A DNA stretch of 64,000 nucleotides from an uncultured Spirochaetota bacterium (GTDB lineage: Bacteria; Spirochaetota; Brevinematia; Brevinematales; JAOACQ01). Below the pieces are notes generated by a model. The model did no database searches. It was not told the origin of the DNA and saw only the letters and a program-made list of their open reading frames with translations. The translations under genes were made by a program, and so were the position numbers. The DNA is taken from positions 512,001-576,000 of the forward strand of contig CAVYGN010000002.1 in NCBI GenBank assembly GCA_963768055.1, written 5' to 3'. Positions 1 through 64,000 of this stretch are shown here, one piece after another. Position 1 is the stretch's first letter, and every line of letters starts with the position of its first letter.

Positions 1-870
1 CTTAAAAACAGCAAGGGGGTGATAACCCATTATATCGGTTTGAAAGAGGACATCACATATAAAAAGCTGGCCGAAGAAACACTGCAGAAAACGCTGACCG
101 AATTCGCAGAACTTAACAAGAATCTTGACAATAAGATAAGAGAAGAGGTGGAAAAAAACAGGGAAATGGATCAAATGCTTATCCAGCAGTCAAGGCTTGC
201 CGCAATGGGGGAAATGATCGGAAATATAGCCCATCAATGGAGACAGCCTATTAACGCCCTTGGTATAATAATACAAAATATAGAACAAACCTTCGATTAC
301 AAAAAGCTTACAAAAAAATACCTTGAAGATACCGTTTTCAAGGCTATGTCAATAATTACATACATGTCCAGAACCATTGACGATTTCAGAAATTTCTTTA
401 GACCCGACAAGGAAATGGAAGATTTCAGCATCAGCAACGCTATAAGAAAAACAATTTCTTTTATTGAATCAAGTTTTAAGGAACATAACATTGTGATAAG
501 CTTTACACCCGAAAAGGATATCATCAGGAAGGGGTTTCCGAATGAATACTGCCAGGCTGTTATGAATCTGCTCAGTAATGTTAAAGATGCTGTTCTTGAA
601 AGAAATATCATGCAGTCTTCTGTAGTGATTACACTGCAGGAAAAATACGGCAGGTCAGTCCTTACCATCCAGGATGACGCGGGCGGTATTGCGGACAATA
701 TCCTTGATAGAATATTCGACCCTTATTTCACCACTAAAGAATTCGGCACCGGCATAGGGCTTTATATGTCGAAGGTGATCATAGAAAAAAATATGGGCGG
801 AAAACTTACAGCCAGGAATACCGGGAAAGCTCCCGGAAAAATCGGCGCTGTTTTTCAGATAGAGTTATAA
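1..870 (+). CDS. PAS-domain sensor histidine kinase, 5'-truncated by window edge
   Basis: Frame open from base 1; PAC-like THYIGLKEDIT, H-box EMIGNIAHQWRQP, N/G/F boxes (NLLSN, DDAGGI, FDPYFTTK, GTGIGL). Confidence 0.9.
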   Translation, partial: LKNSKGVITHYIGLKEDITYKKLAEETLQKTLTEFAELNKNLDNKIREEVEKNREMDQMLIQQSRLAAMGEMIGNIAHQWRQPINALGIIIQNIEQTFDYKKLTKKYLEDTVFKAMSIITYMSRTIDDFRNFFRPDKEMEDFSISNAIRKTISFIESSFKEHNIVISFTPEKDIIRKGFPNEYCQAVMNLLSNVKDAVLERNIMQSSVVITLQEKYGRSVLTIQDDAGGIADNILDRIFDPYFTTKEFGTGIGLYMSKVIIEKNMGGKLTARNTGKAPGKIGAVFQIEL

Positions 871-949
871 TTTTACCTTTATTTTTAATGAAAATGAGTG
901 TAATATATAATAAGTTCATTTATTTAAAATCCATAGAGGAGGATTATCA

Positions 950-1759
950 ATGTATAGATTATTATCTCTCTGCCTTATCGGCTTTTTATTTGCAATGCCC
1001 GGGAGTATTTTCCCGGATACCAATAAGACTTATTCCGTAAGCGTGACCGTAGGCATTGTTAAATATTCACAAAACAACGGTTCGAACTGGATGAAAGTAT
1101 TTCCCGAACTGGAACTTATTGAAAAATCCCTGGTTAAGACCGGGATCAATTCATATTGCGATATATTTATGCCGGAACGTGGAGTATTTCGTGTTATGGA
1201 CAATACTACGATCCAGATAAAAGAACTGAAGAAACAGGTCGAGCAGATAAAGATCCGCCAGGGAAAAGCTATCTTTAACATTGCAAAAAAGCTGGGACCT
1301 GACGAAAGTTTTACTGTTGAAACATCTGTGGCCAATGCTGCCGTAAGAGGAACTAAGTTTGAAATCGATTCCGATGATAATAACCTTGCCGTGTCCGTGA
1401 CAACCGGAAATGTCAGAATCAAAAGAAATATCGCCATTCCCAAAGAATACCAGGATGATGAAGAGGTCCAGAATCTTCTTACTGTAGATGCGCAATCAAA
1501 CCAGACCATTACTTTAACCAAGGATGAAAACCTGGAGCTTGAACAGTCGATCGATAGGGTCAAGGGCAACAAGGCAGAGGTTTTGTCGGCGCTGAAAAAT
1601 TCTCACGATGCTACACTGAAAAAGTTAAAGATAATGAAGAAAAATGTCAATCGTGTATTGGATGAGCTTGAAAAATATGGAGATTCTTCTTCCGGCGATC
1701 AAAACCAGAGCGACGATACTGAAAATGCCATAGAAAAAATCAAAAATAAAGATAAATAA
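950..1759 (+). CDS. Exported FecR-domain protein
   Basis: Signal peptide; FecR motif FTVETSVANAAVRGTKF; GAGGAGG RBS. Confidence 0.75.
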   Translation: MYRLLSLCLIGFLFAMPGSIFPDTNKTYSVSVTVGIVKYSQNNGSNWMKVFPELELIEKSLVKTGINSYCDIFMPERGVFRVMDNTTIQIKELKKQVEQIKIRQGKAIFNIAKKLGPDESFTVETSVANAAVRGTKFEIDSDDNNLAVSVTTGNVRIKRNIAIPKEYQDDEEVQNLLTVDAQSNQTITLTKDENLELEQSIDRVKGNKAEVLSALKNSHDATLKKLKIMKKNVNRVLDELEKYGDSSSGDQNQSDDTENAIEKIKNKDK

Positions 1760-1785
1760 TCGTTAAGGCGCGAATAGCTCGAAAG

Positions 1786-1818
1786 AAACCCCGCCCTTTT
1801 AAAGGAGCGGGGTTTTTT
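1786..1818. terminator. Bidirectional intrinsic terminator between convergent FecR gene and eno
   Basis: AAACCCCGC-CCTTTTAAAGGA-GCGGGGTTT stem with T-tract and upstream A-rich tract. Confidence 0.85.
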
Positions 1819-1834
1819 ATTTCTTACGATCAAG

Positions 1835-3151
<1,317 letters not shown>

Positions 3152-3258
3152 TTATTATTTTAATCATATTTGTCACAGTATCGATATGACAATAACTATT
3201 TATGATAGGCCTTAAAAAAATAAAAGTCAAAAAGCAGGAGTAAAGTAAAATTGAAACC

Positions 3259-3289
3259 GGGGGGACGTGTCTTCGCGGACCGTCCCCCC
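3259..3289. repeat. GC-rich REP-like hairpin
   Basis: GGGGGGACG...CGTCCCCCC inverted repeat between divergent eno and lhr. Confidence 0.5.
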
Positions 3290-3361
3290 AAAAATTTGTT
3301 TTTTTATTCCCTTCTGACTATTCTATAAATAATTGAGGTATAAATAATCGAGGTATCACCA

Positions 3362-6300
3362 ATGGACCCGCTATCCCTGTTCCATCCCTCCGTTAAAAAG
3401 TGGTTCGAAGAAAAGATCGGTTCCCCGACCGAGATCCAGCAAAAGGCATGGCCTTTGATAGCCGGAGGCAGCCATGTCCTGATGAGCGCGCCTACAGGCA
3501 CAGGCAAAACCCTTGCTGCTTTTCTCTGGGCGATCAATCAGCTTATTGCCGGAAAATGGGAAAAAGGAAAGACTTCCATCCTCTATATATCGCCCATGAA
3601 GGCGTTAAACAACGATATCAGGAAAAATCTTCTCATACCGGTCGAACAGATCGGGGCCGGGATAAATGTTTTTGTAAGAAGCGGAGACACTCCCTCAGGC
3701 GAAAGGCGCAGAATGCTCATAAGGCCGCCTGAAATTCTCATTACGACCCCTGAAAGCCTCAATATACTTTTAACATCAAAAAACAGTTTTTACCTTTTCG
3801 AGAATTTAAAGACGGTAATTCTCGATGAAATACATGCAATTGCCGGCAGCAAAAGGGGAACCCTATTAATAAGTTCGGTGGAACGCCTTACAAGGATTTC
3901 CGGAGAATTTCAAAGGATCGTGCTCTCGGCTACGATCCGGCCTATAGAAGTTATTGCCGGTTGGGCCGGCGGAAAAAGGGATATGCGGATCGTCGAAGCC
4001 TCAAAGTCAAAAAAATACGAGATAAATATAAAATTCCCGGCGGACGCCGGAAAGAAGATGATTGACAACTCCATATGGCCTCCCCTGATCGAAGAATTCA
4101 GGAAACTTATAAAAAGCCGCAATTCCACGCTCCTTTTCACTAACAGCAGGCGATTGACTGAAAAAACCTCACGGCTTATTAACGAGAATGAACCTGAAAT
4201 CATAGCCTATTCGCACCATGGTTCCATTTCTAAAGAATTAAGGCTCGAAGTGGAGGACAAACTTAAACAGGGGAAATTGAAGGCGATAGTCGCCACAAGC
4301 TCTCTTGAATTGGGGATCGATATCGGCGAACTTGACCAGGTCATACTTATCCAGACCCCCCGCTCCGTCTCTTCCGCCCTTCAAAGGATAGGCAGGGCGG
4401 GGCATAGAGTAGGCCTTGTAAGCAGGGGTTGCCTCTTTCCTACCCATGGCAGGGACTTTATCGATGCGGCGGTGCTCGCAAGGGCGGTGGAGGATTATGA
4501 GATAGAACCGGTAAAACCGGTTGAAAACCCCCTTGACCTTTTATCTCAGATTGTGTTATCGATGAGCGCAGTAGAGGATTGGAAAGTTGACGATTTATTC
4601 GGTTTTATAAAAACTATATATCCTTACAGGAACCTTTCTCATAAGCAGTTTATCCTTGTTTTAAACATGCTCTCGGGAAGGTACTCAGGCAGCCGGATAA
4701 AAGAGCTTAAACCTCGTATATCTATCGATAAATTAAACAATACTATTAAAGCTATGGACGGAGCCGCTTCCCTTGTCTATCTTTCAGGGGGTACGATACC
4801 GGACAGGGGTTATTATGACCTGCGAATGCAGGATACGCATTCGAAAATAGGCGAACTTGACGAGGAATTTGTCTGGGAAAGAAAAATAGGAGATACTTTC
4901 TCTCTGGGCCCTGCCGTCTGGAGGATACGTAATATTACAAATACCGATGTCCTTGTAAACCCTGTAGATAGCGCTCCAAACATTATTCCCTTCTGGAAAG
5001 CTGAAGATTCCGACCGCGGATTCTTTTTCTTTGAAAAAGTCGGCTTGTTCCTTGAAAAAGCCACGGAAATGCTTGGCGAAAATAATTCGTTCAGAAATTT
5101 ATTAATGTCGGAATACTCGATGGATGAAGCATCCTCGGAAGAACTTGCTCTCTTTCTGGAATCTCAGATAAAATTTACAAATTCCCCTCTCCCGGGCCGC
5201 CATCTTGTTCTGGCCGAACATGTTAAGAACCCGGTCCCCGGCGATAACAGCGAGATAGTCCTGCATACTCTCTGGGGAGGGAGGATAAACCGCCCCTTTT
5301 CATTTATTCTTTCCGCCGCCTGGCAGGATAAATTCGGTTATCCGATCGAAGTCATGGCTAACGATGACAGTATCCTTATAATGCTCCCTCATAGTTTTAA
5401 AATTGACGATGTATTGGAGCTTCTTTATTCAGCCGACCTTGAAAGTCTGCTTAAAAAGAGCCTGGAAAATACAGGATATTTCGGGGCCCATTTCCGTGAG
5501 AATGCCGGCAGGGCCTTGCTCCTGCCGAAAAGAGGCTTCAACAGCAGGGTCCCTTTGTGGCTGAACCGCCTGAGATCTAAAAAACTGCTTGAAGCGGTCC
5601 ATTCTTATCAGGACTTCCCTGTAACGATCGAAACCTGGAGGGAATGCCTGCTGGATGAATTCGATCTTGAAAATCTTAAAAAACTCATCGACGAGATCCA
5701 TACCGGCGATATAAAAATCAGCGAAATATACACTCCGTCCCCGTCCCCGTTTTGCGGAAATATCATCTGGCGTCAGAAGAATAAATATGTCTATGAAGAC
5801 GATACGCCATCACCTTCAGGTGTTTCCAGCCTTTCAGACGACCTCTTCCGTGAAATTCTCGGCGAAGCAGGCCTGCGGCCCCTTATACCCCGGGAGACGG
5901 TTTCCCTGATGAATCAAAAATTAAAAAGAACCTATCCCGGATATTCGCCGCAAAATTACGGGGACCTTCTCGAATGGGTTAAAGAAAGGCTGCTGATTAA
6001 TTGTAATGAATGGGATGAATTGGCGAATTCTATCGATCCCGGGATCAGGACTGTATTTCCTGACCGGTATGAAAGCCGGATTTTATCATTAAAGCCTCCG
6101 TTGTCTAAATACCGCCTTGTCTGCGCCGCTGAAAATCTTCCACTTATTTCTTCATTCTACAATCTTCAACCGGACGAACTCGATATATGTTTAATGCCTG
6201 AAGGCAGGCCGGATAGCGCTTTCATAAGAAATATCTTTAAAACGCTATCGGGAGAGGTTCCGGAATCTGTCCTGCAGGACCGGGGCAGGTTTTTCCTTCA

Positions 6301-7717
6301 ATGGATTTCATATTACCCGGCTGTCGATACCGCGCTTATACCCGGTATGTTAGGGCTTTCAAAAACAGATATCGCTGAAATCCTGGGCGATTTATCCGAA
6401 TCGGGAGAAATTATTATCGATGAATTGATCGAAGGGTCGCAAGAGATCTATGCGGCCGAGAGGACTAACCTCGAGACCCTTCTAAGGATCTTGAGAAAAG
6501 AAAGAAGGCCGGCTTTCAAGGCTCTTCCCCTGGAAACGCTGCAGCTTTTTCTTGCAAGCCACCAGGGTCTGACGAACAGGGACCAGTCGATCGAGGGTTT
6601 GAAAAAGGACCTTGAAAGATTGTTTGGTTATCCGCTGGACGCTCAGGCCTGGGAGGAATCGATATTCCCGGCAAGGCTCTCGCCGTATTATCCGGCATGG
6701 CTGGACAGCCTTCTTCAAAACACGGGATTATTATGGTTCGGCTGCGGTAAAAAGAAGCTGTCTTTCGCTTTCCCGGAAGATATCGGGATATTTACCGGCC
6801 CAGGGGAATCCGGCGAAGCGGAAGAGCTGCCTGACAGGGAAAGGCATTACGATTTTTTTGAGCTAACTTCGATCATGAATACGACTACAGCGAAAGCGGC
6901 CGGAAAGATATGGAGCATGGTATGGAAGGGGCTGATCTCCAACGAATCATTCGAGGCGGTCAGAAAGGGGATCCGGAACAAATTCACCGCTGAAGTTGTT
7001 CTGGAGCAGGGCAATAAAGGTCAAAGGTCCCTCCGGAGCAGATGGGAATCCGGCAGGCCTCTGGCCGGCAAGTGGTACGCCCTTCCAAAATCCACCGATG
7101 CCGACGACCTGATCACTGCCGCTGAAAATCAGAAAAACATGGCCAGGGTCCTATTCGACAGGTACGGCATCGTTTTCAGGGAAATATTAATGAATGAAAT
7201 GCCCTTACTCCGATGGGCAAGCCTCTTGAAGACATTCCGCCTTATGGAACTTTCGGGAGAGATCCTGTCGGGTTATTTTTTTAAAGGGATACCGGGAGCC
7301 CAATTCGCCTCGCATGAGGCTTACCGCGAGCTTCTCAGGAAACTTCCTTATGACCATGTTTACTGGCTTTCAGCTATCGATCCGGCATCCCTTTGCGGAA
7401 CCGGGCTTGAAGGGATAAGCGCTTATTATCCCGCCAGGATACATGCAAATTTTATGGTCTTTCACGGAGATAAGCTGGTAATGACAATCGGAAGGTCGGG
7501 AAAATACCTTGAATTCAAAGTCGGGCCCGGTCATCCAAATATAGAAAGATACCTTGAGGTTATTAAAGTGCTGCTGACCAGGGAATTCAAACCCTATTCT
7601 TCCGTAAGAGTGGAAAAAATAAACGGAATTGCTGCGGATGAAAGCCCTTACCGCGACCCACTTATCAAGTTCGGCTTCAAATCAAGCTATAAAGGCATTG
7701 AGATCTGGAGGTATTAG
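3362..7717 (+). CDS. lhr: Lhr-family ATP-dependent DEAH helicase
   Basis: APTGTGKT, DEIH, SAT, HHGS, LELGIDIG, QRIGRAGH, GTIPDRG, FRENAGRALLLP; long C-terminal winged-helix region. Confidence 0.93.
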   Translation: MDPLSLFHPSVKKWFEEKIGSPTEIQQKAWPLIAGGSHVLMSAPTGTGKTLAAFLWAINQLIAGKWEKGKTSILYISPMKALNNDIRKNLLIPVEQIGAGINVFVRSGDTPSGERRRMLIRPPEILITTPESLNILLTSKNSFYLFENLKTVILDEIHAIAGSKRGTLLISSVERLTRISGEFQRIVLSATIRPIEVIAGWAGGKRDMRIVEASKSKKYEINIKFPADAGKKMIDNSIWPPLIEEFRKLIKSRNSTLLFTNSRRLTEKTSRLINENEPEIIAYSHHGSISKELRLEVEDKLKQGKLKAIVATSSLELGIDIGELDQVILIQTPRSVSSALQRIGRAGHRVGLVSRGCLFPTHGRDFIDAAVLARAVEDYEIEPVKPVENPLDLLSQIVLSMSAVEDWKVDDLFGFIKTIYPYRNLSHKQFILVLNMLSGRYSGSRIKELKPRISIDKLNNTIKAMDGAASLVYLSGGTIPDRGYYDLRMQDTHSKIGELDEEFVWERKIGDTFSLGPAVWRIRNITNTDVLVNPVDSAPNIIPFWKAEDSDRGFFFFEKVGLFLEKATEMLGENNSFRNLLMSEYSMDEASSEELALFLESQIKFTNSPLPGRHLVLAEHVKNPVPGDNSEIVLHTLWGGRINRPFSFILSAAWQDKFGYPIEVMANDDSILIMLPHSFKIDDVLELLYSADLESLLKKSLENTGYFGAHFRENAGRALLLPKRGFNSRVPLWLNRLRSKKLLEAVHSYQDFPVTIETWRECLLDEFDLENLKKLIDEIHTGDIKISEIYTPSPSPFCGNIIWRQKNKYVYEDDTPSPSGVSSLSDDLFREILGEAGLRPLIPRETVSLMNQKLKRTYPGYSPQNYGDLLEWVKERLLINCNEWDELANSIDPGIRTVFPDRYESRILSLKPPLSKYRLVCAAENLPLISSFYNLQPDELDICLMPEGRPDSAFIRNIFKTLSGEVPESVLQDRGRFFLQWISYYPAVDTALIPGMLGLSKTDIAEILGDLSESGEIIIDELIEGSQEIYAAERTNLETLLRILRKERRPAFKALPLETLQLFLASHQGLTNRDQSIEGLKKDLERLFGYPLDAQAWEESIFPARLSPYYPAWLDSLLQNTGLLWFGCGKKKLSFAFPEDIGIFTGPGESGEAEELPDRERHYDFFELTSIMNTTTAKAAGKIWSMVWKGLISNESFEAVRKGIRNKFTAEVVLEQGNKGQRSLRSRWESGRPLAGKWYALPKSTDADDLITAAENQKNMARVLFDRYGIVFREILMNEMPLLRWASLLKTFRLMELSGEILSGYFFKGIPGAQFASHEAYRELLRKLPYDHVYWLSAIDPASLCGTGLEGISAYYPARIHANFMVFHGDKLVMTIGRSGKYLEFKVGPGHPNIERYLEVIKVLLTREFKPYSSVRVEKINGIAADESPYRDPLIKFGFKSSYKGIEIWRY

Positions 7718-8229
7718 CCCCCCATCGGGGCTTTCTTCCTGCTGTCGATATAAACAAGCAGGACTATGATAATAAACCCGGCGGTCACATACATATCGGC
7801 AAAATTCAAAATCCCGGTCCTGAAAACCGGACCGATCCCCATGTTCAGGAAATCGATAACCCGGCGGTTGTTAAAGAATCTGTCGATAACTACATTATTC
7901 ATCCCCCCCGTTAAGATCAGGGAGAACGCGGTTGCCTGGCCGGCGGTAATCTTTTTCGATAAGATTATATAAATAAAAAGTATTATAAGAAAAGCTGCAG
8001 GCAACAATCCCAGGAGGATAAACCCGGCAACCGGAGGGAGGTTCTCTCCCATGGAGAGGAAGGCGCCCGAATTTTCAGAGTACTGTATCCTCAAAGTGTC
8101 GAACAGGTATGAATAAGTTTGTCCTCCCGAAAGCTTTTCTTTTGCGATGGCCTTTGTAACGCGGTCCAGCGCGGTACCAGCCGCGAGAATGCTGAACAGG
8201 ATTATCAGTCTTGGGATTAATTTCATCAC
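7714..8229 (-). CDS. lspA: Lipoprotein signal peptidase II
   Basis: ENSGAFLS, IDR, VIDF, NFAD motifs; 4 TM segments. Confidence 0.88.
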   Translation of the reverse strand: MMKLIPRLIILFSILAAGTALDRVTKAIAKEKLSGGQTYSYLFDTLRIQYSENSGAFLSMGENLPPVAGFILLGLLPAAFLIILFIYIILSKKITAGQATAFSLILTGGMNNVVIDRFFNNRRVIDFLNMGIGPVFRTGILNFADMYVTAGFIIIVLLVYIDSRKKAPMGG

Positions 8230-8325
8230 CCGGCTCCGCTTTATTTATTCAAGGAGTTATTGTATTGTTTTACCCGTAATTTGTCAATGCGGCAGCAGGA
8301 ACATTTGCGGTGATCCCCGTTGTTT

Positions 8326-9723
8326 TTACTTATGGGAAGACTTTGATAGATACTCCGTCGGGGTCATACCCGTGATCTTTTTGAACGCCGTGTAAAAAGT
8401 GGATTTGGAATTGAAACCCGAATCGTATGCGATCTGGAGAATATTGCCGTTATGTGAATTTGAATTCATCAGCCTTTTTGCTTCCTTGATACGGTAGGTG
8501 CTGAGAAAATCATAAAATTTTTGTTTTATATATTCATTCAGGATAATGGAAAGGCGCGTCCGGGGGATAGATAGCATTTCGGAGAGGCCCGGGAGGGTCA
8601 GATCGGGTCTTAAATAGGGCTTCTCGGTTTCCATTATTTTTTCTATCTCAAGGATATCGCTTGCAATTAATTCCGGATCTATCTGATTTTTATCTTTAAC
8701 CTGAAGGTTTGTTATCACTATAGTTTTTCCTGTGACATGATCCTTATAATCGCGTAAATAAAACACCTGGGTTTTGAGTAAATGCGGGCCGTCGGGTGAT
8801 TCGATCCTGATATCCGTTTGAAACCGGTCGGACGACCCGGCTGATTTCAGGATTTCAGGAAAAACAGACGCGATTTGCCCAAATGGTTTCCCGATACTTT
8901 TTTTATTCAATCCCTTTAATATTTTTTGAGTTCCGGGGGTAAAATCGACAATATCGTCATTGTTATCGAGGATTATCATATCGTTGGTAACGGTTTCCAG
9001 AATAGTTTTCCATTTTAACGGTTGACTTTCGAACAATCGGTACCTGACCAGTCCTAAAGCGAAAAGGGGCCCGACTATGGCCAGGACAATCGGATTATAA
9101 TCCAGCCCCTTTAATATAAAGATATAGCTGACTTGAGAAAAAACATACCCAACCCAGGGTATGAGGGAAGCGACCATCATAATACCGGCCTGCTTTCTGA
9201 AAATTTCGGCCGATTGGAAATAAACGGTTATAATAAGGATGTTTCCTGCTAATACACAAAGGCTTAGGTAAATGACAAAAAGCCAGTAAAACATGCCTTT
9301 AGTAAATGTAACTACCGGATAAGGATTGGCGGGATCGATGAAGGTGGTTTTATAGGTAAGGTGAAAATATTCGTCGGTAAGCTTCAGAAATATTCCGATT
9401 AAAGGAATTATTATAAGGGAAATAACAGTCCATTTATTAAGATAGCGGCTTTTACCGCTGTATATTAAAGCAAGGATTATAAAGCAGGGGCCGAAAAACC
9501 ATGCCCCTATACAGTAGAAATCCACCCAGAATATTTTGCCCGCTAAAGAAGGGGTGATCATTTGGAACGCATGACCGGAAGAGTAAACCGCCAGGCTGAA
9601 CATCAGAAATGAAAAAGCCTTCCTGCCTATTAAGAATCCGCTTAAAGCGCCGTATAACCCCAGTGATAATAACATCATAGTGGAAAGAATCAATAATATG
9701 AAAATGTAGATCCAGGGTATCAT
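8326..9723 (-). CDS. Membrane-bound AraC-family regulator (HisKA_7TM-like sensor + PAS-like + AraC HTH)
   Basis: About 7 hydrophobic helices, PAS-like DMIILDNNDDIVDF, C-terminal YLRPDLTL...IAYDSGFNSKSTFYTAFKK. Confidence 0.85.
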   Translation of the reverse strand: MIPWIYIFILLILSTMMLLSLGLYGALSGFLIGRKAFSFLMFSLAVYSSGHAFQMITPSLAGKIFWVDFYCIGAWFFGPCFIILALIYSGKSRYLNKWTVISLIIIPLIGIFLKLTDEYFHLTYKTTFIDPANPYPVVTFTKGMFYWLFVIYLSLCVLAGNILIITVYFQSAEIFRKQAGIMMVASLIPWVGYVFSQVSYIFILKGLDYNPIVLAIVGPLFALGLVRYRLFESQPLKWKTILETVTNDMIILDNNDDIVDFTPGTQKILKGLNKKSIGKPFGQIASVFPEILKSAGSSDRFQTDIRIESPDGPHLLKTQVFYLRDYKDHVTGKTIVITNLQVKDKNQIDPELIASDILEIEKIMETEKPYLRPDLTLPGLSEMLSIPRTRLSIILNEYIKQKFYDFLSTYRIKEAKRLMNSNSHNGNILQIAYDSGFNSKSTFYTAFKKITGMTPTEYLSKSSHK

Positions 9724-9875
9724 CTGACCCTCTGAAAAATAAAATTTCTATGATTTAAAAAATTATAGCGTTAAGAAAAAAATAATACAAGCAATAGTCC
9801 GAATGAATACAGCCGGACGACAAACCCGTATTTATCGCTTAAAATAACATGAAATCATAGAGGATAATAAGATTT

Positions 9876-11231
9876 ATGTTTTTAAAAGCCTTTTTTTATG
9901 CGGCGCTAATTTTTATTTTCACGGCCGCAGTTTATGCCGAAGATAGCGGAAAACGGGAAAAGGTCGTCATACTGCCGTTTCAAAATGATACGGATACTAA
10001 ACAGTTCAAAAACTCCGGTGTTTTCAGGAAAATATTTTCCAGAACTTTTTTTACATTCATAAGCATCCTGCCGGTCATCGACGTTCCCGACATGGGCAGG
10101 ACTAACGACATAGCTGTTTCATTCTCCAATATCCAGGCTTTTTCCGACAGTGAAAAGGCGAGGATCGTCATTTACGGACGCTACCGTTTATCGGGTCCGA
10201 AAGCAAATCCCAAAATCATCGCGGAACTTACGGCTTATGACGGCGCCGGGAGGACCAATATTTTCAGTAAAATTTATGAAACAACGACCGGACCCGATGT
10301 TTTCGAGGATATAGAAAATATGATCTCCGAAGTCATGAAAAGTTCCCTGAATATCGACGTGAAAAACATCGCCGCCATAAACTTCATGAATTTCAGGATC
10401 GCCAACGAAACATACCAGCTTTATGTGAACGGCCGCCTGATTGCATCCCCGTCCAACACCAACTTTTCACTTGTTTTGAGGGTCATGCCTCAAACAAACT
10501 ATTCAATTTTACTAAAACAGCCGGGGGGCAGGACCGTTCTTAAAACCGATGTAAGACTTGCCCTCAACGGCTCGACCAATATAGGCTATTCGGGGTACGG
10601 GTCCGTCAGGATCGGGGGGATCTATTTGAAAGACCGGTTAAAAACCTACGGCCTCTTTTTTGACAGCGGACAAGTTTCCGAGAACAGCTATCTTTCAAAT
10701 GTTCCCACCGCTTATGCACATAATTTAACCCTTGCTGAAAACCTTACAAACACAAACTACACAACTAATATCGACGTGTACGATAATCAGATCACTGCAG
10801 TCACGCCCGCGGCCGGGGCTTACGGGAGCCTCCATGCAGAACTGTTAAGCCTGGATTTCGATATGGCAAGCCTTATATTTGAGTTTTTCCCTTTCGACCG
10901 CTATTTCTTTGTCGGAGCCGGGGGGGGCTTTTATTACGCTGCCGGTTATTACTACGATATATCCCCCCTTTTAGAAATAGGCTATTACTGGATAGGAGAT
11001 ATGGCATATAATTTCCGTATCGGGACGGGGATTATCGGCAGGGCCAATCTTGCCCTGCCCCTGGGTGCAGACCCGGTTCCCGGCAGCGTAACCCCGGCTC
11101 TGTTCAATATCGGGCTTTTTATCAGCATCGATTTCTATTTCCTGACTTTACGCCCCGAGTGTTATGTTTACCGGAACGACAGCGGGCAGTTCACTTTCTC
11201 ATATACAGCCGCGGTCGGCCTGCATTTTTAG
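9876..11231 (+). CDS. Exported protein, probable outer-membrane protein with TolB/CsgG-like N-terminal domain
   Basis: Signal peptide, VVILPFQN start of alpha/beta domain, aromatic beta-strand C-terminus ending in F. Confidence 0.5.
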   Translation: MFLKAFFYAALIFIFTAAVYAEDSGKREKVVILPFQNDTDTKQFKNSGVFRKIFSRTFFTFISILPVIDVPDMGRTNDIAVSFSNIQAFSDSEKARIVIYGRYRLSGPKANPKIIAELTAYDGAGRTNIFSKIYETTTGPDVFEDIENMISEVMKSSLNIDVKNIAAINFMNFRIANETYQLYVNGRLIASPSNTNFSLVLRVMPQTNYSILLKQPGGRTVLKTDVRLALNGSTNIGYSGYGSVRIGGIYLKDRLKTYGLFFDSGQVSENSYLSNVPTAYAHNLTLAENLTNTNYTTNIDVYDNQITAVTPAAGAYGSLHAELLSLDFDMASLIFEFFPFDRYFFVGAGGGFYYAAGYYYDISPLLEIGYYWIGDMAYNFRIGTGIIGRANLALPLGADPVPGSVTPALFNIGLFISIDFYFLTLRPECYVYRNDSGQFTFSYTAAVGLHF

Positions 11232-11247
11232 TAGAATGGAGCGGCAT

Positions 11248-12399
11248 ATGTTTAATAAAATCGCTTTAATAATAGTCCATAATATCCCGGTGCTGTTAAT
11301 ACCCGCTTTATTATCATGCCAGCTCTTCTACGCTCCGGGGGCTTACGACAAGCTGAACACGTCCTCGTCCTCATCCTCATCTTCATCTCCTGTCATAACC
11401 AACTCGGTTACGAACGTGACATTGTATATCGCTGGCCAGGATCCTGCGGGTGGAGCCCTCTGGACGGTAACCATGAATGGAACGGTTACGAATATCGTTA
11501 AAACCGTCATGCCGAATTCGGTTTCGGCAAGCTGGGTGGCTCTTAACGGAGATACTCTCTATATCGCAGGGAGAAGCGGGGTCTCGCCGAACTATTACGG
11601 CTGTTACTGGACGGTTAAGACAAACGGAGGCACTCCGGTTGAAAACGATGTAACTCCGGTAGATATAACCGGCGGTTACGGTTGCGATCTTTTTTGGATC
11701 GGGTTCGACCCTAATGGAAACCTTTGCTGCACCGGCGATGATGAAAACGATTATCAGTGCTATTGGCTGAACGGCATCAAATATACTGAAAATAGTGCAA
11801 TGTGGGGGATGCCGTACAATCTCGTATTTTCAGGCGGCAATTACTATACCGTAGGGTACAACAACGGCAGCACGACTTCGTGGCTATGCATAAATAACCC
11901 TGTTCAAATATCAATACCGGGCGCAGGGTGGTATCTCGGCGGATTGGTCGTAAATAACGGCGTCATATATGTAAGCGGTACAATGAGTTCCGTTGGAAAT
12001 TCATCTGTATGGATATCTTCGAACAGCGGCGCTACATTCAACACCATCCCGTTGAACGGGACAGTTAATAGTTTCTCATATCCATGCTATTCCGGTTCTT
12101 ATCTGTATTCGCCCGGCATTTCGGCTTCCTCTTATCCATGTTACTGGACTTTAGACAGCCATGGAAATACGAGTCAGATAATACTTGATCATGTTTCCAC
12201 CGGAGAGGTCCAGTTTATAATTGTAACAAACAACACCGTCTTTTCCGCCGGATATGACAATAGTCAACCGGTTTACTGGATCGGCACAAGCGAATATATC
12301 CTCGATACCGGTGCCATATATGATATGATAGGCTTAGTCGTAACATATAATATCGTTAATACGTACCTGCCGCAGGGGAAGAACGGAAAAACACGCTGA
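11248..12399 (+). CDS. Lipoprotein with poly-Ser linker and probable beta-propeller, copy 1
   Basis: ATG 11248 with GGAG RBS (upstream ORF extension overlaps previous gene); lipobox LLSC; repeats LYIAG...YW. Confidence 0.75.
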   Translation: MFNKIALIIVHNIPVLLIPALLSCQLFYAPGAYDKLNTSSSSSSSSSPVITNSVTNVTLYIAGQDPAGGALWTVTMNGTVTNIVKTVMPNSVSASWVALNGDTLYIAGRSGVSPNYYGCYWTVKTNGGTPVENDVTPVDITGGYGCDLFWIGFDPNGNLCCTGDDENDYQCYWLNGIKYTENSAMWGMPYNLVFSGGNYYTVGYNNGSTTSWLCINNPVQISIPGAGWYLGGLVVNNGVIYVSGTMSSVGNSSVWISSNSGATFNTIPLNGTVNSFSYPCYSGSYLYSPGISASSYPCYWTLDSHGNTSQIILDHVSTGEVQFIIVTNNTVFSAGYDNSQPVYWIGTSEYILDTGAIYDMIGLVVTYNIVNTYLPQGKNGKTR

Positions 12400-12545
12400 T
12401 TTACTCCTTTGCGTCGGTCGTCTTTGTCCCATTATAGGACGAATTTGATTAAAATCCATTTGATAATAAAATAATAATGAATTATAATTTTATTAAGAAT
12501 ATTATTCTCGACCGGTTTGCATTACTTAAAGAAAAATGAGGAAAT

Positions 12546-13691
12546 ATGTTTAAAAAAATTATTTTATCATACATGAGATTTATCCCGGCGCTGTTAATAC
12601 CCGCTTTATTTTCATGCGAGCTCTTCTACGCCCCGGGGGCTTACGACAAGCTGAACTCGTCCTCATCCTCATCCTCATCTTCATCTCCTGTCATAACCAA
12701 CTCGGTTACGAACGTGACATTGTATATCGCTGGCCAGGATCCTGCGGGTGGAGCCCTCTGGACGGTAACCATGAATGGAACGGTTACGAATATCGTTAAA
12801 ACCGTCATGCCGAATTCGGTTTCGGCAAGCTGGGTGGCTCTTAACGGAGATACTCTCTATATCGCAGGGAGAAGCGGGGTCTCGCCGAACTATTACGGCT
12901 GTTACTGGACGGTTAAGACAAACGGAGGCACTCCGGTTGAAAACGATGTAACTCCGGTAGATATAACCGGCGGTTACGGTTGTTCTCTTTTTTGGATCGG
13001 GTTCGACCCCAATGGAAACCTTTGCTGCACCGGCGATGATGAAAACGATTATCAGTGCTATTGGCTGAACGGCATCAAATATACTGAAAATAGTGCAATG
13101 TGGGGGATGCCGTACAATCTCGTATTTTCAGGCGGCAATTACTATACCGTAGGGTACAACAACGGCAGCACGACTTCGTGGCTATGCATAAATAACCCTG
13201 TTCAAATATCAATACCGGGCGCAGGGTGGTATCTCGGCGGATTGGTCGTAAATAACGGCGTCATATATGTAAGCGGTACAATGAGTTCCGTTGGAAATTC
13301 ATCTGTATGGATATCTTCGAACAGCGGCGCTACATTCAACACCATCCCGTTGAACGGGACAGTTAATGATTGCGCATATCCATGCTATTTCGGTTCTTAC
13401 CTTTATTTGCCCGGCATTTCGGCTTCCTCTTATCCATGTTACTGGACTTTAGACAGCTATGGAAATACGAGCCAGGTAATACTTGATCATGTTTCCACCG
13501 GAGAGGTCAAGTTTATGATTGTAACAAACAATACCGTCTTTTCCGCCGGAATTGACAATAGTCAACCGGTTTACTGGATCGGCACAAGCGAATATATCCT
13601 CGATACCGGTGGTAATGGTATAGGCTTAGTCGTAACATATAACATCGTTAATACGTACCTGCCGCAGGGGAAGAACGGAAAAACACGCTGA
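12546..13691 (+). CDS. Lipoprotein with poly-Ser linker and probable beta-propeller, copy 2
   Basis: Lipobox LFSC; nearly identical to 11248..12399. Confidence 0.78.
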   Translation: MFKKIILSYMRFIPALLIPALFSCELFYAPGAYDKLNSSSSSSSSSSPVITNSVTNVTLYIAGQDPAGGALWTVTMNGTVTNIVKTVMPNSVSASWVALNGDTLYIAGRSGVSPNYYGCYWTVKTNGGTPVENDVTPVDITGGYGCSLFWIGFDPNGNLCCTGDDENDYQCYWLNGIKYTENSAMWGMPYNLVFSGGNYYTVGYNNGSTTSWLCINNPVQISIPGAGWYLGGLVVNNGVIYVSGTMSSVGNSSVWISSNSGATFNTIPLNGTVNDCAYPCYFGSYLYLPGISASSYPCYWTLDSYGNTSQVILDHVSTGEVKFMIVTNNTVFSAGIDNSQPVYWIGTSEYILDTGGNGIGLVVTYNIVNTYLPQGKNGKTR

Positions 13692-13806
13692 TTTACACCT
13701 TTGCCTCGGTCGTCTTTGTCCCATTATAGGACGAATTTGATTAATCCCCTTTTTCTCAATATAATTAAACAGTTGTTTTTTTTATCGTCAAGGAGACTGT
13801 TGCATA

Positions 13807-15345
13807 ATGAACTATATCAGCACAAGGGGCAATCACACCCCGGTAGGAAGCGCGGAAGCCATCATGACAGGCATGGTCCCGGAGGGCGGGCTTTTCGTGC
13901 CGGATGAAATACCCGAAGTAGATATAGGAAGGCTTTCAGGAAAATCCTACCGGGATACTGCTTTCGAAATCCTCAAGCTCTTTCTCTGCTCCGAAGAAAA
14001 TTATTCGGAGGCAGGGCTTGCAGAATACATCGGCAAAGCCTACAACTCAGCCAAGTTCGACTCGGAAAAAATAACTCCGCTCCGTTTCCTCGATGAAAAT
14101 ACCGCGGTTCTGGAATTATGGCATGGCCCTACAGCTGCTTTCAAGGATCTTGCGCTGCAGATCATGCCGTACCTGATAACAGGCGGCCTGCAGATCCTCA
14201 ATATCGACAAAGAAATCGTAATACTTGTCGCGACGTCGGGCGATACCGGAAAAGCCGCTCTTGAAGGATTTAAAAACGTTCCGGGCACGAGAATAATTGT
14301 CTTTTATCCGGAGAACGGCGTCAGCCCGATTCAGGAAGCGCAGATGCTTACGACCGGGGGCGCAAACACTCATGCCATAGGCATTAAAGGAAATTTCGAC
14401 GACTGCCAGAATATCGTAAAGGAGATTTTTGCCGACAGCGATTATAATATGCTCCTAAACAAAAAGGGGGTTAAACTGTCAAGCGCCAACTCTATAAACT
14501 GGGGAAGGCTCGCGCCTCAGATAGTTTATTATTTCAGTGCATATTTCCAGATGGTTGAAAACAAGACTATTCTGATCGGGGACGAGATCGACATCTGTGT
14601 TCCCACAGGTAATTTCGGGAACATTCTCGCGGCATTTTACGCACGGGAAATGGGCCTGCCGGTCTCAAAACTCATCTGCGCCTCAAACAAAAACAACGTT
14701 CTCACTGAATTCATCAGGACGGGAGTTTACAATAAAAACAGGGACTTTTTTAAAACGAGCAGCCCCTCGATGGACATCCTTATTTCTTCCAATCTCGAGC
14801 GATTTTTATTCGCCGTATCAGGCGGCAACCCCATAAAAATCGTCAGGTGGTACAATGAACTAAACCAGACCGGCGAGTTCAAAGTCGATGACACGACCCG
14901 GCAGAGGATAGGCAATATTCTTTTCGGCGATTTCGCTACGGAAGAAGAGACATACTCTTTCATAAAAAAGATTTTCAATAAAAAGGGCTATCTGATCGAT
15001 ACCCACACCTCTGTGGGAATAAAAGCGCTCGATACCTACAGGAATTCCCGGAAGAACGTCAAGCCCGCTATTATATGCGGGACGGCTTCGCCCTATAAAT
15101 TCAATTCCTCGGTTTATTCCGCTATTACGGGGGATTCATCGCTAACCGACGAATTCATCATATTAAAGAAATTAATGGGAAAGACAGGCACTCCCCTCCC
15201 CAAATCGATTGAAGAACTTGAGAATCTGGAAATCCGGCCCCGGAGAGTGATAGAAATTGCAAAAGCCCGTGAAACGATCGCCGGCATCCTCAGCCCGGAA
15301 AGGAAAATCCGATTAAGCCTTAAAAAGGAGAGACCTGCTCTTTAA
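13807..15345 (+). CDS. thrC: Threonine synthase
   Basis: YISTRG, ELWHGPTAAFKD (PLP Lys), ATSGDTG, SANSINWGRL, PTGNFGN. Confidence 0.95.
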   Translation: MNYISTRGNHTPVGSAEAIMTGMVPEGGLFVPDEIPEVDIGRLSGKSYRDTAFEILKLFLCSEENYSEAGLAEYIGKAYNSAKFDSEKITPLRFLDENTAVLELWHGPTAAFKDLALQIMPYLITGGLQILNIDKEIVILVATSGDTGKAALEGFKNVPGTRIIVFYPENGVSPIQEAQMLTTGGANTHAIGIKGNFDDCQNIVKEIFADSDYNMLLNKKGVKLSSANSINWGRLAPQIVYYFSAYFQMVENKTILIGDEIDICVPTGNFGNILAAFYAREMGLPVSKLICASNKNNVLTEFIRTGVYNKNRDFFKTSSPSMDILISSNLERFLFAVSGGNPIKIVRWYNELNQTGEFKVDDTTRQRIGNILFGDFATEEETYSFIKKIFNKKGYLIDTHTSVGIKALDTYRNSRKNVKPAIICGTASPYKFNSSVYSAITGDSSLTDEFIILKKLMGKTGTPLPKSIEELENLEIRPRRVIEIAKARETIAGILSPERKIRLSLKKERPAL

Positions 15346-15815
15346 TCGCCGAAAAAACGCTTGTGAAGAAGACGTACGGTATCATCGGCCCTGTCTTTCA
15401 TGATCACGACCGATATTTTAATTTCAGACGTAGATATCATCTGTATATTGATCCCGGCCTTCGCAAGCTCGTCAAAAACGGACGCGGCGACCCCGGAATG
15501 GCTTTTCATACCTATTCCTACAACCGACACTATTGCAATATTTTTATTATAGCTTACATCCTCCGCATTCAGGTCTTTTTTAAGCCTGTCCATTATTTTT
15601 TCCGTTTCATCGATATCTGTCGATAGGACAGTAAAGGAAATCTGGCTTTTTGAATCCCTTCCGACGCTTTGTACGATCATATTTACGTTGATATTGGATT
15701 CTCCCAGTTTTTTGAAAATTACCGAAGCAACCCCCGGCATATCCTGAATTCCCGAAATATTGACCTGCGTCTCATCGTCCTTTTTTGCGATGCCCGTTAT
15801 TACCATATCTTCCAT
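15342..15815 (-). CDS. Putative aspartokinase beta subunit from internal in-frame start (Met246)
   Basis: AAGGAG (15827-15822) 6 nt before in-frame ATG at the start of the ACT domains. Confidence 0.6.
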   Translation of the reverse strand: MEDMVITGIAKKDDETQVNISGIQDMPGVASVIFKKLGESNINVNMIVQSVGRDSKSQISFTVLSTDIDETEKIMDRLKKDLNAEDVSYNKNIAIVSVVGIGMKSHSGVAASVFDELAKAGINIQMISTSEIKISVVIMKDRADDTVRLLHKRFFGD

Positions 15816-16550
15816 ATAATACTCCTTAACTACCAGGGTACCCTCGTTTTCAATAAAGGTGGATACAACTCTGAGGGGAACTCCGTATTTCATGGCAAAT
15901 ATAACCGAGCGGTCATGGAGGACTTTCGCCCCCATCGATGCCAGTTCGAGCATCTCGTCATGAGTGATGAATGAAAGCTTTTTTGCGTTTTTCACAATCC
16001 TCGGATCCGCAGTATAAATCCCGTCAACGTCGGTATATATATCGCACCTGTCCGCTTTTAAAGCCGCAGCGATTGCGACGGCGGTAGTATCTGAACCGCC
16101 CCGGCCGAGAGTGGTGATGTTCCCGTCTTCATCTATTCCCTGGAAACCGGCAACTACTACAATTTTCCCCTCTTTTAGAGATTTAAGCAATTTTTCCGTG
16201 TTTATGTCGAGTATCCTCGCTTTTGTGAAATCAGCGGTCGTTTTGATCCCGATCTGAGCCGCATTATATGAAATCGCGTCAATACCCAGGTTATGTATAG
16301 CCATCGACAGCAGGGCTATCGAAACCTGTTCGCCTGTCGATATAAGCATATCCATTTCCCTTTTCGAAGGATTTTTTGTCACCTGCTTTCCAAGGCTGAT
16401 CAGGTAATCCGTTGTTCCGCTCATAGCGGAAACTACAACAACGACCTCGTTGCCTTTATTTTTTGTACCTATAACTTTTTCAGCCACATTCCTGATCCTG
16501 TCAACATCGCCGACTGAGGTGCCCCCGAATTTTTGTACGATCAGCGCCAC
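15342..16550 (-). CDS. lysC: Aspartate kinase
   Basis: VQKFGGTSV, TLGRGGSD, DVDGIYTADP, two ACT domains; GTG start after GGAGG. Confidence 0.96.
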   Translation of the reverse strand: MALIVQKFGGTSVGDVDRIRNVAEKVIGTKNKGNEVVVVVSAMSGTTDYLISLGKQVTKNPSKREMDMLISTGEQVSIALLSMAIHNLGIDAISYNAAQIGIKTTADFTKARILDINTEKLLKSLKEGKIVVVAGFQGIDEDGNITTLGRGGSDTTAVAIAAALKADRCDIYTDVDGIYTADPRIVKNAKKLSFITHDEMLELASMGAKVLHDRSVIFAMKYGVPLRVVSTFIENEGTLVVKEYYMEDMVITGIAKKDDETQVNISGIQDMPGVASVIFKKLGESNINVNMIVQSVGRDSKSQISFTVLSTDIDETEKIMDRLKKDLNAEDVSYNKNIAIVSVVGIGMKSHSGVAASVFDELAKAGINIQMISTSEIKISVVIMKDRADDTVRLLHKRFFGD

Positions 16551-16737
16551 AATAATCCTCCACCTGCGAAAATACTGCCGTTATTATACAATAAAATCTA
16601 TATTTTTAAAAGAAACGTAAATTACGAATATCGAATTACGAATTATTGTGATTGAATCGCCCTTGACATACCTATCGACCTGTTATAAACTAAACTACTT
16701 TCAATTGACCCGACAAATGGATAGGATGGAAAGTCTA

Positions 16738-17364
16738 ATGGCCGGAGGATTCTTTATTACAATGGAAGGCATCGAGGGCAGCGGAAAATCGACGCAGGCG
16801 CGTTGCCTTTACAATTATCTCATCAGTATGGGATTCGACGCTATTCTGACACATGAACCCGGGGGCACCGACACTGGTGCTATGATTCGCGATATCCTGC
16901 TGAATTCAAAGTCCCTGACGCCTTATTGTGAACTTTTTCTATTTATGGCGGACAGGAGCCAGCATGTCGAGGAACTGATCAAGCCGGCTCTCGCCAGAGG
17001 AGCCATAGTCGTTTCCGATAGATTCTATCACTCCACCTTCGCATACCAGGCGGGGGGAAGGGGCATTGATGGAGAATTAATTAACAATCTTAATGATCTG
17101 GCGGTAAATACCGTCAGGCCCGATCTCACATTTTATATCGATATTCCGCCTGAAACCGGTCTTTCCAGGAAGCGGGCCGCCAGCCATTCCCTCGATAGGA
17201 TAGAAAAAGAGGATCTGGAGTTCCATCGCTCTATACGGGAAGCTTATATTAGGATGTCCCATACCGACAGTACAATAGCCGTAATAAACGGCGATCGGGA
17301 AAAAGAAGAGATATGCAATGAAATCGCCGGGCTGTTCTTTAACAAATTCAATGGAACGGTTTAG
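16738..17364 (+). CDS. tmk: Thymidylate kinase
   Basis: FITMEGIEGSGKST, HEPGGT, DRFYHSTFAYQ. Confidence 0.95.
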   Translation: MAGGFFITMEGIEGSGKSTQARCLYNYLISMGFDAILTHEPGGTDTGAMIRDILLNSKSLTPYCELFLFMADRSQHVEELIKPALARGAIVVSDRFYHSTFAYQAGGRGIDGELINNLNDLAVNTVRPDLTFYIDIPPETGLSRKRAASHSLDRIEKEDLEFHRSIREAYIRMSHTDSTIAVINGDREKEEICNEIAGLFFNKFNGTV

Positions 17365-17366
17365 AA

Positions 17367-18512
17367 ATGGAAAATGTTGTTCTTCTGGGTGCAACCGGTT
17401 CTATTGGATCTTCAGTTCTTGAGGTGCTTAGAAGTTATCCGTCGGAATTTAAACTTGTCGGAGTAAGCGGCCATAAAAATCTCGCCAGGCTCGGAAAAAT
17501 CGTCAGGGAATTTTCCCCTGAATTTATCTGCCTGACGGAAGAAAACAAGGATTTTATAAAGCAGTTTCCACACCTTTCTTTCGGTTTCGGTAAAAAAGGG
17601 CTTATTGAGTCGGCGAAACTGCCTTCCGCAGGAACCGTGATTATAGGAATCGCAGGTATAGCCGGCCTTTCCCCCTCTCTCGCTGCCGCAGAAGAAAGGA
17701 AAAGGATACTCTCTGCAAACAAGGAATCAATTGTCGCGGCAGGGGATATCCTGAACAGGGTCCTTGCCGGCGCCGGGGTTGGTATTATTCCCTTAGACAG
17801 CGAACATAACGCAATATTCAATATTTTTTCAAGGATCCAAAAAAAATTTATTAAAACCATCTGCCTCACTGCTTCAGGCGGGCCGTTCCTTCGTAAAACG
17901 ATAACTCCTGATGTAACACCTGAGGATGTTCTTAATCACCCTGTCTGGGATATGGGCAAGACTATCACTGTCAACAGCGCCACTTTGATCAATAAGGGCT
18001 TTGAAGTCATTGAAGCTCATCACCTTTTCAACATGGAATATGAGAGGATAAAAGTTCTTATTCATCCCCAATCCCTTGTGCATGGAATCGTCGAAACTAT
18101 TGACGGATCGCAATTTATGGCCTGTTCTCCGAGTGATATGCGTTACCCCATAGCCTTATCGCTTTTTTATCCTGAAATACCGGAACAAAAGTTTCCATCC
18201 CTCGATCTTGCCGGAAGAAAGCTTGAATTTTCAAATCCGGACTATGAAAAATTCCCCCTTCTTAAATTAGCATACGATGCCGGTATTGAAGGCGGCATCA
18301 TACCGGCTGTTCTGAACGCAGCCAATGAAACAGCGGTCGAGTTTTTCCTGAAAGGGGCTATAGGTTTTCCTGAAATTCCTGTAATAGTAAAGCGTACTAT
18401 CGATGCCTTTTCAGCTGAAAATACAAATAAAAAGGAACTTACCCTTGAAGTTATCCTTGAAAAAGATATGGAAGCCAGGCTCTTCGCGAGAAAAATAATC
18501 GAAAGCCGCTAA
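17367..18512 (+). CDS. dxr: 1-deoxy-D-xylulose-5-phosphate reductoisomerase
   Basis: LGATGSIG, ANKES, PLDSEH, TASGGPF, HPVWDMG, NKGFEVIEAH. Confidence 0.96.
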   Translation: MENVVLLGATGSIGSSVLEVLRSYPSEFKLVGVSGHKNLARLGKIVREFSPEFICLTEENKDFIKQFPHLSFGFGKKGLIESAKLPSAGTVIIGIAGIAGLSPSLAAAEERKRILSANKESIVAAGDILNRVLAGAGVGIIPLDSEHNAIFNIFSRIQKKFIKTICLTASGGPFLRKTITPDVTPEDVLNHPVWDMGKTITVNSATLINKGFEVIEAHHLFNMEYERIKVLIHPQSLVHGIVETIDGSQFMACSPSDMRYPIALSLFYPEIPEQKFPSLDLAGRKLEFSNPDYEKFPLLKLAYDAGIEGGIIPAVLNAANETAVEFFLKGAIGFPEIPVIVKRTIDAFSAENTNKKELTLEVILEKDMEARLFARKIIESR

Positions 18513-18557
18513 ATCATTGTTCCCTGATTAAAAAATTTAACCTTGATGACTATCTGG

Positions 18558-18878
18558 TTATCTGTTCGATAAGAGGAATTTATATACCATATCGCCAAGG
18601 CCTATGCCGCCCGATTTCGATATTAACTTCGAGTATTCACTATAAAGCATGTCTTCAAAAATATCCTGTTTGAGCCCGCCGTTAAGCCATTCGTCTTTGG
18701 GGACTGTATTCCTCATAGATTTGAAAAGCTGTTCAATAAAAAGCGATTCAAATTGACTGGAAGTTTCTCTGATTTTTTTCTCATCCATACCCTTATAATT
18801 TCTTTTTCCAAGGGTATCAATCCTTCCGTTTTCCATGCTTTCCCTGGCGGAAAACAGGCTCTCGCTCCCGATCTGCAT
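18558..18878 (-). CDS. flgJ: FlgJ-like rod-binding protein (no muramidase domain)
   Basis: QFESLFIEQLFKSMRNTV...FEDMLYSEY...GIGLGDM; preceded by sigma28 promoter. Confidence 0.8.
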   Translation of the reverse strand: MQIGSESLFSARESMENGRIDTLGKRNYKGMDEKKIRETSSQFESLFIEQLFKSMRNTVPKDEWLNGGLKQDIFEDMLYSEYSKLISKSGGIGLGDMVYKFLLSNR

Positions 18879-18895
18879 ATTAATCTCCAGCTTTA

Positions 18896-18922
18896 TTATC
18901 GGCCGGAGATAAGAACCCTTTA
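18896..18922 (-). promoter_or_regulatory. Sigma28 (FliA) promoter of flgJ
   Basis: Minus strand TAAA-N15-GCCGATAA, exact consensus. Confidence 0.85.
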
Positions 18923-20938
18923 ATGGACTTCGTTATCTTTTCTGCCCTTTTCATCAACCGGCTGTCCCAAATTTAACGGTTCAAAGAATAAAAATTCGGA
19001 TCTGCCGGAAGATTTTTTGAAATTTTCATCCCAGCTTACCCTGAACCCGAGAAAATTTTTCTTGCGAAGGAATAAGGTGTTATTGGTGTCCATTTGTAAA
19101 GCGACATTCATACTCAAATCCTTTCCAGGCAGTATCTCTTTGATTGTATCATTCCTGGAAATTAACTTCCCGACATCGGTAAGATATTCGATTTTAAAAT
19201 TATCGAGTTTTTCCGATGCCGTATTTTCCAGATTGAAAGTTATTAAAATTTCCTTTTTTTCGGGATTGATGCTTGACGATGTAATTTTTATGACAAGCGG
19301 TTCAGTATTATATGCCTGTTTTAATTGATATATGATCTCTCCCACACCCAGCATCCATTCATTTGGAGTGTAAGGTCCCCTCCTGCCGAACATTATCTTA
19401 TAAAGGTCGTTTATTAAAATTCCATTGGCTATCCGTGTACTCGAAATATTTTTTACTAACTGAAGGTTCGCCCCGACATAATTTTCTATTGCACTGATGT
19501 CGAAACCGTTTACATCCACATTCTGATAATCGAAATAATAAGATATGATCAAATTGTTAATATAACGCGAAATGATTGGATTTTTACTCAGGCCTGCGAG
19601 GTTTTCGGGTATTTTATCATAGCCGATATTAAAATCGATTATAACAAAATCTATGCCGGCCGATATCAGCGCGGATAGTATTGAGGGATTTTCCATCAGT
19701 AATTTGTAATCCATCCGGTAAAATAAGGGTTTCTTATGTCCCGTTTTTTCCACGATTTCTCTTATATAATCAGAAATGAAATAAAGCTTCCACATTGAGA
19801 ATCTGTTCAGATTAGCGCTGTCTTTAAATTTATTTTTGAATAGTGCAAATTTACCATTATAATCCAGGTCGTTCCAATTGGCAGGAACACTGATGCTGCA
19901 ATCCCTGATGTAATTATCGATAAGTTCCGCTCCGTAATTGCTCGACATAAATATATCCGACATCCCGACATATGAAATGTTTTCGTTGTCCATGAAAGAG
20001 GAGAGGAGTTTTATAATGCTCTTTTTCCTGTTATCATCTAAGAGGGATATATATGTCGGATCTTCGCCGTAACCTTCTCCCTTAAAATAAAGGACTGTCT
20101 TATAACCTATTTTTTTTGTATCGACTCCCTCGACATTCAGACACCGGGCATAAACCCCGAAATGCTTGTCCCTTTTACCTATCTTGTCCGCCAGGGCGAT
20201 CGATTCGTTGAGCTTGTCCATGTCCCAGGGTGAATCTAGGGTTACATCCTCCTGGAAGGTTTTCGTTATACCCGAAAGCATAATTATACCGTCGGCCGAT
20301 ATAAAATTGACCCATTCAGGTATATAATTCCAGTCGACTTCCTTTCCCTCGGCGGATAAAATACTTCTCTTGGAGACCCTTTCAAGAGAATCAATCCCCA
20401 TAAAAACCTGCCCCTTATTCAGAACGAACTTCGGGCCGGCTTCTTCGATTACAAAACTGTTTTTAGAAACTACCGGAGCTTCAGGGGTGTCGATAAAACC
20501 CGAAGCCTTGATATCGACTTTGCCTTCGATCCCCGGATTTTCAGGAAAATAATAGCCAATCCAGGCTTTCTGATCACTGAAATAAACAAGAGTTATTTTG
20601 TCATTGCCGTCAATATTCCTGATTTTAATCCCGTCATTATAAAACTCTACCTGTATGACTGCATTCTCAGGAATTTTCTGGTCTTCTTTTGCCTGTATCC
20701 GGGCAAACAATTTTATCTTTTCAAATTTACGATATACTTTTTTATCGGTTTCAATTTTTAATCGATAATCGGTATTGTTCTGCTCATTGAATCCAGCTGA
20801 TTCCTCGCCGTTCAATTCTATGCCGATATAGTTTTCTTCCAGGAAATGACGGATAGGCGTATAAAAAATATTGCCGGCGATTAGTAATAAAGCGATTAAG
20901 CACAAAAAACCTATTGATAAAGTACGTAATATTTTCAT
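18920..20938 (-). CDS. Hypothetical membrane-anchored protein
   Basis: 672-aa ORF with N-terminal TM/signal; no motif recognised. Confidence 0.7.
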   Translation of the reverse strand: MKILRTLSIGFLCLIALLLIAGNIFYTPIRHFLEENYIGIELNGEESAGFNEQNNTDYRLKIETDKKVYRKFEKIKLFARIQAKEDQKIPENAVIQVEFYNDGIKIRNIDGNDKITLVYFSDQKAWIGYYFPENPGIEGKVDIKASGFIDTPEAPVVSKNSFVIEEAGPKFVLNKGQVFMGIDSLERVSKRSILSAEGKEVDWNYIPEWVNFISADGIIMLSGITKTFQEDVTLDSPWDMDKLNESIALADKIGKRDKHFGVYARCLNVEGVDTKKIGYKTVLYFKGEGYGEDPTYISLLDDNRKKSIIKLLSSFMDNENISYVGMSDIFMSSNYGAELIDNYIRDCSISVPANWNDLDYNGKFALFKNKFKDSANLNRFSMWKLYFISDYIREIVEKTGHKKPLFYRMDYKLLMENPSILSALISAGIDFVIIDFNIGYDKIPENLAGLSKNPIISRYINNLIISYYFDYQNVDVNGFDISAIENYVGANLQLVKNISSTRIANGILINDLYKIMFGRRGPYTPNEWMLGVGEIIYQLKQAYNTEPLVIKITSSSINPEKKEILITFNLENTASEKLDNFKIEYLTDVGKLISRNDTIKEILPGKDLSMNVALQMDTNNTLFLRKKNFLGFRVSWDENFKKSSGRSEFLFFEPLNLGQPVDEKGRKDNEVH

Positions 20939-20948
20939 AAAGACCGCC

Positions 20949-21143
20949 TTACTTTTTTTCGAGCATCGCCTTTATAGGCAAATACACCAGTATTCCGACT
21001 ATCATTCCCAGCAGGCAGGATAAAGGGAACATGGTAAAAATCCTGTCAGGATAAAGCCTGAAAAAAAATATGACAAATAGAGAGGCTAGCAAAAAAGAAA
21101 GCCCGTTAAGAATCATAAGAATAAAAAATAGGCGCTTGCCCAC
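20949..21143 (-). CDS. Small two-TM membrane protein
   Basis: GTG start after AGGAGG; two hydrophobic helices. Confidence 0.65.
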   Translation of the reverse strand: MGKRLFFILMILNGLSFLLASLFVIFFFRLYPDRIFTMFPLSCLLGMIVGILVYLPIKAMLEKK

Positions 21144-21264
21144 AACGACCTCCTGTTAAAATAATTAAGGGTGGGACTTTTATGCCCGTAGGGCCGTAGG
21201 TAGAAGCACCCTTGAGTAATTATATAATAAAGTCCAAAAATATTAAAGAAAGAAGAGCCTATTA

Positions 21265-21307
21265 TGTCATTTCGAGGAACAGGATGAGTGCTACACTTGA
21301 AATGACA
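21265..21307. repeat. REP-like palindrome
   Basis: TGTCATTTCGAG...CTTGAAATGACA inverted repeat. Confidence 0.5.
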
Positions 21308-21326
21308 GTATTAAAGAATGTTTAAT

Positions 21327-21355
21327 TTGAATATTTAATTACATTATTATATACT
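21327..21355 (+). promoter_or_regulatory. Sigma70-type promoter of the response regulator
   Basis: TTGAAT-N17-TATACT. Confidence 0.55.
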
Positions 21356-21381
21356 TTTTCAAGTTTGATAAGGAAAATCCC

Positions 21382-22104
21382 ATGAAACCTCTTATCGCCA
21401 TAGTGGAAGACGAAGAAGACATAGCCGAACTTGAATCACTGTCGCTTACGAGAGAGGGCTATAATACAAGAATATTCAAGACAGGCACCGATTTTCTGGG
21501 CAGCCTCGAGCACGGCGATAATTATATTATGATCATTCTTGACCTTATGCTCCCTGAAATGAGCGGAACTGAAATACTGAAACTCATAAAAAACAATCAC
21601 TCATTCGAGGCTTATAAAAATACGCCGGTAATAATAGTATCTGCCAGGAACACCGAGTTAGACAAAGTTCTGGGGCTTGAATTCGGTGCGGACGACTATA
21701 TCTCCAAACCATTCAGCCCAAGGGAATTGATAGCGAGGACCAGGGCACTTCTCAGGCGTTCCACCGGTGTATTCCAGGAAACACCTTCAGGCCTGACCAT
21801 GAAGAAAATAATACGCATCGGCTGTATTGAAATCAACGAGGATAAATTCCAGGTTTTTATCGAAGGCAGGGAAATTTCTCTGACATCGGTAGAGTTCAAA
21901 ATCCTCGTTATTCTATCGAAAAGAAAAGGCTGGGTATTCGACAGGAACAAACTTATGGACCAGATATGGAGCGGTGAAAAAATAATCACCGGAAGAACGA
22001 TAGATGTCCATATCAAGCATTTGAGAGAAAAACTGGAGCCTTACGGCTCTTATATCAAAACCGTAAGGGGCGTAGGATACAAACTTGACGACAGGGTTGA
22101 ATAA
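21382..22104 (+). CDS. phoB: OmpR/PhoB-family response regulator, probable PhoB/PhoP
   Basis: IVEDE, LDLMLP, GADDYISKPF, RTIDVHIKHLREK, TVRGVGYK; adjacent to pst operon. Confidence 0.8.
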   Translation: MKPLIAIVEDEEDIAELESLSLTREGYNTRIFKTGTDFLGSLEHGDNYIMIILDLMLPEMSGTEILKLIKNNHSFEAYKNTPVIIVSARNTELDKVLGLEFGADDYISKPFSPRELIARTRALLRRSTGVFQETPSGLTMKKIIRIGCIEINEDKFQVFIEGREISLTSVEFKILVILSKRKGWVFDRNKLMDQIWSGEKIITGRTIDVHIKHLREKLEPYGSYIKTVRGVGYKLDDRVE

Positions 22105-22149
22105 GCGCTTAAACTTTTATATTAGACATCCGCTTCCTTATCTCCATAA

Positions 22150-22203
22150 TTAACCCAAAATTAACATTTCCTTCACGGGGTATTCATACCCCTGCCCTAA
22201 AAT
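22150..22203 (+). promoter_or_regulatory. Pho-box-like array and -10 element for porin-pst operon
   Basis: TTAACC/TTAACA/TTCACG/TTCATA at 22150, 22161, 22172, 22183 (11-bp period), then 9 nt, TAAAAT. Confidence 0.75.
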
Positions 22204-22253
22204 AATCGCGGTTTTTTGTTTGGGATTATATTCAATTTTGGAGGTATAGATTT

Positions 22254-23486
22254 ATGAAAAGAATCCTGACCTTATGTCTGGTTCTCGTTTCGATCGCGTC
22301 TTTCGCCGGTGCGACGATCAAGGTTGAAACTGAAACATGGCTCGACGCTAACACAGTTCAGGTGTCTACCAGCTCCTCACCAGAATTAAACCCCGGCGGG
22401 TCATTCTTCCTAGGCAGGGCTTATCTGACTCTGATCGGAGACCTTGGAACAGATTTTTACGGCGACCCGATCAAGGAAAGGGTGACCTTCGATTTCGCCA
22501 ACGCCACGTCTTCAGGAGCAGCAGGAATAATCAAGTACGCTTACTTCGATTATACCCTTCTCAAAAATTTCTGGGATCCGAACGGCGGCCAGAAGTTTCT
22601 TGTTTTTTCAGCAGGTCTTATTCCGGTATATTTCGGCAATATCCAGTTCTGGCAGTATGTCCTTCCTATAAAGGACGCAACCGAACTCTACAAAGGGGTC
22701 AGTTACACCTATGGTTATATTCCTTCCACTTCCAAACCGACCAACTATACCGGTATTGCACCAACAGCTTCGGCGGATTTCGGCCTGATGCTCTCCGGCA
22801 AGTTCCTTCCAATCGAGGGTTTAACCTCATCCCTTATTAGTTATTACCTGCAATTTCTCAACGGCGAAGGCTACAAGACGTTTGTTAATAATAACGGGGC
22901 TCCTTATATTAACGCCTCTACCAACGGCAGCGACTTCGCTTACCAGGCTTCAGCGTTCGTTTCTCCCATCGACGGGACTATGATCGGCGGAACTTACAGG
23001 ATAGATTCCTACGACGATGCCACAATAGGCACCGGAGTGCATAACACCGAAACCTCTTATGCTTTATTGCTATCCGCAAGAAATGTTATGAACATACCTG
23101 TTGACTTCACCGCCCAGTATATCAGCGAGACCAGCACCAACGACTGGCTCCCTTATAGCGTCGCCAAAAATAATACAACCCCTTACGGATATGATTTCAC
23201 AGGCGTCGTCTATTCCATCTCTCTCGGATACGGGTTCTTAGACTGGGCGATCGAACCTATGATCAGGTACGATTATTACAACCCGGACACGACGGTATCC
23301 AACGGCCAGAACGGTACAGACGTATCGGGTTCTATCCTCTACATCGGCGCGTCCTTCAAACCCGACCCCAACCTTACAATAAAACCTATGTACGGGATGT
23401 ATATGACAGAAAACGGAAAGCCCAGCCAGAACTATCTCGTCTGGCTTGAATTCGCGTACAAGCTCAACTTTACGATCTGGCAGTAA
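22254..23486 (+). CDS. Outer-membrane beta-barrel, probable phosphate-starvation porin
   Basis: Signal peptide, RAYLT and KYAYFDY OprO/P-like motifs, aromatic strands; first gene before pstS. Confidence 0.65.
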   Translation: MKRILTLCLVLVSIASFAGATIKVETETWLDANTVQVSTSSSPELNPGGSFFLGRAYLTLIGDLGTDFYGDPIKERVTFDFANATSSGAAGIIKYAYFDYTLLKNFWDPNGGQKFLVFSAGLIPVYFGNIQFWQYVLPIKDATELYKGVSYTYGYIPSTSKPTNYTGIAPTASADFGLMLSGKFLPIEGLTSSLISYYLQFLNGEGYKTFVNNNGAPYINASTNGSDFAYQASAFVSPIDGTMIGGTYRIDSYDDATIGTGVHNTETSYALLLSARNVMNIPVDFTAQYISETSTNDWLPYSVAKNNTTPYGYDFTGVVYSISLGYGFLDWAIEPMIRYDYYNPDTTVSNGQNGTDVSGSILYIGASFKPDPNLTIKPMYGMYMTENGKPSQNYLVWLEFAYKLNFTIWQ

Positions 23487-23515
23487 GACATTATTATTAA
23501 TTATATGGTATAATA

Positions 23516-23548
23516 AAGGGCGGACCGGCTTAATCCCGGTCTGCCCTT
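23516..23548 (+). other. Intercistronic stem-loop
   Basis: AAGGGCGGACCGG...CCGGTCTGCCCTT, no U-tract. Confidence 0.55.
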
Positions 23549-23570
23549 GCATTAAAACGGAGGAAAATTC

Positions 23571-24608
23571 ATGAAAAAGATTATATTATCGGCTGCGGCT
23601 TTCATCCTTTTCGCTTCTGCGGGCTTTTCACAGAAAGTTGAGAGCTTATTGGGAGCGGGGGCTACATTCCCCTACCCTCTTTATTCCAAGATGTTCGAGG
23701 AATATTTTAATTCGACAAAGATGAAAATAAATTACCAGGCGATCGGTTCAGGCGGCGGAATACAGCAGCTTATCAGCAAAACAGTCGACTTCGGCGCTTC
23801 CGACGCCCCTATGAGCGACAAAGAGAAAAAGGCGGCGAAGGATGAGGTCATCCATATACCCACATGCCTCGGCGCTGTCGTTCTGACCTACAATCTGCCC
23901 GGTAATCCTCAGCTTAAATTTACCCCTGAAATCGTTGCCGACATTTATCTTGGCAAGATCACCAAGTGGAACGATCCAATGATAGTCGCGGTCAATAAGG
24001 AAGCGAACCTTCCCGATACCGCCATAACTGTAGTTCACCGTTCGGACGGCAGCGGAACGACCTATACGTTCAGCGGTTATCTTACCGCCGTCAGCCCCGA
24101 ATGGAAAAGCAAGGTCGGGCAGGGCAAGTCCCTCAACTGGCCGGTAGGTATCGGCGGCAAGGGCAACCCCGGCGTTACAGCTTATATAAAGCAGATCCCC
24201 GGCGGTTTCGGCTATATCGAACAGGCTTACGCCGAACAGAACAAGATGCCCATGGGAGAGCTTCAGAACAAGAGCGGAAATTTTATTACCCCGAGCTTGG
24301 AATCGGTAATGCTGGCAGCCAATGTAGATCTCCCTGCTGACGGCCAGGCTTCAATTCTCGATACAGCATCGGCGCAGGGATATCCCATCTGCACCTTTAC
24401 CTGGATCATCCTTTACAAGGAGCAGTCTTACGGCGGAAGACCGTTGAACAGGGTTCAGGAAACAGTAAAACTTATATGGTGGATGATACACGAAGGACAG
24501 CAGTATAATGAAGCATTATTATATGGAAAGCTTCCCGAAAAAGCAGTCAAACTTGACGAAGATTTATTGAATTCGGTGGTCTATCATGGTAAGCAAGTCC
24601 ACAAGTAA
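23571..24608 (+). CDS. pstS: Phosphate ABC transporter substrate-binding protein
   Basis: GAGATFPYPLY, GSGGG, DFGASD, RSDGSGTT. Confidence 0.96.
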   Translation: MKKIILSAAAFILFASAGFSQKVESLLGAGATFPYPLYSKMFEEYFNSTKMKINYQAIGSGGGIQQLISKTVDFGASDAPMSDKEKKAAKDEVIHIPTCLGAVVLTYNLPGNPQLKFTPEIVADIYLGKITKWNDPMIVAVNKEANLPDTAITVVHRSDGSGTTYTFSGYLTAVSPEWKSKVGQGKSLNWPVGIGGKGNPGVTAYIKQIPGGFGYIEQAYAEQNKMPMGELQNKSGNFITPSLESVMLAANVDLPADGQASILDTASAQGYPICTFTWIILYKEQSYGGRPLNRVQETVKLIWWMIHEGQQYNEALLYGKLPEKAVKLDEDLLNSVVYHGKQVHK

Positions 24609-24648
24609 ACATTTTACAACAAACGGGGTGGGAATTAGTTCCCATCCC

Positions 24649-25524
24649 ATGTTATTTATTTTTAACAGTTCATTTAAAACGACTGTCATGTTTTGCGTCA
24701 TAATTGTCTGCATACTTCTCATGGCAATATTTATAAGCCTTTTTATAGCGGCCCAGCCGTCCCTGCGAAGATTCGGGTTTTTGTTCTTCGGTTCATCGAT
24801 CTGGGACCCGTTGAACGGGCAGTTCGGGGCTCTTCCCTTTGCGCTGGGAACCCTCCTTACATCAATTATAGCTTTGATAGTCTGTATACCATTTTCTATG
24901 TCGGTAGCTTTGATCCTCGGTGAATATTTCTCTTCCGGGGCTGTTGCGGCAGTTCTCAATTCCGCTATGGAACTTCTTGCCGGCATACCCTCGATCATAT
25001 ACGGCATGTGGGGGCTATTCGCTCTCGTCCCGGTTATAAGGGGATTTGAAGCAACAATAGGAGCGATACCTCTTGGCGTGGGTATTTTCGCCGCGGCAAT
25101 CCTTTTATCGATCATGATCATTCCGTTTGCGGCTTCCATTTCAAGAGAGGTAATCGGCATGGTTCCGAACGATCTCAAAGAAGCGGCTTATTCACTAGGT
25201 GCGACCCGGTATGAAGTCATAAAAAAAGTCGTTATTCCATACGCGGGTTCAGGGATAATCGCCGGAATCCTTCTCTCTTTCGGCAGGGCCCTCGGAGAAA
25301 CAATGGCGGTAACCATGGTCATCGGAAATTCATATTTTTTGCCGACCAATATCTTCGGCCCCGGCGATACTATCGCCAGCATAATAGCCAATGAATTTAC
25401 CGAAGCGGCTGATCCCCTTTATGTTTCCGCATTGATAGAAATGGGCCTGGTCCTTTTTATTATAACAATAATTTTCGGTATAGCCGGCAGATATATCATT
25501 ACAAAAGTCAGCATCAAGGATTAA
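24649..25524 (+). CDS. pstC: Phosphate ABC transporter permease (start uncertain)
   Basis: ELLAGIPSIIYG, EAAYSLGAT, GRALGETMAV. Confidence 0.93.
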   Translation: MLFIFNSSFKTTVMFCVIIVCILLMAIFISLFIAAQPSLRRFGFLFFGSSIWDPLNGQFGALPFALGTLLTSIIALIVCIPFSMSVALILGEYFSSGAVAAVLNSAMELLAGIPSIIYGMWGLFALVPVIRGFEATIGAIPLGVGIFAAAILLSIMIIPFAASISREVIGMVPNDLKEAAYSLGATRYEVIKKVVIPYAGSGIIAGILLSFGRALGETMAVTMVIGNSYFLPTNIFGPGDTIASIIANEFTEAADPLYVSALIEMGLVLFIITIIFGIAGRYIITKVSIKD

Positions 25525-25527
25525 GAA

Positions 25528-26391
25528 ATGGACATTAAAGAAAGAAAAAAAAGAAATGTCTTGTTCAACATTTTTAAAGACAGGGTATTTTTTATAATTA
25601 TCATCGCCCTGTCTGTTATCACATTAATTCCTCTTATTTTAATCCTGTATTACATTACGGTAAACGGGGTATCGTTCCTCAGCATCGACTTATTGACAAA
25701 ACTTCCGAAAGCCACGGGGGAGGCGGGCGGAGGGATTGCCAACGCAATAATAGGTTCGGTTATAATCGTTTTTTTTTCAGCATTGATAGCGATTCCGATC
25801 GGGATACTTTCGGGGATATATCTTTCCGAGCATACTGAAAGCCGGCTGGGGCAATTCGCGCGGGTAGCCGTGGACGTTCTCCAGGGAGTCCCTTCGATCA
25901 TACTCGGCATCATAGCCTATGTATGGTTAGTAATACCGATGGGCGGTTTTTCAGCTATTTCGGGAAGCATAGCCCTGTCAATGATGATGCTTCCCCTGAT
26001 AATAAAAAACACGGAGGAAACATTGAGGCTCATACCCTATTCCGTTAAAGAAGCCGCATATTCTCTAGGGGTCCCATATTATAAAGTCGTCCTGAAGGTT
26101 GTTCTGCCGGCCGGGCTATCGGGAATTCTTACCGGCGTCCTCATTGGAATAGCAAGGATAACCGGGGAGACCGCACCATTGCTATTTACAGCATTCGGAA
26201 ACCCGTTTACCGAGTTAAATCCCTTAAAACCTATGGAAACCATACCCCATATAATTTTCACATACGCTACGAGCCCTTACACGGATTGGCAGAATATAGC
26301 CTGGGGCGCTTCTTTCATACTCGTGTCTTTCGTTTTAATTTTGAATTTAATAGCAAAGGTGGTGGCAAGCAAATGGAAGGTAAAATTCTAA
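25528..26391 (+). CDS. pstA: Phosphate ABC transporter permease
   Basis: GGGIANAIIG, GVPSI, ARITGETAPL. Confidence 0.94.
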   Translation: MDIKERKKRNVLFNIFKDRVFFIIIIALSVITLIPLILILYYITVNGVSFLSIDLLTKLPKATGEAGGGIANAIIGSVIIVFFSALIAIPIGILSGIYLSEHTESRLGQFARVAVDVLQGVPSIILGIIAYVWLVIPMGGFSAISGSIALSMMMLPLIIKNTEETLRLIPYSVKEAAYSLGVPYYKVVLKVVLPAGLSGILTGVLIGIARITGETAPLLFTAFGNPFTELNPLKPMETIPHIIFTYATSPYTDWQNIAWGASFILVSFVLILNLIAKVVASKWKVKF

Positions 26392-27143
26392 AACCGATCC
26401 TTGATGTACAAGACCTCAGCGTTTATTACGGTGATCTGAAGGCATTGAACAATATAGTTATGAATTTTTATGAAAACACCGTCCATGCTATAATGGGTCC
26501 CTCCGGATGCGGAAAATCCACCCTTATAAGGTGTTTTAACAGGCTCCATGAACTTACTCCCGAGGCTAGGGTGGAAGGCAGAATATTATTGAACGGCGAA
26601 GACCTTCTTCAAATCGATCCAATCCTTGTCAGGAGGCGGATAGGGATGGTTTTCCAGCGTCCGAACCCTTTCCCTACAATGACAATTTATGATAATGTCA
26701 TTGCGGGTTATAAACTGAACAGTATTCATTTACATAAATCAGATGCCGATAAAATAGTCGAGGAATCCCTTACCAAGAGTTCACTCTGGATGGAGGTCAA
26801 AGACAAGCTGAATAAAAGGGGAACCTTCCTTTCGGGCGGCCAGCAGCAGAGGCTTTGTATCGCAAGGGCGCTCGCTATGAAACCGGACGTACTTCTACTG
26901 GACGAACCTACTTCCGCCCTTGACCCGAAAGCGACCTCTCATATAGAAGAATTGATTGTAGAATTGAAAAATACCGTCGCTATTATTCTTGTAACTCATA
27001 ATATTGCGCAGGCAGGCCGTGTTTCCGAATATACTGCTTTTATGTATCTCGGAGATTTGATAGAATATGGAACTACGGAAAAATTATTTACAGTCCCCCG
27101 GGACAAAAGAACAGAAGAATACCTGAGTGGAAAATTCGGATAG
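26373..27143 (+). CDS. pstB: Phosphate ABC transporter ATPase
   Basis: GPSGCGKST, GMVFQRPNPFP, LSGGQQQRLCIAR, DEPTSALDP, YLSGKFG. Confidence 0.96.
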   Translation: MEGKILKPILDVQDLSVYYGDLKALNNIVMNFYENTVHAIMGPSGCGKSTLIRCFNRLHELTPEARVEGRILLNGEDLLQIDPILVRRRIGMVFQRPNPFPTMTIYDNVIAGYKLNSIHLHKSDADKIVEESLTKSSLWMEVKDKLNKRGTFLSGGQQQRLCIARALAMKPDVLLLDEPTSALDPKATSHIEELIVELKNTVAIILVTHNIAQAGRVSEYTAFMYLGDLIEYGTTEKLFTVPRDKRTEEYLSGKFG

Positions 27144-27152
27144 GAGACGCTT

Positions 27153-27842
27153 ATGCATGAGCAGCAGATCAATGAATTAAAACAAAAAATCGTTAAAACA
27201 TCATCGATAGTACGGGAAATGATCGAAAATTCAATTCAGGCTTTGTTAAACCGAAACGCCCAGAAGGCAAAGCGGGTCATAAACGAACTCGAACCGCTTG
27301 TCAACCAGGCGGAGATAGATGTGGACGAGGAGTGCATTAATCTTATTGCCCGCTTCCAGCCTGAAGGAAAGCAGCTGAGGATCGTAATGATGATATCGAA
27401 GATGGTTACAGACCTCGAAAGAATGGGAGACCACGCAGTAAATATAGCCGAGAGTTCAATCTTCCTTATAGACCGTCCTCCTATAAAGCCTTTGATCGAT
27501 CTTCCGCATATGCTGTCTGAAACAATTAAAATGCTCGACGACAGTATTATTTCTTTTTTAAACGAGGATTCGAAACTGGCCTACGAGGTCCTGCCCCATG
27601 ACGACGTTGTCGACGATTACAGGGACCAGATCCTGAGAGAGTTAATAACTTACATGCTCTCTAATGCAACCCTGATTGAAGCCTCAATCCAGTTGATAAG
27701 GATCGCAGAAAACCTCGAAAAGATCGCAGATGTTACATCGAATATCTGCGAGGAAGTCATTTATATCAAAGAAGGAAAAATAGTTATGCACTCCAAGCAT
27801 ATCAATGAATGGACAAATAAAGTCGAGGCATGGCACAAGTAA
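27153..27842 (+). CDS. phoU: Phosphate signalling protein PhoU
   Basis: DLERMGDHAVNI and LEKIAD...NI repeats. Confidence 0.94.
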   Translation: MHEQQINELKQKIVKTSSIVREMIENSIQALLNRNAQKAKRVINELEPLVNQAEIDVDEECINLIARFQPEGKQLRIVMMISKMVTDLERMGDHAVNIAESSIFLIDRPPIKPLIDLPHMLSETIKMLDDSIISFLNEDSKLAYEVLPHDDVVDDYRDQILRELITYMLSNATLIEASIQLIRIAENLEKIADVTSNICEEVIYIKEGKIVMHSKHINEWTNKVEAWHK

Positions 27843-27885
27843 AATTTTAAATTAATAAAGCAACCAAAGGGCCCGATATTATTGT

Positions 27886-29343
27886 ATGGATGCTTTATTA
27901 TTAATCCTTTCAATCCTGTTGTTTTTAAGCATAGCCGGCAGCCTCGCCTCCGATAAGCTCGGTGTTCCATCCCTAGTTTTATTTTTAATCATCGGGGTCC
28001 TCGCCGGGCCTGAAGGTTTCGGAAGGATCAAAATGGACAGCCCGGAACTGGCCCAAAGGATCGGCGTCATCGCTCTTGCTTTCATTATATTTTCGGGCGG
28101 CTTCAGAACACAATTCAGGGTTATAAAGACTGTAATTTTCGAAGGGGTTCTCCTTTCCTCCCTTGGAGTAATTATTTCCTGTCTGCTGGTAGGGGTTTTT
28201 CTTCATCTGGTGCTGGGCTTTTCACTTGTCAGCGGATTATTGATAGGGGCAATAGTATCGGCAACGGATGCAGCGTCTGTTTTCTCAGTATTAAGCTCTA
28301 AAAACGTACTGCTGAAGGGTAATCTCAGGCCCATGCTCGAATTCGAATCGGCGTCAAACGATCCGATGTCCGTGACCCTGACATTGGCCCTGATTATGTT
28401 CATCAGCAAACCCTCTATGGACTTTACAGGCTTATTGGCGTTCCTTTTCAGGCAATTCCTGGTCGGCGGCGCGGCCGGGTTCGGAGTATCAATTATATCT
28501 GTTTATATTCTTAAGAGATTCATCAAACTTGATTATGAAGGGGTTTATACAGTATTGACTGTCGGCCTTGTTTTGTTTACATACGGATTGGCCGATACGC
28601 TTGGAGGAAACCCTTTTCTCTCGGTATATATTCTCGGCCTGTACCTGGGCAACAGCGACTTATTATATAAAAGAAACCTCCTGAGATACCATGATAACAT
28701 ATCATGGCTCTCTCAAATCGTCATGTTTTTATGCCTCGGCCTGCTCATTTATCCCTCCCGCATACTTCCGGCATCGTTCACAGGGATCTCCGCCACACTC
28801 TTCCTGATTTTTCTAGCGAGGCCGGCAAGCGTTTTTTTAAGCATGGCCTTCACGAAAAATTTTTCCGTCAAAGAAAAACTGCTGATCTCCTGGGTCGGTT
28901 TAAGGGGAGCGGCCCCGATCATTCTTTCGACTTTTCCCCTGCTCGCAGGAGTGCCCGGTTCTTACGATATGTTTTATATCGTCTTTTTCATAGTTATAGC
29001 GTCTGTGCTTATGCAGGGCACCTCCATTCCATTCCTGGCCAGGTTCCTGAATCTTTATGACATTGGAATTTCAAATATCAAATACCCTATCGAATTTGAA
29101 AAAACCGATAATATCGAAGGGGAATTAAATGAGGTCGAAGTTCCGGAAAACTCAGTTATTGTCAATAAAGCTGTTATGGACCTTGCCCTGTCCGAAAAAA
29201 TATTGATAATTCTCATTTACAGGGAGGGCGTCTTTTTCCCTGTGAACGGGAAAACAGTAATAAAACCAAGGGACAGGCTCCTTGTTCTCGCTCCCATCCC
29301 CGATTTCATTACATTCAGCATGAGGGTCCTGGAAGGGGCTTAA
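27886..29343 (+). CDS. cvrA: K+/H+ antiporter, NhaP2/CvrA family with TrkA-C domain
   Basis: TDAASVF, LEFESASNDP, WVGLRGAAPI. Confidence 0.85.
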   Translation: MDALLLILSILLFLSIAGSLASDKLGVPSLVLFLIIGVLAGPEGFGRIKMDSPELAQRIGVIALAFIIFSGGFRTQFRVIKTVIFEGVLLSSLGVIISCLLVGVFLHLVLGFSLVSGLLIGAIVSATDAASVFSVLSSKNVLLKGNLRPMLEFESASNDPMSVTLTLALIMFISKPSMDFTGLLAFLFRQFLVGGAAGFGVSIISVYILKRFIKLDYEGVYTVLTVGLVLFTYGLADTLGGNPFLSVYILGLYLGNSDLLYKRNLLRYHDNISWLSQIVMFLCLGLLIYPSRILPASFTGISATLFLIFLARPASVFLSMAFTKNFSVKEKLLISWVGLRGAAPIILSTFPLLAGVPGSYDMFYIVFFIVIASVLMQGTSIPFLARFLNLYDIGISNIKYPIEFEKTDNIEGELNEVEVPENSVIVNKAVMDLALSEKILIILIYREGVFFPVNGKTVIKPRDRLLVLAPIPDFITFSMRVLEGA

Positions 29344-29345
29344 CG

Positions 29346-29397
29346 AGGGGGCCGTTCAAACAACATCCTTCCGGATGAATATTGTTTTGAATCCGGC
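29346..29397 (+). repeat. REP-like palindromic element, copy A
   Basis: GCCGTTCAAACAACATCC...TGTTTTGAATCCGGC; shares 15-mer with inverted copy at 34135-34149. Confidence 0.55.
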
Positions 29398-29423
29398 TGA
29401 AAAGGGTCTGGAAGAGAGAAAAA

Positions 29424-29466
29424 TTTACCCGAAATTAACCGGCTCTTAACAAATTCTGATTATAAT
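29424..29466 (+). promoter_or_regulatory. Pho-box-like array and -10 element for sixA
   Basis: TTTACC/TTAACC/TTAACA at 29424, 29435, 29446; 9 nt; TATAAT. Confidence 0.7.
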
Positions 29467-29515
29467 AACTTCTGTGATTTTATGATGTAAAACCTTGAGT
29501 ATAAGGGGGTGATTT

Positions 29516-30052
29516 GTGAAAATTGCTTTAATAAGGCACTCAAAAGCCGTTGAAAAGGAATTTTGGGAAAAAGACAATTCCCTTCGCCCTTTAAGCAAGG
29601 TTGGGAAATTCAGGGCCAATCGTTTCGCAAAACATCTTTTAAAATTATATAAGCACAATATTGATTTTTTAATCACCTCAGACTTCGTTAAAAATGTCGA
29701 AACGGCAGAGTTTATTAAAAAGGAGCTTAAACCCCGAAACTATATTGTTGACAGCGACCTGAATCCCGGATTTGACTTTTGTAAATTACAGAAGCTAATA
29801 AACAAACTTCCGGCCGGTACCGACATGATTTTTCTGGTCGGGCATAATCCTGACCTTTCAAATATAATTTACGAAATGGTCAGGGATAAAAAGAGGGTAC
29901 CCTATCTGAAAAAGCCTTCGCTGTTTGAAATCGATATAGATGAATATCCCTATGGCAAGATAGGCTTGACATATAACCTGGATGACGGGGAAGAATTTCC
30001 GTTTAAAAAACATGAACCCTATTTCGAAGAAGTGGGAGAGATCCCTTTATAG
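29516..30052 (+). CDS. sixA: SixA-like phosphohistidine phosphatase
   Basis: LIRHSKA, RPLS..G, LVGHNPDL. Confidence 0.85.
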   Translation: MKIALIRHSKAVEKEFWEKDNSLRPLSKVGKFRANRFAKHLLKLYKHNIDFLITSDFVKNVETAEFIKKELKPRNYIVDSDLNPGFDFCKLQKLINKLPAGTDMIFLVGHNPDLSNIIYEMVRDKKRVPYLKKPSLFEIDIDEYPYGKIGLTYNLDDGEEFPFKKHEPYFEEVGEIPL

Positions 30053-31260
30053 CTTAATATTACAATGGTAATATCGTCGTTTTGAGGCTGTGAAGCCCTG
30101 AATGAAGTAATTTCTTCCAGTATTTTATCCTTGAGCTTGCCGATTTCGGCGGATTTATTATTTTTAATCACCTTGTAAAGGCGTTTTTCTCCAAATTCCT
30201 CTCCTTTCGGATTTATCTGCTCGACTACGCCGTCGGTAATCATAATAAAAAGATCATCCGGAAGAATATTGAAGATGTCGCATTTTGGAAGGATATCTTC
30301 CTGGATCCCGAGCGGCATGTTCCCGCTCGAAGCCCTTAGCCTGTAAAGCCTATCCGATTTGAAAAGGTATATATATGAATGGCCCATGTCGAAAATCCTC
30401 AGGGAACCGTTTGTATCGTTGAAATCGATAAAAGCAGCTGTTACAAATTCAAAGGTATTGCAGATATAATAATTTAATTTGGATATGAAGCCTTCAGGGC
30501 CGTTTTTAAAATCATAAATATTGAGCATACCCGATATACTGGTCGATACAAGCGAAGCCGCCAGCCCTTTTCCGCATACATCGCAGATTGTTATAAACCA
30601 TTTACTTTTTTCAAAGTTTGTTATGCTGTAATAATCCCCGCCGATACCCTTAGCCATATATGAAGCACAGCTCATTTTGAAATGTTCTTTATCAATGGAA
30701 AAATCCCTTTTTACTATCTTGCTCTGGAGATCCCTCGCCAGCTGCATGTCCCGCTGCGTTATCATGGATAAATACATCATCATATCGATCGAAGTGAATA
30801 TTCCCGCGAATTTGTTCCCCTCCCTGCTTACAGCAAAACTTTCCGAAAAAGTACTGCTGAGAGTATCCTGTATCTCCTCAGCCACAGATAGTATATTCCT
30901 GTCAAAACCGAACATTCGCGGTAATGTTTTGAATTTGTCCACTGTTTTATGTTTCAAAATATCCTGCCCGTAAGGTTTGCCGAGGATATTGAACAGTTCT
31001 TTTCTTATTACTATCCCTTTTATATTTTCCTTGCCGTCAACAACCCCTACCGCCTGAATCTCTATATTTTTATCCAGGTCGAAAGCAAGATCTATGACTT
31101 TTTCATCATCATTTACATAATAAAGGCTTGAAATTATTTTTCCAATGTTTTCCCTCTGGGCCTGAGGGTTCCGGATTTTCTTTAAGACCCTGTAGCCGGT
31201 GTTTTCGATGTCTGATGCCTGGTCAGTTCTCTTTTTTTCCAGAAAATTTTCTGTTTCCAC
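30019..31260 (-). CDS. CBS-like domain + SpoIIE/RsbU PP2C phosphatase
   Basis: ARDLQ, IGGDYY, DVCGKG, ITDGVVE, DDIT; N-terminal CBS-like pair. Confidence 0.85.
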   Translation of the reverse strand: METENFLEKKRTDQASDIENTGYRVLKKIRNPQAQRENIGKIISSLYYVNDDEKVIDLAFDLDKNIEIQAVGVVDGKENIKGIVIRKELFNILGKPYGQDILKHKTVDKFKTLPRMFGFDRNILSVAEEIQDTLSSTFSESFAVSREGNKFAGIFTSIDMMMYLSMITQRDMQLARDLQSKIVKRDFSIDKEHFKMSCASYMAKGIGGDYYSITNFEKSKWFITICDVCGKGLAASLVSTSISGMLNIYDFKNGPEGFISKLNYYICNTFEFVTAAFIDFNDTNGSLRIFDMGHSYIYLFKSDRLYRLRASSGNMPLGIQEDILPKCDIFNILPDDLFIMITDGVVEQINPKGEEFGEKRLYKVIKNNKSAEIGKLKDKILEEITSFRASQPQNDDITIVILSYKGISPTSSK

Positions 31261-31271
31261 AAAAGTTCCTT

Positions 31272-33719
31272 TTATAATCCCGTCTGTATGAATACTTCGC
31301 TTGTTTTCCTGCCTTTTCTCACATGCTGAGGCTTATTTTCAGCTTCAGGTTTTACATCGTACATATCACTTATAAGATTGTCCCAGTTATGATTTTCAAG
31401 CATTCTCATCCATGACGCCAGGCACATTTCCCCATAACGCCTAGGTTTGTTTTTCATCAGATCATACATCATTTCTATTTTTTCAACCCAGTCTTTCCTG
31501 TCATTGGAACGGGCGATAAACCCTGTCAGCCCTTCCTGGATTATTTCCTTCGGCCCTCCCTTATCCGAAACAATCGCCGGGAGCCCGCATGCCTGGGCCT
31601 CGAGAACCGCCATTCCGAAGGTGTCGGTCGTGCTGGGAAAAACGAACAGGTCTGCGTCGGAATATATTTCCGGAAGCTCCTCATGGGGGACCTTGCCTGT
31701 AAATAAGACCCTGTCTTCCCCTGAAAGGTTCTTACTCAACTCGTCTAAATAAGGGCCGTCACCTACAAAAATAAGGTTAATATCTTTATTCTTTTTTAAA
31801 ACTTTTTCATATGCCTCAGCAACAATATCAAGATTTTTATCCTTGGATATTCGCCCGGAATAGAGAATGTTGAACCCCTTTTTCAGGGAATGGCGCGTTT
31901 TAAAATAATGGCTTTTCTGAGGCCTGGGCTTAAAGGAGGTGGAATCAAAGCCCCTTCTGAATAAACCGATCTTCTGTTTTAAATAACCCCTTTTTTCAAG
32001 AATCGAGGCATATTCAGCCGTGGGCGCCTTGATCTCGTCGCAATTGTTATAAAACCATCTTATATAATTTTCCACCATGGAAGATGTGTCGGCGTCCTTT
32101 GTCAATCTTTCAGCCTGAAGAGTGAAATCAGTGTGGAAAACGCTTACGGATTTGACGTTAAGCATCTTAGAAATCAACAGCCCGGTAAGACCCATCGCGC
32201 CTGGTGTCGAAATGTATATCTCGTCCGGGTCATATTTATAGACCTCTTGTAAAATGCGTAAAAACGAGGGTATCCTTACCAGTAGATTTTCATAATACGG
32301 CATTTTAAACGAATAGATCGATTCGAATATCGCCGCATTGGGAGGCAGCTTATCATCCCTTTCATCATCGCACAGGCAGGTCATTAACTTCATGTTCTTC
32401 CGGCTTACAATGCTTTGATGGGCAATTTTTTTTAAGACAACCGATACCCCGTTCATATCTATAAGCGTATCGGTGAACCATAGAATTTTTTTATCCGAAC
32501 CTATTCCACCTGAGCCTTTCCCAAGAGATTCGGAAAGTTCCCGTGAAAGGTTGCGGTCGTTAAATAAATGCATAAACGCCGTTACAAAGGGTACCGACAG
32601 GAAAATCCCCGGAAGTGAAATCGAGAAATCCCTGAACAGAGAGACTATATTACCCTTCAACAGGTCTTTTCTTATAGCTTCGATGCAGTATCTTATAAAA
32701 TGGTCTGAAATCATTGCAAGTTTTTCATAAACCAGTGTTAAAGTGTCGTCAATATTGCTGTAATTATTGAATTTTAAATTCTTGATAAGATCGTCTATCA
32801 TGTGGTAAGGCAAAATCTGTTTCTTTCTTTTCTTAAGATGCGAGAAGATCAATTTTCCTTTAAGGTCAAGCTCCTTTTTTTCAAAAATAAATTCAGTCAG
32901 CTGGCTGAAGAAGTTATTTGCAATCGCCCTGCTTTTTGTTTTCGAAAACTCGAAAGCTATCTTATATATAGCGAAAACAAGCGCATGAAAATTATTATGC
33001 CTGCCGCCGGACAATGTTTTTTTTAATCTCAACTGGTTTAAAAACTCATCCGCTGTTTCGGCCTCGGCACTGGTATAGGTTTTGCCAATGAATAATCCGG
33101 CATGATCGTCGGATCCGCCGGTAAAACCTTTGATCCATGGATCCCGGCTGTATGGTTCGATTTTATGCTTTTCATATATGATATCTATGTCCGCTTTCGT
33201 CAACGATGTTAAAAGTCCCGACCAGTCTAAATTCATGCGTTTATTTCTAGCACCATTCTGGACTTCGAAAACATCGAAAAGGAGGATCAGTTTTTCAAGG
33301 TGTTCCTGCTTAAGTTTCCTGTTTACCGAATAATTCGCATGGGCTACTGAATATGCCAGGTTCTCTTTTTGAATATAATCCCTGAGCCTGTAAATATCCT
33401 GCCTGATGTTATTTATCTCTTCATACTGGGCCTGGTTCATCCCGTAGATCAATATATGAATTTTACATCCGTCTTCGGGAAAATACGTGGTTGCCTCCAT
33501 TCCAATTATTATTTCATTGGGATGCTTCGCTTTTAACTGAAAGGATCCTTCCACCGCATTATGATCCGTAATGGTTATAAAATTCATCCCGTTCTCCTTA
33601 GCCTTCGCGTAAATGGCCGCAGGCTCCGTGTATGATTCCGCAGCCCCTATCCTCTGAAGGAACCATTCGGAAGGATGTTTCGAGAATTTGGAATGAACAT
33701 GTAAATCTGCTTTGGACAT
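31272..33719 (-). CDS. PHP-domain / GT4 glycosyltransferase fusion
   Basis: DLHVHS, TDHN, GGSDDH (PHP); FTDT..NGVS, FHTDF, GRISKDKN, DTFGMAVLEAQACG (GT4). Confidence 0.88.
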   Translation of the reverse strand: MSKADLHVHSKFSKHPSEWFLQRIGAAESYTEPAAIYAKAKENGMNFITITDHNAVEGSFQLKAKHPNEIIIGMEATTYFPEDGCKIHILIYGMNQAQYEEINNIRQDIYRLRDYIQKENLAYSVAHANYSVNRKLKQEHLEKLILLFDVFEVQNGARNKRMNLDWSGLLTSLTKADIDIIYEKHKIEPYSRDPWIKGFTGGSDDHAGLFIGKTYTSAEAETADEFLNQLRLKKTLSGGRHNNFHALVFAIYKIAFEFSKTKSRAIANNFFSQLTEFIFEKKELDLKGKLIFSHLKKRKKQILPYHMIDDLIKNLKFNNYSNIDDTLTLVYEKLAMISDHFIRYCIEAIRKDLLKGNIVSLFRDFSISLPGIFLSVPFVTAFMHLFNDRNLSRELSESLGKGSGGIGSDKKILWFTDTLIDMNGVSVVLKKIAHQSIVSRKNMKLMTCLCDDERDDKLPPNAAIFESIYSFKMPYYENLLVRIPSFLRILQEVYKYDPDEIYISTPGAMGLTGLLISKMLNVKSVSVFHTDFTLQAERLTKDADTSSMVENYIRWFYNNCDEIKAPTAEYASILEKRGYLKQKIGLFRRGFDSTSFKPRPQKSHYFKTRHSLKKGFNILYSGRISKDKNLDIVAEAYEKVLKKNKDINLIFVGDGPYLDELSKNLSGEDRVLFTGKVPHEELPEIYSDADLFVFPSTTDTFGMAVLEAQACGLPAIVSDKGGPKEIIQEGLTGFIARSNDRKDWVEKIEMMYDLMKNKPRRYGEMCLASWMRMLENHNWDNLISDMYDVKPEAENKPQHVRKGRKTSEVFIQTGL

Positions 33720-33757
33720 AGCAACCCCTTCACCTTTTACTGTTTATTTCATTATAT

Positions 33758-33811
33758 ATTTTAGATTTGGAATGTTAAGCTACGATGAATTTTGAGATAA
33801 TTTTAGATGAA
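33758..33811 (-). promoter_or_regulatory. Pho-box-like array and -10 element for PHP-GT operon
   Basis: Minus strand TTCATC/TTATCT/TTCATC/TTAACA with 11-bp period; 9 nt; TAAAAT. Confidence 0.65.
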
Positions 33812-33844
33812 GGGGGCCGATTCGATCAATATGCATATCTGTTA

Positions 33845-34062
33845 TGAAGTAAATTTTTTGCACCTGGATTCGATAGCTTGAGTTGCTAAGACTCAATACG
33901 GCTACAAGCGCTGATGGTATGCTTTTTAATAAAGAATTTTATATTTGTACTATATGAATTGATTAAATACAATGAGAGACGATGTTTAAGCGCTTGCTTT
34001 ACGCCGTTTTTCGTCTTGCAACTCTACGCTATCTTCATAAGGAGTGCAAAAAATTTACTTCA
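33845..34062. mobile_element. MITE/REPIN-like element with long inverted arms
   Basis: Perfect 19-bp IR TGAAGTAAATTTTTTGCAC (33845-33863 / 34044-34062) extending as degenerate ~70-bp arms. Confidence 0.55.
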
Positions 34063-34107
34063 AGCAGCTTAGCTTATTGCTTAAAAATCTTCCATCCTTC
34101 CCACTGA

Positions 34108-34157
34108 TTTCAAAACATTATGCTGTTTTTTGCGGGATGTTGTTTGAACAGGCTCTA
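34108..34157 (-). repeat. REP-like palindromic element, copy B
   Basis: Reverse complement GAGCCTGTTCAAACAACATCC...TGTTTTGAA matches copy A. Confidence 0.55.
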
Positions 34158-34295
34158 AATAGCCTCCTTTTCAGGAAATTTTTTACTTTTATTGACCTAT
34201 TGCATCGTTTTTTATAGAATATAACTGGTGTTATTCGCTAATTTGATGAACGTCGCAAGAACTGATATTGGAAAAAATAAGGTAAGGAGCAGGTT

Positions 34296-34796
34296 ATGGA
34301 TAAAGCTATGGTAGGCATAATAATGGGCAGCGATTCGGACCTGCCGGTCATGAGGGAAAGCGCAGAAATGCTTGAATATTTCGGCATTCCTTTTGAAATA
34401 ACAGTCATATCGGCGCACAGGACCCCTGAAAGGGCATTTGAATACGCGGGTTCAGCTGAAGCCAGGGGCCTGTCGGTAATAATCGCAGGAGCTGGCGGAT
34501 CGGCCCATCTCCCGGGGATTATTGCGGCTCTTACACCCATACCCGTGATAGGAGTACCCATCATGTCTAAAAGTCTCTCCGGAATGGACTCGCTGTTATC
34601 TATCGTGCAGATGCCCAGGGGAATACCCGTCGCGACAATGGCGGTTAACGGCGCCGCTAACGCTGGAATACTCGCCGTACAAATACTCGGCGTCGGAAAT
34701 GAAATTATTCGCGCCGGAATAAGGGAATACAAGAATAAATTAAAAGAAGAAACGGCCGGAAAGGCAAAAAAGGTCGAGGAAAGCTCCGGGGGTTAA
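34296..34796 (+). CDS. purE: N5-CAIR mutase
   Basis: [31 protein letters not shown]. Confidence 0.97.
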
Positions 34797-34800
34797 CTAA

Positions 34801-35997
34801 TTGTTTAAAACCATTATAAATAGATTTACCAGCCTCCCCAGGGATTTTTTATTATTTATCTTCGCCATTTCGGTATTCAGCTTCGCACAGGGCATTGTCG
34901 ATTCAACTCTTAATAATTTTCTATATGAGACATTCAAAATATCATTTTTCCAGAGGGGCATGATCGAACTGCCCAGGGAAACGCCTGGATTTCTCGTCGT
35001 ATTTTTATCCGCCCTCCTGTTTTTTTTATGCAACAGGAGGCTTGCAGCCCTTGCAAACCTGATCGCCGGCCTTGGTATATTGTTAATCGGTTATTTTACC
35101 CGCAGTTTCAACTCCATGCTTGTTTTTTTATTTATCTTCAGTGTGGGACAGCATATTTTCCTTCCCCTTAATTCCGGAATTGGAATGGAACTGGCCCTCG
35201 AGGGAAGAACGGGAAGACGTCTCGGGCAGCTTAACGGCGCGGGAAATCTGTTCGGCATATTCGGAAGTTTCGTTATTTTTATCGGTTTCAAATATTTTCA
35301 TTTCGATTTCAAGGTTTCATTTCTAATCGCATCCATCGGTTTTATATGCGCCGGATCCTTCATCTATTTGATGAAGCGGAATAAACCCCTTCCGGTAAAA
35401 ACAAAATTCAGGCTGAGAAAGGAATATACGCTATTTTACTGGCTTAATATATTATACGGAACCAGAAAACAGATATTCCTTACATTCGCGCCCTGGGTCC
35501 TGGTATCGGTATTTTTCCAGAAAACATACGTCATCGGAATTTTACTTACTATAGGCGGCTTGATCGGCATCCTTTTTAAACCCTTGCTAGGCACCCTGAT
35601 CGACAGGCGCGGAGAAAGGTTCGTGCTTGCTGGAGAGGCGGTGATCCTGATTTTCGTGTGTTTTTTTTACGGGTTTTCAAAAATACTATTCAAACTTGAA
35701 ACCGCGATGTATATCTCTTTCGCCTGCTATGTTATCGACTATTTATTGATGTCCGTCACAATGGCAAGGGCCACATATCTGAAAAAGATAGCATTAAAAG
35801 AAGAAGACGTCTCCCAGACACTCACGATGGGAGTTTCAATTGATCATATGTTCTCGATCATCATAGCCGTATCGGGCGGGATAATCTGGCAATTCCTGGG
35901 CTACCAGTATATATTCCTGATCGGAAGCTGCATTGCGGCGATCAACCTCGTGTCGGTGCAGTTTATTAGGACAAAAGGTTATGAAATAACCGTTTAG
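34801..35997 (+). CDS. MFS transporter
   Basis: About 12 TM helices; LGTLIDRRGER motif-A-like. Confidence 0.8.
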   Translation: MFKTIINRFTSLPRDFLLFIFAISVFSFAQGIVDSTLNNFLYETFKISFFQRGMIELPRETPGFLVVFLSALLFFLCNRRLAALANLIAGLGILLIGYFTRSFNSMLVFLFIFSVGQHIFLPLNSGIGMELALEGRTGRRLGQLNGAGNLFGIFGSFVIFIGFKYFHFDFKVSFLIASIGFICAGSFIYLMKRNKPLPVKTKFRLRKEYTLFYWLNILYGTRKQIFLTFAPWVLVSVFFQKTYVIGILLTIGGLIGILFKPLLGTLIDRRGERFVLAGEAVILIFVCFFYGFSKILFKLETAMYISFACYVIDYLLMSVTMARATYLKKIALKEEDVSQTLTMGVSIDHMFSIIIAVSGGIIWQFLGYQYIFLIGSCIAAINLVSVQFIRTKGYEITV

Positions 35998-36063
35998 GGA
36001 TCACCACAGAGGCGCAAAGATCGCAAAGAGGAACAGAACGCAAAGTGTGCGGAGGTCGCAAAA
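35998..36063 (+). repeat. Left island boundary: CGCAAAG-rich repeat
   Basis: GGATCACCACAGAGGCGCAAAGATCGCAAAG...CGCAAAG, starts immediately after MFS stop. Confidence 0.75.
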
Positions 36064-36096
36064 AATTTCAAGACTTCGAAATAAAATCCTTATCGC

Positions 36097-36125
36097 TTGA
36101 ATATTTTTTTCATTTTCTTTATTAT
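36097..36125 (+). promoter_or_regulatory. Candidate sigma70 promoter of dGTPase cassette
   Basis: TTGAAT-N17-TATTAT; AT-rich context lowers specificity. Confidence 0.35.
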
Positions 36126-36209
36126 ATTTTAATATTTTGTTAATTTGTTTATACTAAATCACAGTCAACTATAGCAATTAGAATAGAATGAATGTAATAG
36201 GAGAAAACA

Positions 36210-37646
36210 ATGTATGAAAATTTATTTAAAGAAACAAGATTAAGAGAACCAAATAATTTGCGAGATCCAACAACAATTCATGATATATTTTTTGAAGAAA
36301 CCGAAAGTGACCGTGTTAGAATACTCTATTCAAGTCCATTCAGACATTTACAAAATAAAGCTCAGGTTTTTTCGCTTGAAGATAATCCTGACGTTCGTTC
36401 AAGGTTAACACATTCTTTAGAAGTCTAAAACATTGGAAGAAAGATTGCTTTAAAAGTGACTAACAAATTAATGGATAATAAATATTTGATTCCTTTTGTA
36501 AATATAGTAGAAAATTCATGTTTAATACATGATATTGGAAATCCTCCCTTCGGTCACTTTGGTGAAACCGCAATAAAAAAATGGTTTGAAGATAACTGGG
36601 GAAAATATGACATTCCATTGAATTCAGAGGAATTAACTTATTTTAAAAACAAAAATTTCTTAAATGATTTTCTATATTTTGATGGTAATCCTCAAGGAAT
36701 GAGAATAGTAATTCATTTACAAGAAGCATATCCAAATCATGATGATTTAGGATTTAATTTAACTTGCACACAATTATTAGCATCTCTTAAATATTTACGA
36801 TCAACAGATGAAGAATTTGAAGATAAAAAAATTTAAAAAAATATGGTTATTTTATAACCGAAAAAGAAAAAATTGATTTGGCAAGGAAAAAATTGAATTT
36901 CGGATCTGATAGGCGTTTTCCATTATCATATATAATAGAGGCTGCTGATGATATTTCTTACTGCTTGAGTGATATTGAAGATGGTATTGAAAAAGATCTT
37001 GTGAATTTTGAAGCTTTTTATAACCTTTTGTTAAAAACAGAGAATACTGAAATTTTGAAAGAGCTTAATGTTTATGAGAATCTTAATAAAAAAACTTAGT
37101 AATCCTGAGAAATTTTTTAATTTCAAAACATCTTTAGTTAAATCTTTAATAGAAAATTCAGCAAATCTATATTATCATAATCATGAAGAATTTTATAACG
37201 GCAAAAGACCGAATTTTTTTGAAGAAAGTTCTTGTGAATCAAAGATTCTTGATTTATTAAAAAAATTTTCAAGAATTAATTTATTCAGATCACCAGAAGC
37301 GGAAAATAAAGAATTAGCCGGACATAAAATTATTTCCGGAATTCTTGCTGCATATAAACCTTTACTAAGTATGAAATACAATGATTTTAAAATTTTGAAC
37401 GATGCAAAAATAAAATCAGAAGTGATTGGCAAAAAAGGATTGGATTATGAGTGGCGCCTATTTAATAAATTACCCGCAAAATATCTCTCGGCTTATGAGA
37501 AAAATGTTGATCAAAACATTAGTATGGAAGGAAAGCATGCATTAGAATTGTTTTTAAGAGCACATCTTATTGTTGATTATATAGCAGGAATGACTGACAA
37601 TAAAGCCTTAGAAATTTATCATTTACTTCAAGGAGTTGACTTTTAA
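36210..37646 (+). pseudogene. dgt: dGTP triphosphohydrolase (HD family), disrupted; about 478 aa when reconstructed
   Basis: FRHLQNKAQVF, RLTHSLEV, HDIGNPPFGHFGE, FDGNPQG, EAADDISY, DYIAGMTD spread over four ORFs; in-frame TAA 36426-36428; frameshifts at A7 runs 36825-36831 and 37088-37094. Confidence 0.92.
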
Positions 37647-37888
37647 TGGACTCTTACAATACTCATCCTATCACCTTGCTTATTGAATATATAAAAAACT
37701 TTTCTTTACAGCAAGCAGATTTTGAATTTAGTTGTTATATTGGTGGTGAGAGGAAAACAATAAAAAGAAGAATATTTAATTTAAAAGGTGTCGAGGACCG
37801 GGTAGATTCCCCAGTGGCAGGGCCATGAGATTCCCCACCTTTTCCTGAAAAATACCGTTCTTGATTTTAGAGAGAAATCATAAAACTT

Positions 37889-38635
37889 TCAAATAGTTTT
37901 CCCTTCCTTCCGGAAAGATTTTCCATCTTTGGATTTTACCAGGATTTTAATTGAGCCTGAAACAAGGCGGTCAAGCATAGCCCCTCCAATCACAGGATCA
38001 GGGAAGATTGCCAGCCAGTCCTCCGGAGGCCGGTTGCTTGTCAGAATAATGGACCTGTTTCCAAGCCTTTCATCGACAATCCGGTATAGGTATTCCGTTT
38101 CTTCATTGTCGAGTTTTTTAAATCCGAAATCGTCTATTATCAGGAGGTCTGTTTTAATACACTTTCTGAATAGAGTATTCTTAAACATAAGCTTTTCGCT
38201 TTTCAAGTCTTCAAGAAGAACCGCGGCTTTCTTGAAAAGAACTGTGTTTCCTCTTCTGCAGGCCTCATGGCCGACTGATTTTGCAATGCATGTTTTACCT
38301 ATGCCGGGAGGCCCGGCGATGACAACAAACTGTCTCATATCCATGAAACGGCAGGACGCGATTTCACGAATAAGCCTTGAAGGGATAGCGCTCTCATTGA
38401 AATTAAAATCAAACCCCTCGAAAGTGTTTTCCTGGCCGAACTTCGCTTCTCTCAGCCTCTTTTTGAGCATGTTATTATCCCTCTGGCATAATTCATCCTG
38501 AACTAACAAAGAGAAAAATTCTCCATAGTCCAGGTTTGATTCTTGAGCCTCCCTGATCCGCATAGGAAGGTTGAATAGCATCCCAGGAAGCTTTAACCTC
38601 CTTAAGTTTGCCTCAAGCTGATTCTGATGTTCCAT
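37889..38635 (-). CDS. istB: IS21 helper ATPase
   Basis: GPPGIGKT, LLIIDDFG, LTSNRP, AMLDRL. Confidence 0.95.
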   Translation of the reverse strand: MEHQNQLEANLRRLKLPGMLFNLPMRIREAQESNLDYGEFFSLLVQDELCQRDNNMLKKRLREAKFGQENTFEGFDFNFNESAIPSRLIREIASCRFMDMRQFVVIAGPPGIGKTCIAKSVGHEACRRGNTVLFKKAAVLLEDLKSEKLMFKNTLFRKCIKTDLLIIDDFGFKKLDNEETEYLYRIVDERLGNRSIILTSNRPPEDWLAIFPDPVIGGAMLDRLVSGSIKILVKSKDGKSFRKEGKTI

Positions 38636-38653
38636 ATTTCCTCCTCATTATCT

Positions 38654-40195
38654 CTATTGAAAGTAATAGCTGCCGTCCCTGGTCATTTCAGACCCTTCTT
38701 CTGAAATTTCAAACAGGGTGTCCTGTTTATCCTTTCCTTCATTTTCCATCCAGCTTTTGAATAGTTTGGGATCGGTTATTTTTGCCGATATTGCTCTTTC
38801 ACAGACTTTATTAAAGTATTCTTCTTTCGAGAATGTTTCCATTACACTTAAGAACCCCAGGGCCCTCCGGCAATTCAGATTAGCATGAACAGCAAGGATT
38901 TGAAAGATCAACTGGTATGCGGCTTCTCCGTATTTCCTCGACTGGTCTAATAAATACTTGGGGTATCCCCCGGATAGCATCTCCCTTGTATTCTCCGGAA
39001 AATCAGTCTTTTCATATGCTGCATGTCCTCTTGGTACGACAAATTCCCGGATAAGTTTGTACTGGAAGAAGATCTTCACTAAATTGCCGGTTCTCCTGAC
39101 AAAGACTTCCTCTCCACGATACCTGGGAGGCAGGGAATACCTCTTTTTCTCGAACTGGACAAATTGGTCCGGGTGTACCTTGGCCTTTTTCCATACGGGA
39201 GTCTTAAACCTTTCTTCAGGAAGCTTCTTAAGCAGGGGCTTCTCTATCGTTTCAAATACCTCTATTGGTTTCAAACCTGTTGTTCCATGGTTCCTCATCC
39301 CGTATTCATACCTGCACCATTCCAGAGCTTTGATGTTTAATTCCTTTAACGAGGCTCCGGGATTAAGGGCTTTAAGTTTTCTGAAAAGCTCTCTGGCAAC
39401 AGGGACCATTCTCTCTATCTTGGCTTTATCCTTTGGTTTCCTTACCCTGCAAGGATCAAGAAAAGTATTGTAATACTCCGCATAATCAGCATATGCCTGA
39501 TTATATTTAGGATCGTAAAGGTCCGGTGATATGATGCCGGTTTTCAGATTGTCCAGGGATATTCTTACAGGCACACCGCCGTAAAACTCCAGCATATCCA
39601 CATTGCTTTCAACGAATGATTCCTGGTTTTGTGAATAGACATATTGAACAAATGGCAGCCTTGAACTCGACATTATTCCGATAAAAGACTGCACGATCTT
39701 GTTGTGCCCCAGGTATTCCATTGTGCCGGCCCTGCCGTAGTCAAGCTGGATCTCCTGACCAGGGTTAGTTTCAATCCGGATGGTTTCCTTTAATTCTTTA
39801 GCTGTAAGGCCGCTCTTTATCGAGAATCTCTTGAAACTTGTATAGCTTATGTCCAGATTATGCCTTATACAGACAACTTCAAAGGCTGTCTTGGGTTTCA
39901 TTCCGTTTTTCGGGTCATTTATGAGCCCGTACAGCTCATCTTTATATCGTTCAAGTATGCTTGCCTTATTTTCATTTTTTGGAGGCCCTACAAAGGGGCG
40001 TTTCAGATGGAATTCTTCCCGGCTTATTGTTTCTCCCGCCTTTTCAAAGCCGTAATCGATAATTTTTTGAATCGCTAGTCGGACTGTTTTCCTATCCCTG
40101 TTTTCCTGTTCGGAAATTTCACTTATGCTTTGATCGGCTTTCCATCGTCTGTAAATGTCATAGTAATCCTGTTCGTTCATAAATCTGTACCCCAT
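38654..40195 (-). CDS. istA: IS21 transposase
   Basis: ETNPGQEIQLDYG, GGVP...DNLKT, PKDKAKIER, YSLPP. Confidence 0.95.
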   Translation of the reverse strand: MGYRFMNEQDYYDIYRRWKADQSISEISEQENRDRKTVRLAIQKIIDYGFEKAGETISREEFHLKRPFVGPPKNENKASILERYKDELYGLINDPKNGMKPKTAFEVVCIRHNLDISYTSFKRFSIKSGLTAKELKETIRIETNPGQEIQLDYGRAGTMEYLGHNKIVQSFIGIMSSSRLPFVQYVYSQNQESFVESNVDMLEFYGGVPVRISLDNLKTGIISPDLYDPKYNQAYADYAEYYNTFLDPCRVRKPKDKAKIERMVPVARELFRKLKALNPGASLKELNIKALEWCRYEYGMRNHGTTGLKPIEVFETIEKPLLKKLPEERFKTPVWKKAKVHPDQFVQFEKKRYSLPPRYRGEEVFVRRTGNLVKIFFQYKLIREFVVPRGHAAYEKTDFPENTREMLSGGYPKYLLDQSRKYGEAAYQLIFQILAVHANLNCRRALGFLSVMETFSKEEYFNKVCERAISAKITDPKLFKSWMENEGKDKQDTLFEISEEGSEMTRDGSYYFQ

Positions 40196-40794
40196 CCATT
40201 CCCCTCCGGTTTTTTCCGGAGAGTATGTTTGATTTTTTAGATTCTGAACAGGAAAAGGTGGGTGGGGAATCTCATGGCCCTATTTTGCCTTTTTACTGGG
40301 GAATCTGGGTGGCCCCGGACAAAAAGGAGAACAAATCAATATTCGTTGGCTTAAAACCATATTAAATTCGTTAGAAAAAAATGAGGAATTGGCCTTTCAT
40401 TCCTGTATATTAAAAGATAATGAATATTTATTTTTTCCTCTGATTGATTTTTGGGGGGAAGATTTTTTGAATGCAATAAAAGATCTAAAATTAAATCCGG
40501 AATTATTACATTTATATAAATCAGGTAGGTCTTATCATGGTTATTATTATAAACTTCTCAATAAAAATGATTGGGAAAAATTTTTAGGAAAACTTCTTTT
40601 ATTTAATCCTTTCGACTATAAACTTGAGCCATATGTGGATTTTAGATGGGTTGGGTATTCTTTGGAAAATGGTTATAGCGCTTTAAGGTGGAATAATAAT
40701 TCTTCAAGATATATTTCATATCCATTTTTATTTAATTTTAAAAATTTTTAACATTTTAAACTAAATAGTGAGGACATGTTTTTAAACAAACACA

Positions 40795-40861
40795 CCACTG
40801 CGGTCTTTGCATTCTTTGCGCCTTTATCCACACTGTGCACTTTGCGTCTTTGCGGTGATCC
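40795..40861 (-). repeat. Right island boundary: inverted CGCAAAG-rich repeat
   Basis: Reverse complement GGATCACCGCAAAGACGCAAAG...GCGCAAAGAATGCAAAG, 3 nt from the stop of the convergent gene. Confidence 0.75.
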
Positions 40862-40864
40862 TCG

Positions 40865-41803
40865 TCACCCCTTTTTTATCTCATCCTCAAAATAAGGGAT
40901 CGTGTTTTTCAAACCTTCTAAAAGCCGGATTTTCGGCTCCCAGCCTAGTTTTTCCCTGGCAAGGGTTATATCGGGCTTCCTCTTCATAGGGTCGTCGGAG
41001 AGCGATTTCATCCTCACTATTTTAGAGCGTGAATTGGTAAGTTCAAGGATTATTTTTGCCAGCTCGATAATCCTGAATTCCTCGGGGTTTCCAAGGTTTA
41101 CCGGACCGATGAAACCGTCATTGTTCATCATCTTTAAAAATCCGTCGATCAAATCGTCTACATAGCAGAAACTGCGGGTCTGTTCGCCGTCGCCGTAAAT
41201 AGTAAGGTCCTGATTTGTCAGCGCCCGAATAATAAAATTTGAAACCACCCTTCCGTCGTTCAAAAGCATCCTCGGCCCGTAAGTGTTGAATATCCTGACT
41301 ATCCTTATATCGATCTTATTCTGGCGATGATAATCCATGAAGAGGGACTCTGCAATCCTTTTTCCCTCGTCGTAACAGCTTCTGTAGCCGACTGGATTGA
41401 CATGCCCCCAGTAATTTTCCTTCTGCGGATGCTCAAGCGGATCGCCATAAACCTCGCTGGTCGAGGCCTGAAAAATCCTTGCGCATAGCCTCTTGGCCAG
41501 CCCGAGCATATTGTAAGCCCCCATGAAATTAGTTTTTATCGTTTTTATAGGATTTGCCTGGTAATGTACAGGCGATGCAGGGCAGGCAAGGTTAAAAATC
41601 CAGTCTACTTCCACAAGCAAAGGTTCGACTATATCGTGCCTTATAACCTCAAAATTTTTATTATCCATCAGGTGAACTATATTTCTGTTCCTCCCTGTAA
41701 AGAAGTTATCGGCGCATATAACATTATTGCCGGCCTGAAGCAGCTTTTCACATAGAAAACTGCCGAGAAATCCGGCGCCGCCAGTGACAAGAACATTCTT
41801 CAT
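40865..41803 (-). CDS. UDP-glucuronic acid decarboxylase (extended SDR)
   Basis: [46 protein letters not shown]. Confidence 0.93.
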
Positions 41804-41816
41804 TTCACTTCCCTGC

Positions 41817-42476
41817 CTAATTTTTTTCAAACTGAAGGCTAACGGCTACGTCATCAGCGGGATGAGTAAAATTGTAGCCGAAAATAGTCGCTTTTGAATT
41901 TTGCCAGTGAAAATCACTATTTTTACCTTCGATCCAGGTATCTGAAAAATACGAATGCACGCTATTGGTTCCGTTTTCAGTACTGAAGTCGAAACTGTTG
42001 AATATTTCTATATTGCCGCTATAATTTATCCCGTTAGTAAAGTCCATGTTCGTATATATCCTGTATAAAACAGGCATAAAGATATAAGTGTTGTCTCCAT
42101 TATCCTGCGCCTGCCAGTGAATTATATCTATTTTCGAGATGTCGTATAGAGTGATCTTTTTACTATCTTTTACTTTAATATTTCCATTTGTCAGGGTCAG
42201 TTTGAGAGTATTTGTCAGGTATAACATTCCGTTCAACCGGGTTCCGTCCCCAAAAGTAATTGCGGCTTTGATCATCAAAAGATAGGGAGGTTTTTCGACC
42301 GGGGTGAGATCGGTAAATGAAAAGTTTGAAAAAACAGGTTCGCTTACAGCAGGTTCTTCGGGCTCCTGAGGGAGGTCTGCGGAATAAGCCGGTATAAAAG
42401 CAGATAAACTCAGACAAATAAAAAATATAGAGAACAATATTATGAAATTTTTCATCTTTCCCCAGAGTCGATTCAT
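41817..42476 (-). CDS. Hypothetical exported protein
   Basis: Signal peptide; beta-rich; no motif recognised. Confidence 0.6.
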
Positions 42477-42736
42477 CGCTAAGCCTTAATCTATCAGACG
42501 ATAAAACTGATAAATTATGACGCAAAAAAAAAAATATTGCAAAAATGGGATTTCTGACGAAGTATATCATCAGTAAAAAGTTCATCCAATGGAATATATT
42601 TGCCGGAATGAATTATTTCATTAGTTTTAAAAAAATATTTTAAAAATATCTTGCAATCGTAGTAATTATATAGTATACTTATTGTAATTACATTCTTATG
42701 AAATTTTGTGATATAAAAGAGCAGCGGAGGAAAAAT

Positions 42737-42994
42737 ATGGGCACTTTAAGCAAATTGAAAACAATGACGGATGCTGAAATTCAGAATTGGCTTCGAAAAG
42801 TAGAAAAGACGGGCGTAAAAACACTAGTTTATTCCCTGCTTGGGACAGATGATGAAGCCAGGGATTGCGTGTTCAGGAACATGTCCGGACATGCAGTAAA
42901 ATCATTGAAAGCGGATCTTGAAAAATACAAAAAAATGAACATTACCGAATCAATGATAAATTTGAATGCCGGAAAATTGGAAAAATTAATTTAG
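42737..42994 (+). CDS. Stand-alone FliG C-terminal (ARM)-like protein
   Basis: DAEIQNWLRKV...LVYSL...VFRNMS...LKADLE resembles FliG ARM_C; GGAGG RBS before ATG 42737. Confidence 0.6.
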   Translation: MGTLSKLKTMTDAEIQNWLRKVEKTGVKTLVYSLLGTDDEARDCVFRNMSGHAVKSLKADLEKYKKMNITESMINLNAGKLEKLI

Positions 42995-43011
42995 CACATT
43001 GTATATACTAT

Positions 43012-43168
43012 ACAGTTACGGTTTTTATGCCCTGGAGTTCAGGGGCTACCTGCGGTCCCTACATCGTATTCGACGGTTAATACGACAAACTCCCAGACAT
43101 TCGATTTCGGCCCCGCCGCAGCCTTTATTAACCTTTATATCGGGTTGGAATTTTAAACTGAAAACTGT
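43012..43168 (+). ncRNA. Candidate structured ncRNA, 6S RNA-like (strand uncertain)
   Basis: Nested pairings ACAGTT/AACTGT, CGGTTT/AAACTG, TGCGG/CCGCA, TCGTATT/AATACGA around an unpaired bubble; upstream TATACT. Confidence 0.4.
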
Positions 43169-43278
43169 CCGTAGATTTTTTTCCCCGAACCCTCCTTCGC
43201 GTGTCTTCGCGGATACCCTTTGTTACCTTGTACCTCACACCTCGGACTTCGCACTTCGTTAAATACTTCCCGGTTTAG

Positions 43279-43305
43279 TTTAATTTTTTTCTAATCATCC
43301 GATAT
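43279..43305 (+). promoter_or_regulatory. Possible sigma28 promoter of flgN operon
   Basis: -10 TCCGATAT; -35 weak. Confidence 0.4.
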
Positions 43306-43344
43306 AAATAAAAGCAGGCCGGAAAATATTTTGGTCCCCGGCGG

Positions 43345-43378
43345 TTAACAAGGATGTTGAAAATAATAACCAAGGAGG
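43345..43378 (+). promoter_or_regulatory. CsrA-binding sites in flgN leader
   Basis: TTAACA-AGGA-TGTTGA hairpin containing ACAAGGATGT, plus CAAGGAGG at the RBS. Confidence 0.65.
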
Positions 43379-43384
43379 GTTAAT

Positions 43385-43897
43385 ATGGGACCGGCAATGG
43401 ACTATCTCAAATCTTTCAAAGAGCTTCTTAAGCTCGAATCGAACTATTTATCGAATCTGGTATCCCAGGAAGAGGATAAGTATGAGGCTTTAAAACAGGT
43501 CGATGTTGTGAGTCTCATGAGGATCAATAACGAGGAGGAAGAGATTCTTCACAAGCTTGATTCAATTGAAAGGAAAAGAAAGGAATTGATCCAGACCCTT
43601 TCAAAAAACTTCAACTTCGACCAGAATTTATCACTTTCTGAAATGTTTAATTATATTTGCGACAGCAACGACATGGTCATAAAAAAAGAATTGATGGAAT
43701 TAAGGACGTTAATTAAAGAAGAGATTGAAAAACTCCGGGTTTCCCTGCAGGAAAATTCTCATATAATACAGGCCAACCTGGAAATTATCAGCCTCACATT
43801 AAATTTCGCAAACAGAAACGCACAAAAGGAAACCTACGACTACAGGAATAGAAAGGAAAGCAGGGAAAGCATTTATTTGATCAATCAGTTGGCATAG
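43385..43897 (+). CDS. flgN: Flagellar export chaperone FlgN
   Basis: Coiled-coil, position before flgK, N...I..L and C-terminal Y..INQLA pattern. Confidence 0.75.
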   Translation: MGPAMDYLKSFKELLKLESNYLSNLVSQEEDKYEALKQVDVVSLMRINNEEEEILHKLDSIERKRKELIQTLSKNFNFDQNLSLSEMFNYICDSNDMVIKKELMELRTLIKEEIEKLRVSLQENSHIIQANLEIISLTLNFANRNAQKETYDYRNRKESRESIYLINQLA

Positions 43898-43906
43898 GAG
43901 TAAAGT

Positions 43907-45808
43907 ATGCTGGGAACATTTTTCGGTATCGAACTCGGGAAAAAAGGCCTTGAAGCTAATAACACCGGTCTTGAGGTAACAGGTCATAATCTGTCTAATG
44001 TTGAAACCGAAGGGTATTCCCGACAGAAAGTCAATCTGACCACTTTTGTACCGATCTATGAGCCTAGCGCTAACCGCGTTGAAACTCCCGGTCAGTATGG
44101 TACCGGAGTTGTAGTTGAAGATATCCAGCGGGTAAGGGACCAGGCCATCGACGACAGGATCAATTTCGAGAAAGGGGGTTTCGGATTCTGGGAAATGAAG
44201 CAGCAATTCCTCCACCTCATGGAAATGGTTCACAATGAACCCAACAAACCGAATATCCGCACCGTTCTTGACGAATACTGGGAAAGCTGGCAGAAAGTGG
44301 CTTCAGATCCGACGGAAAGAGCTTCAAGAGAAGAATTGGTCCAGAGAAGCAAGGTGCTTGCGGAGACTTTCAAACACACTTACCAATCTCTTTCCGACCT
44401 GAGAAAAAACGCTAACGATCTTATAGATCAGAGAATCAATGAGATCAATCATATGGCCTCGGAAATAGCTTCATTGAACGTTCAGATCGTCAAGTCGGAG
44501 ACAATGGGAGACAAGCCGAACGATCTGTACGATAAAAGAGACCTTTTAATTGAAAAATTAGCCAAATCAGTCGATATCAGGGTCGAGAGAAACAATAAGC
44601 ATGAACTTATCGTTTACATCGGGAGCGAAAACCTTGTTCAGGGAGAACTTGCAAATAAAATCCTCGGCGTAGGCAACCCCAATAACGAAGGATACCTTGA
44701 CGCTGTCTGGGATGATGGTAGAAAGGTTAAGCTCGGAATGGGGGAGCTCGCAGGCCTTTTCTCGGCACGCGACGACGATCTGAAAAGCGCAATTCAAAAC
44801 CTTGACTCTCTCGCAGTAAATCTGACCGATGCAACCAATGAAATTCACAGGGATGGTTTCGGGCTGAATCTTACTACAAACAATAATTTTTTCAAGACCC
44901 TGCCTATCACCCCTTTTGCTAACGGCAACTATGATTTTAATAACACCGGGCAGGTCAATGGAACTGCACTGTTTAAAGTAAGCGGAACGGAAAAAATCGA
45001 TACTGAAGCAGTAATTGGCGGTTCCGGAACTCTCAATTTCGGCCCTTCCGCAGTCAACGGACAGGATATTGTTATCAATTATAACGCAAGCGATAAAATC
45101 AAAGATGTAATGGACCGGATCAACCAATCCGATTCAGGGGTTGTTGCCTATATAAACCACAGGGACGAACTATCTTTTAAGGCTAAATACCCTCTTTCAG
45201 ACAATTACCCCGCTTTCACGATCCGTCATATTGAGGACAGCGGAAATTTTCTCGTGGGTATAACCGGGTTATTAGCGTCTTCAGGCGCTCAGGGTGCCTT
45301 CGATTATCGCACTGTCGGAGATATCGTCAAATTTAATGTCCCGTCATTCAATATATCCTTAACACCTGAAAAGCATCCGTCGGCATGGCTTGATCTTGAC
45401 GATAAAATCATAGCCAACCCTGACAGTATAGCGGCCTCATCAGGATTGGATACAACCGGAAGCGGCAAACCGGATAAGATGAACGGCATCAGCGACAACA
45501 GGACAGCCCTCGCCATTGCAGATCTCAGGCAGAAGCCCCTGATGTTCGAGACGCATTCGACTATGGGCGATTTTATAAAAGGAATGATCGGGGACATAGG
45601 AACCCGTTCCGAATCGGCCAAAATTAATATGGACAAAAACGGCGCCGTTGTGGACAGCCTTGTCAACCTCAGACAGGAAATAAGCGGTGTGAACATTGAC
45701 GAGGAAATGACAAAAATGCTCATGTTCCAGCATGGTTACAACGCTTCGGCAAGATTTGTGAGTACAGTTGACAGGATGATTGATACATTGCTTCATATGG
45801 GAGCTTAA
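43907..45808 (+). CDS. flgK: Flagellar hook-associated protein 1
   Basis: GHNLSNVETEGYSRQ, PNDLYDKRD, ISGVNIDEE. Confidence 0.96.
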   Translation: MLGTFFGIELGKKGLEANNTGLEVTGHNLSNVETEGYSRQKVNLTTFVPIYEPSANRVETPGQYGTGVVVEDIQRVRDQAIDDRINFEKGGFGFWEMKQQFLHLMEMVHNEPNKPNIRTVLDEYWESWQKVASDPTERASREELVQRSKVLAETFKHTYQSLSDLRKNANDLIDQRINEINHMASEIASLNVQIVKSETMGDKPNDLYDKRDLLIEKLAKSVDIRVERNNKHELIVYIGSENLVQGELANKILGVGNPNNEGYLDAVWDDGRKVKLGMGELAGLFSARDDDLKSAIQNLDSLAVNLTDATNEIHRDGFGLNLTTNNNFFKTLPITPFANGNYDFNNTGQVNGTALFKVSGTEKIDTEAVIGGSGTLNFGPSAVNGQDIVINYNASDKIKDVMDRINQSDSGVVAYINHRDELSFKAKYPLSDNYPAFTIRHIEDSGNFLVGITGLLASSGAQGAFDYRTVGDIVKFNVPSFNISLTPEKHPSAWLDLDDKIIANPDSIAASSGLDTTGSGKPDKMNGISDNRTALAIADLRQKPLMFETHSTMGDFIKGMIGDIGTRSESAKINMDKNGAVVDSLVNLRQEISGVNIDEEMTKMLMFQHGYNASARFVSTVDRMIDTLLHMGA

Positions 45809-45832
45809 AAAAGGTCTTGGAAGGAGTTAACT

Positions 45833-47083
45833 ATGATCGGAAGAGTTACACAGGGATACATGGTAAGCGATTTCAACGCTAACCTTCATGTGAGGGAGGA
45901 AGAACTTCAGAAATCACAGAACCAGCTGTCAACCGGATACAGGGTAAACCTGCCTGGCGAAGATCCGGTCGCAACTATAAATTATATGGACTTCGACAGC
46001 CGCCTGAAAGAGATAGGAACTTATCAATCGATAATAGGCAGCACCAAGGCCAAGATAAATCTGATCGATTCGTCCCTGGACAGCGTTACCTCGATTATCC
46101 AGAGACTCAGGGAACTTGCCGTTCAGGGCGCTAACGGAATATATACCAAGGAAGAACGTCAGAATATGGCTGTCGAAGTAGATCAGCTCCTCAGGGAAAT
46201 TCTCCAGCAGTCTAATTCAAACTATAAGGACAATGCTCTTTTCGGAGGAACTATGACCGACGAGTCCCCCTTCAAGGCTAAATTCGGGACAGACCCTGAA
46301 ACCGGGGAAGAATTTCTTCAGGAAGTCAGATATATAGGCAACAATCAAACCCAGGAAATTGAAGCGGAAAGGGGGGAAAAGATCGATATCAATCAACCGG
46401 GAAACCAGATATTCTGGTCCGATAATATGCAGATCTATTCAACCGTTTCGGTATCCGGCTATACTGCCGCAAAAGATTCTAAAATATTAATAGACGGAAA
46501 CTCAGTGGAAATTAAAACAGGCGACAATTTGAATATAATAGCCGATAAGATTAACAACTCCGGCTCGGCCGTCAGGGCATCGATCCAGACTAAAGGGGAC
46601 CAGAGTTATTTCGCACTTGAAAGCACATCGCCGCACCAGATTTCTCTTATTGATTCAGACGGAGGAACCGTTCTCCAGGACCTTGGTTTTATCGATCATG
46701 GAATGAATCCACCGAATAATTATTCCCCGGCAGCCAGGGTGTTCACCGGCAGTATTTTCGACGCGATGATCCAGTTCCGAAAATCTCTTCAGGGCGACAA
46801 TATTTTTCAAATAGGCGGTACGGCACTTGGCCAGATAGACAGTTCGCTGGCCAATATACTCAAATTCCGCGCTCATATAGGGGCCGTATCTCAAAGGCTT
46901 GACGCTATCAATGACAGATTCGGAAGCGACGAGGTTTATCTTACAGACGCGAAAGACAAGTCTATCGGGACGGATATTTCCAGCACAATGATGGAAATGA
47001 AAATGCTGGAATTTTCACATGATGTGGCCCTCAACATAGGGGCCAGGATATTACCGCGAACGTTGCTTGACTTTCTGAGGTAG
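45833..47083 (+). CDS. flgL: Flagellar hook-associated protein 3
   Basis: QLSTGYRV...DP, RELAVQGANG, TLLDFLR. Confidence 0.95.
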   Translation: MIGRVTQGYMVSDFNANLHVREEELQKSQNQLSTGYRVNLPGEDPVATINYMDFDSRLKEIGTYQSIIGSTKAKINLIDSSLDSVTSIIQRLRELAVQGANGIYTKEERQNMAVEVDQLLREILQQSNSNYKDNALFGGTMTDESPFKAKFGTDPETGEEFLQEVRYIGNNQTQEIEAERGEKIDINQPGNQIFWSDNMQIYSTVSVSGYTAAKDSKILIDGNSVEIKTGDNLNIIADKINNSGSAVRASIQTKGDQSYFALESTSPHQISLIDSDGGTVLQDLGFIDHGMNPPNNYSPAARVFTGSIFDAMIQFRKSLQGDNIFQIGGTALGQIDSSLANILKFRAHIGAVSQRLDAINDRFGSDEVYLTDAKDKSIGTDISSTMMEMKMLEFSHDVALNIGARILPRTLLDFLR

Positions 47084-47187
47084 AAAATTTAAATGATATG
47101 GGTTAATTTACCTGTTTGTTATCTACAAAATATTTGAAAAATATTGTCAACAGTTATACAGTATATTGGTTAAAAACGGAGGGTGCC

Positions 47188-47670
47188 GTGGAAACTATTA
47201 AAACTAAGGCATATGGAGAGATTCAGGTTGCGGAAGATTCCTCGATTCATTTTAAGCGCGAGATCCTTGGTTTTGAAAATTACAGCTTTTATTATCTTAT
47301 AGAAATGGGCGATCTGCCCAATTTTTACTGGCTTCAATCCAAAGAAGAATCCGAACTTGCTTTTATTGTTGTCAATCCCAGGCTATTCAAGCCGGATTAT
47401 AAGCTGGAAATCGACGACATCGATAAAAACCTTCTGGAAATTGACGAAGGGAATGATTTAATCGATTTTGTAATTGTCAACATACCCGAGGATATTAATA
47501 AAATGACTATGAACCTTCTTGGACCTATTGTGATTAATGTAAATAAAAGGATCGCGATTCAAGGTATTTCCCTGAATAACGACTATGGCACCAAAGTCAG
47601 GATTTTTAATTCTGAAGATGAAAATATATCTCAAACAAATGAAGACAGGGTAAAAGCCGAAAATATTTAA
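47188..47670 (+). CDS. fliW: Flagellar assembly factor FliW
   Basis: ILGFE, WLQS, FIVVNP, MTMNLLGPIVIN; GTG start after GGAGG. Confidence 0.92.
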   Translation: METIKTKAYGEIQVAEDSSIHFKREILGFENYSFYYLIEMGDLPNFYWLQSKEESELAFIVVNPRLFKPDYKLEIDDIDKNLLEIDEGNDLIDFVIVNIPEDINKMTMNLLGPIVINVNKRIAIQGISLNNDYGTKVRIFNSEDENISQTNEDRVKAENI

Positions 47671-47683
47671 AGAGGGGAAAAGA

Positions 47684-47929
47684 GTGCTGGTTTTATCTAG
47701 ACGCGAAGACGAGTCTATAATCATAAATGATGATATTGAAATTAAAGTCATCGGCGTCAAACAGGATCAGGTTAAAATCGGAATCGTAGCCCCTAAAAAT
47801 GTAAAAATATTCAGAAAAGAAATTTATGATGAAATACAGAGCGCTAACATCGCCGCAGCAAATGCTGCCGGAAAGGTCGGCGATTTGAAAGAAGTTCTGT
47901 CTCAAAAAGATAAAAAGGGGGAGGTATGA
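47684..47929 (+). CDS. csrA: Carbon storage regulator
   Basis: MLVLSRR.DESI, VKIGIVAPK..IFRKEIY. Confidence 0.96.
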   Translation: MLVLSRREDESIIINDDIEIKVIGVKQDQVKIGIVAPKNVKIFRKEIYDEIQSANIAAANAAGKVGDLKEVLSQKDKKGEV

Positions 47930-48147
47930 TCAGCAAGGAAAAGCTGGAAATGCTTCAATTTTATAATAAAGGATTGGAATTATACCGTCAGAGAAAGTTT
48001 GGAGAATCCAGGGAGCTTTTTAAAAAATGCCTGGAAATCCTGCCGGGTGACGGACCGTCGCGGATTTATGTCGAGAGGTGCGATGCTTTTATAAAAACCC
48101 CCCCTCCGCCGGACTGGGACGGCGTGTTCGTTATGACTACAAAATAA
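47926..48147 (+). CDS. Small TPR-like protein
   Basis: KGLELY...F...DGPSRIYVERC...PPPDWDGV, like the TPR tail of class III cyclases; ATGA overlap with csrA. Confidence 0.7.
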   Translation: MISKEKLEMLQFYNKGLELYRQRKFGESRELFKKCLEILPGDGPSRIYVERCDAFIKTPPPPDWDGVFVMTTK

Positions 48148-48159
48148 GGAGGAATCGTT

Positions 48160-48510
48160 ATGCCTCAAAGTATAGATCCGTACAGGGACTATCCGACAAC
48201 GACTACCTTAAGCAACACTTCTCTATTTAACGGAGTGATCCATTTTAAAAATTCACTCAGGATTGACGGAGATTATACGGGAAAAGTCGATGCAGAAGGT
48301 CTCCTTGTCCTTGGCCCGCAATCAAAACTGAAAGGGGATGTCGTCTGTGATGAAGTAATTATCGGGGGAGAAGTCAGGGGGAATGTAATTGCTAGAAAAC
48401 GGCTGGAACTCCTGGAATCTGCTAAACTTTACGGCGATATTAAAACGGCTAAATTAAAAATAGCCGACGGAGTTGTTTTTGAAGGTCAGTGTGAAATGAT
48501 CCAAAAATAA
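48160..48510 (+). CDS. Bactofilin (polymer-forming cytoskeletal protein)
   Basis: LRIDG..G, IGGEVRGNV, LYGDI, IADGVVFEGQC. Confidence 0.9.
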   Translation: MPQSIDPYRDYPTTTTLSNTSLFNGVIHFKNSLRIDGDYTGKVDAEGLLVLGPQSKLKGDVVCDEVIIGGEVRGNVIARKRLELLESAKLYGDIKTAKLKIADGVVFEGQCEMIQK

Positions 48511-48602
48511 CTCATCAGATTTGACAGAATCAATCTTTAAAAGTACAATAAAAACCCTATATAGCTTTTATTAAATTGAGACTTGCCTTATGGAGGTATG
48601 CT

Positions 48603-48938
48603 ATGGTTAATGTTGAAAAAAAGGGCGATGTTGTCGTTTTAAAGGTATCGGGAAGGCTTGAAATAAATCAGGCTCTGGAATTGGAAGAAATTATCAATTC
48701 ACAGATCAATAACGGCAGTATATACTTCGTTTTCGATCTCGGGGATGTTCATTACCTGTCAAGCAGCGGTATCCGGGTTTGCATAGCAACTCTAAGGCAG
48801 CTTAAAGACCTTAAAGGACGGATGATCCTTTCAAATTTAAGCTCTAATGTAATTAAAACCCTTAAAATTGTCGAACTTGACGGTCTCTTCGAAATAATAA
48901 ATTCTGTTGATGAAGCGGTCAATTTAGTAACAAGGTAA
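48603..48938 (+). CDS. STAS-domain anti-sigma factor antagonist
   Basis: VSGRL, DLGDVHYLSSSGIR. Confidence 0.9.
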   Translation: MVNVEKKGDVVVLKVSGRLEINQALELEEIINSQINNGSIYFVFDLGDVHYLSSSGIRVCIATLRQLKDLKGRMILSNLSSNVIKTLKIVELDGLFEIINSVDEAVNLVTR

Positions 48939-49354
48939 TGAATTTCCGGCTGCTTTTAGCCCTCCTCGGTTTCATGATCGTTGTCGGAGGGCCTTCATTA
49001 TGGCTTTATCTGAATATTGTAAAAAAGAAAAGGCTCCTCTACAGCCTTCTTAATCAACCCAAGAAAAAAAGATTTTTCTGGTACAGGCTTCGAACTCAGG
49101 GTTACAATGTCATTTCTCAGAACGAGTTAAAAGAATTAGATTACACCATCAACGGCCAATCGAAGAGCATATCTTTAAAGGCCGATTTTTTAGTGGTGAA
49201 GAAATCAAAAAAATATGTAGGTTTATTCACTCCTGTTTTTGAAGAAAAGGAATACCTGAAGCAGCTTATAGCTTATAGTTTTGTATTCAGGGCAAACGGA
49301 GTAATTTTTTACGACGAAATCGAAAAGAAAATATTGGTGTTGGAATTAAATTAA
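48938..49354 (+). CDS. Hypothetical membrane-anchored protein
   Basis: N-terminal TM; TAATG coupling to STAS gene. Confidence 0.6.
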   Translation: MNFRLLLALLGFMIVVGGPSLWLYLNIVKKKRLLYSLLNQPKKKRFFWYRLRTQGYNVISQNELKELDYTINGQSKSISLKADFLVVKKSKKYVGLFTPVFEEKEYLKQLIAYSFVFRANGVIFYDEIEKKILVLELN

Positions 49355-49421
49355 GGGCACTTCTAATAACTGCCCCCCTTACAAGGGCTGTAGCCCTTTG
49401 GGGCAGCAAGGTAGTGCCCCT
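49354..49421. repeat. Nested palindromic hairpin between convergent genes (REP-like/terminator)
   Basis: GGGCACT/AGTGCCC, CTGCCCC/GGGGCAG, AAGGGCT/AGCCCTT. Confidence 0.6.
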
Positions 49422-49430
49422 GAACCGCCC

Positions 49431-50660
49431 TTAATGCGCTTCTTCCATGAACAGTCCGAGTTCATAGGGAAAAGGTTCCAGCGCCCTTGGAAGCAGGCCG
49501 TTCACGAAAGCAAGAAATAAGCCGTAATTGACGGCGTAAATACCGTTATTTTTCAAAATATCAAGCTGCAGCATTAAACTGTTTCTTGTGGCCATGCATC
49601 CTCCACAGGCTATTACCAGCGAATATTTTTTTAATACGGCCTCTTCGGGAAATGTATGCACGAATTCAAAATCAACCTTCGATTGAATCATCTGCCGGAA
49701 TAACCGCGGTATTTTCACCGATCCAATATCATCAGCCTGCCTGTGATGAGCGCAGGCTTCAAAAATGAGAATTTTACTATCCGGAGGAAATTCCTTCAGG
49801 GCTGCCAGGCTTTTCACAAAATAAGAAAGGTCCCATTTTTTTCTTGCAAATAAAATGGAAAAAGATGTCATTGGCTGGTCCTGGGGGATATCGGCCGCGA
49901 CTTTATTGAAAACCTGGCTGTCAGTTATCAGGAGCCTGGGTTTTATCGTGAGCGAATCATAAAAATATTTCAGCTCCCTTTCCTTGACAATAAGTGCGGC
50001 TGAGTCCCTGTCAAGAATGTCCCTGATGGTCTCAACCTGCGGAAGGATCAGGCGGCCTTTTGGAGCGGCAAGATCTATCGGGGTAACCAGGATGACAAAT
50101 TCATTTTCAGATACCAATCCCTCGACCGGCGTGATTTCCCTTTCTGACCTTCCTGCCTGCCGGATGATCTTATTCCTTAATTCCGTTATACCGGTTTTAT
50201 TGATATTGTCGATTAATATATAAGGCAGAGCCCTATTTTTAAGCCAATCTTTCTTTTGCACATCCATAGCAATGTCGGAGAAAGTGACAGCTATAACGCA
50301 TTTCTTATTATTAATTTTCAGTTTTTCAATTACATTCTCTTCATATCTGTCGGGGGGACGGTCGCTCCGTGTAATAAGCACCGGAATATCAGCCTCGTTG
50401 AGACTTTCCAGGCTTCTCATGATCCTTAGCTGGCCTAATTCTCCTGTATCGTCAAGGCCTGCAGTATCCGTAACAGCTACCGGGCCCAGCCCGATAAGTT
50501 CCATGCTTTTAGTAACAGGATCTGTTGTAGTTCCGGCAACCTCCGATACTATGGATACAGGCCTTTCGAATATATTATTCATCAGAGAAGATTTTCCGGT
50601 ATTTCTGAGCCCGATAAGCACTATCCTTAACCGTTCAGAAAGCGGGGTCGAGTTTCTCAT
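49431..50660 (-). CDS. hydF: [FeFe]-hydrogenase H-cluster maturation GTPase
   Basis: GLRNTGKSS, GTTTDPV, DTAG, APKGRLILPQV, TDSQ, TSFSILFAR, CAH...CGGC. Confidence 0.9.
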   Translation of the reverse strand: MRNSTPLSERLRIVLIGLRNTGKSSLMNNIFERPVSIVSEVAGTTTDPVTKSMELIGLGPVAVTDTAGLDDTGELGQLRIMRSLESLNEADIPVLITRSDRPPDRYEENVIEKLKINNKKCVIAVTFSDIAMDVQKKDWLKNRALPYILIDNINKTGITELRNKIIRQAGRSEREITPVEGLVSENEFVILVTPIDLAAPKGRLILPQVETIRDILDRDSAALIVKERELKYFYDSLTIKPRLLITDSQVFNKVAADIPQDQPMTSFSILFARKKWDLSYFVKSLAALKEFPPDSKILIFEACAHHRQADDIGSVKIPRLFRQMIQSKVDFEFVHTFPEEAVLKKYSLVIACGGCMATRNSLMLQLDILKNNGIYAVNYGLFLAFVNGLLPRALEPFPYELGLFMEEAH

Positions 50661-53125
50661 TTATGTGCCCTTCCAGGGACAGTCATACTGTTTATCAGGT
50701 CATTGTAATTGTTGCCTATGAATACAGTTCCCTTGTAGATAGCCACTATTTTAACAAGCTGTGGCATGCTCATTTGTTCCGATTCCAGGAATATCGGTTC
50801 AACATAAAGTATGTCCATTCCTAATGGAATAAATTTAATATTACCCCGGAAAACCTTTGAACCCTTCTGGCTCCAAAGGGTAAAAAAACTGGACATCCTG
50901 TCATCCTGGTTTATTTTTGTCTCGATCTGCATAGGACCGTAAGCTGCAGTGGATTCATCCGGATAATAAAGAGAAACGTTCATTCCCCTGGAATAATATG
51001 ACATCATCCAGCCCGAGATATTTTCCCTGCCCCTCGGTGTAAATGGTTCAATAATTGAAAAATGCATGGTATAATTTGAAGAATTTATATCCTTATCTGT
51101 TTTAAAGTCGCTTAGCATATAATAAGGATCAAAATTAGTGATATGATCGCCGTAAATATGCTTGGGTATTTCCCAGACATTGTCTCCATTATAGAAGCTA
51201 TCCTCGTTATCGGTATGATAACGGCACATTACCCTTGCCTGAAGCTGGAAAAGGGAATGGGGATAGCGGAAATGTGATTCCAGTTCACCGGGTATTTCCG
51301 TCCTGAACAATCCCGGAAATATCGATTTAAAAGATAATGCGATCGGGTCTTTGTCATCGACCAGATAATATGTTATATCGCCGGAATAAGCGTCAACGGT
51401 AACCTTCACAGAATTCCGTATATAGTTGATCTTCCCGTAAGGTGTATCGAATTTTTCAGCCAGAGGGAACCTGTCTGTAACGGTATATGCGTCGATAATC
51501 CAGACAAGCCTTCCGTTTAATATAACCGGATAAGGATCGGTATCGTATTTGAGAAAAGGAAAAGCCGTTTTTAAACGTTCAATGATGTTATTATGGAATA
51601 TGATCCTGGAATCTTTCGTGAGATAACTTGAAAGCAATATATTCTTCTCTTTTAAGGTAATGCTGAAAAGTATTTTTGAAAACAAATCCCCGACCGGCAC
51701 CCCTCGTTCGAGCGAATAACGGTTGGTGATCCTGTTAGTTTCAGTTGTGTATTCGAATTCGTCCGCTTTGGTATTGACTATAATATACTGTGAAGTAAGT
51801 TCGCCGAAATAAATCTGCGGGACATCCAGTTCCAGGTTCGAGTATAAAGCCGGCCTGTCAATACCCCCGACCCAGAAAACAGGGCTTCCGTCGTTGTCGA
51901 CAAGCTGGGATGGAGAAACAACGACGCCATGTCCATGGGTATATCTCAGATGTATGTTATCCCAATTAAGCGCTTCAGAAGGAAGATTTGAAATATTAAG
52001 TTCCCTCACTGCAATAAGGACCTGAACAAGATTTGAACCCGGCGGATGCAACGGTATCGGATAAGCGTCTACATCAACATCCGCAAAATCGAAATAAGTT
52101 TTAAGAGACTGGATCTGGTCGACGACTTTTTTATAGGGGTCGCTGTCCCATATACGGAGCGAATTAACGGCTGTCTCAAGGCCTTTCTCCGTGTTATCCA
52201 AATTCGGGTAATAAACCTTTGTAAAGATCAACCCGAAAGAAGTCCTTGTAGAGTCAATACGGTATTTCACAAAAGACCTTTGCAGCATCAGCTCATTCGG
52301 TTTTACAAAATAATTTTCCATAATAACCGGATAAAGACCTGTCAGGCCGAAATAAAGAATAACAAGAACCGCCGTGCAGGCTAATAGCTCGACCGGACGA
52401 AGGCCCTTAAACGACCTGATGATGATAAATAATACCGTCAGGATGACTATTATCCCCCATATTGCCGATCCCAGGATCAGGGCATAAAATTCTGAATAAC
52501 CGATGCCAAGCTTCAGGTTGGGCTGGCTGATGAGAAATTCCATTGTATTAAGGCTGTAGAGTGAAATCCATAAAATAATGTTTAAAAAAAATAGGCCCGC
52601 CCTAGAAAATTGAAACCTGAAAGAACCCTCCATGAAAAATTCTCTACCGTTTCTATAAAGAATTATATCGAATAATAAAGTGAAGGTAATAATTATATTG
52701 ACTATAAATAAAACAGACCTTAATAAGGGCAGAACCGCTATGTAAAAATAAGCGTCCAGATGGAAAAATGGATCCGTGTAATCGTTCATCTTCAAGAACG
52801 GATCTATCATCAAAAGCTTCCAGTTAATGAGCCCGTAAATACCGCATAATACCGCCAGGGTTATTATAGATATGTTAAGAAGAATATTATTTTTTAAATT
52901 TCTGAAAAAATAAAACCAGAAAAAGCAATAAATAAGCGATAAAATTAACGGGCAAAGCATGGCAACTGTTTTAAGAATAAAGACGCCGGAAAATACTCCG
53001 GCGAAACCGGTATTCTTAAGCCAGAGCCAATTGACCAACCCTTGAAATATAAAAAGCCAGCAGGCAATAAAAATTACAACAAAAATAATTATTATAAGGA
53101 AAAGATAAAATAATAATCTTTTCAT
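50657..53125 (-). CDS. UPF0182 family membrane protein
   Basis: DPFF..DAYFY, VKPNE, RIWD, HLRYTHGHG, WIIDAYT, NYIRNSVK. Confidence 0.9.
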   Translation of the reverse strand: MKRLLFYLFLIIIIFVVIFIACWLFIFQGLVNWLWLKNTGFAGVFSGVFILKTVAMLCPLILSLIYCFFWFYFFRNLKNNILLNISIITLAVLCGIYGLINWKLLMIDPFLKMNDYTDPFFHLDAYFYIAVLPLLRSVLFIVNIIITFTLLFDIILYRNGREFFMEGSFRFQFSRAGLFFLNIILWISLYSLNTMEFLISQPNLKLGIGYSEFYALILGSAIWGIIVILTVLFIIIRSFKGLRPVELLACTAVLVILYFGLTGLYPVIMENYFVKPNELMLQRSFVKYRIDSTRTSFGLIFTKVYYPNLDNTEKGLETAVNSLRIWDSDPYKKVVDQIQSLKTYFDFADVDVDAYPIPLHPPGSNLVQVLIAVRELNISNLPSEALNWDNIHLRYTHGHGVVVSPSQLVDNDGSPVFWVGGIDRPALYSNLELDVPQIYFGELTSQYIIVNTKADEFEYTTETNRITNRYSLERGVPVGDLFSKILFSITLKEKNILLSSYLTKDSRIIFHNNIIERLKTAFPFLKYDTDPYPVILNGRLVWIIDAYTVTDRFPLAEKFDTPYGKINYIRNSVKVTVDAYSGDITYYLVDDKDPIALSFKSIFPGLFRTEIPGELESHFRYPHSLFQLQARVMCRYHTDNEDSFYNGDNVWEIPKHIYGDHITNFDPYYMLSDFKTDKDINSSNYTMHFSIIEPFTPRGRENISGWMMSYYSRGMNVSLYYPDESTAAYGPMQIETKINQDDRMSSFFTLWSQKGSKVFRGNIKFIPLGMDILYVEPIFLESEQMSMPQLVKIVAIYKGTVFIGNNYNDLINSMTVPGRAHK

Positions 53126-53727
53126 TACAGGCTCTCATTCAGGCGATCTTTTGAGATCTCTATCAGAATTTTCTCAGATACGACCGCATCCATCGGATAG
53201 TCGCTGGCGGTATGAGGCAGTTCATCCAAGATCTGAAAATCATAACATACCCCGATGGTTTTTTTTATCCTTGCCTCTTTCAGGAACCTGTCAAAATAAC
53301 TTTTACCGTAACCGATCCTGCTGCCGTCTTTTCCGAATGCAATACCGGGAATAAGAGCAAGGTCTATCTCGTCATTGAAAGGTCTTGTATCCGGCTCAGG
53401 GATGTTGTAAGCCCCGGGCCTGAAATCAAAAAAAAGGTCGTCTATTATATAAGGTGTTATTGATTTATAAGCTATTAACTTTGGGAACAGCACCTTTTTT
53501 TTATCCAGATACAAATCCCTGGCCAGGGGGATCAGGTCCACCTCGTTATTAATAGGAACATACAGCAGGACTGAATCAATTTTGTCGCTAATGATCATTT
53601 TAAGCCTATTTATGATCCTTCCCGACATTATTTCCGCCTCCTGTTTTTTCAGCGCTCTTCTCATTTCAAGATATTTTTTCCTGATGTCCTTTTTCTTATC
53701 AAAAATCGCATCTAAAGAAATGCTCAC
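53125..53727 (-). CDS. ygfA: 5-formyltetrahydrofolate cyclo-ligase
   Basis: EVD, IPEP, PGIAF...RIGYGKSYFDRFL. Confidence 0.92.
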   Translation of the reverse strand: MSISLDAIFDKKKDIRKKYLEMRRALKKQEAEIMSGRIINRLKMIISDKIDSVLLYVPINNEVDLIPLARDLYLDKKKVLFPKLIAYKSITPYIIDDLFFDFRPGAYNIPEPDTRPFNDEIDLALIPGIAFGKDGSRIGYGKSYFDRFLKEARIKKTIGVCYDFQILDELPHTASDYPMDAVVSEKILIEISKDRLNESL

Positions 53728-54413
53728 TAATTACTCCCTTTATTAGTATCCTTAGTTTCGAGGGGGGTCTTTTCAATCTCCTTTATAGCGTCGTTTATAT
53801 AACCACGCATATTCTGGGGGGCGTTGTTGATCATAGTAAGAAGAATCGAAACGGAAGTTCTCGATTTATGTGCGGCTATTGAATCGACCAGAGCTTTTAC
53901 CACCCTTGCATCGGAATAATTATTCACTACCACGCAAAATTGGTGAAGGTATAGAAGAGCCGTATCGGATGTCGAAATGTCGCCCAGGGCCTGTAAAATG
54001 CATACAAGACTCACATTGTCGGCAGTCTCTTTAAGCAGCTTTGACAGGGTGACCGCGTCGGCATTATCCCCGATCTTTCCAAGTACCAGAACCCCCATAT
54101 CGAACAGATATTTGAAATCCGCCCTCTGTTCTGTCTTGCCCTGGTTAGCGACAGGATCCGATTCGGCAACTATTTCCTCCACCCTCTTCTTGGCTGCCGT
54201 TATTTTAAGCATTCCGATCCTTTTCAAAGCTGAAAACTCTACATCCAGTTCTTTATCATAAAGACTGGAGATAAGCATATTGCCGTCTTTGATTTCCGCG
54301 AAGTCCGCATCGTATTTGCTCTTATAGGGGTATTCAGTAATATCATAAGAATAGCCCTTAATAACAAAAAACAAAAGGATTATAACGACCAGTTTCCACA
54401 TTTTAAACATCAA
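53727..54413 (-). CDS. Exported HEAT-repeat protein
   Basis: Signal peptide; ALKRIG, VLGKIG, ALGDI helical repeats. Confidence 0.7.
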   Translation of the reverse strand: MMFKMWKLVVIILLFFVIKGYSYDITEYPYKSKYDADFAEIKDGNMLISSLYDKELDVEFSALKRIGMLKITAAKKRVEEIVAESDPVANQGKTEQRADFKYLFDMGVLVLGKIGDNADAVTLSKLLKETADNVSLVCILQALGDISTSDTALLYLHQFCVVVNNYSDARVVKALVDSIAAHKSRTSVSILLTMINNAPQNMRGYINDAIKEIEKTPLETKDTNKGSN

Positions 54414-54458
54414 ATTCCTCCCCGAATTAAATATATCTTTTTTATAAAATCATAGTCA

Positions 54459-56200
54459 TTAACCATTAAATTGGTCCAGGTCAAGATGGAGATATAAATT
54501 TTTCTCTAATATCAATCCTAAAGGGCTTAAATCTCCATCTGTAAGGAGAAAATGGGAGGCGCAGGTGAAATAATACGCATCTTCAATTATCTCCAAGGGT
54601 TTTTTCCCGTCAGCGTACCTTGATCCGTCAAGCTTTTTGTCAAATTCCAGCGGTATATCAGGATTAATAATGATCTTCCCTCCGCGCTGATAATCGCATA
54701 TCAGATATAGAAGTTTCTTGGAGAATTCTTCAAAAAATTCCTTCGCTTCTTTACGCATTGATCTTGAAATCTGGCTTCTCTGGAGAGAATATTGGTTTGA
54801 CCGCGAAGTTCTCTCCTGAAAGCTTACAAAGGCATCGCTTTCCATTTTTTTAATTTCCTTAATAATTTTCAGATACTCGTTCACTCTTTCAAGAATATTG
54901 TTGAGTTTATAATAAGAATCCAGGAGATCCCTCTTCATATCGCTTCTCTTTCCATCGACAAAAGTTATATTAAGTCCGATCTTGTTGGAATTGAATAACA
55001 ATGAAAATTCCTTATCAAAAAAATCGATCAGGCAAAGCGTTATAAACACTCTATCCCTAAGCTGGAAAAGTGACCTGATATCATGCTGTTCGCTGAAAGA
55101 ATTTAATATCGTCCTGAGCTTAATATTATTTTCAATTATTTGCAGACCTTTTTTGATAGGGTCGTTTTCTTCCATACTAATTTGTCCGGAACTTATGTCT
55201 GCCGGGCCTTTATCCTCAGTAAATTGATTTTCCTCATTTTCCTTCTTATCTTTTCTGGCGGTTGCCGCAATTTCAGATTTCCATTTATTTGTATAATAAC
55301 CGATAACATCTTCTTCATTAAATTTAAGGTAATCCTTAAAATTTAAAATCGCTTCAATTGAATCTTTCTTATAATACCAGTCAATCAGCATAAATAGTTT
55401 CGGGTATATCTTCAGAAAGATAAAATCCACATTTGAATAAAGTTTTTTTAAATTATCATAGGAAATTGCCGGATCCAGACCGCGGATATTTTTTTCAGCA
55501 ATAAGGGCTTTTTCAATCGCACTCTTTAAATAAGCATGGTAGGGCTGAATAACCAGAATGGATTTAAATATCTGGAGCAGGATACTCTTTATATCCCTGA
55601 CCAGGTGCTGAGAATTTCTTAAAACACCTAACTGGTCGAATAATTCAGGATTGTAGAGATTATCGTAACGGTAGATCAATTCATAATTATAAGGGAAAAC
55701 ACTGTCAAGGAATGATGATTTCTTGATTTCGTTTGCTACTAATTTATCCTGGTAAAGTACGGAAGCCAGGATCATCCTCGAATTCAGAAGTACATTTTGA
55801 AATTGGTAGATGATAAGTTCCCTGAAAGAACTTTTGAAATGCTCACCGTTCAGCGACAGGATCCCGCTTATATAGCACCCAAGTTTCGCTGAAAATCTTT
55901 CGATCCACTTATTAATCGGATTGTCCTGAGGATCTATAGGATTAAATGCGGATTTCTTTAGTTCGCGGGGCTGATATTGCGTCTTTTCCCCGGTACCTGA
56001 TAAATTTAGATCCCTTTCTTTTTTTGCTTTTTCTTTCTTCAATTCTTCTTTTTTTTTCTGGGATTTTTTATCTTTCTTGTTAAAATCGACTACCTGTCCG
56101 CCTGCCTCGACAAATTTATTGAACATATCCTTCTTTATCTTTTCATCAAGAGAATCGAGTTTAAGTTTTTCCCTCATCTCATCGAGCTTATCTTTGCGCA
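54459..56200 (-). CDS. Hypothetical helical cytoplasmic protein
   Basis: About 580-aa ORF; ATG at 56200 after GGAG. Confidence 0.7.
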
Positions 56201-56847
56201 TAGAAATCTCCAAACCACTCAAAAAGGGATTTTCCCGAATTATCGTAAATCTCTTTGTAACCGGCAGTATCTATATTAAAATCATAGTTGTCGTATGCAG
56301 TCACATCAAAAATAAGAGTATCTCCATCCATTAGGCATTTGATCCTCTCAGGTTTACCGTCCTCAAATCTTTTCTCTATTTCTATTTTAATGTTTCGATT
56401 GAAATATGTAAATATTATTTGTTTAATATAAGGGCCGTCCATAAGTATTTCCCTGACCCCGGGATCCTTGTTTATATCGTATTTATTCAGGACTATCACG
56501 GTGTAAAGATAATGGGTCATCAGAATTGAAAAAACGTTGTCATTTTTTTCATATACTAACTTTTCATCCGGAACGATCACTGAATTTCTGCCGCTGGAAT
56601 CCGAAAGGAAATCGAATATATGCCTGTTTAAAACATTGTCGAAAATCCTTAATTTAAGTATTCGGTCCCTTTTTAGTACCGCATCTCCGCTCCCGTTCAG
56701 GTCATGGCTCGAATTTTTCAAAAATAAAAAAAAATTAAAATACACAAGATCTGCTGAATTGTTCCTGATAAGGTCACCTCTCGTAGCGCAGGAATTGAAA
56801 TTTGAAAGAAGAACAATCAATAAAATAAATGCCGCAGCTTTTTTCAT
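56188..56847 (-). CDS. Hypothetical lipoprotein
   Basis: Signal peptide with FNSC lipobox-like. Confidence 0.6.
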   Translation of the reverse strand: MKKAAAFILLIVLLSNFNSCATRGDLIRNNSADLVYFNFFLFLKNSSHDLNGSGDAVLKRDRILKLRIFDNVLNRHIFDFLSDSSGRNSVIVPDEKLVYEKNDNVFSILMTHYLYTVIVLNKYDINKDPGVREILMDGPYIKQIIFTYFNRNIKIEIEKRFEDGKPERIKCLMDGDTLIFDVTAYDNYDFNIDTAGYKEIYDNSGKSLFEWFGDFYAQR

Positions 56848-56850
56848 ATC

Positions 56851-58167
56851 TTATCCGGTTATCGAGGCTTTCCTGAACATGATATGCGGAGCATAAAGAG
56901 AACCTTTTTTATAAGTCCTGGATTCAATAGAATCGATTGATTTCAGAAGATCGTAAACATTGCCCGTCAGCATGGTATCCTTGACCCGTCCCTTTACCCG
57001 GCCGTTCTCTACAAGATAGCCTAATTCTACATTTACTGAAAAATCCCCGGCCAGCATGTTTGACATTCCGCTTCCAAGAAATTCACAGACATAAAGGCCG
57101 TATTTCATCGAACCGATCATCTCGTCAAAACTGGAATCGCCTGTCCCGATAATAAGGTTGGAAAATGAGGGAGAAGGCATTGAAGCGGTGCTTCTCGAGC
57201 CATGTCCTGTGCTTTTGCCGTTCAATCTTTTTGCTGTCGTAAGATCGTAAATAAAATTTTTAAATATACCATCTTCGATTATGGGAAGCTTATCGGGTAT
57301 AACCCCTTCGTCGTCAAAAGGATAGCTCCCCAATCCATTTTCAAGCACCGGGTTATCGATCAGGGTAAATGCAGGGGCCGCTATAGCCTTTCCAAGTTTA
57401 TCAGAAAGAACTGAAATTCCCTTATAAAGGGTCTTGGCATTTGCAGCAATTTCTATGGACTCCAATAACAGACTCAGGGCTTCGGGGCTGAATATAACGG
57501 GAAAATACCCCGTATTCATCGAAACCTTGTTCAAAGCGTTCTTGTAACGCCACTCTATCGTTGAGCAAATATTCTCAATGTTTACATCATCCGAGTATGA
57601 AGCATCTCCATCATCGACTGATAAGAGTCCTCCAGCTTCATCGACAAGAAGCATCCCGGCGGATACGCTAAAATAAGTAACATCGTAGCAACCACAGAAT
57701 CCGTTAGTATTCGAAAGATAATGACGTGAATATGAAGTTGAAACACCGGCGTTAATTTTAGCTTCTTTATCAACGTCTTTAAGCCTTTTTATTATTTCTT
57801 CGCCGATAAATATGGCGTTTTCCTCCCTGTAGTTCTTAACGCCTGGGAAAAACATATGCATCGGAACGTTATCGCCGGCCCCAGGCAGTTCGAAATCTAC
57901 AGCATCGCCAAGGTTTGAACTGTCCATGGCATTTTTTATTAAAATGTCTTTATCTTCGAGGGAGTTTATGTGCGAATTTCCGACCCTCCCGCCTTCGAAT
58001 ACACGGAGTCCGATACTGAATCGGCTTATGTCTTCTATTGATTTTAACTGATCCATTTCAAAGTCTACCGGCCTGGATTCCGAATAGACAGAAATTATAT
58101 CGCCCTTGCGTATTGATGAACATATTTCCTTAATCGTCCTTTCCATATCCGAAAAGACCATTTTCAA
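56851..58167 (-). CDS. pmbA: TldD/PmbA family protein (PmbA/TldE-like)
   Basis: IGLRV, FDDEG, STGHG, SNL, GDFS, ENGRV. Confidence 0.8.
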   Translation of the reverse strand: MKMVFSDMERTIKEICSSIRKGDIISVYSESRPVDFEMDQLKSIEDISRFSIGLRVFEGGRVGNSHINSLEDKDILIKNAMDSSNLGDAVDFELPGAGDNVPMHMFFPGVKNYREENAIFIGEEIIKRLKDVDKEAKINAGVSTSYSRHYLSNTNGFCGCYDVTYFSVSAGMLLVDEAGGLLSVDDGDASYSDDVNIENICSTIEWRYKNALNKVSMNTGYFPVIFSPEALSLLLESIEIAANAKTLYKGISVLSDKLGKAIAAPAFTLIDNPVLENGLGSYPFDDEGVIPDKLPIIEDGIFKNFIYDLTTAKRLNGKSTGHGSRSTASMPSPSFSNLIIGTGDSSFDEMIGSMKYGLYVCEFLGSGMSNMLAGDFSVNVELGYLVENGRVKGRVKDTMLTGNVYDLLKSIDSIESRTYKKGSLYAPHIMFRKASITG

Positions 58168-58286
58168 TACCTCTTTTCTTCAGGACATGTGCACCGGGGC
58201 TTCCGTTATTAGTGGCGCCATAAGATATTAAAAAACAATCTCACGAATGTCAAGGAATACAGGGAAGAAGGGATTAATCAGAAAAT

Positions 58287-58736
58287 TTACTGCATCCCCA
58301 GTTCTTTCAATTTAGAATTCGCCTCATCCTTGACCGATTGCGGGGAAGTAGGTTCATTAATAACATCCTTGAGTCTCGTCTGGGCCTTATCCCTGGCGTC
58401 GTTGATAAGGAATGTAATATCATCCGTAGTCATGCCGGATTTTACAACCTTGTCCCTGTCGGTCCGGATAAACTTTATCAATAACATGTAAGCTTCGGCG
58501 GTATTCAATTTCGAACTTGAAGTTGAGTTGGCCTTTTCTGCGTCTAAAGCGCTTTTAAGAACTGACATAACATTTTCAAACGAGGTATCTTTCATTTTAT
58601 CCGGATTGGAATTTGTAATGACCTCGGGTTTTACTGCCGGTTTTACTTCCTGTTTTGCAGCAGAGGTCCCTGCACAGGACGCCGTTAAACCGATCGCCGC
58701 ACATGCGGATATAATAAAAATCATAATCCTCTTCAT
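58287..58736 (-). CDS. Hypothetical lipoprotein
   Basis: ATG 58736 after GGAGG; lipobox TASC. Confidence 0.65.
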   Translation of the reverse strand: MKRIMIFIISACAAIGLTASCAGTSAAKQEVKPAVKPEVITNSNPDKMKDTSFENVMSVLKSALDAEKANSTSSSKLNTAEAYMLLIKFIRTDRDKVVKSGMTTDDITFLINDARDKAQTRLKDVINEPTSPQSVKDEANSKLKELGMQ

Positions 58737-58764
58737 AATCTTACCTCCCGGATTTTTTCTTAAA

Positions 58765-59187
58765 TTACCATTTAATTGCCCCGATAGCATGCCAGGCCTC
58801 TTTTACGGTCTGTTCCCTATGCTTTGACGAATTAAGGGCGATTTTCAAAAGGGCGGGAAAGCCCTTTTTGCTGCCGCTTTTTTCCAATAATATTTCCAGA
58901 TTCTCCGCTATTACGTCGTCATAATACATTACCTGGTCGTTTTCTGCAAATTGATCATTATCATAAAAATGATCCAGCAGATCAACCATCATATCGATAA
59001 CCGAATCGTTAGTGTAATTGTCCCTGAAAACTTTCAGCATTTTTTCCTTTTCTTCATAATTGCCTTTTTTCGAAAAGGTAAGGTAAGCCCTTTTATAATT
59101 TTCTTCGGGCGTCGCATTATCAACGGCCTGCTGGGCGAAACATAATGAACAGCTAAAAACCATCGATAATACAAGGATTATTTTCAT
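58765..59187 (-). CDS. Exported protein, paralogous to C-terminus of 59195..59935
   Basis: Signal peptide; C-terminus F.ALL....HR..T...AW.A...KW. Confidence 0.65.
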   Translation of the reverse strand: MKIILVLSMVFSCSLCFAQQAVDNATPEENYKRAYLTFSKKGNYEEKEKMLKVFRDNYTNDSVIDMMVDLLDHFYDNDQFAENDQVMYYDDVIAENLEILLEKSGSKKGFPALLKIALNSSKHREQTVKEAWHAIGAIKW

Positions 59188-59194
59188 GACTAAT

Positions 59195-59935
59195 TTACCA
59201 TTTGAGTTTTTTCATCGCTTCCCATGCGGCATTTATAGTCTCGTCCCTATGAGTTTCCGGGCTCATTACAGTCCGCAGAAGGACTGAAAAAGCCCTGGGG
59301 TCCCCAAGGTCTCCCAGGGTCTCTATTATAGCCTGGGCCACCTTGTCGTCTTCAAACCTCTTTTCATCCGCCTCTGTAAATTTACCCCTTGTTACGCCAT
59401 ATTGATTTTTCAGAAGATCAACCAATTTCGGTACAATCATTCCCGAATTGCCCAGCGAAGGAAGGATTTTAGCTGCAGCCACCCTGGTTTTTAAAGAGTT
59501 GTCCCTTTCAACGACATTAAGGAGTACTGGAATAAATAAAGAATTCGAACTTTCCCCTATAGCCTGGATAGCGACGACACGGGCATCCGGAGATACTATC
59601 GTCATTTTACTTGAAGTGTTGCCGCCTTTAATATCCCACTCCACTACGCTCTGAAGGAAACCGTATTTTTCTGACGGGACGTTTGTAATTCTTGCGGCAA
59701 GAAACACTATCTTGAACTGCATGTCAAAGCTTCCCTGTTTCCCGATTGTATCGCTAAATTCAGATTTAAGATACGGTATAACCGCATCAGGCAGTTTTAT
59801 ATCTTTCGGGATTTGATTGATAGGGACGTCCGGACTTAAGAACACTCCCAATTCCTCGGCGGTAGCGCCCATGGCCTGCCGGCTTAATCCAATTATTAAA
59901 AGAAAAGACGAAATCATCAAGATTTTCTTTTTCAT
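59195..59935 (-). CDS. Exported HEAT-repeat protein
   Basis: ARVVAIQAIGE, TRVAAAKIL, ETLGDLGDPRA. Confidence 0.75.
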   Translation of the reverse strand: MKKKILMISSFLLIIGLSRQAMGATAEELGVFLSPDVPINQIPKDIKLPDAVIPYLKSEFSDTIGKQGSFDMQFKIVFLAARITNVPSEKYGFLQSVVEWDIKGGNTSSKMTIVSPDARVVAIQAIGESSNSLFIPVLLNVVERDNSLKTRVAAAKILPSLGNSGMIVPKLVDLLKNQYGVTRGKFTEADEKRFEDDKVAQAIIETLGDLGDPRAFSVLLRTVMSPETHRDETINAAWEAMKKLKW

Positions 59936-60068
59936 ATATCACTCTCCTTAAAATACATTTCGATAATAAATGCCAACTGCAACTAAAGCTCATTTTAACT
60001 AAAAATTAATAAAAGTCAATAGATAAGGCAAATTTGAAATTGTTTTTGAATAGCGATTGAATGTGTTA

Positions 60069-60551
60069 TTATTCAACTCCGGCTTTTTTCAATATACCGA
60101 CTATGTCAGTAAACCCTTTTTCATTTGCATAAATTAAAGCCGTTTTTCTTTCCTTATTTTTAAGTTTTAAATCCGCTCCCGAGTAAACCAGGAGTTTTAC
60201 CGCTTCAGTCTGTCCTCTGGAGGCCGCCATCATCAGAGCGGTCTCCCCATAATTATTGTCCTGTGCATTTATATCGGCTTTAGCGCCGATCAGGAGCCTC
60301 ATTGCGTCAATCTGGCCGAAATAAGCCGCCAGCATTAAAGCCGTTACACCGTCCTTATTTTTCAAGTCGACATCGCATCCGGTTTTTATGTAGGAAGCAA
60401 TATAGGTTGTATCTCCGTTCACGGCTGCATCAAATATATTAACGCCGTATTTTTTTGAAGCCTTTGCATCCGGGCTGCAGCAGCTGAATAAGACAATTGA
60501 AATGAAAAATAAAACGATCATTACAACAGACCTTGATAAAGATTTCTTCAT
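60069..60551 (-). CDS. Ankyrin-repeat lipoprotein
   Basis: Lipobox LFSC; GVTALMLAA, GETALMMAA, KTALIYA. Confidence 0.9.
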   Translation of the reverse strand: MKKSLSRSVVMIVLFFISIVLFSCCSPDAKASKKYGVNIFDAAVNGDTTYIASYIKTGCDVDLKNKDGVTALMLAAYFGQIDAMRLLIGAKADINAQDNNYGETALMMAASRGQTEAVKLLVYSGADLKLKNKERKTALIYANEKGFTDIVGILKKAGVE

Positions 60552-60875
60552 AACCCTGGTCTTAATAAATTATTATAGAACGGTTCTTTTGAAACATTAT
60601 CGGATATTTTATCCGGATTTATAATAAAGGAATAGGTTGTCCATTTTTACAATATGAGAGGATCAGTGCCCGTCCTGCAATGGATTAAGGAGGGTTTATC
60701 CCTGTTAAGGGTAAGAATGCGGTAAAGTGGACACGTTTATAATGCCATGAAAAGAAAACCTGAAATTGCCATTGACATGGTTATTTTGCGATTTTATAAT
60801 AAGAGAATCTATCAAAATAGAGAATACTGCGAGTCATTTGGGAAATATCGGTTAAATCATTATGGGGGTAATTAA

Positions 60876-61802
60876 ATGAAATTTATTTCTTTAATAGTTT
60901 TCATCGTTGTGCAAATTATTTTTATTCCCCTATTTATTATTGGAGGAATTCTCGCTACCATCAACCAATTGCTTGTAAGTAAAAAGTTAGGTGTTTCAGG
61001 CACAGCTATTTCTGCAATCGCTGCAAGGTGGCTCTTGAATGCATATGGCATTAGAAAAGATCCGGCAGCGGCAAAACTATATCGTTCTCTTCCGAACGGT
61101 TCTGAAATGGGATTGTGGCTGCTTCTTTTCCCCAGCTTTCTCCGTTACAAAATATATCCTGCGCAGGAAGAAGCGGGAAAGGAAAGCATCAGCAATGTTG
61201 CTGTTGCCAGGACGCTTTATTTTGATAAAATTATCGATAAATTAAAGAATAAGGTCGAGCAGTTTATCATCATTGGCGCCGGGTATGATACAAGATGCTA
61301 CGGCGATCTGAAAGATAATAATTTTCGGTTTTTCGAACTTGATCAAGTAAAGACACAGAAACTAAAAATAGAATGCTTAAAAAAGGCTGGCATCGATGCA
61401 TCCCATGTTACTTTTATTGATGTGGATTTTTCTACAGAAAAGTGGTATGAGAAACTTGAAAAAGCAGGTTATGATCCGAGCAAAAAATCTATTTTTTTAT
61501 GGGAGGGTGTAACTATCTATCTGTCTGAAAATAATATTAGAAAGATGATAAAAGAGATACAAGGGCATGCCGCATCAGGCAGTGCACTGCTCGTCGATTT
61601 TTATTCAAAAAGATTGGTCGCATTACAAGGTGTAAAAGCTACCAATGAAAAATTTGGATTTGGTTTAGATTTTTCTGTAAACCATGAAAATGTTCTAAAA
61701 ACATTCTTAGAGAGTGAAAATTTAAATTTGGGTGATTTCTATTTTATTGGGCACAAAACAAAAAAAGGGGCCTATGGGGTAGTAACCGAAATCGTTTTAT
61801 AA
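60876..61802 (+). CDS. SAM-dependent methyltransferase (LCM/TcmP-like)
   Basis: RTLYFD, IGAGYDTR, FELD, WEGVTIYL. Confidence 0.88.
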   Translation: MKFISLIVFIVVQIIFIPLFIIGGILATINQLLVSKKLGVSGTAISAIAARWLLNAYGIRKDPAAAKLYRSLPNGSEMGLWLLLFPSFLRYKIYPAQEEAGKESISNVAVARTLYFDKIIDKLKNKVEQFIIIGAGYDTRCYGDLKDNNFRFFELDQVKTQKLKIECLKKAGIDASHVTFIDVDFSTEKWYEKLEKAGYDPSKKSIFLWEGVTIYLSENNIRKMIKEIQGHAASGSALLVDFYSKRLVALQGVKATNEKFGFGLDFSVNHENVLKTFLESENLNLGDFYFIGHKTKKGAYGVVTEIVL

Positions 61803-61865
61803 GTTATTCAGTCGATTGGCCGGAACCTTGTAATTCCTGATCAGAACTTTCATAACCAAATTTTA

Positions 61866-61952
61866 ATCTGCGGAAATCCTCGCCATAGGTTCTGTGGATA
61901 ATTTAATTCTGCGCCCCCCATTTCAAATGGTGGATCTGTGAAATCTGTGGTT
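61866..61952. repeat. ATCTG(T/C)G-type short intergenic repeats
   Basis: ATCTGCGG, TCTGTGG, TCTGCG, ATCTGTGAAATCTGTGG. Confidence 0.45.
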
Positions 61953-61970
61953 TAACCTGTAAATCTTAAA

Positions 61971-62954
61971 TTACCAAAGCTGGTGTACTGAAGGTTTTAT
62001 ATACTTTTCATATACTTTCAAGACTTCTTTCATCCGCGAGGGCGGAATGGCTTTCAAATCCGCAGCCCTTATATTCTCAAAAACCTGTTCGGGTTTTGAC
62101 GCCCCGGGTATTACGCAGGAAATTTCTTTAAACATGAGTATCCACCTGATCGCCCAGTTTGAGAGTTTACCTTGATTAAATATTTTTTTCAGTTCTTCGA
62201 CGGCCTGAAGGCCGGTTTCATAATCGACTCCTGAAAAAGTTTCACCCCTGTCAAAAGAAGCCCCTTCCCTGTTAAAATTCCTGTGATCCCCGGAACTGAA
62301 TACCGAATTTTTATTGAATTTCCCCGATAAAAGCCCGCTTGCAAGCGGCACTCTTGCCAGAATTCCTACATTTCTTTTCCCCGCTTCTTTAAAAAACAAT
62401 TCGGAAGGCCTGTGCCTGAACATGTTGAAAATTATCTGGACAGCAGTCACGTTAGGGTATTCTATAGCCTTCAGGGCTTCCTCGACCTTTTCAACGCTTA
62501 CTCCCAGATTTAATATCTTGCCCTGCTGTTTTAATTTATCGAACATTACAAAATATTCGGGACGATAATAAATTTCCGTCGGGGGGCAATGAAGCTGGAT
62601 AAGATCGATTGTATCCAACCCCATATTTTTAAGGCTGTCTTCAAGATGTTTTGTCAGTATTTCAGGACTGAAATTCTGAATGACATGGGGTGATATCCTT
62701 CTTCCGCATTTGGTTGCTATATATATCCTTTCCGTTCTTTTTTTTACAATCTTTGCCGCCGCAGCCTCGCTCTGCCCGTCGCTGTAAACATCCGCAGTAT
62801 CAATAAAATTGATCCCGCTATCGATAGCGGCATTGACTGTTTTTTCTGCGAGTTCGAAATTAAACCGTTCTCCCCACCTGCCGCCCAATTGCCATGTCCC
62901 TAGGGATATTTCAGAAACCCTGAACCCGGTCTTACCCAGCATACGAAATTTCAT
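61971..62954 (-). CDS. Aldo/keto reductase
   Basis: LGTWQLG, IDTADVY, IATK, DLIQLH, PLASGLL, IPGA. Confidence 0.93.
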   Translation of the reverse strand: MKFRMLGKTGFRVSEISLGTWQLGGRWGERFNFELAEKTVNAAIDSGINFIDTADVYSDGQSEAAAAKIVKKRTERIYIATKCGRRISPHVIQNFSPEILTKHLEDSLKNMGLDTIDLIQLHCPPTEIYYRPEYFVMFDKLKQQGKILNLGVSVEKVEEALKAIEYPNVTAVQIIFNMFRHRPSELFFKEAGKRNVGILARVPLASGLLSGKFNKNSVFSSGDHRNFNREGASFDRGETFSGVDYETGLQAVEELKKIFNQGKLSNWAIRWILMFKEISCVIPGASKPEQVFENIRAADLKAIPPSRMKEVLKVYEKYIKPSVHQLW

Positions 62955-62971
62955 AAGAAATACCTCCGGTT

Positions 62972-64000
62972 TTATTCCCTCAACTCTGCGCCGTACTTTT
63001 CTTTAAGCATAATAATAAGTTTTGCCATTATTCCGTTCACTTCCTCATCATTAAGAGTCCCCTCAGAACTCTGGAAAATTATAGAAAATGTAACGCTTTT
63101 TTTATTCTCCCCTATCTGAGGCCCTTTGAAAAGGTCGACAAATTTCACATTTCTTATCAATTCATTGAAGTTCTCTATTTCCAGCATCAGACCCCGCGAA
63201 AGTATTTCATCCTTTACAACAAGGGAAATATCACGGCCGTTTGGAGGAAATTTGCTTATTTCCTTTAAAGTAATTTCCCTGTTCAAAAATTCTTTTAATA
63301 TTGAAGTATCTATTTCGCATATAAAGGCTGGAAACCTCAATCCCAATTTATTGATGATATCCGGATGGACTTCCCCCGCAAATCCTATCGCTTTTCCATC
63401 GGCTAAGGCTTCAGACGAGTTTACAGGGTGGAGAAAAGGCAGTTTTACCTGCTTAAAATCAATCCTGTCTGCACCTGCTTTCAGCATTATATATTCCAAT
63501 ATGCCGGATGCTTTATAATAATCATAATTTTCGCCGAAAAGAACAAATCCCGCTTTTTTTGTTTCCGTATAATTATTTTTTTTCCTATGAAAAGTCCTTC
63601 CTATCTCATAAAAGCGGGCTTCCTCGACATAAGCACTTTTCGCATTATACTCCACGGTTTTAAGAAGCCCGGGGAAGATATAATTTCTCATTAAAGTCGC
63701 ATCGCCGGAGAGAGGGTTCTGCAGTTTCAGAAGATTGTCCTCTGTGCCCATAAATGAAGAAATTTCATTTTCATTTGTAAAACTGAAATTATACGCTTCG
63801 GTAAAACCCTGGCCCCGTAATATCTCCCTTAAAAAATTCTCTTCGTCCTTCCGGTTTATAAGCCCTTCTATATCGATCGGGGGCCTGAACATATTCTGCG
63901 GAATATTATTATATCCATGGATCCTTGCCGCTTCCTCCACGATATCGATAACCCTTGAGATATCAGAACGGTATGTAGGGACCTTTACTTCGAGAGCGTC
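62972..64000 (-). CDS. pheT: Phenylalanine-tRNA ligase beta subunit, 5' part outside window
   Basis: VPTYRSDI...DIVEEAARIHGY, NPLS, GEVHP, SKFP..RDIS, FDX-ACB ending GAELRE. Confidence 0.95.
   Translation of the reverse strand, partial: DALEVKVPTYRSDISRVIDIVEEAARIHGYNNIPQNMFRPPIDIEGLINRKDEENFLREILRGQGFTEAYNFSFTNENEISSFMGTEDNLLKLQNPLSGDATLMRNYIFPGLLKTVEYNAKSAYVEEARFYEIGRTFHRKKNNYTETKKAGFVLFGENYDYYKASGILEYIMLKAGADRIDFKQVKLPFLHPVNSSEALADGKAIGFAGEVHPDIINKLGLRFPAFICEIDTSILKEFLNREITLKEISKFPPNGRDISLVVKDEILSRGLMLEIENFNELIRNVKFVDLFKGPQIGENKKSVTFSIIFQSSEGTLNDEEVNGIMAKLIIMLKEKYGAELRE

Follow-up and report, generated by a model that had tools for sequence, protein, structure and literature searches.

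A decayed dGTPase and primase-fold gene pair in an uncultured Spirochaetota bacterium looks like a cousin of the Clover anti-phage system

In a 64,000-nucleotide stretch of DNA from an uncultured Spirochaetota bacterium (the window), we found a cassette of two broken genes, encoding a dGTPase and an archaeo-eukaryotic primase (AEP)-like protein. The cassette may be the remains of a Clover-like anti-phage module acting by dGTP depletion, in which a short nucleotide from the primase-fold partner would regulate the dGTPase. We give this reading, whose mechanism we infer by analogy, a probability of about 0.5. Because both genes are broken, the copy in the window cannot work, and it is very probably a dead relic of a pair conserved elsewhere.

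A broken two-gene cassette in the window

An IS21-family element of 2533 bp splits the 188-codon AEP-like gene in two (Table 1). Its terminal inverted repeats lie at 37789–37815 and 40295–40321, with an inner inverted-repeat pair at 37819–37839 and 40261–40281. Ten full or nearly full genomic copies share ~100% identity, and the element has been recently active. The earlier note had proposed that excising the element together with one AAAAGG copy rebuilds an uninterrupted reading frame. This was confirmed: the repaired frame has 188 codons, zero internal stops and an end-to-end family match. A family HMM from which the window's own rows had been left out matched the read-through once, over positions 3–187 (E = 4e-56), and the C-terminal piece over positions 49–187 (E = 2.7e-47). 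The C-terminal part, which carries the motifs ELAFHS, PLIDF, SGRSYH, DFRW and SALRW, also matched Pfam PF24387 (AEP-like) over profile positions 5–132 of 133 (E = 2.5e-27; 95.7 bits, cut-off 27). The overlap of the dGTPase stop with the AEP-like ATG, TAATG at 37644–37648, can be read in the sequence as first described.

The earlier note saw only the damage done by the insertion and treated the upstream dGTPase as intact; this gene is in fact broken too, by two frameshifts and one in-frame TAA, which arose by substitution at a conserved position. The dGTPase survives as colinear pieces, in frame 0 from 36210 to ~36830, in another frame from ~36818 to 37090 and, after a shift back, from 37086 to 37640. 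These pieces match the E. coli-type Dgt family NCBIfam NF003429 at positions 18–73, 76–215, 243–296 and 324–499, and a profile of AEP-linked dGTPases scores 253.6, 86.9 and 167.6 bits over the three frame segments. The PADLOC dGTPase model also matches the pseudogene, and its catalytic motifs are still recognizable. Since both frameshifts sit at A7 runs, either could be an assembly error.

Without the insertion sequence, the cassette has a GC content of 26.5%, against 44.5% for the flanking genes, 41.7% for the whole window and 43.2% for the element; the AT-richness described earlier therefore holds, although the 47% given for the flanks was slightly high. Two copies of a GCAAAG-rich repeat bracket the cassette, and 10 copies of the motif occur in the genome versus 0 for a reversed control. 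Among 60 genomes related to that of the window, none had PF24387. The cassette lies among ordinary metabolic genes, as do many related loci. We conclude that horizontal transfer brought in this AT-rich two-gene unit, which is now inactive.

Table 1. Features of the cassette, its insertion element and the bracketing repeats (window coordinates)
Feature	Position	Strand	Basis
GCAAAG-rich repeat, left copy	36010–36029		inverted repeat I8, 20 nt, 90% complementary
AGGAG ribosome-binding-site-like motif, 6 nt 5' of dGTPase ATG	36199–36203	+	read from sequence
dGTPase pseudogene, E. coli Dgt type	36210–37646	+	NF003429, PADLOC dGTPase, profile of AEP-linked dGTPases
In-frame TAA within dGTPase, conserved LEV-x-x-GR position	36426–36428	+	read from sequence
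dGTPase frameshift zone 1, two A7 runs (36825–36831, 36835–36841)	36818–36854	+	frame-segment overlap
dGTPase frameshift zone 2, A7 run 37088–37094	37068–37099	+	sequence, frame segments
AEP-like gene, N-terminal part (47 codons + GG)	37646–37788	+	family HMM positions 3–43, E = 7e-7
Target-site duplication copy 1, AAAAGG (6 bp, direct)	37783–37788		read from sequence
IS21-family insertion sequence	37789–40321	-	terminal inverted repeats; near-identical genomic copies
istB (IS21 helper ATPase)	37889–38635	-	IstB_IS21 PF01695, E = 5.9e-57
istA (IS21 transposase)	38654–40195	-	513-aa ORF; Mu-transpos_C_2 PF22483, E = 2e-12
Target-site duplication copy 2, AAAAGG (6 bp, direct)	40322–40327		read from sequence
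AEP-like gene, C-terminal part (140 codons + stop)	40328–40751	+	PF24387 and family HMM matches
GCAAAG-rich inverted repeat, right copy	40804–40823		partner of 36010–36029

The intact pair in other bacteria

A dGTPase gene directly upstream on the same strand, as had been expected of homologous loci, was found in 75 of 80 related loci, three of the other five being contig ends. The upstream ORFs matched NF003429 in 72 of 74 cases. In 57 of 72 pairs, the first gene's stop codon and the second gene's start codon overlap (34 of them by 4 nt), which bears out the proposed translational coupling. The next commonest neighbor family occurs in only 5 loci, so no other neighbor is conserved. The AEP-like family is rare and patchy, with 111 confirmed loci in 185,579 species genomes, and blastn of an enterobacterial AEP-like gene against 5,426 complete E. 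coli genomes gave no match. Comparison of loci shows that the intact module is a strict, translationally coupled pair that moves as a unit between distant bacteria.

Among these loci, a broken dGTPase stands beside an intact AEP-like gene in 4, and both genes are broken in 2 and in the window; the converse, a broken AEP-like gene beside an intact dGTPase, was seen in 0 of 80. Given a dGTPase gene 2.5 times as long as its partner, this asymmetry (4 vs 0) is not significant. Several broken dGTPase copies also come from metagenome bins, where assembly errors are possible.

The linked dGTPase is an extra paralog rather than the housekeeping dgt. Edwardsiella, Atlantibacter and Thorsellia each encode a housekeeping Dgt (700–853 bits) and an AEP-linked copy (446–451 bits), and in Phytobacter a housekeeping enzyme (873 bits) is accompanied by a linked copy broken into two pieces (234 and 204 bits). 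FastTree placed the four housekeeping enzymes in a single clade (100% support), separate from the linked copies that those genomes carry. The linked enzymes match NF003429 (best E = 1.4e-152) better than the anti-phage Sp-dGTPase model NF041026 (best E = 5.5e-62), and they are also recognized by the PADLOC dGTPase model (PDLC02374, E = 2.5e-67). Across 63 linked dGTPases, the residues of the HD motif and further catalytic residues never vary, which points to an active enzyme in intact copies.

The assignment of the small protein to the AEP fold is upheld by Pfam PF24387 and by structure matches, including a Foldseek check. An AlphaFold2 model of an intact homolog (pLDDT 92.0, pTM 0.88) was searched against 48,161 chains. 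The top 18 rows were all AEPs, among them RepB' (Z = 10.7), the S-2L PrimPol (10.0) and PriS (9.4), the first unrelated row having Z = 6.0, and the best Foldseek matches were poxvirus D5/E5 primase domains. At the sequence level, there were 0 matches to solved chains at E up to 10. The model identifies the partner as a single-domain primase-fold protein; its whole length (190 aa) is catalytic core, and no zinc finger, helicase or other DNA-recognition domain was found in it. PF24387, "AEP-like (Archaeo-eukaryotic primase 1D-like)" (in NCBI/UniRef "primase 1D-like protein"), is a named but uncharacterized family. Its accession is absent from the searchable literature, and "primase 1D" returned unrelated docking papers.

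The earlier note had also seen the flanking acidic motifs of AEP cores, which is not so for the canonical DxD. Motif I has a single Asp, and only 2 of 78 members carry an acidic residue two positions after it; with this motif not kept, catalytic activity is not assured. Residues D95, S128, H130, D162, R164 and R178 (numbering of homolog L001) are invariant in paired, solo and phage copies, and position 75 is always E or D. Conservation and the predicted strand layout suggest that this residue could substitute for the missing acid.

Defense context and possible modes of action

Specific PADLOC matches lie within two genes either side of the pair in 13 of 37 loci (type I, II, IIG and III restriction-modification (R-M), IetAS, PDC-M02, RmrTA, PD-Lambda-2 and others) but in only 2 of 22 control regions, taken 50 kb from the pair in 22 of these genomes (one-sided Fisher p = 0.024). 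These curated counts leave out generic models (ABC-ATPase "mad3"/AriA, ThiF-like "E1-E2", GlgB). Matched curated counts were 7/22 versus 2/22 (p = 0.066) and uncurated ones 10/22 versus 6/22 (p = 0.17). The predicted defense-island enrichment is modest and depends on removing generic models. R-M or other defense systems abut roughly a quarter to a third of the loci, and in eight (L014, L027, L031, L047, L049, L052, L055 and L056) the pair directly adjoins complete R-M or other systems in the same orientation.

The AEP-like gene also occurs alone: 4 phage contigs and 2 genomes carry it with no dGTPase in any of the six reading frames. The phage copies (4 loci, 3 distinct, among 2.9 million contigs) have as contexts a tail sheath gene and a gene for a Lar-like restriction-alleviation protein.

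Improbable, in our view, is an accessory role outside defense, in which the pair would be a module serving nucleotide pools or DNA repair (for example by repriming or by filling gaps, coupled to local dGTP control), spread by gene transfer and only sometimes located in defense islands. The 24 of 37 sampled loci without a specific defense match within two genes, the metabolic contexts of the window and of the Pantoea pSOD02 pair, which lies among ordinary metabolic genes, and the non-significant uncurated enrichment are consistent with it. So is the finding, in the accessible part of Tal et al. (10.1101/2021.04.26.441389), that defense islands show no enrichment for close homologs of E. coli dgt. 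Against it stand the eight co-oriented loci, the patchy and rare distribution, the frequent decay, and the solo phage copies adjoining a restriction-alleviation gene. We consider that the pair probably is a defense module.

A primase's first-step product is a 5'-triphosphate dinucleotide. In the Clover-like reading, the dGTPase would be the effector, depleting dGTP at a cost to the cell. The primase-fold partner would perform the first priming step, making from two or a few nucleotides a short di- or oligonucleotide with a 5'-triphosphate. This product would bind the dGTPase and set its activity, most likely to off in uninfected cells, and phages with a solo AEP-like gene would supply the off signal as counter-defense. 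That the partner is an active enzyme making such a nucleotide is a tentative proposition, somewhat short of even odds; given a nucleotide-making partner, the signal is likelier to inhibit than to activate.

AEPs act on single-stranded DNA (ssDNA) templates, and the partner might instead be a sensor that recognizes phage ssDNA or replication intermediates and switches the Dgt-type dGTPase on, through short oligonucleotides or handed-over nucleic acid, and in this way also shields the enzyme from phage inhibitors. The linked enzyme belongs to the E. coli Dgt type, and the accessible part of one study (PMC9478638) describes tight ssDNA binding by E. coli Dgt that stimulates hydrolysis, and restriction of T7 lacking gene 1.2 by the Dgt-overproducing optA1 strain. 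The near-constant pairing and the defense context also suit this activator model. We nevertheless hold it unlikely: solo phage genes are hard to explain if their product activates a host effector, the protein is all catalytic core with no DNA-recognition domain, and a combination that the model would tolerate, intact dGTPase with broken partner, did not occur.

Less likely again is that the AEP-like protein lacks polymerase chemistry and binds the dGTPase as an antitoxin-like or adaptor subunit, restraining or localizing it. The non-canonical motif I and the tight translational coupling, typical of complex-forming pairs, speak for such a role, as does a database ORF (P0028, 549 aa) joining dGTPase positions 157–464 and AEP positions 3–145 in one frame; that ORF is, however, truncated at both ends and may be decayed or mis-called. 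Even in solo and phage copies, where there is no dGTPase to bind, the histidine, serine, arginine and acidic residues of the AEP motifs do not vary, which fits an enzyme better than a scaffold.

Comparison with known systems

In its fold and in the size of the whole protein, the AEP-like model resembles minimal AEP domains: RepB' of plasmid RSF1010 (3h20/3h25), cyanophage S-2L PrimPol (6zp9) and HP0184 (2atz; Z = 8.5), with alignments of 153–158 residues. The Asp, SxH, Asp order and spacing are shared, whereas motif I has one Asp rather than DxD, and the gene is tied to a dGTPase and has no replicon link. The linked dGTPases belong to the same subfamily (NF003429) as E. coli housekeeping Dgt, for which phage restriction by lowering dGTP (optA1/T7 Gp1.2) and ssDNA regulation are documented in the part of PMC9478638 available. 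Unlike the pair, E. coli Dgt is a single core gene that lacks an AEP-like neighbor, and Enterobacterales with the pair keep a housekeeping Dgt as a separate gene.

The stand-alone Sp-dGTPase, only 24% identical to E. coli Dgt according to the part of Tal et al. available, is likewise an HD-domain dGTP triphosphohydrolase that starves phage replication, the role proposed here. Some Sp-dGTPases lie within type I R-M operons, as do the pairs at L031 and L056. That system is a single gene, while the enzymes linked here are Dgt-like. A PADLOC check suggested earlier confirmed that v2 lacks a model for the AEP-like gene; with current tools, only the dGTPase would be called and its obligatory partner ignored.

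No description of the pair was found in the searchable literature, itself incompletely covered. The claim that it matches no characterized system needs qualifying: Clover is a close functional precedent, and its product inhibits, where activation had been guessed. As described in the accessible part of the preprint (Yamaguchi et al., bioRxiv 10.1101/2025.07.09.663793), Clover comprises the dGTPase CloA, toxic alone, and the nucleotidyltransferase CloB, whose product pppdTpdT inhibits CloA. Set against that description of CloA and CloB, our pair differs in its partner, an AEP fold not homologous to CloB's Pol-beta fold with [D/E]h[D/E], and in its dGTPase, which is nearest to E. coli Dgt and outside the CloA/Sp-dGTPase lineage and so need not share Clover's allosteric sites. 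As far as that description goes, both are two-gene operons, present in defense islands, of a dGTPase effector and a small enzyme from a nucleotide-polymerizing superfamily. Clover's costly effector has a parallel in a dGTPase that decays and is never intact beside a broken partner, and the CloB product, a 5'-triphosphate dinucleotide, belongs to the chemical class of what a primase makes first. By this analogy, the pair looks like an undescribed cousin of Clover.

The interrupted cassette in the window

The cassette has a housekeeping neighbourhood, with UXS and flagellar genes to one side and pstB, phoU, a cation antiporter, purE and an MFS gene to the other. Without its insertion element it has a GC content of 26.5%, against 44.5% for the flanking purE/MFS and UXS genes and 41.7% for the whole window. 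The earlier note had read here a dGTPase gene whose stop codon overlaps the start of a 188-aa AEP-like gene, the latter split by an IS21 element. Both the overlap and the insertion are borne out by the sequence (see table): the element belongs to the IS21 family, having istA next to istB, inverted repeats at its termini and a short duplication of the target, and the two parts of the AEP-like gene, joined, form an uninterrupted frame of 188 codons. A family HMM from which the window's own rows were excluded aligns with the N-terminal piece over positions 3-43 (E 7e-7) and with the C-terminal piece over positions 49-187 (E 2.7e-47), and returns a single end-to-end match on the read-through gene (positions 3-187, E 4e-56). 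In the window's protein, the nearly invariant histidine of the RW[VI]GH motif is a tyrosine (DFRWVGY).

Features of the cassette, its insertion element and its borders (window coordinates)
Feature	Position	Strand	Remark
dGTPase gene	36210-37646	+	pseudogene
In-frame TAA	36426-36428		in the conserved LEV-x-x-GR motif of the dGTPase; a substitution
dGTPase frame change	near 36818-36854		at an A7 run
dGTPase frame change	near 37068-37099		at an A7 run
TAATG	37644-37648		AEP-like ATG overlaps the dGTPase stop
AEP-like gene, N-terminal piece	37646-37788	+
AEP-like gene, C-terminal piece	40328-40751	+
Tyrosine-bearing DFRWVGY stretch	40653-40667
IS21-family element	37789-40321		istA and istB, inverted repeats, target duplication
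istB	37889-38635	-	IstB_IS21 PF01695, E 5.9e-57
istA	38654-40195	-	IstA C-terminal domain, E 2e-12
Terminal inverted repeats	37789-37815 / 40295-40321
Inner inverted pair	37819-37839 / 40261-40281		perfect
Target duplication	37783-37788 and 40322-40327		AAAAGG, 6 bp, direct
GCAAAG-rich repeat copies	36010-36029 and 40804-40823		inverted; wider 36000-36066 and 40790-40866

The genome carrying the window holds about 10 IS21 copies at approximately 100% identity, on contigs C1 and C2 and including the copy described here, so the insertion is recent, in what looks like a transposition burst. Seven of these copies are full length; the other three span positions 1-2493, their last 59 bases shifted by about 40 bp. 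No clean pre-insertion site was found, the same-genus genome G003 having the MFS gene (76% identity) followed by a different gene. The cassette is bracketed by inverted copies of a GCAAAG-rich repeat, and in the genome as a whole the motif CGCAAAG-N1-4-GCAAAG is present 10 times, spread over about seven sites (reversed control, 0). The cassette may have landed within a palindromic intergenic repeat between convergent genes.

The reading of an operon of two genes held for the region as described, but the dGTPase is itself a pseudogene, which the earlier note overlooked. It matches NF003429, the E. coli-type Dgt model (family NF003429 / TIGR01353), in four colinear pieces (positions 18-73, 76-215, 243-296 and 324-499), and a stop codon and two frame changes leave it without an intact reading frame. 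The frame changes could be assembly errors, since both fall at A7 runs. An alternative genetic code was dropped as an explanation of the TAA, the neighbouring genes reading normally with table 11. Every catalytic motif is still recognisable, which argues that the decay is young. On the PADLOC dGTPase model PDLC02374 the pieces score E 8.2e-15 to 1.1e-8, and intact linked enzymes, those encoded directly upstream of an AEP-like gene, score E 2.5e-67. We conclude that a conserved two-gene module was imported here recently and that this copy of it, hit in the IS21 burst, is dead. The same genome has two shorter dGTPase-like genes (C2:716075-716353 and C2:274372-275508), lying in open frames of 348 and 422 aa; these are presumably the housekeeping forms of this genome.

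A conserved pair with a primase-fold partner

The C-terminal fragment of the AEP-like protein matches Pfam PF24387 ('AEP-like, Archaeo-eukaryotic primase 1D-like') at positions 5-132 of 133, with an E value of 2.5e-27 and 95.7 bits (cut-off 27), and intact homologs score 102-118 bits. The fragment has no match among PADLOC or NCBIfam models; two of three intact AEP-like proteins likewise lack a PADLOC match, and the third has one at chance level (E 0.0086). A database search retrieved 27 homologs of 175-227 aa, listed by BLASTP at 38-47% identity; those that bear a name at all are labelled 'primase 1D-like protein' or 'hypothetical'. Among 1.84 billion representatives, a profile search picked up 1,711 matches at E up to 1e-3 (1,203 at 1e-10); nearly all of the best 150 of these 1,711 are stand-alone proteins of 145-265 aa, one reaching 349 aa. 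The search for longer forms yielded a single product, P0028, a 549-aa database ORF with 10 member sequences that holds the last two thirds, on the C-terminal side, of a linked-type dGTPase (profile 157-464) and an AEP-like domain (3-145) in one frame. It is truncated at both ends and was not counted as a true fusion; a decayed locus and a rare fusion are the two readings of it.

The fold was modelled with AlphaFold2 on the intact homolog of locus L001 (194 aa, 88-row alignment) in place of the window's own protein, and the model is confident (pLDDT 92.0, pTM 0.88). A structure search of 48,161 representative PDB chains put none but archaeo-eukaryotic primases in its top 18 rows (Z 10.7 down to 6.4), led by RepB' (Z 10.7, rmsd 3.3 over 153 residues), S-2L PrimPol (10.0) and PriS (9.4), followed by eukaryotic Pri1 (9.2-8.7), HP0184 (8.5) and LigD-Pol (8.0); the first unrelated row scores 6.0. 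Foldseek, the check suggested with the original prediction of an AEP fold, agrees: poxvirus D5/E5 primase domains come first (E 2.5e-4), then LigD-Pol, PriS and RepB'. The family profile run against all PDB sequences gave 0 matches at E up to 10. On this model, the AEP-like protein in its entirety is a bare AEP catalytic core.

The catalytic motifs proposed at first reading fared less evenly than the fold. Family motifs P-h-[IV]-D, SG[RN]S[YF]H and DxRW follow one another in AEP order, and the last two, the candidate motifs II and III, are conserved and were tentatively matched to AEP sxH and hD by order and spacing. However, the DxD/DxE motif I of the superfamily is not kept: the family has P-h-[IV]-D-x-x, with an acidic residue two places on in only 2 of 78 sequences. 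Seven positions (L001 numbering) are kept in all copies compared: D95, S128, H130, D162, R164, R178 and E/D75, the last in a neighbouring predicted strand, where it might substitute for the missing acidic residue of motif I. We take these conserved residues to form a non-canonical site that is probably active.

A survey of one genome per species across 185,579 species gave 111 confirmed loci with an AEP-like gene, of which the best 80 were kept. As anticipated, a dgt gene is conserved upstream: 75 of these 80 loci have a dGTPase directly upstream on the same strand, and in the five exceptions the gene either sits at a contig end (L026, L037, L078) or is truly solo (L005, L033). NF003429 is matched by 72 of the 74 upstream ORFs. 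Of 72 pairs, 57 have overlapping stop and start codons, with an overlap of 4 bases in 34 of them, and in 12 further pairs the genes lie within 30 nt of each other. When neighbouring proteins of at least 90 aa were clustered, 78 loci had the AEP-like family and 75 the dGTPase, and the family next in rank reached only 5; the conserved unit thus comprises two genes and no more. Across 63 intact linked dGTPases, the HD and other catalytic residues are invariant.

Hosts include Acidobacteriota, Bacteroidota, Gemmatimonadota, Myxococcota, Thermodesulfobacteriota, Ignavibacteriota and many Pseudomonadota, and the dGTPase tree cuts across taxonomy, placing for instance Burkholderia paludis with Dyella acidisoli. 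PF24387 is absent from all 60 relatives of the window's genome that were searched, from genus to phylum level. An enterobacterial AEP-like gene had no blastn match in E. coli genomes, a nucleotide-level search that divergent copies could escape. One plasmid match was obtained, on the 927-kb pSOD02 of Pantoea sp. SOD02 (6439-8612), where the pair sits among metabolic genes. There the annotation divides the dGTPase between two ORFs, the entries of the pair being 'HD domain-containing protein', 'dGTP triphosphohydrolase' and 'hypothetical protein'.

The linked dGTPase is an accessory paralog. Edwardsiella, Atlantibacter and Thorsellia each have a housekeeping Dgt (700-853 bits on NF003429) and an AEP-linked copy (446-451 bits), and Phytobacter has a housekeeping Dgt of 873 bits with a linked copy broken in two pieces (234 and 204 bits). 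In a FastTree phylogeny, midpoint-rooted for drawing only, the housekeeping copies, four in all, cluster as a single clade (support 100%), apart from the linked copies of the same genomes, which group with those of Vibrio, Pseudoalteromonas and Colwellia. We do not claim monophyly of the linked dGTPases, because the branch by which the housekeeping clade attaches is long and weakly supported (69).

Defence neighbourhood, decay and solo copies

PADLOC was run on two genes each side of the pair in 37 loci, covering 146 of 148 proteins; two flank proteins of more than 1,300 aa (L005:1170-5699 and L038:7487-11584) were left out. Complete or high-scoring defence systems adjoin the pair, mostly co-oriented: type I hsdS-hsdR (L031) and hsdM-hsdS (L056), type III mod-res with PD-Lambda-2 (L049), a type II methylase and endonuclease (L014), type IIG (L052), IetS (L027), IetA (L046), PDC-M02A/B (L047) and RmrT/RmrA (L055). 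Matches to mad3, AriA, E1-E2, GlgB, control-protein and HTH models were not taken as evidence of defence. The generic ones of the mad3/AriA/E1-E2 type were discounted because an ordinary PstB, that of the window (26286-27140, next to phoU), matches mad3 at E 3.2e-33, and AriA as well, a warning that both models fire on any ABC ATPase.

Regions 50 kb away, treated in the same manner in the 22 genomes whose contigs allowed it, served as control. Under a lenient count, which alone includes a PD-T4-6 kinase (L007), a RecD-like protein (L050) and mREase_IV (L044), 13 of 37 pair loci have a defence neighbour against 2 of 22 control regions, the latter owing to one TIR and one methylase-like protein (one-sided Fisher p 0.024, as for all tests here). 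A strict count gives 9/37 against 1/22 (p 0.049); both counts include the IetA of L046, which is only an AAA-ATPase-type match. The enrichment in defence islands envisaged by the earlier note is thus found under both counts, but it weakens when the 22 genomes are matched (7/22 against 2/22, p 0.066) or when any uncurated match is accepted (10/22 against 6/22, p 0.17). The association of the pair with defence genes is modest and real-looking, and rests partly on the curation of models.

Both genes are intact in 64 of the 80 loci (the best 80 of 111). Setting aside contig-end truncations (L011, L017, L020) and probable start-codon artefacts (L003, L051), the dGTPase is broken beside an intact AEP-like gene in four loci (L004, L010, L032, L034) and both genes are broken in two (L029, L069), the window being a third such case; a broken AEP-like gene beside an intact dGTPase occurs in 0 of 80. 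Given the 2.5-fold longer target offered by the dGTPase, this asymmetry is not significant. Its direction fits the dGTPase as the costly partner, and toxicity of the dGTPase is only hinted at.

An AEP-like gene with no dGTPase in six frames was found in the two solo genomes and in 4 viral contigs (3 distinct) of 2.9 million; tblastn of GenBank phages returned no match for the gene. Viral contig L121 has a tail sheath gene in the neighbourhood of its solo copy. On L120, the solo copy lies 350 bp from a Lar-like restriction-alleviation gene, with a nucleoside 2-deoxyribosyltransferase nearby (601-1227, 1573-1950 and 6587-6943), a neighbourhood plausibly devoted to counter-defence or nucleotide takeover. 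On the 181-kb contig L119 (299-7930), the solo copy lies inside a tandem array of eight paralogs of about 190-265 aa, all of which match the same PHROGs without assigned function (phrog_17273, 3649 and 22899).

Proposed function and known systems

The nearest precedent is Clover (preprint 10.1101/2025.07.09.663793), whose dGTPase, CloA, is switched on by the increase in dTTP that T5-like phages bring about. Its partner CloB, a Pol-beta-superfamily nucleotidyltransferase carrying the motif [D/E]h[D/E]...h[D/E]h, synthesises 5'-triphosphothymidyl-3'5'-thymidine; this product binds CloA and keeps it off, and CloA without CloB is strongly toxic. CloA is an octamer that has pockets for p3diT and dTTP and shares about 33% identity with Sp-dGTPase. 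In Clover, a small nucleotide made by the partner sets the threshold of dGTP depletion.

Intact copies of the pair would most likely carry out regulated dGTP depletion against phages, by an inferred mechanism in which the AEP-like enzyme would make a short nucleotide that gates the Dgt-type dGTPase. The first catalytic step of a primase yields a 5'-triphosphate dinucleotide, and an AEP would for that reason be a natural alternative synthase. More specifically, we tentatively propose, at a probability of roughly three in ten, that the AEP enzyme is an immune-signal synthase whose 5'-triphosphate di- or oligonucleotide would serve solely to gate the dGTPase, that it is a non-homologous replacement of CloB, and that the solo genes of phages are counter-defence.

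The sign of the putative signal could be either. A nucleic-acid product could switch the linked dGTPase on, and such an activator is conceivable because, according to the E. coli Dgt study (PMC9478638), bound ssDNA stimulates the enzyme and Dgt carrying nucleic acid withstands the T7 inhibitor Gp1.2. An inhibitory signal seems somewhat likelier to us in view of how the loci decay, of the solo genes in phages and of the Clover precedent. With inhibition, phages carrying a solo AEP-like gene would produce the 'off' signal themselves.

Regulated dGTP depletion is a recently recognised way to starve viruses without self-poisoning. If the proposal is true, the logic of Clover would have arisen on at least two occasions, using synthases that are unrelated and dGTPases that differ in lineage, and this would be the first AEP known as a second-messenger or regulator synthase, outside replication or repair. 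The few folds known to make immune nucleotides would be extended by that of the primases, and a family of about 1,700 sequence clusters, so far only named, would gain a function. Annotation would be corrected, as current tools call these loci single-gene 'dGTPase' systems, and a new class of phage counter-defence gene would be suggested. For the genome of the window the matter is ordinary, its cassette being a dead import; the interest lies in the family.

Nicastro et al. (2023) reportedly were the first to flag a dNTPase-NTase pair. We found no description of the dGTPase/AEP-like pair in the literature searched, though Nicastro et al. (2023) may bear on its novelty. Searches by term in Shi et al. 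(2026) and Kazlauskas et al. (2018) found no mention of the pair, and literature on PF24387 or 'primase 1D' yielded nothing on it. Tal et al. (10.1101/2021.04.26.441389) treat defensive dGTPases as single genes and report close dgt homologs as not enriched in defence islands. The claim that the pair is unlike any characterised system has to be qualified, as Clover shares its architecture, a two-gene operon of dGTPase and partner, and its proposed logic. The pair is not itself a Clover member, because the partner has an AEP fold (PF24387) whereas that of Clover is a Pol-beta enzyme. The linked dGTPases score far better on the E. coli Dgt model (E 1.4e-152) than on the Sp-type anti-phage model (E 5.5e-62), an indirect comparison with the CloA lineage, made through models.
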